From the IMG/VR virus record IMGVR_UViG_2540341247_000004: a stretch of 20,000 bases of DNA. The stretch is one strand, 5' to 3'. Positions within the stretch are counted from its first letter, which is position 1; every line of letters starts with the position of its first letter. This document shows positions 1 through 20,000 of the stretch, in pieces. The notes below the pieces were generated by a model that did no database searches, was not told the DNA's origin, and was given only the letters and a program-made list of their open reading frames with translations. This DNA comes from an uncultured virus (IMG/VR IMGVR_UViG_2540341247_000004) (lineage: Duplodnaviria; Heunggongvirae; Uroviricota; Caudoviricetes). The position numbers and the translations under genes were made by a program.

Positions 1-10
1 TGACACGATT

Positions 11-39
11 AAACCGCGCCGCATTGGCGCGGTTTTTTT
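11..39 (+). terminator. Intrinsic terminator immediately upstream of the tandem array
   Basis: Perfect 10-bp stem AAACCGCGCC-gcatt-GGCGCGGTTT ending in a run of seven T. Confidence 0.85.
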
Positions 40-41
40 AT

Positions 42-862
42 GCCCTGCGTCCAGATCGCCACCAGCTGCACCAGCTGCCCGGCCCTGCGTCCAGATCGCC
101 ACCAGCTGCACCAGCTGCCCGGCCCTGCGTCCAGATCGCCACCAGCTGCACCAGCTGCCCGGCCCTGCGTCCAGTCGCCACCAGCTGCACCAGCTGCCCG
201 GCCCTGCGTCCAGTCGCCACCAGCTGCACCAGCTGCCCGGCCCTGCGTCCAGTCGCCACCAGCTGCACCAGCTGCCCGGCCCTGCGTCCAGTCGCCACCA
301 GCTGCACCAGCTGCCCGGCCCTGCGTCCAGATCGCCACCAGTCGCGCCGCTGCCCGGCCCTGCGTCCAGTCGCCACCAGCTGCACCAGCTGCCCGGCCCT
401 GCGTCCAGTCGCCACCAGTCGCGCCGCTGCCCGGCCCTGCGTCCAGATCGCCACCAGCTGCACCAGCTGCCCGGCCCTGCGTCCAGTCGCCACCAGTCGC
501 GCCGCTGCCCGGCCCTGCGTCCAGATCGCCACCAGCTGCACCAGCTGCCCGGCCCTGCGTCCAGTCGCCACCAGCTGCACCAGCTGCCCGGCCCTGCGTC
601 CAGTCGCCACCAGTCGCGCCGCTGCCCGGCCCTGCGTCCAGTCGCCACCAGCTGCACCAGCTGCCCGGCCCTGCGTCCAGTCGCCACCAGCTGCACCAGC
701 TGCCCGGCCCTGCGTCCAGTCGCCACCAGCTGCACCAGCTGCCCGGCCCTGCGTCCAGTCGCCACCAGCTGCACCAGCTGCCCGGCCCTGCGTCCAGTCG
801 CCACCAGCTGCACCAGCTGCCCGGCCCTGCGTCCAGTCGCCACCAGCTGCACCAGCTGCCCG
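42..862. repeat. Tandem array of 21 units of 38-40 bp, consensus GCCCTGCGTCCAG(A)TCGCCACCAGCTGCACCAGCTGCCCG
   Basis: Counted directly. Variants are a 39-bp standard unit, a 40-bp unit with an extra A that creates GATC, a 38-bp unit with CCAGTCGCGCCGCTG, and one hybrid. No unique spacers. Confidence 0.97.
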
Positions 863-989
863 GACATTGTGCCCTGACATTGCGTTGCATGATGCAAGCA
901 AGGCTATCATGCGCTTTGACACATGATCTGACACATGGAAACACGGAAAAATCGTTGCTTTTCAATGGGTTGCCGGTCGCGGTGGCTTT

Positions 990-1061
990 GGGTCCCTCTT
1001 GCGCCTGGCCGCAGGGGGCGGGGACGCGGAACCCCGAATCTCGCGCAATTTGAAACTTTCC
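990..1061 (+). other. Candidate lambda-like cos packaging site (cosQ-like GGGTCCC 990-996; cosN-like dyad 1019-1036)
   Basis: GGGTCCC resembles lambda cosQ GGGTCCT. About 25 bp later is the dyad CGGGG-ACGCGGAA-CCCCG, then TTTGAAACTTTCC, similar to the AT-rich stretch right of lambda cosN. An IHF-like TTTCAATGGGTTG lies at 960-972. Confidence 0.6.
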
Positions 1062-1095
1062 TCAATAAAACAGCAATGATTATGAGGTTGGACTC

Positions 1096-1144
1096 ATGTA
1101 AATAGGCTTAACATAGTATTTTAGTATGTAAATAGGCTTAACAT
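1096..1144. repeat. Two perfect 19-bp direct repeats ATGTAAATAGGCTTAACAT (1096-1114, 1126-1144)
   Basis: Exact copies with starts 30 bp apart; each is an imperfect palindrome; AT-rich non-coding context. Confidence 0.9.
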
Positions 1145-1435
1145 CGACCTGCCGAGGCGTTTCCTGCAAAAACCCCCTAAATTTGGTCGGATCTCTTGAA
1201 TAGTCACAGATTGACTATTTTGGAACAAAAAAAGGGGACCATCCGAAGATGGCCCCGAGTTGACTGCGCGCCGTATCGCGCCATTGCCTACAGCAAGAAA
1301 CCCCCTTCTACCGCGAATCTTTTTCACGGTCAACGTGCTTCTCACACCTTGGTCAAGGCTGGACTGGGACAGCAGATCGCACCTGGCGCAAAGCCTAGCT
1401 GTCGCATCATGCGATATTTCGCATTTCCTCGGATT

Positions 1436-1789
1436 TGTTACAGGAGTTACAGGATTTTCAAGGCTGTAACACAAGGCTGTAACAAGTTAAGTCCTTGTTT
1501 TTTTTGATTTTTCTTTAATTTGTTACAGGTGTTACAGGAATCTCTTAGAGAGTATAGAGAAATAGGGGAAAAGTGAAAATCGGAAGGGGGAATAGGAAAT
1601 AGGGCTAAAGCCATCATACAACTGGTCATAGCATGGTGATGAACAGGTGCATCGGGGAAGCCCGTATCGTGTAGAGACATAAGAGATTCCTGTAACACCT
1701 GTAACATCTCAGAATTTTCTTTTAGTTACATACACTTACGCTGTTACAGCCTTTGTTACAGCCTTGTTACAGGATTCAAAGCTGTAACA
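1436..1789. repeat. Cluster of 13 (T)GTTACA/TGTAACA motifs with a perfect 27-bp inverted repeat; candidate replication origin
   Basis: TGTTACAGGTGTTACAGGAATCTCTTA (1521-1547) is the exact reverse complement of 1680-1706. Outer arms GGCTGTAACA x2 and TGTTACAGCC x2. AT-rich tract at about 1486-1520. Lies downstream of the primase-helicase gene. Confidence 0.75.
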
Positions 1790-1909
1790 CTCCCTACGCG
1801 ATCATCGGACACAGCGCATCATGCGCCCTGTCGCATCATCGCCTACGTTGCATCATACAACCATTTCAATCTTCGTTTGTGTTACATCATTGCGTGTGTG
1901 TTATTTCAC

Positions 1910-1938
1910 TTGAAATGTGAAACATGCGATCATAGTAT
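1910..1938 (+). promoter_or_regulatory. Putative sigma70-type promoter for the 1970 ORF
   Basis: TTGAAA-N17-TAGTAT, overlapped by the palindrome TTTCAC-N7-GTGAAA (1904-1922). Confidence 0.5.
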
Positions 1939-1969
1939 ATGTCTCATCTTCAACAGAAAGGATTCTGAC

Positions 1970-2425
1970 ATGAAACCTCACGCGAAACCCCGCAGCCGAG
2001 CCATATTGGCCCTGATGACACTGGCAGGGATGGATGAAAAGAAGCCGAATCCGGCTATCGAAACCCCTTCCGCCGACCGTGCGAGGCCGCTTTTCATGGC
2101 ACTGGAAGGCGTCGTTATGGCCGCGATCCCCGGACCGAGAAGCGAGGCCCTGGTTACTCAGGCGGAGCTCGCACGGCGCTTGGACGTGCCCAAACTCGTC
2201 GTCGGTGCCATTGTCAAAGTGCTGGAACAGGATGGCCGGGTGCAGCGCTACCCGAGTTTCCGCGAGGATGACGGCCTTATCTGCGGAACCGGCTATCAAC
2301 GGGTATCGGACGGCCCGCTGATCGGCTCCGTCCCCGGCGCAGATGCGGGCGCGGCAGAGGTATGGGAAGACAAATGGGGGAAAGAGACCGGGGGAGCCTG
2401 GTGGTCGAAGGGGTCGAAGACATGA
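1970..2425 (+). CDS. Phage winged helix-turn-helix protein (151 aa)
   Basis: ATG at 1970 preceded by AAGGA (1958-1962). Segment VTQAELARRLDVPKLVVGAIVKVLEQDGRVQR fits a wHTH pattern. Confidence 0.7.
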   Translation: MKPHAKPRSRAILALMTLAGMDEKKPNPAIETPSADRARPLFMALEGVVMAAIPGPRSEALVTQAELARRLDVPKLVVGAIVKVLEQDGRVQRYPSFREDDGLICGTGYQRVSDGPLIGSVPGADAGAAEVWEDKWGKETGGAWWSKGSKT

Positions 2426-2460
2426 AAGGGTTTCAAGTGATCTGACCTGAACCCCAGACC

Positions 2461-2491
2461 AAAGAAAAGGGCCGCTAATGCGGCCCTTCTT
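2461..2491. terminator. Probably bidirectional terminator between convergent genes
   Basis: Stem AAGGGCCGC-taat-GCGGCCCTT with an A-rich left flank (U-tail on the minus strand) and a pyrimidine right flank. Confidence 0.75.
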
Positions 2492-5016
2492 CATTTCGGA
2501 ACGATGCGGTCAAACATCCTCTGGATGCCGTGGACCTTGTGCCGCCTGGGCTTCGGGTCGGGCATCCAGCCACTGAGCATCCGCAGTGCCCTGCCAACGA
2601 GCTGTGCGTTGCGCTGGTCAAGCAGACTGGCGTCCCTGCCCAGGCACTCGACCCAGATTTCTCTGATGCAGGTTTCATTTCTGTATTCAGGGCCGACGCC
2701 ATCGATATCGGAGAAGTCCGCGCCCACGGGCAGATCAAGCCAATGCTCGATTTGCCCAGCCAACATTTCTTCGGCGCTTTCCACGCGGCGGCTTTCTTGG
2801 AACAACCGGGCTTCTTCGATCGCCTGCGGATCGGTCATGTAAAGCGGCAGGTAGTCGCCGTGTTCCTTGTGCAGCGCGCGGAACATAACCACCGCTTCGG
2901 CCCAAATCTGCTGAATGTTCCTGGACAGCGTGTCAATGTCGATTGGCTCAGTGCGGTTGACCCTGATAGGCCAGAAGCGCCTGCCGCCGGTGTTGTCGCG
3001 CAGATACGTGTCTTCGTTGGTGGAACCGATGAAGACCTGTTGCCGTGGGAAGACCCTGGGACGCTTGTCGTAGGCCAGGCGTCGCTTGTCGTGCGTCCGT
3101 GATATGAACCCTTTGAGGATGTTGCCGTCGGCCTTCGAGTGGCCTTGCAGTTCCGGCATTTCCAGAATCCATGATCCTTCCATGCTTTCGATCATCCGGT
3201 TCGGGTCGTGGAAGTCGGCAGCCAATTCCCCCGTCCACTCGCCGCCCAGCACGGCGATGAAGGTGGACTTCCTGATCCCCTGGGTGCCTTCGAGGATCGG
3301 GACGAAATCAAACTTGCAGCCCGGAATGAAAATGCGCGCGACCGCACCGATCAGGAACAACCTCGCCGCCTCATGGTGATAGGGCGTGTCCGGGCACCCC
3401 AGATAGTCGATGAACAGCCGGGTCATGCGAGGCACCCGGTCCCATTCGATCTGATTCAGGAAGTCCTGAACGGGATGAAATGTGTTCTCAAGCGACGCCT
3501 CGATTACAGCGGCTTTTAGGTCGCGGTCAGTGACCTTCATGGCGTATCCGCCCTGCCGGATAGGCGCTTCAATGAACCGTCTGACCCCTACATCATGGTC
3601 ATCGGTCCAAAGATCGCCGTTAACCTCATCCTTCACGTCCCAGATTGACTTGCTGAGTTGGACGACGGGCTTCGGGCTTTCCTTTTTCAACTTCGCCACA
3701 CCGGGCTTCTGGATCAGAACGATCTGCTCACTGAACAGGTTCTTGCCGAGAACGCCGCATGTTCGAACGTCGTTGCGCAGGACCAGGCAAGTGTTGGGCA
3801 TGGTGTTTGCATACCCGTCACCGTCCTTGTTCACCTGCATGCAACTGCGCCACTCATCCATAGGTTCGAGCTGTCTACGGGTGACGCGGATGTCCTTCTG
3901 CGCAGGTTGATCGACGCCAAGAAGGTCCAGTAGCGGGTCCGATCCGACCGGCACCAGAGCTACCCCTTCCGGTGGCAGGTCAAGGAGGTCTTCAAACTCA
4001 CCTTGCGATGAAAAATCGTCCTCATCGAACGACAAATCACCTTCCAGACGATGCCGGTTTGCAGCCTGAATAAGCGATGCCATCGTGACTGGGTTCTTGG
4101 ACCCCTTGAACGAATTCCACACCACCAGCTGGTTCTTGGCGTCGAATTTCTCTGACCGCCTCGACCACTCGCACCATCTTTCATACCCGTCTTCACCACC
4201 TTCGAACTGGTGACTGAGGGCCTGGCCGACGCGCAACCACTCGTCGCGGTCATCAACCCAGTCTTCCGGCAGATCACGCAGGACGCGGGAAACATCGTCT
4301 TCCTCAAGGTCCAGCTTTCGCTTTCGGACCTCCGACATCAGCCACTCGCCGTCGTCTTCGTCGTCCTCAAGCGATCCAGTATCGGCCTTGATACCCCACG
4401 ATTCTACCAGTGAGGCGGGCACCGTAGGCCCTATTCCGAGATCCACCATCGTCAGATCAAGAGGGGTCTCCCATCGGTAGGGTTGACCTGTATCCGGGTG
4501 GATCGAAGGAGGTATGACGGCCTGTTTTCCTGTGCCGAATAGTTCGATCTCCCAGTCGTTCTTCTTGACCTCACGACCCTTGGTTTCGTCCCATACCATC
4601 TTGAAGGTTTTCGACTTCGCCAGCTTGCGAGACCGGAACGGCATGTCTGTGATGAAATAGAAGTGCCTCGACTCGCCGCCCGATCCGCTGATGACCGTCG
4701 GGAACGCCTCGAAACCCGGCCAGATGGACCGGAGATAGTCGCGACAATCCCCTGCCATCGCGGGGTCGCGGATATCGAGGTCTATGAGGTAGATGAAGCC
4801 GAGGTTCGTCTTCGAAAACTCGCCCAGGCGGATGCCCACATTGGCCCCGCTTCTGTAGTTCCCTCGCAAATCTTCAAGTGTGTTGCGTCCGAGTTCTGAC
4901 CAGTTTTCGGCAATCGGAGCTTTGCTTTGCGGCCTCAACCAATGGAGGGCCGCCCCGCCTTTGACGAGCGGTTCAATGGACTTGAACGCCTCATCACGGG
5001 ACAGTGAATTCGCCAT
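2491..5016 (-). CDS. Primase-polymerase (Prim-Pol) + PriCT-2 + VapE-like P-loop helicase, 841 aa
   Basis: N-terminal ANVGIRLG, IDLD, SGSGG..RHFYF and VIPPSIHPDTG..YRW; PriCT-2-like DRDEWLRVGQAL..WCEWSRRSEKF; VapE-like GCKFD..ILEGTQGIRKST and GSTNEDTYLRDNTGGRRFWPI. Confidence 0.9.
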   Translation of the reverse strand: MANSLSRDEAFKSIEPLVKGGAALHWLRPQSKAPIAENWSELGRNTLEDLRGNYRSGANVGIRLGEFSKTNLGFIYLIDLDIRDPAMAGDCRDYLRSIWPGFEAFPTVISGSGGESRHFYFITDMPFRSRKLAKSKTFKMVWDETKGREVKKNDWEIELFGTGKQAVIPPSIHPDTGQPYRWETPLDLTMVDLGIGPTVPASLVESWGIKADTGSLEDDEDDGEWLMSEVRKRKLDLEEDDVSRVLRDLPEDWVDDRDEWLRVGQALSHQFEGGEDGYERWCEWSRRSEKFDAKNQLVVWNSFKGSKNPVTMASLIQAANRHRLEGDLSFDEDDFSSQGEFEDLLDLPPEGVALVPVGSDPLLDLLGVDQPAQKDIRVTRRQLEPMDEWRSCMQVNKDGDGYANTMPNTCLVLRNDVRTCGVLGKNLFSEQIVLIQKPGVAKLKKESPKPVVQLSKSIWDVKDEVNGDLWTDDHDVGVRRFIEAPIRQGGYAMKVTDRDLKAAVIEASLENTFHPVQDFLNQIEWDRVPRMTRLFIDYLGCPDTPYHHEAARLFLIGAVARIFIPGCKFDFVPILEGTQGIRKSTFIAVLGGEWTGELAADFHDPNRMIESMEGSWILEMPELQGHSKADGNILKGFISRTHDKRRLAYDKRPRVFPRQQVFIGSTNEDTYLRDNTGGRRFWPIRVNRTEPIDIDTLSRNIQQIWAEAVVMFRALHKEHGDYLPLYMTDPQAIEEARLFQESRRVESAEEMLAGQIEHWLDLPVGADFSDIDGVGPEYRNETCIREIWVECLGRDASLLDQRNAQLVGRALRMLSGWMPDPKPRRHKVHGIQRMFDRIVPK

Positions 5017-5028
5017 GTGATTCCCCGA

Positions 5029-5367
5029 TCAGATGCCAGTGAACCGGGCGATTTCATCCTGTGAAATAAGGGGTTCGGCATCCTTGCTGGGACGTGACAT
5101 TTCGCGGATCGCCCGCGCAGCCTTGGGGGACAGGTTTTCTGCCCGGAACCAGCGGTAGACTGTGTAGCGCGCAACTCCCGCCCGCCTGGACATTTCCAGC
5201 GTGTCGATCCGCCCGCCGCTCACAAGCCCTTGGATCTCCGAGAACTTCGGACAGAGGAATCGGTGCAGATCAGTGTCCCAGTAGGCGCTTTCGGTGCGGT
5301 CGCGAGGAAGCCGGGTTTTTTTCTGTTCTCTTTTGGCGGCCATCTGATGATCCAATCGCGATTTCAT
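5029..5367 (-). CDS. Small HTH (Cro-like) DNA-binding protein heading the primase operon
   Basis: TLEMSRRAGVARYTVYRWF is an HTH pattern. It stops 12 bp before the primase start and is divergent from the rightward operon. Confidence 0.7.
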   Translation of the reverse strand: MKSRLDHQMAAKREQKKTRLPRDRTESAYWDTDLHRFLCPKFSEIQGLVSGGRIDTLEMSRRAGVARYTVYRWFRAENLSPKAARAIREMSRPSKDAEPLISQDEIARFTGI

Positions 5368-5536
5368 GGTGTTTCCCTTGCGGTTCGACCTGAGCTTACG
5401 GACTTATGCGACCAGAATCAACTAATCTGTGAAAGTTCGCACATTTTGTGTTGAGTTTAATTGCGTCCTGTGGAATAAACGTGACTGTTACAGAAAAGGT
5501 GAAACCTCATCACCCCGCCCAAGGAGACCCTGGCAC

Positions 5537-6025
5537 ATGGCACTTGAAGACAAACTCGTTGAACTGATTGACGCGCTGAACCGCAACACCGCCGTCACCG
5601 AAAACCTGATGAATCTGCGCGCGCAGACAATCGAGGAAATCAAGGGCGCGGCCAAGCCGGCCACCAAATCGACGGAAAAAACCCCGACGACTTCGGACAC
5701 CCCCAAGCCGAACATCAGCGAGACGCCCGAGGATCGCAAGGACCCGGAAACCGGCGGCTCCGATCCGTATGAGAACCTGGGGAAGGTCATCAGCGAATTC
5801 GTCGGCATGGATGACAACGCCGAACTGCGCGACGAACGTGCCGCAATCGTGAAGAAGCTGTTCGGCCATGACAAGATCAAGGCGGCCAACCACAAGGAAG
5901 TGCCCGAACCGATGATCCCCGTCGTGATCGCCAACATCGAAAAGGTGGCCCCGGACTTCAAGAAGAAGTCGGACGCTGCGAAAGCGGCCACCACGACCGG
6001 CTCCGACGATCTTCTGGGAGGCTGA
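5537..6025 (+). CDS. Phage hypothetical protein (162 aa) with low-complexity linker and DDLLGG tail
   Basis: ATG at 5537 after AAGGAG (5521-5526); strong GC3 codon bias; first gene of the rightward operon. Confidence 0.8.
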   Translation: MALEDKLVELIDALNRNTAVTENLMNLRAQTIEEIKGAAKPATKSTEKTPTTSDTPKPNISETPEDRKDPETGGSDPYENLGKVISEFVGMDDNAELRDERAAIVKKLFGHDKIKAANHKEVPEPMIPVVIANIEKVAPDFKKKSDAAKAATTTGSDDLLGG

Positions 6026-6027
6026 CC

Positions 6028-6330
6028 ATGGCGGCCGCAATCTCAAGGCAGGTTCGACGCGCGGAAGAACGCCGCGCGTCGAAGCCCGCCCCCGGCCATA
6101 TCGCGCTGACATCCCGGCGTCACATGGCCGTTCGCACCAAGGGTCGTGCCTTCCGTCGCATGATTCTGGTTGACCTGGTGGAAACCAACATCGGCCTGCC
6201 GAACACCTTCGTCCTTCGGCATCCGACACGCAAGACAGGGGAAAAGCGCATGTCTGCAACCCCTGAACTGCTTTCCACTTTCTTCCCGTCCCTGCCCCCG
6301 GAGCTCTTTCGCTATCACCTGGGCGCGTAA
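6028..6330 (+). CDS. Hypothetical protein (100 aa)
   Basis: Starts 2 bp after the upstream stop, with GGAGG upstream; no recognisable motif. Confidence 0.65.
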   Translation: MAAAISRQVRRAEERRASKPAPGHIALTSRRHMAVRTKGRAFRRMILVDLVETNIGLPNTFVLRHPTRKTGEKRMSATPELLSTFFPSLPPELFRYHLGA

Positions 6331-6352
6331 CCTCTGAAAGGAACTGACCACA

Positions 6353-6544
6353 ATGGGTATCACCTTGACCGAAAGCCAGCGCAAGTGGCTTGGCACACTG
6401 ACCACCAAAGGCATCGGCCCGATCCCGATTGCCAGCTACACGAAACTGGCCGAGGCCGGTCTGTGCGAGAAGACCGGCGAAGGCTCCGGGCGGCGCGGCT
6501 TCGTGATGGTCGCGATCACCGAGGCAGGCCGGAACGCCCTTTGA
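6353..6544 (+). CDS. Small hypothetical protein (63 aa), possibly winged-helix-like
   Basis: AAGGA upstream; LTESQRKWL...KLAEAGL...ITEAGRNAL resembles small wHTH phage proteins. Confidence 0.7.
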   Translation: MGITLTESQRKWLGTLTTKGIGPIPIASYTKLAEAGLCEKTGEGSGRRGFVMVAITEAGRNAL

Positions 6545-6568
6545 CCTGAATTCGACCGACCGACTTTT

Positions 6569-6600
6569 AGGGGTGTGGCGATCTACGCCCACCCCTTTTT
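6569..6600 (+). terminator. Intra-operon intrinsic terminator
   Basis: AGGGGTG(t)GGCG-atcta-CGCCCACCCCT with one bulge, followed by a T-run. Confidence 0.65.
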
Positions 6601-6631
6601 ACGCTCATACCAAAAGGTGCTGACCTATTTC

Positions 6632-7855
6632 ATGGCCCATCTATTTGAAGCCATTGCTCATGCAGAAATGGGACCATCCGCCGCTGATCGGTGGATGAAC
6701 TGCACGAAGTCTGTCGAGCTTATACGAGTTTTGAAGCGCCGGGGCGACATACCAGCGCGTGAAACGAGTGAGTTCGCTGCGGAGGGCACAGTAGCCCACC
6801 AAGTCCGCGAAGATGCGTTGAACCTTGGTCTCGATCCTCACGATTTCATCGGCCAGAAGATCACCACCGACGGGTTCACGTTCGAAATAACCGAAGAAAT
6901 GTCCGATCACATTCAACCGGGCGTGGACTGGATTCGTGAGATCCTGCCGCGCTTCGACGTTGAAATTCGTGTCCGTCTTGACCCTTGGTTGCCCAATCAG
7001 TTCGGGACGATGGACACAGGCGGCGTCTTCGGTGACACCCTGGTCGTTTGCGATTTCAAATTCGGCGCAGGTGAACCCGTCGACGCCAAGATGAATCGCC
7101 AGATGCGCCTATATGCCCTTGGATACTGGCATTTCATCGGACGTCCGAAGGTCAAGACCGTCCTGATGGTGATTGACCAGCCGCGCGCAGGGGAGATGAA
7201 ATTCTGGGAAATCTCCCTGGACGAGTTGCTGGAATTCGCAAAGGAAGCGTCCGACAAGTTCCTGCGGATCAAGACGGGTCGAACAGAGTATAAACCGGAC
7301 GTCAAGGGATGCCGCTGGTGCCCCGTGCGTCGGACCCGTGCCGGATGCCCAGCATACAACGAAATGATGCACAAAATCTTCGGTGAAGCCTTTGCCGATG
7401 AATACTTCGACCTGACAGGCGGTCCCTGGTTCACTGATCCCAACCTGATGACACCTGAGAAGCGCGCCCGCGTCGCGCTGTTCGCATCAGACGCCAAGGC
7501 TTGGATCGACAAGGTGGCGGGCGACTCCTTGGCGCAGGCCGTCGAGGGGGACCCCGATCCCGGCACGAAGGCGGTCGTTGGTCGCAACGGCGCAAGATAC
7601 TTCCGAGACGAGAAACGCGCCGCAGAAATCCTGTTTGCTGCGGTGGGCATGGATGCCTTCAAACCCTTGGCGTTGAACGGCATCACCGAGATCGAAAAAC
7701 TGGTCAAGCCCGGTCGCCGGAAGGCGGGTCACCCCGAGGCATGGCAGTTGCTCCAAGAACTTCTCGACCAGAAGCCGGGTTCGCCCGCGCTGGCCCCGGA
7801 AGACGACCCCAGGCGGGCCTATGTGCCCATCGGGGATGAGTTTGAAGACCTGTGA
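6632..7855 (+). CDS. DUF2800-like (PD-(D/E)xK, Cas4/RecB-like) phage exonuclease
   Basis: AHAEMGPSAADRWMNC, AAEGTVAH, FGTMD, VCDFKFGAG, QMRLYALG, DQPR and CRWCP..CP motifs. Start moved to ATG 6632 because the track start overlaps the terminator. Confidence 0.85.
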   Translation: MAHLFEAIAHAEMGPSAADRWMNCTKSVELIRVLKRRGDIPARETSEFAAEGTVAHQVREDALNLGLDPHDFIGQKITTDGFTFEITEEMSDHIQPGVDWIREILPRFDVEIRVRLDPWLPNQFGTMDTGGVFGDTLVVCDFKFGAGEPVDAKMNRQMRLYALGYWHFIGRPKVKTVLMVIDQPRAGEMKFWEISLDELLEFAKEASDKFLRIKTGRTEYKPDVKGCRWCPVRRTRAGCPAYNEMMHKIFGEAFADEYFDLTGGPWFTDPNLMTPEKRARVALFASDAKAWIDKVAGDSLAQAVEGDPDPGTKAVVGRNGARYFRDEKRAAEILFAAVGMDAFKPLALNGITEIEKLVKPGRRKAGHPEAWQLLQELLDQKPGSPALAPEDDPRRAYVPIGDEFEDL

Positions 7856-7871
7856 TCGAAAGGAAAACACC

Positions 7872-8621
7872 ATGGGTAAAGTGATGGACCGCGACCCGTC
7901 TGGGCGCACAGTGCTGATTACCGGGGGCCGCTTGTCCTTCGGTGACAGCTTGCAGGAAAAGAAGAAGCCTGCCAAGGCCGACTCCGACGCAACGCCGGCG
8001 CACAGCGCCAACATCATCCTTGAGCATGACCACAAGGATTTTGCATCCAATCAGGCCGCTATCATTGAGGCGTTGAAGGCTGCCGGGACGGAATTCAAGA
8101 AGCGGGAAGGCTTCTGGAAGGAACTGTGGGATGACAGCCCGAAACAGCTGTGTTTCCGCAAAGGGGACAAGTTCAAAAACGACGAATCCGGGGAAGTCTA
8201 TGCCGGGTATGCAGGCAACCTGGTGGTGACCGGAAAGGGACCGCGCGCTGGGCAACAGCGCCCGGTTCTCAAGGATCGATACAAGCGGGACGTCGGATAC
8301 GATGACATTCCCGACGTCTTCTACAACGGCACCTATGGCGACTTCATCGTGAGCTTCTACGGCACCGACAAGGGGGGCACCGCCCGTATCACCTGCTCAA
8401 TTGAAGCGATCCGCTCCTATCAGGAAGGTGAGCGCATGGGCGGCGGCGGCATTGACGTCCGTGACGATGACTTTGACGACATGCCCGAGGATGACAGCTT
8501 CGGTGGGGACTCGAAGCCCAGCGGCGGGGGTGACGATCTGCTTGGCGGGTCCAAATCAGGCGGGGGTGACGATCTGCTTGGCGGGTCCAAATCAGGCGGC
8601 GACCTCGACCTTCTGGGCTGA
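7872..8621 (+). CDS. DUF2815-like phage single-stranded DNA-binding protein
   Basis: ATG 7872 after AAGGA; GRLSF, FRKGD, YAGYAG, FYNGTYG and QEGERMGGG motifs; acidic tail; position between the DUF2800-like gene and the polymerase. Confidence 0.85.
   Translation: MGKVMDRDPSGRTVLITGGRLSFGDSLQEKKKPAKADSDATPAHSANIILEHDHKDFASNQAAIIEALKAAGTEFKKREGFWKELWDDSPKQLCFRKGDKFKNDESGEVYAGYAGNLVVTGKGPRAGQQRPVLKDRYKRDVGYDDIPDVFYNGTYGDFIVSFYGTDKGGTARITCSIEAIRSYQEGERMGGGGIDVRDDDFDDMPEDDSFGGDSKPSGGGDDLLGGSKSGGGDDLLGGSKSGGDLDLLG
8523..8594 (+). repeat. Perfect 36-bp tandem duplication encoding GGGDDLLGGSKS x2
   Basis: GGCGGGGGTGACGATCTGCTTGGCGGGTCCAAATCA at 8523-8558 and 8559-8594. Confidence 0.95.
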
Positions 8622-8640
8622 CCCGGCCCTAGTCATACCG

Positions 8641-8668
8641 AGCGGGCCGCGAAGATCAGCGGCCCGCT
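8641..8668 (+). terminator. GC-rich hairpin after SSB (weak terminator or mRNA-stabilising stem)
   Basis: Perfect 10-bp stem AGCGGGCCGC-gaagatca-GCGGCCCGCT but no real U-tract. Confidence 0.45.
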
Positions 8669-8701
8669 TGCCATTCACCTTTCATGGGAAAGACACCTGA
8701 A

Positions 8702-9319
8702 ATGCGCGACTGCATGATCGATCTTGAGACACTGGGAACCAGCTCCAACGCACCGATCTTGTCGATAGGCGCGTGTTTTTTTGATATTGAGACGGGTGCA
8801 ATCGGACAGAAATTTCACGAGAAGATCAAAGTTGCAGACGCACTGAACTATTCGCGCATGTCGGGCGACACGTTCGTATGGTGGATGCGGCAGTCCGACG
8901 CCGCGCGCAAAAAGGTTATCACAGGCACCCGCGCATCGCTTGAGGTATTGCACGACTTTTGCCGATTTCTTGGTGCTTGTGACTCCAAAGAGCTGCGCCC
9001 GTGGGGCAACGGTGCATCGTTCGATATTACCATTCTGGAATCCAGTTACGCCCGCATTTGCGGTGACCACCTGCACCCGGCAGACCGCCGCAGCCCTCCC
9101 TGGAAGTTCTGGAACGTCCGCGACTGTCGGACCATCAAAGACCTGGGGGAGGCGGCGGGATACCGATGGACCGAGAAGCTGGACGGCACCGCGCATGACG
9201 CCCTGGACGACGCAATCTTTCAGGCCCGGTGGACCAGTTTCTACTGGCGCAATCTGACGCAGAAGGAAACCACTGGCGAGCTGCCCGTTTCCGACAATGT
9301 GATGGGCCTGCTGGGATGA
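8702..9319 (+). CDS. DEDDh 3'-5' exonuclease (Rv2179c / ExoVIII-C-terminal-like)
   Basis: MIDLETLG, WGNGASFD, RDCRT and HDALDDA motifs. Start is at 8702 or 8684. Confidence 0.85.
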   Translation: MRDCMIDLETLGTSSNAPILSIGACFFDIETGAIGQKFHEKIKVADALNYSRMSGDTFVWWMRQSDAARKKVITGTRASLEVLHDFCRFLGACDSKELRPWGNGASFDITILESSYARICGDHLHPADRRSPPWKFWNVRDCRTIKDLGEAAGYRWTEKLDGTAHDALDDAIFQARWTSFYWRNLTQKETTGELPVSDNVMGLLG

Positions 9320-9612
9320 TAAAAGCGTTGACAGAAGCTGAACGCAAAGCCGTCGACGCCTACCTAGATTCCGGGGGTCGCGTTTATACCGCGCGCACGG
9401 GCGAAAGTGGCCTTTATGACGAGACGGGGCTTCCTCTGCGACCCGGTATCGATGGGGTGGGAAGACATACCCGTGCGCGCGTTCAGGCGTTTCGTCGGAT
9501 GAAGGCCGAAGGTGCCACCAATGTTGAGATTGCGGAGCATCTGGGGATCAGCCTTTACGCATTGAGGGGCACCCTCAACCGCTGGGCTGGTTGGGATGGT
9601 GACGACAAATGA
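9316..9612 (+). CDS. Small protein with C-terminal HTH (98 aa)
   Basis: ATGA overlaps with both neighbouring genes; ATNVEIAEHLGISLYALRGTL is an HTH pattern. Confidence 0.7.
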   Translation: MIKALTEAERKAVDAYLDSGGRVYTARTGESGLYDETGLPLRPGIDGVGRHTRARVQAFRRMKAEGATNVEIAEHLGISLYALRGTLNRWAGWDGDDK

Positions 9613-11585
9613 ACACGATCCTTCTCGATATCGAAGTCTACAAGGATTACTTCTTCCTCGGGATGTTGCGTGTCGAGGACGGAGTCCGTCGGGGCTTCGA
9701 GATGAGTTCACGCACCCCGGAAGGCCCGGATCGCGAAGATCAGATCGAGCGGATGCGCCTGGATGTTCGCAAGTATCTGCACCAGTTCAACACGGTGGGC
9801 TTCAACTCCCTCGGATACGACCTCCCGATGATATGGTATTGGGTCGAGGGGGCCACCAACGAACAGCTGAAAAGCGCAAGCGACCGGATCATCAAAGGCA
9901 ATGTGAAGTGGTGGGATGTAGAGGACATGCTTGGAGTCCGAATTCCGTTCAAGGTCAAGCAACAGCACGTAGACCTGATCGAACCCCAGCCCAACCCTTT
10001 CGCCAGCCTAAAGATTCTGAACGGTCGTCTGCATGGCAAACAGTTGCAGGACTTGCCGTATGATCCTGACATCGACCTGACCCCTGTCCAAATGGACCGG
10101 CTGAATCATTACTGCCTGCAAAACGACCTCGACGCGACGCACAACCTCTGGACCACCATGGGCGAGGCGATCGATCTTCGACGCAAGGTTTCAGACGAAC
10201 TGGGCGTGAACGTCATGTCCAAGTCGGACACCCAGATGGGTCTTGCGATCATCAAGAAGCGCGTCGAGGACATCACAGGCAAACGGGTGAAGCGCACAGG
10301 GGCCACACCGGGTCAGACCTTTCGATACAAGGCCCCCGCTTACATCCATTTTGAAACACCCCGGCTTCGCGAGATTCTGACCCAAATTCAGAAGCACGAT
10401 TTTGTGGTGACCGAGACCGGGAAAGTCGACCTTCCGAAATGGCTGAAAGACGCCAAGATCGGAATCGGCAGTTCGGTCTATCAGATGGGCCTGGGTGGCT
10501 TGCACTCGACCGAGTCCAACCGGGCTGTGAGATCCACCAACAGCCACGCCCTTTGCGATTTCGACGTGGCGTCCTATTACCCGGCGATCATCCTTAACAC
10601 CGGGCTTTACCCGGAAGCCATCGGCCCGGTCTTCACCGACGTCTATCGCGGTATCAGGGACGACCGGATCGTAGCGAAGAAGGCCAAGGACAAGGTTACC
10701 GACAAGTCGATGAAGATTGCCCTGAACGGCACCTTCGGCTCACTCGGGTCACCCTACTCCTTCGTCTACGCACCGCATCTTCTGATCGCGGTGACGCTCA
10801 CCGGGCAACTGGCCCTGCTGATGTTCATAGAGCGCGCCGAGCGGGCCGGAATCGAGGCTGTGAGCGGCAACACAGACGGCGTGGTGTTCCGCATACCCAG
10901 GGATCTCTGGGACGGGCTTGCTGGTGACCGTCCACGACCGTCTGTGTTGGCTGACGTGGTGGAAGGCTGGGAGCGCGACACTGGGTTCACTCTTGAGGGG
11001 ACCGAGTATTCCGCACTCTATAACCAGTCGGTCAACAGCTATTATGCGGTGAAGAAGGACGGCGGGAAGATCAAGCAAAAGGGTCCGTTTGCGGACTGGT
11101 GGGACTACAACCCCGACCCCCGCGAACAGATGATGCACAACCCGAGCGCCACGATCTGTTCCGTGGCGGCTGCTGAGAAGATCGCCAACGGGACTCCTGT
11201 TGCCGAAACCATTCGAGCAAGCCGCGATATCAAACAGTTTGTCACGGTAATCAACGCGACCGGCGGGGCGACCTGGCGGGGCGAGTATCTGGGTAAAGTT
11301 GTCAGATACTACTGGTCCACTGATGGAGATCCGATCTTCAAGAAGAAGGCTCATCCGAAAACCGGGAACCATCCCAAGATTCCGAAGACAGACGGTGCCA
11401 AAGAGTGCATGCGCCTGCCCGACGAATTCCCTGATGACATCGACTATAAGCGATACGTTGCAGAAGCCGAGGCGATCCTGAAAGCCATTGGCTACTACGG
11501 TGACGTGATCCAGGCGCAGAAGCCAGTCAGGCTTACAAAAGCGAATAGAAAGGCGGTGCTTGAGGCATGGGTGACATCAGCATAG
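9609..11585 (+). CDS. Phage DNA polymerase with family-B-type motifs and proofreading domain
   Basis: Exo motifs LDIEVY, GFNSLGYD and YCLQND; polymerase motifs DFDVASYYPAII, KIALNGTFG and NTDG. Confidence 0.88.
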   Translation: MNTILLDIEVYKDYFFLGMLRVEDGVRRGFEMSSRTPEGPDREDQIERMRLDVRKYLHQFNTVGFNSLGYDLPMIWYWVEGATNEQLKSASDRIIKGNVKWWDVEDMLGVRIPFKVKQQHVDLIEPQPNPFASLKILNGRLHGKQLQDLPYDPDIDLTPVQMDRLNHYCLQNDLDATHNLWTTMGEAIDLRRKVSDELGVNVMSKSDTQMGLAIIKKRVEDITGKRVKRTGATPGQTFRYKAPAYIHFETPRLREILTQIQKHDFVVTETGKVDLPKWLKDAKIGIGSSVYQMGLGGLHSTESNRAVRSTNSHALCDFDVASYYPAIILNTGLYPEAIGPVFTDVYRGIRDDRIVAKKAKDKVTDKSMKIALNGTFGSLGSPYSFVYAPHLLIAVTLTGQLALLMFIERAERAGIEAVSGNTDGVVFRIPRDLWDGLAGDRPRPSVLADVVEGWERDTGFTLEGTEYSALYNQSVNSYYAVKKDGGKIKQKGPFADWWDYNPDPREQMMHNPSATICSVAAAEKIANGTPVAETIRASRDIKQFVTVINATGGATWRGEYLGKVVRYYWSTDGDPIFKKKAHPKTGNHPKIPKTDGAKECMRLPDEFPDDIDYKRYVAEAEAILKAIGYYGDVIQAQKPVRLTKANRKAVLEAWVTSA

Positions 11586-11821
11586 AACCGAACCGCTACG
11601 CGGGAACATGTGTCCGATGCGGCGGCCGAGTGGCCGAAGGGGCGGGATCGTTCCGTTTCGTGAAACCCGGCGCGCTGTCCGACTGGCCCCATGTTGGCGG
11701 TCTGAATTTCCGCGATGTGGCGCTTCTGGAACACATCGCATGCCGTCAAAAGTATGACGGAACCAATGTTCACTTCCGTTATTTCCCCGACCCATCCTGC
11801 GAAGGTTTCAGCGATGAGTGA
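11567..11821 (+). CDS. Small putative zinc-binding protein (84 aa)
   Basis: NRYAGTCVRCG...EHIAC gives CxxC plus HxxC; overlaps both neighbouring genes. Confidence 0.65.
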   Translation: MGDISIEPNRYAGTCVRCGGRVAEGAGSFRFVKPGALSDWPHVGGLNFRDVALLEHIACRQKYDGTNVHFRYFPDPSCEGFSDE

Positions 11822-12116
11822 CTTTCACTTTTCCCGTGATTTGGAATCAACAGTAGAAGATTCCGTGGTCGCCTGGGCCACCAACAACGGTTGGATAGCC
11901 AGATTCATGAAGTATCGCGGCCGCCGTGGTTGCCGGGATGTCGATTTCTACGGATTCGGCCAGATCGTAATGTGCGAGTTCAAGAAGCAGGACGGAGGTG
12001 AGCTGGCCCCCGCCCAGGTTCGAGAACGTGGGCGGATGCGTGACGCGGGCCTGACTGTTCATGTCATTGACAAGGCGGACGACGGCATCAGTCTGCTGCG
12101 GGGCCTCATGGCATGA
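11814..12116 (+). CDS. VRR-NUC domain nuclease (Holliday junction resolvase-like)
   Basis: ESTVE...GRRGCRD...EFKK..G.LAPAQ pattern; ATG at 11814; directly upstream of the SNF2 helicase. Confidence 0.8.
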   Translation: MSDFHFSRDLESTVEDSVVAWATNNGWIARFMKYRGRRGCRDVDFYGFGQIVMCEFKKQDGGELAPAQVRERGRMRDAGLTVHVIDKADDGISLLRGLMA

Positions 12117-13525
12117 ACAGACCTATCCGAACCAGAAGCATGCTTCGGGACAAACAGCTCATAATCGCCAAGTATGTCACAGACGAGGACGGTAAGCTGA
12201 TCGTCAGCGGAATGGGGTCCGGTAAGACGGGCGCGACGCTGACAGGCATGCGCAAACTACTCGACTCGTTCGCTGTTCGACATTGGCTTGTGGTGGGGCC
12301 GAAATTCGTGGCCCAAAATACCTGGCCCGATGAGATCGAAAGCTGGGAACACACCCGCTGCATGTCCTATGCGGTCGCGGTGGGGACGGACGCGCAGCGG
12401 CGCGCGGCGATCGCGGCACGGGCTGAAATCACGACGATCAATTTTGAGTCCCTGCAATGGCTGGCGAAGCATATCGGATCGGTGAAGAACTGGTATTGGG
12501 ACGGCGTGGTGATCGATGAATCCAGTCGTTTCAAAGCGGGTAAGAAGCGCACCACCCGTGCCCGTGTCAAGGACTCCAAGGGGAACATGAAAATTCGAAA
12601 AGGCGGCAACATGACCCGATTTGGCGTTATGGCGACCGCCAGGAGCAAGGTGAACCGAATTGTCGAGCTCACCGGCACCCCTCTACCGCAGGGCATCCAT
12701 GACGCCTGGGGTCAGATTTATCTGATTGACCAAGGGGAAAGACTGGGCCGGTCGATGACCGAGTTCGAAGAACGCTGGTTCATCAAGAACCAATACACGC
12801 ATCAGATCAAACCCAAGTCAGGGGCAGAAGCCGAAATCATGCGGCTGATCTCAGACGTCATGGTGACCATTCCCCAAGAGAAACTGGTCGAAGAACCTCG
12901 TTTCATTCCCGTGAAAGTCACGCTGCCACCGAAGGTGATTCGCGCTTACAAGGAGTTCGAACGCACACTTTACGCCACGGAATACGACGTCGAGGCTGTT
13001 TCGCGGGGCGTCCTTGCTAACAAACTTTTGCAGTTTGCAAACGGGTCAATGTATCGCGAAGACGGGTCAGTTGTGTCGGTTCATGGCGAAAAGATGTCGG
13101 CTTTGGACGAGATTGTGGCACAAGCTACAGGCGAAAATATCTTAGTCTTTTACTCGTATAAGTTTGATCGCGATTCCATACTAAAGAAGTATCCTCACGC
13201 AGTAGTTGCAAACGAGGACACAGACGCGATCCGCAAATGGAACAATGGCGAAATATCAATGATGCTTGCTCATCCCGCGTCTATCGGGCACGGGACAAAC
13301 CTTCAATATGGGGGTCATATTGCGGTTTGGTTCGGTCTCCCGTGGAGCCTTGAACTCTACCTGCAAGCGAACTGGCGTCTCCCTCGACCGGGCCAGACCG
13401 AGCAGGTTCTGATCTACCAGATCATAGCCGAAGACACCTATGACAAGGTGGCGATCGACGTCCTGGCCCGGAAGGACGCCACTCAAGAATCACTGGTCCA
13501 ATCCGTGCTTCACCGAATGGTGTGA
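12113..13525 (+). CDS. SNF2-like superfamily 2 helicase
   Basis: MGSGKT, VIDESS, LTGTP, HPASIGHGTNLQ and QANWRLPRPGQ motifs. Confidence 0.92.
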   Translation: MNRPIRTRSMLRDKQLIIAKYVTDEDGKLIVSGMGSGKTGATLTGMRKLLDSFAVRHWLVVGPKFVAQNTWPDEIESWEHTRCMSYAVAVGTDAQRRAAIAARAEITTINFESLQWLAKHIGSVKNWYWDGVVIDESSRFKAGKKRTTRARVKDSKGNMKIRKGGNMTRFGVMATARSKVNRIVELTGTPLPQGIHDAWGQIYLIDQGERLGRSMTEFEERWFIKNQYTHQIKPKSGAEAEIMRLISDVMVTIPQEKLVEEPRFIPVKVTLPPKVIRAYKEFERTLYATEYDVEAVSRGVLANKLLQFANGSMYREDGSVVSVHGEKMSALDEIVAQATGENILVFYSYKFDRDSILKKYPHAVVANEDTDAIRKWNNGEISMMLAHPASIGHGTNLQYGGHIAVWFGLPWSLELYLQANWRLPRPGQTEQVLIYQIIAEDTYDKVAIDVLARKDATQESLVQSVLHRMV

Positions 13526-13609
13526 CTTTCAACTATTTCTTGCCTGAGACGTGCAATTGATCTAAGTCAATAAACGTGAAATTAATCGCACTTCAATCAA
13601 CAGTGGATC

Positions 13610-14305
13610 ATGCCGATGCTTGACAAGAAAATATTGCACCCCGATTTTGCCGAGCGTTTTCAGCTCGCCTGCGAGGGTAACCCCCATGTCCCGCCCCAGC
13701 ACTACGGGCGGCTGGGTTGGATCGTCAAAGAAATGAAATCCCGCTTTGACATCAAGACGACACCAGAAACCGTTCGTCGTTGGTCGTCGGGTGAGGCACG
13801 TCCGCGCACAGACAAGCTGCGCGCCCTTGCGCAGCTTTTACAGGTTGACCAGGCATGGCTGGCCCTTGGGCAACAGCCTACCGACACACCCAAGGAACGT
13901 CGCCTGCGCGACGCCGAGCGCGATGGTGCAGTCAACCTTCTGGCAGGCGCAATCCGCATGTGCGGGGGAAACCCAGCCTTCCCCACGGACGATGACACCC
14001 AGGCAAAAGAAAACCTGACCGACCTGTTCGCGATCATCAAAGGTGCCCAATACGCAATACACGTTACGACTCCTGTGATCGAAGGCGACAAGATGACGTT
14101 CGCGATCCCGGTCAAGGCCCGGAACTCGCTGGCACTTGCCGTCGTCATGGAACCCAGATTGCAGTTCAGTTTCTACGAACTTCCCTGGGATCAAGTCGAG
14201 GAACTGGGGCAGATGAAATCCGGCAACTACCATCTTGAGGTTCCCGTGTCGCAGCTCGCGACTGTGGGTGCCCGGAAAATCGAGACATTTGCAGAGCGGA
14301 TTTGA
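13610..14305 (+). CDS. XRE-family HTH transcriptional regulator, candidate prophage repressor
   Basis: TTPETVRRWSSGEARPRTDKLRALAQLLQVDQAWLALG is a typical XRE HTH; AT-rich regulatory DNA on both sides; no obvious S24 peptidase motifs. Confidence 0.8.
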   Translation: MPMLDKKILHPDFAERFQLACEGNPHVPPQHYGRLGWIVKEMKSRFDIKTTPETVRRWSSGEARPRTDKLRALAQLLQVDQAWLALGQQPTDTPKERRLRDAERDGAVNLLAGAIRMCGGNPAFPTDDDTQAKENLTDLFAIIKGAQYAIHVTTPVIEGDKMTFAIPVKARNSLALAVVMEPRLQFSFYELPWDQVEELGQMKSGNYHLEVPVSQLATVGARKIETFAERI

Positions 14306-14320
14306 CAATCACCTTTAATG

Positions 14321-14349
14321 TTGTGACTTTCACTAATTAAGTGTATTCT
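14321..14349 (+). promoter_or_regulatory. Putative promoter of the methyltransferase gene overlapped by an operator-like motif
   Basis: TTGTGA-N17-TATTCT; ACTTTCAC-N7-GTGT at 14326-14344; an additional TTGACA at 14302-14307. Confidence 0.45.
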
Positions 14350-14376
14350 GAATCCTTGTCGAAGGGGGTTTAGGAC

Positions 14377-17300
14377 ATGCGTTTCGGAAGTGTTTGCAGC
14401 GGGATTGAAGCTGCGTCTGTAGCCTTCGCCCCCCTTGGGTGGGAAGCCGCTTGGCTGGCCGAAACAGACCTGGCGGCGTCTGCTGTCCTTTCGCACCGAT
14501 ATGGGGCGACCGCACCCAGATTCCCGGTCTCGGAAAAGGATGCAAAGCGCGCCGCGAAGATCGAGTGGGGGGATCGCGTCACCAACTGGGGTGACATGAC
14601 CCGCATCCCAGACCTGGTCCGATCAGGTGAAGCCGAGGCCCCGGACGTTCTCTGCGGCGGGACGCCGTGTTTTCCGGCAGGAGCTTTGGTTTCCACGCCA
14701 AAAGGTTTCAAGGAAATCCAGACAATCCGACCAGGGGACATAGTTCTGACTCATGAGGGTAGGTATCGCAAAGTCCTGCGGACAGGTTCAAAGTTCGCCA
14801 CCAATACGGTCTGCATAACCGGTCAAGGCCACCATGGGTTAAATTCGACCTCGAACCATCCGTTCCTGACTCGGCAGAGAACCTTTAGTTCCACACGCAA
14901 GAACGGGAAAGCGGTGGCTCTGACTGGCGTAACCCATCTTCAATGGACGGATGCGGCTGATTTGAAGGGACACCACTGGGCAGCACTCGAACGCTACCCG
15001 GAGCATCCCATAATGTCCCCGGAAGCTGTGGGGCGTGAGACACCTGTTCCAGGTATGTGCGAGGCCCTAGCATGGCTGGCGGGCGCGTATGTAGGGGACG
15101 GCTGGACCAGAATCAACGACCGACGGGGTTATGTCCTCTACGGTGTGAATGATTCAAAGGCAGAATTAATACGAAAAACACTTTCTGATTACGGGCTAAC
15201 CCACTCCGAGTCGCGCGAACGAACAACACTTCGAATCCAGATTTCTTCGCGCCCACTTGCCCGTTGGATGGTCACGAATTTTGGAAGCGGATCGGAAGGC
15301 AAGGAACTTCCGACATGGCTGTTCGGCGCGGATGAAGGAATTCGTCGGGCGTTCTTTGAAGGCTACGCTGCAATGGACGGGACCAAAATTCGCCTAGGTC
15401 ACAGAATCGTAACAGTAAGCCGAAAGCTTGCCCTTGGGACCAAAATTCTAGCAAACACTCTTGGTATGGCGGCAAGCGTTCGGCTTGTTGAGCCAACTCG
15501 AAATAAGTGTTTCATCGAAGGCCGGGAAGTTCGTGAAAAAGCATACTATACCGTGTCTACTTCGACATCCAGTAGAACGTCTTTCTCAGATGGAAAGTAT
15601 CGATTCGGCTGTGTAAGATCGGTAACCCCATCCAAACCATGTATGGTCTACAACCTAGAGGTAGAAGAAGATCACACCTACTTAGTGGATGGAATTGTAG
15701 TCCATAATTGCCAGTCGTATTCGATTGCCGGCCGCCGCAAGGGCCTGGGTGATGAACGCGGTCAACTGACCCTCAAATTCGTGGAAATCGCAGATGAAAT
15801 CGACAACGCCCGCGCAAGACTCGGCCTCCAACCTTGCATTGTCTTCTGGGAAAACGTGCCCGGAGTCCTCACCGATGCCGGAAATGCCTTCGGAAACTAC
15901 CTTGCGGATCTCGCCGGCGACGACCAGGCTCTTGAGCCGGGGCCGCGACCTGAACATGGACGGTCCTCTACCCATTGGAGCTGGAAAAAAGACGCCGGTG
16001 AGCATCGCCCGAAGTGGTCAAACGCTGGTATTATTGTTGGACCCAAGCGGACAGTCGCATGGCGAGTCATGGATGCCCAATATTTCGGTCTGGCCCAACG
16101 ACGCGCGCGTCTGTTTGTTGTCGCAAGTGCTGGAATGGGGATACATCCCGACGAAATACTTCTTGAGTTCGACCGCATGCGCCGGGATACTCAGCCGCGC
16201 CGACCGACGGGGGAAGACCTTGCCCGATCTGCTGTTGAACGCGCTTTTGAAAGCGGCGACTGGCATAGAGGACTCCACCCCAGTCTCGCGCAATCCCACA
16301 GCACAGGTGGTATCGGACAGTCAAATCAAGAACTGTTCTCACAGCGCGGCGCGGGACTCGTGGCCGTCCCCGGTGCTGATATGGGCCACGGCGGCATAGA
16401 ACCGGATGTCTTTCGTCTGGTTGCGTTTGGCGATTACAGGCACGATTCAAAGAGTTCGTCCCTGAACGCGCGTGACCACAAGTATGTCACTGACATTGTT
16501 TTACATCACGGCCAGCCTGTGACCTCCCCTGGTGATGTCTTGGCTTTCGACACCACGCAGATCACGTCCCCTGCCAACTTCTCCCGGCCCCAACCGGGAG
16601 ATCCCTGTCATCCTCTTGCTGCTGGGGCACACGCCCCCGCGATCTGCTTCACGTCGAAGGATCACGGACAGGACGCGACCGAAGAAATGGCCCCTACGAT
16701 GCGCGCAATGTCTCATGGCGCGTCACACGCCAACGGTGGCGGGCAGCTTGCCGTCGCGTTCACCGAGCGAGGGCGACCGGAAGGTCGAACCGTGGAAGTC
16801 AACGGAGACTTGGCCTACGCGCTTCTGGCCCCCACGGGCGGATCGCGGTCACAGGAAAAGATGGTCGCCACAAAAGGAGCGCCCAATGCCGATGCCCATG
16901 AAACCGACACCGCTCAAATTCTGCGAGAACTGCGAGAATGTGTTGGTGAGGAAGCGTTCGCCCGGTGGGGCACCGGAATCGTTGCTTCACTTTTCTCGCC
17001 GGAAGTTTTGCAATCGTGGCTGCATGGCAAAAAGTTTCTCACAACGCCCAAAGACGGACGACCCTTCTTGGATGACTGCGCACTACCACGCGCGCAAGAC
17101 TTGCCCGGAGGCGTCCTGCAAAATCTGTGGCTCGACGGGCCGCACGGATGTTCATCACAAGGACGAAGACTGGCAGAACAACTCACCAAGCAATTTGGTG
17201 AGACTTTGCAGATCATGCCACAACAAGCAGCATCGGTAGGCTTCGACTTGCACTATATGCCGGAAAAGGGCGAAGGGCCACGGGTTTTGCCCGAAGCACT

Positions 17301-18087
17301 TGCAGAGGTTCAAGAAATGGGGCGACCCGAAGCTGATAATGCGAAACGGATCACTACTTCGGTCAGACGACTGATCCCCGTTGAAACCGAAAGGCTGCAA
17401 GGTTTCCCTGACGGTTACACCCTTGTCCCAGTGGCCGGGAAACTGGCCGCAGACGGCCCCCGCTACAAGCAGCTGGGCAATAGCTGGCCGGTGGCCGTGG
17501 TCAACTGGATCGGCCAGCGGATCGACCGCGCTGTGAACAAACTCCCAAGAAACCTTCACCCTTTCACCCGAGGATTACGCATGGCTGACCGCACCGTAGA
17601 AAAAGGCGAGGCTCACAATCTCAACTCATTCATAACCGAACCACGGCCCGCTGCCTTCTGGGATCACTTCTTTCTTACCATGGCCGATCACACCGCAACT
17701 GCTTCGAAAGACCCCAGCACGAAGGTTGGCTGCGTCCTGGTCGATGACAGGCGGCGCGTGATCGGCGTTGGCTACAACGGCTTCCCTCGGGGCGTCCTGG
17801 ACCTCCCAGCACGGTATGCCGACCGCCCGACCAAATACCTCATGGTCCAGCATGCGGAAGCAAACGCGGTCCTTCAAGCAACCATCTCGACCCATGGGGC
17901 GACCGCTTTCGTGACCCATCCGCCTTGCGCAAACTGTGCCGGAATTCTGATTCAGGCTGGCATCAAGCGAGTAGTCACGCGGCACCCAGCGCCGGATCTC
18001 GCGGATCGGTTCAAGGACTCCTTCGACGCCGCTACTCAGATGTTTCTGGAAGCCGGAGTCTACCAGCGTTTCATTCGGCATCCCTGA
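14377..18087 (+). CDS. DNA (cytosine-5) methyltransferase with intein and long variable region, in frame with a C-terminal dCMP deaminase (1236 aa as assembled)
   Basis: Motif I FGSVCSGIEA, IV GGTP/CQ (split by the intein), VI ENVPG, VIII QRRARLFVV, IX RRLIPVETERLQGFP and X RYKQLGNSW; deaminase motifs follow. Confidence 0.92.
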   Translation: MRFGSVCSGIEAASVAFAPLGWEAAWLAETDLAASAVLSHRYGATAPRFPVSEKDAKRAAKIEWGDRVTNWGDMTRIPDLVRSGEAEAPDVLCGGTPCFPAGALVSTPKGFKEIQTIRPGDIVLTHEGRYRKVLRTGSKFATNTVCITGQGHHGLNSTSNHPFLTRQRTFSSTRKNGKAVALTGVTHLQWTDAADLKGHHWAALERYPEHPIMSPEAVGRETPVPGMCEALAWLAGAYVGDGWTRINDRRGYVLYGVNDSKAELIRKTLSDYGLTHSESRERTTLRIQISSRPLARWMVTNFGSGSEGKELPTWLFGADEGIRRAFFEGYAAMDGTKIRLGHRIVTVSRKLALGTKILANTLGMAASVRLVEPTRNKCFIEGREVREKAYYTVSTSTSSRTSFSDGKYRFGCVRSVTPSKPCMVYNLEVEEDHTYLVDGIVVHNCQSYSIAGRRKGLGDERGQLTLKFVEIADEIDNARARLGLQPCIVFWENVPGVLTDAGNAFGNYLADLAGDDQALEPGPRPEHGRSSTHWSWKKDAGEHRPKWSNAGIIVGPKRTVAWRVMDAQYFGLAQRRARLFVVASAGMGIHPDEILLEFDRMRRDTQPRRPTGEDLARSAVERAFESGDWHRGLHPSLAQSHSTGGIGQSNQELFSQRGAGLVAVPGADMGHGGIEPDVFRLVAFGDYRHDSKSSSLNARDHKYVTDIVLHHGQPVTSPGDVLAFDTTQITSPANFSRPQPGDPCHPLAAGAHAPAICFTSKDHGQDATEEMAPTMRAMSHGASHANGGGQLAVAFTERGRPEGRTVEVNGDLAYALLAPTGGSRSQEKMVATKGAPNADAHETDTAQILRELRECVGEEAFARWGTGIVASLFSPEVLQSWLHGKKFLTTPKDGRPFLDDCALPRAQDLPGGVLQNLWLDGPHGCSSQGRRLAEQLTKQFGETLQIMPQQAASVGFDLHYMPEKGEGPRVLPEALAEVQEMGRPEADNAKRITTSVRRLIPVETERLQGFPDGYTLVPVAGKLAADGPRYKQLGNSWPVAVVNWIGQRIDRAVNKLPRNLHPFTRGLRMADRTVEKGEAHNLNSFITEPRPAAFWDHFFLTMADHTATASKDPSTKVGCVLVDDRRRVIGVGYNGFPRGVLDLPARYADRPTKYLMVQHAEANAVLQATISTHGATAFVTHPPCANCAGILIQAGIKRVVTRHPAPDLADRFKDSFDAATQMFLEAGVYQRFIRHP
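14668..15708 (+). mobile_element. Intein with LAGLIDADG homing endonuclease (347 aa, residues 98-444)
   Basis: Begins CFPAGALV; block B TSNHPF; LAGAYVGDG and FEGYAAMDG; block F VYNLEVEEDHTY; ends VVHN followed by Cys. Removal restores GGTPCQSYSIAG. Confidence 0.95.
15794..16399 (+). CDS. Nested +1-frame ORF, M.EcoHK31I beta-polypeptide-like (201 aa)
   Basis: Stop-free across MTase motifs VI-VIII; GESWMPN...CLLSQVLE...KYFLS..AC.GIL.RA.RRGK.LP resembles the alternative-frame beta subunit type (recalled similarity, not searched). Confidence 0.7.
   Translation: MKSTTPAQDSASNLALSSGKTCPESSPMPEMPSETTLRISPATTRLLSRGRDLNMDGPLPIGAGKKTPVSIARSGQTLVLLLDPSGQSHGESWMPNISVWPNDARVCLLSQVLEWGYIPTKYFLSSTACAGILSRADRRGKTLPDLLLNALLKAATGIEDSTPVSRNPTAQVVSDSQIKNCSHSAARDSWPSPVLIWATAA
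16886..17374 (+). CDS. Nested +1-frame HNH endonuclease with zinc fingers; in-frame TAG at 17237-17239
   Basis: AAGGAG at 16874-16879 then ATG 16886; CENC..KFCNRGC; CKIC...DVHHKDEDWQNNSPSNLVRLCRSCHNKQH. After the TAG the frame continues CTIC..AKGHGFCPKHLQRFKKWGDP to TGA at 17372-17374. Confidence 0.85.
17581..18087 (+). CDS. dCMP deaminase domain with its own internal start (168 aa)
   Basis: GAGGA at 17570-17574 then ATG 17581; SKDPSTKVG, GYNGFPRG, HAEANA and PCANC zinc-deaminase motifs. Confidence 0.88.
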   Translation: MADRTVEKGEAHNLNSFITEPRPAAFWDHFFLTMADHTATASKDPSTKVGCVLVDDRRRVIGVGYNGFPRGVLDLPARYADRPTKYLMVQHAEANAVLQATISTHGATAFVTHPPCANCAGILIQAGIKRVVTRHPAPDLADRFKDSFDAATQMFLEAGVYQRFIRHP

Positions 18088-18495
18088 TCGAATTGAACCA
18101 CTCTGCTAGGGCGACCTCACCACCGATGGTCGCCCTGACAAACGCCCGGTCGCCGCACGGATTACCTGCGATCTGCTTGACCTGGGCCACCCTCAAGTCC
18201 CGATAGTCCCTGCGCCCGCCGTCCGGTCTCACGCCGAACGGTTCGGCCGCGAGACTGACCGCGCCCCTGCCCTCGGGCTTGAACATGCGGATCCGATACC
18301 CATTCTTCCTGTGACCCAACCGGGGCGAACCTGGCGTTCAAGCAATAGCCCGACGAACGGTTCACGGTAGCAGATGGCGCTGATGTCATCGACAAAGGCC
18401 GCGTGATTAGGCGGCAGATCGGCAACTGCAACCGTGCCCTGATCGGCAGAAGCGACCGATGCCACGGCGAGGAAATAGAACACAGCGGATTTCAT
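18071..18495 (-). pseudogene. Probable exported protein gene, apparently frameshifted near 18305-18320 (real change or sequencing error)
   Basis: GGAG RBS and signal-peptide-like MKSAVFYFLAVASVASA. ORFs 18229-18495 and 18071-18319 overlap in adjacent frames and would join into a protein of about 140 aa. Confidence 0.45.
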
Positions 18496-18568
18496 AACTC
18501 ACTCCAACCAATGGTAGTGTCGATATGATCGGGCATATGGGAATCAAGGCAAAGCATTGTCTCGTAAA

Positions 18569-18670
18569 CAGTTCGTCCCAGAAAGTCCCCTTGTTTGTCC
18601 CAGTTCGTCCCAGTAATTATTAATTGTTAGGCACGGTCTTAGGCACGGTTGATTTTCAAGTCCTTGTAAT
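18569..18670. promoter_or_regulatory. att arm region: candidate excisionase, integrase-arm and IHF binding sites
   Basis: CAGTTCGTCCCAG at 18569-18581 and 18601-18613, GTTTGTCCCAG at 18593-18603, TTAGGCACGGT at 18627-18637 and 18639-18649, IHF-like CAAGTCCTTGTAA at 18657-18669. Confidence 0.7.
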
Positions 18671-18688
18671 CATTGAGGATGTGATAGT

Positions 18689-18702
18689 TGCTAGCCCGAC
18701 CA
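18689..18702 (+). other. attR core: duplicated tRNA 3' end TGCTAGCCCGACCA (tRNA-Pro-like)
   Basis: Ends in CCGACCA as bacterial tRNA-Pro genes do; no T-arm or rest of a cloverleaf upstream; sits at the phage/host boundary. Confidence 0.7.
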
Positions 18703-18804
18703 TGAACACCCTCCCCCACACCCCTCCTGATCCTTGCCTTGGCCGTTTGCCCTTGCAAACCGGCGGATTGTCCGGAAAACATGACACAAATTCGGGGGAT
18801 GGGA

Positions 18805-19886
18805 ATGACAGGGGTTCTGGCAAGCCAACAGATCGAAGACCTGTGCGCCAGCGGCGCGATCCAGCTGGATCGGCCCTTTTGCGAGGGACAGGTGCAACCC
18901 GCCAGCCTGGATCTGCCGCTGGGCGCTGTGGCCTTTCGCGTGCGGGCCTCCTTTCTTGCGGGGGCACGGGCGCCGCGTCACCGACCGGCTGGACCGGTTC
19001 GAGATGCACCGCATCGACCTGACCCAGGGTGCCGTGCTGGAAAAGGGCTGCGTCTATCTTGTGCCGCTGATGGAATCCCTGGACCTGCCGCACGACATCC
19101 ACGCCGTCGCCAATGCCAAAAGCTCGACCGGGCGGCTGGATCTGCTCACCCGCGTCGTCAGCGACGGCGGGGTCGAGTTCGACCGCATTCCCGCAGGCTA
19201 TACCGGCCCGCTTTACGCCGAGATCTGCCCGCGGTCGTTCTCGGTGCTGGTGCGCCCCGGCATGCGGCTGAACCAGATCCGGTTCCGGCAGGGGCAGGCC
19301 GTGCTGGATGACGCCCGCGCTGACCGCGCTGCACGCCGACCAGCGGCTGGTCGATGGCGAGGCCGTCATTCAGGATGGTCTTGGCTTTTCGGTGGACTTG
19401 ACGCCGGGTCCGCGGCGGACTGGTGGGCTATCGTGCCAAGCCCCACACCGGGGTGATCGATCTGGACCGGATCGGGGCCTATGACCCGGCGGATTTCTGG
19501 GAAGAAGTGATCACCCGCGATGAACTGATCATCCTCGATCCGGGCGCCTTCTATATCCTGGTCAGCCGCGAGGCGGTGCACATCCCGCCCGACCACGCCG
19601 CCGAGATGGCCCCTTACATCGCGATGGTGGGCGAGTTCCGGGTGCATTACGCCGGGTTTTTCGACCCCGGGTTCGGCCATGACGCGGCGGGCGGTGCCGG
19701 GTCGCGCGGCGCGTGCTCGAGGTGCGGTGCCACGAAGCGCCCTTCGTGCTGGAACACGGGCAGATCGTGGGCAGGCTGGTGTACGAGCGGATGTCACAGG
19801 TGCCCAGGCAGGTCTACGGGGCCGGAATCGCCTCGAATTACCAGGGCCAGGGGCTGAAACTGTCCAAGCATTTCCGCGCGCCCTGA
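18805..19886 (+). pseudogene. dcd: Host 2'-deoxycytidine 5'-triphosphate deaminase, alphaproteobacterial long form, with about 4 apparent frameshifts
   Basis: QVQPASLDL, ANAKSSTGRLDLLTR, GYRAKPHTG, GEFRVHYAGFFDPGFG, VLEVRCHEAPF and SNYQGQGLKLSKHF occur in order but change frame near 18965, 19315, 19410 and 19710. Probably an intact gene with consensus errors. Confidence 0.85.
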
Positions 19887-19907
19887 ACGGGTCGGAAAAT
19901 TACCGGG

Positions 19908-20000
19908 TCAGAACTTGCCCATGCGACGGCTCACCCGCGCGGCCTTGCGCGCGGTCTGCGCCGCCTGCTTGCCCTTGCGGGCCTGCTGACGTTCCGCTTG
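19908..20000 (-). CDS. 3' end of a small basic host hypothetical protein (partial)
   Basis: Reads QAERQQARKGKQAAQTARKAARVSRRMGKF-stop, convergent with dcd, with GC3-biased codons. Confidence 0.55.
   Translation of the reverse strand, partial: QAERQQARKGKQAAQTARKAARVSRRMGKF

Follow-up and report, generated by a model that had tools for sequence, protein, structure and literature searches.

The DNA analysed here, a 20,000-nucleotide stretch from an uncultured virus (the window), carries, inside a phage gene coding for a C5 DNA cytosine methyltransferase (MTase), an insert which is probably a selfish homing-type HNH cassette, read through by the ribosome and not spliced out. The insert is lacking in the closest MTase alleles, is patchily distributed among the others, and encodes an HNH endonuclease in a frame other than that of its host; both frames are kept open by selection and the HNH frame is the dominant one. 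The original prediction of a splicing-free mobile insert which keeps the host frame open is thus supported by insert-free alleles, by frame tests and by the absence of any RNA family match.

The host gene (14377..17599, + strand), a prophage gene, was identified as a C5 MTase by Pfam (PF00145, E 2.8e-24) and PHROG (phrog_116 methyltransferase, 3.6e-61). The DNA_methylase and phrog_116 matches are each broken into separate stretches along the ORF, and motifs IV (PC), VI (ENV), VIII (QRR), IX and X (GNS) are all found in one frame. In the window's lettering, the ORF extends from 14377 to 18087 (+). The database copy of the protein, P0064 (1073 aa), stops at TAG 17597-17599 because the run 17539-17541 contains one A fewer, and its C-terminus (...EDYAWLTAP) is that of the homologues P0065-P0067. 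The original prediction had excluded both intron and intein. This is true of the insert, but the same gene separately harbors an ordinary LAGLIDADG-endonuclease intein (14665..15708, +; residues 97-444), which splits motif IV (GGTP / C...VVHN / CQSYS) and is matched in Pfam by Hint_2, PT-HINT, LAGLIDADG_3 and Intein_splicing. Inserts related to this intein occur in 61 phage records, many of them under methyltransferase genes.

The insert itself (16873..17358, +; about 486 bp or 162 codons) was delimited by alignment, by an HMM of the MTase-frame insert and by a shuffle test, with boundaries uncertain by about 2 codons. In the MTase frame it starts with ...ATKGAP and ends with ...RITT, just before motif IX (VRRLIPVETERLQGFPD; 17362..17412, +), which lies immediately 3' of it in the homologue alignment. 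The MTase frame contains no stop across 16874-17374, and its translation across the insert yields no separate match in Pfam, in agreement with the earlier claim that MTase motifs are missing there. This part of the protein was modelled at pLDDT values of 30-57; such a low-confidence model fits a tolerated loop and would equally fit a disabled enzyme.

In the +1 frame, an ORF of 117 aa (16886..17239, +) encodes an N-terminal zinc finger followed by an HNH core, as indicated by Pfam, PHROG and the family alignment. As had been predicted, it has start signals of its own: a Shine-Dalgarno-like AAGGAG (16874..16879, +), located within the MTase codons T-K-G-A, precedes the ATG at 16886 by 6 nt. HMM searches with the +1 peptide confirmed its assignment to HNH families, with a score of 23.2 bits against Pfam HNH PF01844 (cut-off 21.4) and a match to phrog_1271 at E 6.8e-10, HNH endonuclease being named in 15 of the 17 PHROG matches. 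Both the His-Asn-His core and the Cys4 zinc site of PF01844 are present. Among 26 aligned HNH relatives, there is no variation at H90, H91, N99, N103, H112, H116, C78, C108 and C111, and hardly any at C81. The mean AlphaFold2 pLDDT of the 117-aa protein is 87.1.

The copy in the window is, however, interrupted. The original prediction was right in describing a two-frame segment before motif IX, with the MTase frame open and an HNH sequence in the +1 frame, but the +1 ORF is closed by an in-frame TAG (17237-17239) and not by the announced TGA. The first finger and the HNH core of the predicted zinc finger - HNH - zinc finger arrangement precede this codon; the second zinc ribbon (CTIC...CPKH...) is readable only by translating past it. 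The tail cut off in this way (17240..17374, +), delineated by read-through translation, ends with TGA 17372-17374, where members of the family normally stop; this TGA does overlap the L-I codons of the motif IX RRLIP and is reached only if the TAG is read through. In the alignment, the C-terminal ribbon is present in the relatives of about 160 aa, and the HNH stops of relatives fall on VRRLT; ribbon-less short forms also exist. The TAG was found, with no other letters reported, in Logan contigs from 3 runs of one sample, which may be the window's own source. Judged from its sequence, the window copy would yield at most a 117-aa nuclease devoid of the C-terminal zinc ribbon, and may have been disabled recently.

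As the insert adjoins a conserved motif, like introns and inteins, and as the same gene contains a true intein, removal by splicing at the RNA or protein level, through a mechanism that escapes recognition, was considered, the open MTase frame then serving an intein-like step or being incidental. The frequent occurrence of S, A, Q or T between the insert and VRRL in the loci would suit this explanation, and the authors of the ShiLan paper (PMC11855218) left such a possibility open for their own system. Nevertheless, a scan of positions 14000-18500 against Rfam, which covers described RNA families only, gave no match at E <= 1. The HNH ORF occupies nearly the whole insert, leaving no space for a group I ribozyme core, as the original prediction had pointed out. 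A group I intron-encoded endonuclease was rejected on these grounds, the ORF and its Shine-Dalgarno sequence filling 16874-17374. The possibility that the insert is itself an intein was likewise rejected: Hint/intein-family Pfam matches are absent over the insert and confined to residues 97-444, and its boundaries show neither a Cys/Ser/Thr start nor a His-Asn end. Furthermore, RNA splicing gives no reason for about 160 stop-free codons in phages of 32-35% GC, where 11-12 stops are expected. Hidden splicing is therefore regarded as very unlikely.

The openness of both frames exceeds chance. In the window, the MTase frame has no stop over 16886-17371, whereas HNH-synonymous shuffles contain 6.5 on average and none of 1000 was stop-free; the third frame has 6 stops over the same interval. 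Among 22 unique loci, stops are absent from the MTase frame (3.6-12.6 expected; stop-free shuffles at most 0.8%) as well as from the HNH frame (1.0-5.4 expected). Inside the insert, the pairwise nucleotide identities at HNH codon positions one to three are 0.654/0.662/0.456, and those of the flanks at MTase codon positions are 0.58/0.66/0.36. The HNH amino-acid identity reaches 0.546 against 0.232 under MTase-synonymous shuffling, and the MTase-frame identity in the insert is 0.321 against the 0.260 expected as a by-product. These patterns show that selection inside the insert acts mainly on the HNH frame and that the MTase-frame peptide arises mostly as a by-product of HNH coding.

These data also bear on the idea that the +1 ORF is never translated and represents the fossil remnant of a gene that was fused or captured, the MTase reading alone mattering now. 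The premature TAG of the window copy and the shortening of several relatives are compatible with it. Against it, none of the catalytic and zinc-binding residues varies among 26 relatives of 48-71% identity, the HNH frame is free of stops in all 22 loci, the codon-position pattern of the insert is that of the HNH frame and not of the MTase frame, and Shine-Dalgarno motifs are enriched 5' of the ATG: of 35 distinct family loci, 22 have GGAG, GAGG or AGGA at -18..-4, against 15% of control windows. A fossil frame is thus highly improbable. The conservation of the HNH residues and the codon-position pattern are what the original prediction would lead one to expect. At many loci the HNH ATG is preceded, a few codons away, by an in-frame stop, and a frameshift fusion is therefore not conserved.

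Alignment with homologues, proposed earlier as a check, revealed the insert-free alleles. The five closest MTase homologues (P0065-P0069) all lack the insert, and the four full-length ones (P0065, P0066, P0067 and P0069; 67-79% identical) have ...SRSQEKMI-ATPS-SVRRLMP in place of the window's roughly 160 extra residues. Among the 120 best MTase homologues, the insert is present in 26 and absent from 94. On a FastTree phylogeny of these 120 MTases, computed with the insert cut out and unrooted, presence and absence change at least 14 times (label-shuffle mean 23.9, minimum 20), losses being indistinguishable from gains because the tree has no root. A single carrier clade was rejected by the AU test (p 2e-72; 26 carriers among 56 rows). 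The HNH of the window and that of locus L082 are 69-75% identical whereas their MTases share merely 33-44%; HNH and MTase identities nevertheless correlate (r 0.51). Insert presence is thus partly clustered on the MTase tree, and much of the inheritance is vertical. Indirectly, the insert-free alleles and the patchy distribution point to a putative homing endonuclease function for this HNH family.

Nesting recurs throughout the family, defined by tblastn at E <= 1e-10 with at least 96 residues aligned: at 36 of 38 loci the whole HNH ORF is covered by a long ORF in the -1 frame. Weaker HNH matches, which were not tallied, mostly lack such a spanning ORF, with exceptions such as L131/L132 and L060. 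The family is found in C5 MTase hosts of phages of Proteobacteria and Firmicutes, including Staphylococcus phage CUB-EPI_14 (35% GC), where the nested HNH is likewise in the +1 frame of its host. A [VI]R[RK]L motif follows the HNH stop within 30 codons at 23 loci, and a second and a third C5 MTase site, before motif X, hold related HNHs; several MTase sites for related nucleases would be unusual under a single strict homing specificity. Family members L096 and L109 are free-standing, the former directly 3' of an insert-free C5 MTase. The annotation of CUB-EPI_14 lists only the MTase and misses the hidden HNH; in that of phage phiKX1 the nuclease is absent, as is the full methyltransferase ORF. 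Nested HNH ORFs of this kind are overlooked by gene callers.

Such an association with C5 MTase genes, at 36 of 38 loci and at more than one site, together with the position of L096 and with the free-standing relatives beside methylases also described in the 2025 paper (PMC11855218), could indicate a restriction-modification-like pair. Methylation would guard the phage DNA, the HNH would attack unmethylated host or rival DNA, and nesting would tie the nuclease to its antidote. Motifs IX and X are invariant 3' of the insert in a 28-row alignment consisting mostly of insert carriers (15 by the MTase-frame insert HMM, plus L082), an observation which counts in favor of the pairing and of the preferred reading alike. 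We nevertheless consider this pairing unlikely. The closest MTase alleles manage without the cassette, its distribution is patchy, copies decay (the TAG here, the ribbon-less forms in relatives), the MTase-frame peptide amounts mostly to a by-product, and the tolerance of the variable region for insertions explains the association equally well.

Under the preferred reading of a selfish homing-type cassette, we infer that both frames are translated, that the nuclease cleaves and homes, and that the MTase still works. The 486-bp cassette would land in the MTase coding sequence directly upstream of motif IX and be frame-transparent: MTase translation would run straight through it, so that about 160 poorly structured residues would form a loop separating the variable target-recognition region from motif IX. 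In the +1 frame, the nuclease would be made by ribosomes starting at the cassette's own Shine-Dalgarno/ATG; the stop that closes its ORF is supplied by the Leu-Thr/Met/Ile codons conserved in motif IX. During co-infection the nuclease would presumably cut or nick insert-free MTase alleles near the DNA coding for motif IX, which is its likely recognition region, and repair would then copy the cassette into the cut allele.

Known mobile nucleases offer several points of comparison. The seg and mob genes of phage T4 encode homing endonucleases that stand free and spread by intronless homing. Like them, the window family has a nuclease gene without intron or intein and, as proposed here, would spread by cutting the empty allele; seg and mob, however, lie between host genes, whereas the window HNH lies inside a coding sequence read through in another frame. 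Intein- and group I intron-borne homing endonucleases resemble the window HNH in sitting at conserved motifs of conserved phage genes. These possess splicing elements; the window insert has none, and the host protein apparently keeps it.

The hidden-HNH design itself is not new, having first been published in 2025 (PMC11855218). The ShiLan domain is an HNH endonuclease hidden out of frame in the DNA methylases of mycobacteriophages (Arsenault, Gosselin & Gogarten 2025, Genes, PMC11855218; Gosselin et al. 2023, PMC9957025), for which the cleavage site and the homing event are still undemonstrated according to the outlook section of PMC11855218. Both systems are phage methylase insertions missing from close homologues, with a stop-free host frame and, in an alternate frame, a zinc finger - HNH - zinc finger ORF that terminates right where the insertion ends (past the TAG in the window). 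In both, intron or intein signatures are lacking from the insertion, the distribution among divergent methylases is disjunct, the host-frame prediction is of low confidence (helical), and the host gene also carries an intein. They differ in frame (second, +1, in the window; third for ShiLan), in start (ATG with a Shine-Dalgarno sequence, against GTG with no ribosome-binding site and a proposed leaderless initiation), in size (forms of about 160 aa against 195 aa) and in host range (C5 MTases in phages of Proteobacteria and Firmicutes against mycobacteriophage methylases). No Mycobacterium phage appeared among the tblastn matches of the HNH family (E <= 0.01, 50,697 phage records), and the similarity between the 5' end of the insert and its 3' flank reported for ShiLan was seen at 0 of 23 loci (z > 3). 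The published description and the phage-record search thus suggest that the window HNH belongs to a distinct lineage.

A further hidden nuclease-like ORF has been described in the phage methylase Pacc40 gp60 (PMC11855218). It too is an out-of-frame ORF of about 160 aa in a frame-open methylase insertion, with an intein in the host and free-standing relatives beside insert-free methylases. Its host (L173), however, is a 1341-aa helicase plus N4/N6-type methylase and not a C5 MTase, the frame of the hidden ORF (1472..1951) is +2 and not +1, and, as read by eye, its sequence looks AP2/HNH_3-type, unlike the window family. Frame-transparent nesting could accordingly be imagined as a recurrent convergent strategy, with unrelated HNH lineages settling independently inside MTases of different superfamilies. 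In its boldest form, a functional tie to methylases would make host methylation shield the carrier genome from its own nuclease, giving a one-gene restriction-modification-like selfish module. This generalisation we hold to be rather doubtful. The settings that it would unite are a C5 host with a +1 frame and its own ribosome-binding site, the N4/N6-type host of Pacc40 with a +2 frame, and the third frame of ShiLan.

The window adds a second, widespread lineage to a design so far described only in mycobacteriophages. Its canonical Shine-Dalgarno/ATG start and the intact copies in sequenced phages such as CUB-EPI_14 make the published open questions directly testable, namely translation of the hidden frame, function of the methylase and target of the nuclease.

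The window, identical in sequence to an IMG/VR viral contig (L162), is a replication module of a phage, with genes for a primase-helicase, exonucleases, an ssDNA-annealing protein, a DNA polymerase and a helicase. An ORF on its + strand (14377..18087) matches PF00145 (E 2.8e-24) and phrog_116 (3.6e-61) and codes for a C5 DNA cytosine methyltransferase (MTase). Motif IX of this enzyme, VRRLIPVETERLQGFPD, is encoded at 17362-17412, and the insert under study sits between the variable region and this motif. The closest MTase homologues (P0065, P0066, P0067 and P0069, with 79%, 75%, 70% and 67% identity, respectively) have ...SRSQEKMI-ATPS-SVRRLMP in place of the window's ...SRSQEKMV-AT[KGAPNADAHE ... 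NAKRITT]SVRRLIP, and their alignment with the window therefore places the insert at about 16873-17358, i.e. 162 codons. The insert-free alleles sought in the original prediction thus exist among the nearest relatives. Searched with an HMM of the MTase-frame insert, the 120 best MTase homologues comprise 26 carriers, a number that includes the enzyme of the window; the five closest all lack the insert.

In the +1 frame of the MTase, an AAGGAG sequence (16874-16879) stands 6 nt ahead of an ATG (16886), and the ORF opened by this ATG codes for a zinc finger of the CxxC type and for an HNH core. The HNH assignment made at first from the sequence was borne out by profile searches of the +1 peptide: Pfam HNH was matched with 23.2 bits (cut-off 21.4), phrog_1271 with an E value of 6.8e-10, and 15 of the 17 PHROG matches are named HNH endonuclease. 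The AlphaFold2 model, built with 26 relatives, has a mean pLDDT of 87. A Foldseek search of this model against the PDB gave nothing at E <= 0.001, the weak rows including McrA, Cap5, PacI and the GVE2 HNH, and PDB sequences searched by profile yielded marginal rows only, e.g. IscB at E 0.01.

The gene had been described as a zinc finger-HNH-zinc finger protein with its own AAGGAG and ATG, ending at a TGA on the RRLIP codons. The start and the first part of this description hold, but a TAG (17237-17239) closes the ORF at 117 aa and the TGA (17372-17374) is not reached. Past the TAG, read-through translation of the HNH frame yields a well-preserved second zinc ribbon with its stop on the L-I codons of RRLIP, and intact relatives likewise run through the second zinc ribbon to a stop at motif IX. 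The TAG was confirmed, with no other letters reported, in the DNA contigs of three runs, all from one sample, which is perhaps the window's own source. The cassette copy of the window is truncated. In two runs of this sample, the Logan contigs are interrupted at 16714, 16897-16900, 17022-17027 and 17213-17218, and the loose ends share the same short foreign sequences, which may be library-derived.

The same nesting was found in relatives. A tblastn search with the HNH sequence highlighted Staphylococcus phage CUB-EPI_14 (43% identity, E 8e-23), where the match lies under an annotated DNA-cytosine methyltransferase: a 160-aa HNH ORF (3001..3483), preceded by AGGAGG and starting with ATG, occupies the +1 frame of the CDS 1842..3647, and its stop falls on the codons of VRIRKLT. 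Protein searches retrieved 61 relatives, mostly of about 160 aa, in clusters of 1-4 member sequences and mostly from contigs of a few kilobases. An alignment of 26 relatives shows no variation at the zinc-binding and catalytic residues. Scanning of viral and genome collections with the HNH gave 160 loci, among which 38, the window included, form a strong full-length set (E <= 1e-10, at least 96 residues). A long -1-frame ORF spans the entire HNH ORF in 36 of these 38 loci, and both exceptions are free-standing HNH genes. In one of them (L096, 838-3219), the free-standing HNH gene (2692..3219; 48% identical) lies 37 nt downstream of a C5 MTase without the insert (838..2655), an arrangement which could be a precursor or an alternative state of the nested form; in the other (L109), the family member lies within a replication module. 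Among weak matches to other HNH families the spanning ORF is mostly absent (not tallied), with exceptions such as L131/L132 and L060.

In 23 loci, the HNH stop coincides with motif IX or lies shortly ahead of it. In other loci the cassette precedes motif X of C5 MTases, as in Komagataeibacter phage phiKX1, where the nested HNH ORF (2501..3019) is unannotated and occupies the +1 frame of an MTase-like ORF of 548 aa (1363..3009), itself not annotated as such. An overlapping phiKX1 ORF of 374 aa in a further frame (1373..2497) has repeated GWPTP segments, and only its 3' part is annotated. Short insert forms of about 118-123 codons, devoid of the C-terminal zinc-ribbon part and with both frames open, were observed in one locus (L084) and in the homologues P0074, P0113, P0153, P0169 and P0174, and two loci (L092 and L095) encode longer nucleases of 199-223 aa with an extra ribbon.

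Whether the MTase frame is open through the insert by chance was examined by shuffling synonymous codons of the HNH frame. Between 16886 and 17371, 0 stops are present in the MTase frame against a mean of 6.5 expected, and none of 1000 shuffles was free of stops; the third frame has 6 stops over the same interval. The openness of the MTase frame in the window is beyond chance. The 22 unique motif IX loci have 0 stops over the HNH ORF in both the MTase frame and the HNH frame. The numbers expected are 3.6-12.6 for the MTase frame, where no more than 0.8% of shuffles lacked stops, and, with MTase-synonymous shuffling, 1.0-5.4 for the HNH frame. When broken down by codon position, pairwise nucleotide identity follows the HNH frame inside the insert (0.654, 0.662 and 0.456) and the MTase frame in the flanks (0.58, 0.66, 0.36 and 0.57, 0.68, 0.34). 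The HNH amino-acid identity is 0.546 versus 0.232 under the null, and that of the MTase frame over the insert in diverged pairs is 0.321 versus 0.260, a small excess to which shared descent may add. Taken together, the shuffle tests, the codon-position pattern and the identities therefore designate the nuclease as the main target of selection. Conservation restricted to the MTase frame, which would have spoken against the proposed mobile insert, is not what was found, as conservation within the insert follows the HNH frame and the HNH residues are invariant. The MTase reading of the insert is chiefly kept open. In the AlphaFold2 model of an insert-bearing relative (L082) in the MTase frame, the pLDDT is 30-57 over the insert and the catalytic domain is confident. 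Downstream of the insert, motifs IX and X are invariant in an alignment with mostly carrier rows, an argument for a continued importance of the full-length enzyme.

Concerning the start of translation, GGAG, GAGG or AGGA is present at -18 to -4 in 22 of 35 distinct loci versus 15% of control windows. A conserved MTase-HNH frameshift fusion was considered and rejected because an HNH-frame stop lies just upstream of the ATG in most loci. A sigma-70 promoter scan of 16300-17700 returned 0 sites, and no internal promoter is therefore proposed. In agreement with the predicted absence of an intron or intein in the HNH insert, an Rfam scan of 14000-18500 gave nothing at E <= 1, and Pfam Hint/intein-family matches were confined to residues 97-444, with none over the insert. 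These residues (14665-15708) correspond, by Pfam and by sequence, to a separate and ordinary LAGLIDADG intein splitting MTase motif IV (GGTP/C...VVHN/CQSYS). Inserts related to this intein were seen in 61 phage records, which include P1-like dmt genes and 24 records of Mycobacterium phages, one of these being Pacc40 gp60.

The 3' end of the MTase ORF reads as an in-frame fusion to a dCMP deaminase (17539-17541, 17581-18087). This fusion was rejected, since the AAA run at 17539-17541 is one A shorter in P0064, the database copy of the enzyme (1073 aa), which ends with ...EDYAWLTAP at the TAG 17597-17599, a C-terminus common to P0065-P0067. The fusion is probably a one-base artefact or mutation, judging from these sequences. 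On the P0064 reading, the deaminase starts at the ATG 17581, with GAGGA 6 nt upstream and a 19-nt overlap with the MTase end. A second conserved alternate-frame ORF lies in the same MTase (15794-16399, +1 frame) and carries ...YFLSSTACAGILSRADRRGKTLP...; a Pfam search gave no match for it, and it is 47% identical over 74 aa to its L096 counterpart. Inside the MTase ORF, 21 of the 38 related loci show the motif GIL.RA..RGK in the +1 frame, within open stretches of 67-255 aa; in L096 and L094 it is present outside the interval taken by the script as the MTase ORF.

The distribution of the insert was analyzed on an unrooted tree of 120 MTases from which the insert had been cut out. Its presence needs at least 14 changes, versus 23.9 on average, and never below 20, after label shuffling, and since the tree has no root, gains are not separable from losses. 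For an AU test, the 26 carriers were all included, together with the 5 closest non-carriers and 25 rows drawn at random from the other 89, 56 rows altogether; a single clade of carriers is rejected (p 2e-72). Conservation of the insert often exceeds that of the host gene by far, e.g. 0.78 versus 0.33 identity, and the two identities correlate (r 0.51).

This design has already been published by Arsenault, Gosselin and Gogarten (Genes 2025, PMC11855218; 2023 precursor, PMC9957025). In the 2025 paper, the ShiLan domain of mycobacteriophage methylases is a frame-open insertion hiding an out-of-frame HNH of 195 aa in the third frame, with a GTG start and no RBS, for which a leaderless start is proposed, and Pacc40 gp60 is a second case. 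Our literature search found no description of the C5/+1 lineage, which may be listed in the GitHub or supplementary material of PMC11855218. Pacc40 gp60 differs in combining a helicase with an N4/N6-type methylase and in having its hidden ORF in the +2 frame, this ORF being, judged by eye from its sequence, of another type than the present HNH family. No Mycobacterium phage is among the tblastn matches of this HNH. The ShiLan-type similarity between the 5' end of the insert and its 3' flank is absent from this family (0 of 23 loci with z > 3). For the nested pair, we infer translation, cleavage, homing and methylase activity. The nested HNH is a real and well-supported example of the published kind, and the C5/+1 HNH lineage to which it belongs appears, from the sequences compared, to be distinct and widespread.

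Follow-up and report, generated by a model that had tools for sequence, protein, structure and literature searches.

The locus analysed here raises the question of how many proteins are encoded by what appears to be one long viral gene, and by which routes they are made. The window, a stretch of 20,000 nucleotides from an uncultured virus, contains a single ORF at 14377..18087 (1236 aa in the window as given). The ORF list places two further ORFs inside it, 15794..16399 (201 aa) and 16532..17239 (235 aa), which share one +1 frame (coordinate mod 3 = 2 for both and 1 for the main frame), as the preliminary description had observed. That description read the locus as one ORF yielding five proteins. 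All five coding units are present, and the sequence features are genuine; the single 3.7-kb ORF is probably an artefact. Most likely the deaminase is a gene of its own, joined to the rest by a difference in homopolymer length, and "one ORF" is not supported. Instead, the locus is read, with a probability of about 0.7, as the C5 cytosine methyltransferase (MTase) gene of a prophage-like element with stacked coding layers: an intein, a +1 gene, an HNH cassette and an overlapping deaminase gene (Table 1). The dual-coding DNA amounts to 606 + 354 (489 with the HNH remnant) + 18 nt, that is, about 1.0–1.1 kb, in agreement with the 1.1 kb proposed earlier. A search for RNA runs holding the stretch found none.

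Table 1. Coordinates of the features of the MTase locus within the window.
Feature	Position	Strand	Remarks
MTase N-extein	14377..14664	+	motif I (FGSVCSGIEA, 14383-14412) to GGTP of motif IV; Pfam DNA_methylase
Class-1 LAGLIDADG intein, 348 aa	14665..15708	+	Cys1 (CFPAGALV) to VVHN; followed by the catalytic Cys (CQSYS, motif IV)
MTase C-extein	15709..17598	+	motif IV Cys through motif X; includes variable region and HNH read-through
Conserved +1 overlapping gene	15794..16399	+	201 aa here, typically 135-170 aa; conserved part roughly 15794-16270
MTase motif VI	15844-15867	+	main frame
MTase motif VIII	16093-16122	+	main frame
+1 gene core LLSQVLEWGYIPTKYFLSSTACAGILSRADRRGKTLPDLLLNALLKA	16115-16255	+	overlaps, then extends past, motif VIII-encoding DNA
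HNH cassette	16873..17361	+	insertion relative to uninvaded MTases; stop-free, unconserved host-frame linker just before motif IX
Predicted HNH endonuclease ORF, 117 aa	16886..17239	+	+1 frame; CxxC pairs; core DVHH...N...CRSCHNKQH; premature TAG 17237-17239
HNH C-terminal zinc-ribbon remnant (…CTICRKRAKGHGFCPKHLQRFKKWGDP…)	17240..17374	+	same +1 frame; TGA 17372-17374 inside host motif IX codons
MTase motif IX	17362-17418	+	main frame
MTase motif X	17464-17493	+	main frame
A run	17537..17539	+	AAA in window, AA in other copies; decides fusion versus two genes
dCMP deaminase, 168 aa from ATG	17581..18087	+	GAGGA upstream; HAE (17851-17868) and PCxxC (17923-17940) zinc motifs

The main frame encodes the MTase. 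DNA_methylase matches the main ORF in two stretches (E 2.8e-24, Pfam) and homologous MTases match the N-extein region (14377-14670), the nearest relative, L034, being 74% identical over the N-extein. In copies without an extra A at 17539, the MTase ORF comprises 1073 aa and stops near 17598; in the window it continues to 18087. The exteins are separated by an insert that its motifs and junctions identify as a class-1 LAGLIDADG element, positioned directly in front of the catalytic motif IV Cys. Within this insert are a TSNH in block B and two LAGLIDADG motifs (15076-15105 and 15352-15381), its junctions read GGTP/C…HN/CQSYS, and GGTPCQ is uninterrupted in the homologues D14E, L034 and L091. 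Pfam matches to the main ORF include Hint_2 at residues 97-140, PT-HINT extending to residue 444, and Intein_splicing; LAGLIDADG_3 at residues 323-371 lies under its curated cut-off (E 0.0018). Full-length matches to the intein occur in 61 phage records (tblastn) and, among the matches listed, 19 of 20 underlie methylase genes, including a P1-like dmt. An active MTase would require the intein to be spliced out.

The second insertion, the HNH cassette, is absent from the MTases of D14E, NV1.1.1 and L091. Comparison with related loci firmly supports a homing-endonuclease gene of the free-standing type, inserted before motif IX with its own ribosome-binding site. The conserved start is the ATG at 16886, 7 nt downstream of AAAAGGAG, and not the GTG at 16532 that opens the 235-aa ORF, in which the HNH domain scores 21.5 bits (Pfam cut-off 21.4). 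Full-length relatives are about 165 aa, as was seen when the zinc-ribbon remnant was compared with them. With its premature stop, the window copy may be decaying and its predicted nuclease may be inactive. Of 22 close relatives of the HNH, 21 are nested in the +1 frame of a long, open host ORF, and every host ORF examined with Pfam (15/15) is a C5 MTase. The distribution is sporadic: L034 has the HNH and no intein, other MTase homologues have neither, and related HNH genes are free-standing in phage phiKX1. This fits the earlier proposal that the gene is a hotspot for selfish nucleases. The distant relatives of the window HNH include seven inteins that carry an out-of-frame nuclease ORF while the host frame stays open.

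The +1 ORF upstream of the cassette belongs to a widespread family. A +1-frame match is found in all 24 homologous loci fetched, always in the +1 frame, and the core is matched by 142 phage and 532 plasmid records. In the seven phage records where the frame was checked, the core is +1 in six, including P7 dmt, and an in-frame fusion in one. The dmt of phage P1 has this +1 ORF as well. At E<=1e-3 the +1 protein matches 2555 representative proteins. The conservation of the underlying DNA is consistent with selection on a second frame: identity at the third positions of main-frame codons climbs from 0.34-0.37 to 0.56-0.75 across 15997-16250 and, from 16102 onwards, is higher than at first positions. 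Taken together with the recoding tests given below, this shows that the +1 frame is under selection and that the DNA is dual-coding. The preliminary description had made its reading depend in part on conservation of the nested frames; both are conserved, selection keeps them open, and the reading is not refuted on this point. The +1 gene probably uses a conserved ATG of its own as start codon; its start, translation and function are predicted. An ATG is located exactly 17 codons ahead of an SGKT anchor in 10 of 28 loci, a Shine–Dalgarno-like motif is scored upstream of it in five of those ten, and every one of 50 family members has Met at the aligned start. The window's own upstream motif, GTGGAA, is weak.

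What the +1 protein may do is suggested by remote homology. In one-chain C5 MTases, motif VIII is followed by an element, L-x-D-I-L-E … K-Y-Y-L-S, that leads into the target-recognition domain; this element is absent from the main frame of the present MTase family, which aligns to the motif VII-VIII columns only (hhalign). The +1 family aligns to the canonical segment after motif VIII (hhalign 91.5%, E 8.8e-7, score 43.8; best score 18.8 in 30 column-shuffled controls). The product would comprise a poorly ordered N-terminal part, overprinted on MTase motifs V-VIII, and a helical core of about 50 aa homologous to that element. The AlphaFold model is confident for residues ~108-158 only; a fold search with the model gave no match above Z 4.3. 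The Pfam, PHROG, NCBIfam and PDB sequences hold no match to the protein. Acting in trans, it would serve the MTase as an accessory subunit, and we infer this role from the homology and the layout of the gene.

Two other explanations of the +1 ORF have to be weighed. The ORF might be no gene at all, its openness and conservation being side effects of selection on the MTase frame combined with codon bias. Part of the +1 similarity is indeed a by-product, since two strongly conserved main-frame stretches, motif VI (WENVPGVL) and motifs VII-VIII (DAQYFG.AQRRRR), when read in +1 give the conserved strings SGKTSPES and MPNISEWPNDA, respectively; in addition, the protein is missing from the family libraries searched. 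When the loci are recoded synonymously, preserving the MTase protein and codon usage, 1.7-6.6 +1-frame stops are predicted per locus and the frame stays open in 0-12% of trials each, yet it is free of stops in 15/15 loci. In 9 of 12 pairs, amino acid identity in the +1 frame is higher than in any of 1000 recodings (z 4.8-8.4) and about double what recoding predicts; the excess is weak in the other three (z 1.0-2.0). Moreover, the peak of third-position conservation coincides with the stretch in which the main-frame protein varies most (16126-16250), a Streptococcus prophage with 39% GC also has the ORF open, and the start codon is conserved. A side effect is thus very unlikely. Programmed frameshifting from the MTase frame, which would produce an isoform made of the N-terminal half of the MTase and the +1 core in place of an independent small protein, is also unlikely, if less so. 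Such a product would place the canonical element after the catalytic half, as in one-chain MTases, and MTase motifs I-VI are joined to the +1 domain in single chains among database proteins (P0020, P0081, P0095, P0124, P0135 and P0138) and in an annotated phage CDS, FP_Toutatis gp14. Against this, the joints differ in place among the chimeric proteins, as indels or assembly errors would give, the chimeric chains are without motif VIII, and the ATG and invariant Met described above point to initiation within the ORF. The independent +1 gene is preferred.

Similar questions surround the two downstream units. The HNH cassette could be removed from the transcript or protein as an unrecognised intron or intein: it occupies a conserved site, which is typical of introns and inteins, and its HNH frame terminates within host motif IX codons. 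This is very improbable, the least likely of the alternatives. The region 14000-18500 has no Rfam match at E<=1 and no intron was found in it; the cassette part of the protein has no Hint match (Pfam); and an analogous element, ShiLan, has no intron or intein signature in the available text of its description (PMC11855218). Furthermore, the host frame of the window cassette contains 0 stops against 7.0 expected (0/2000 recodings open), and there are none in 16/16 loci, one of them a Staphylococcus phage gene of 36% GC, where 4-19 are expected. Such avoidance of host-frame stops by HNH codons would serve no purpose in a spliced RNA, and argues that the MTase is translated through the cassette as a linker, without splicing. 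In distant pairs, the linker peptide is not conserved beyond expectation. For the deaminase (dCMP_cyt_deam_1 at main ORF residues 1095-1201, E 4.4e-20, Pfam), the alternative is that the fusion is real in the strain and yields a bifunctional methylase-deaminase. This is doubtful, though less so than the other alternatives: the window AAA does give a single frame through to 18087. The deaminase is in the MTase frame because of the extra A, which is restricted to the window; it is absent from the IMG/VR copy and from Logan contigs of the 3/3 covering runs, all from one sample and possibly not independent of that copy. The window and the IMG/VR copy differ by 11 gaps and 2 mismatches, all in the last 1.2 kb and nearly all one- or two-base length changes in short runs, and the window has a neighbouring host gene, for dCTP deaminase, broken up between reading frames, which points to indel errors in this area. 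The deaminase also retains its own GAGGA-ATG start, and the sole other deaminase nearby, apart from the window's own copies, is unfused (L045, among the loci fetched to that point). Most likely, it is an ordinary downstream gene with an 18-nt overlap with the MTase end. The internal initiation proposed earlier survives as a ribosome-binding site and ATG of its own; the placement within the MTase ORF probably does not.

Each kind of layer in this gene, namely the intein, the hidden out-of-frame HNH and the nested +1 gene, has already been reported, and the +1 gene family seems undescribed so far. Inteins of phage C5 DNA methylases are covered, in the available text, by an actinobacteriophage survey (bioRxiv 10.1101/2025.01.02.630785). 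The window intein is a new allele and nothing more: it shares the class and insertion point of RCS47 dmt (P1-like), where the intein match stops at 73502 and the C-extein match begins at 73503, and no intein in the phage collection is more than 34% identical to it. The same survey, as far as its available text goes, describes inteins whose homing endonuclease occupies a reading frame of its own. The HNH cassette shares this design of an out-of-frame nuclease in an open host frame, with the difference that its carrier is the MTase itself and not an intein.

The closest parallel to the cassette is the ShiLan domain, a hidden out-of-frame HNH in the mycobacteriophage DNA methylase gp65 (Arsenault, Gosselin & Gogarten 2025, Genes 16:178, PMC11855218). 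According to the available text, both lie within a phage methylase gene that also carries an intein, lack host-frame stops and intron or intein signatures, and have a sporadic, homing-like distribution. They differ in frame (+1, frame 2, in the window; frame 3 in ShiLan) and in start, which is an ATG with a clear Shine–Dalgarno motif in the window and, in that text, a GTG without a ribosome-binding site in ShiLan. The lineages also differ, as the window HNH matches 12 phage records by tblastn, none from Mycobacterium. The window type occurs in hosts as different as high-GC phages and a Staphylococcus phage, and the window copy has its premature stop.

For the +1 gene, the comparison is with α/β C5 methyltransferases, reportedly described by Lee, Kam and Shaw in 1995 for M.EcoHK31I and by Karreman and de Waard in 1990 for the split M.AquI. 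Of 24 +1 relatives of 300-570 aa scanned with Pfam, 19 have a DNA_methylase match C-terminal to the +1 domain (profile positions about 248-324), and four of these longer relatives read in sequence carry motifs IX-X. The available texts describe M.AquI as a split α/β enzyme (PMC3404938) and place motif IX of M.EcoHK31I on the β chain, α lacking it (PMC2836561, PMC3404938). The longer relatives thus resemble an M.AquI-like β-type half, and Mycobacterium phage Porcelain has a split MTase plus the nested ORF; the window differs in having a main frame that continues without a break through motif X, and its +1 ORF ends after 201 codons. The likeness to M.EcoHK31I is one of layout, with a second polypeptide encoded wholly inside the MTase gene, on the same strand and in another frame. 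"Beta-like" therefore holds as an architectural analogy and not for motif IX, which the main frame keeps for itself; the +1 protein does not align to the motif IX of this family and corresponds instead to the element that follows motif VIII.

The MTase gene lies in a long plus-strand ORF. In Pfam, two stretches of this ORF match the C5 DNA methylase family (PF00145, E 2.8e-24), Hint and LAGLIDADG signals fall within residues 97–444, and residues 1095–1201 match a dCMP deaminase domain. The C5 motifs I, IV, VI, VIII, IX and X are present in order. The MTase +1 frame holds two long ORFs, the second of which ends in a Pfam HNH motif. Around the MTase, within a stretch (1–18.7 kb) that is lower in GC than both ends of the window, are phage replication genes for a PrimPol/VapE protein, DUF2800, an Enc34-type SSB, an exonuclease and a SNF2 helicase. 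The same DNA is listed in IMG/VR as a viral contig; replication and modification genes are present in this element and no structural gene was recognised in it. Among the public sequencing runs listed as containing this DNA, none was an RNA run. One ORF within the replication module had no Pfam match at E ≤ 0.001.

Features of the MTase locus and of the adjoining replication module, in window coordinates
Feature	Coordinates	Frame	Length	Remarks
Main ORF	14377–18087	main (+)	1236 aa	with AAA at 17537–17539
MTase in copies lacking the extra A at 17539	14377–17598	main	1073 aa	
Motif I		main		FGSVCSGIEA
Motif IV		main		GGTP, then intein, then CQSYS (catalytic Cys)
Motif VI		main		FWENVPGV
Motif VIII		main		AQRRARLFVV
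Motif IX		main		VRRLIPVETERLQGFPDGY
Motif X		main		YKQLGNSWPV
Intein	14665–15708	main		
Intein block B	14842–14865 region	main		TSNH
First +1 ORF	15794–16399	+1	201 aa	nested gene; core 16115–16255
Second +1 ORF	16532–17239	+1	235 aa	ends in HNH motif
HNH cassette	about 16873–17361			directly before motif IX
HNH ORF	16886–17239	+1		
dCMP deaminase ORF	17581–18087			
ORF in replication module	9609–11585		658 aa	

The first +1 ORF is conserved wherever the MTase was compared. It was matched in the +1 frame of the annotated MTase genes of D14E, UF_RH7 and Sinorhizobium phage NV1.1.1, with 52–62% identity, and in all 21 further viral contigs that a search with the main-frame protein returned, which gives 24 of 24 loci, relative frame +1 every time, with open stretches of 88–204 codons. 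In the most distant MTases the +1 identity is 47–48%, against 34–37% for the main frame. Were the ORF a by-product of the main frame, the SGKTSPES and MPNISEWPNDA segments would fit, as they merely read motifs VI and VII–VIII in the +1 frame; for this reason the strongest evidence for the +1 gene is the stretch downstream of motif VIII. Codon positions, openness and amino-acid identity all argue against the by-product explanation. When 18 non-redundant genes were aligned by codon, main-frame third-position identity rises from 0.34–0.37 upstream to 0.56–0.75 across 15997–16250, and from 16102 onward it exceeds first-position identity, a pattern that points to a dominant +1 frame. Synonymous recoding in which the protein and the codon usage of every MTase were preserved gave an expectation of 1.7–6.6 +1 stops per locus and an open frame in 0–12% of trials; the frame was observed open in 15/15 loci. 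The +1 identity to the window exceeded all 1000 recodings in nine of 12 pairs (z 4.8–8.4), the weak pairs being those with loci L018, L021 and L107 (z 1.0–2.0). In 10 of 28 loci an ATG stands exactly 17 codons upstream of the SGKT anchor, and five of these 10 scored for an upstream SD-like motif (GTGGAG or GTGAGG, from main-frame F-V/C-E codons); the window has a weaker GTGGAA. The preliminary description had listed a spliced MTase, an intein, two nested +1 products and a deaminase as the coding units here, and that inventory is right. It had also named lack of conservation of the nested frames as the outcome that would count against it; the frames are conserved, which favours nested genes.

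The family to which the +1 protein belongs is large. A phmmer search of 1.84 billion representatives returned 2555 matches at E ≤ 1e-3, 399 of them at E ≤ 1e-10. Many of these relatives are free-standing proteins of 140–165 aa. Longer relatives carry a C-terminal DNA_methylase match (profile about 248–324; 19/24 of those scanned with Pfam) and are thus β-type halves, and a few have the domain placed after MTase motifs I–VI within one chain. When viral contigs were searched with the related protein P0029 for the β-type arrangement at the DNA level, solely loci with a continuous main frame were found. With the core as tblastn query, 142 phage and 532 plasmid records matched; most of the plasmids are P1-like. 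Among seven phage records inspected, the core is in the +1 frame in six, namely Streptococcus Javan261 (39% GC), P7 dmt (L106, with the +1 frame open over 2267–2764), CcrColossus, Porcelain, CP-T1 and MA11, and is fused in frame in the seventh, FP_Toutatis gp14. In this Faecalibacterium phage (L104) the MTase is apparently split and permuted across two genes: gp14 lacks motif VIII and has motifs IV–VI in one frame with the +1 domain, and gp15 has a variable region, motifs IX–X and then a motif I-like segment. Mycobacterium phage Porcelain (L105, 1068–2268) has a naturally split MTase, annotated as two CDS, and a nested 159-codon +1 ORF that belongs to this family but whose N-terminal part is longer.

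Database and structure searches did not name the family. The +1 protein had no match in Pfam, PHROGs, NCBIfam or PDB sequences, and the first three contain no model for it; the best PDB sequence match, ribosomal protein eL42 (E 0.42), was taken as chance. Its nearest ESM Atlas clusters are viral 'hypothetical protein' clusters (scores 0.91–0.92), and a literature search for the gene family found no description. The AlphaFold model has a mean pLDDT of 64 and is confident only at three helices, at about residues 108–158. A wide VIA-align structure search gave no usable match (best Z 4.3), and the model of P0043, a natural β-type relative, was uninformative (mean pLDDT 48.6).

The position of the family in the MTase fold came from profile comparison. 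With hhalign, residues 106–139 of the +1 family align to the element 'kLvDILE-dVDEKYYLSeEK' found after motif VIII in 28 ordinary Staphylococcus-phage-type MTases, with 91.5% probability, E 8.8e-7 and a score of 43.8, the best of 30 column-shuffled control alignments scoring 18.8. The main-frame family aligns solely to the motif VII–VIII columns of the same segment. The same ~250 nt therefore specify, in two frames, successive parts of a canonical C5 MTase. That the +1 core contains motif IX was considered and rejected, as hhalign produced no alignment between the +1 family and the main-frame family including motif IX (E 0.3, 1 column). Separately, the ordinary Staphylococcus-phage C5 MTase genes of about 36% GC (L027:1993–2337 and its close relatives L110–L127) have the post-motif-VIII element in frame, yet their +1 frame is open for 114–139 codons across motifs IV–VIII, stopping at motif VIII; in L027, 6.5 stops were expected and 0/2000 recodings were open, and this concerns a single lineage only.

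From these sequence comparisons we infer that the +1 product may serve the MTase as a trans-acting subunit. On this view, the stretch joining motif VIII to the target-recognition domain would have been transferred to a gene of its own, overprinted in the +1 frame, and the main chain would depend on binding of that gene's product either for its activity or in choosing its target. We give a probability of roughly one in three to the wider proposal that a large family of phage and phage-plasmid C5 MTases annotated as single-chain enzymes, P1/P7 Dmt among them, are two-protein enzymes in which the +1 product is required for activity or target choice. If this is true, a second subunit that is indispensable yet missing from the annotation is concealed in hundreds of annotated MTase genes. 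What distinguishes the +1 gene is that its family, which has no name, is under clear selection and has a member in the model phage P1; with part of the canonical MTase fold encoded in a second frame, the proposal can be tested directly in P1. To our knowledge, few same-strand overlapping genes of double-stranded DNA phages are so deeply conserved and so easily tested.

The HNH gene within the second +1 ORF lies in an insertion, as homologous MTases align up to about 16764–16870 and then again from motif IX; the cassette is absent from D14E, NV1.1.1 and the homologous locus L091. The HNH ORF begins at an ATG preceded by AAAAGGAG and has CxxC pairs and an HNH core. A nuclease is predicted from a Pfam HNH score of 21.5 bits (cut-off 21.4) and from PHROG HNH families (best E 6.8e-10), and the C/H/N columns are invariant in the HNH alignment. 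The window copy has a TAG at 17237, also found in public-run contigs, past which a zinc-ribbon tail is readable in frame to a TGA inside the motif IX codons; full-length relatives have about 165 aa. In the Staphylococcus phage MTase gene CUB-EPI_14 gp45 (36% GC) a 43%-identical HNH lies in the +1 frame and the host frame is open across it; the third frame has 11 stops. Scanning viral contigs with an HNH profile identified 62 loci. Among close full-length relatives, 21 of 22 lie in the +1 frame of an open host ORF of 550–936 aa, and all 15 host ORFs given to Pfam are C5 methylases; in one relative (L044) and in phage phiKX1 the HNH gene is free-standing.

Synonymous recoding of the HNH gene predicted 4–19 host-frame stops, and none was observed in 16/16 loci (chance of an open frame ≤0.0105 each); for the window cassette 7.0 were expected and 0/2000 recodings were open. 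In distant pairs the host-frame peptide is as conserved as HNH conservation predicts (z −0.4 to 0.9), with excess conservation in closer pairs only (z 2.8–4.9), so that openness is the one constraint on the host frame. A conserved host-frame 'module' was rejected on the same ground, its 25% similarity to the Staphylococcus phage being the HNH-conservation expectation (z 0.9). With the host-frame peptide as query, a protein homologue search returned the window's own protein only, and a single-sequence search for related loci returned the window's own element only. A group I/II intron was rejected as carrier of the cassette (Rfam scan of 14000–18500 at E ≤ 1, 0 matches), and Pfam had no Hint match in main-ORF residues 833–995.

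A second HNH sub-lineage (L039–L043) is 46–50% identical to that of L030–L035, and in L039 it apparently lies after motif IX, not before, which suggests that related nucleases target neighbouring conserved sites. Distant relatives of the window HNH occur in the +1 frame of inteins at seven loci, in terminase large subunit (L057, L058, L067, L071, L082) and DNA polymerase A (L088, L090). Across each of these seven genes 8–18 stops were expected in the intein frame and 0 occur (0/1000 recodings open each). Inteins with out-of-frame nucleases are reported in a 2025 preprint (10.1101/2025.01.02.630785).

The 348-aa intein itself sits before the motif IV catalytic Cys, as the order GGTP, CFPAGALV…VVHN, CQSYS shows. 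The residues point to a class-1 intein, with C97, block-B TSNH and VVHN followed by the +1 Cys. Hint_2 scores 30.1 bits (cut-off 28.4), with PT-HINT and Intein_splicing under their cut-offs; two LAGLIDADG motifs of a putative homing endonuclease, LAGAYVGDGW and FFEGYAAMDG, are present and LAGLIDADG_3 scores 18.9 bits, under its cut-off of 22.5. GGTPCQ is uninterrupted in homologous MTases, including L034, the nearest relative (74% identity across the N-extein). In tblastn the intein matched 61 phage records over its full length, and 19/20 among the matches listed fall within methylase genes; for RCS47, a P1-like phage, the match to the intein stops exactly where that to the C-extein starts. 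C5 methylases are named as intein hosts in bioRxiv 10.1101/2025.01.02.630785, and the window intein is a new allele of a kind already known. The patchy presence of intein and HNH fits the earlier suggestion that this gene is a hotspot for selfish nucleases.

The deaminase (PF00383, zinc motifs HAEANA and PCANCA) is well supported, with E 4.4e-20 in Pfam and 4.9e-45 against the PHROG dCMP deaminase. Its fusion to the MTase is probably an artefact of assembly or strain. The window is identical to the IMG/VR copy over 12709–17538, and from 17538 to 18702 there are 11 gaps and 2 mismatches between the two. Almost every one of these is a change of one or two bases in the length of a short run, beginning with AAA versus AA at 17537–17539; with AA the MTase ends at 1073 aa and the deaminase starts at its own GAGGA-ATG, with an 18-nt MTase overlap. 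Logan contigs of three covering runs from one sample have AA at full depth and match the IMG/VR copy at most other differences, and a neighbouring host dCTP deaminase gene is split across at least two frames in the window. Past 18702 the two contigs (window 18702–20000, L004:5991–7056) diverge completely; the window runs on into this high-GC host gene and the IMG/VR contig into about 9 kb of other, phage-like sequence. In D14E (L001) and CUB-EPI_14 (L027) the MTase gene adjoins a nucleoside 2-deoxyribosyltransferase-like gene at the place equivalent to that of the window deaminase; nucleotide-metabolism genes thus recur beside the MTase.

Each layer of this locus, the intein, the hidden HNH and the nested MTase subunit, is alone of a known kind. 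The HNH cassette has the same design as the ShiLan domain outlined in PMC11855218, with insertion at a conserved site, a host frame free of stops beyond chance, an HNH in an alternate frame and, as far as its sequence indicates, no intron or intein signature. It differs from that domain in frame, start signal, HNH lineage and host range. The locus extends the 2025 'hidden HNH' class well past actinobacteriophages, and the recoding statistics suggest that the host frame is held open by selection. For the +1 gene the nearest precedent is M.EcoHK31I, whose β chain, as described in PMC2836561, lies wholly inside the α gene in another frame, just as the +1 ORF lies wholly inside the MTase gene. There, β supplies the motif IX that α lacks, whereas in the window the main frame has motif IX and the +1 family aligns after motif VIII.
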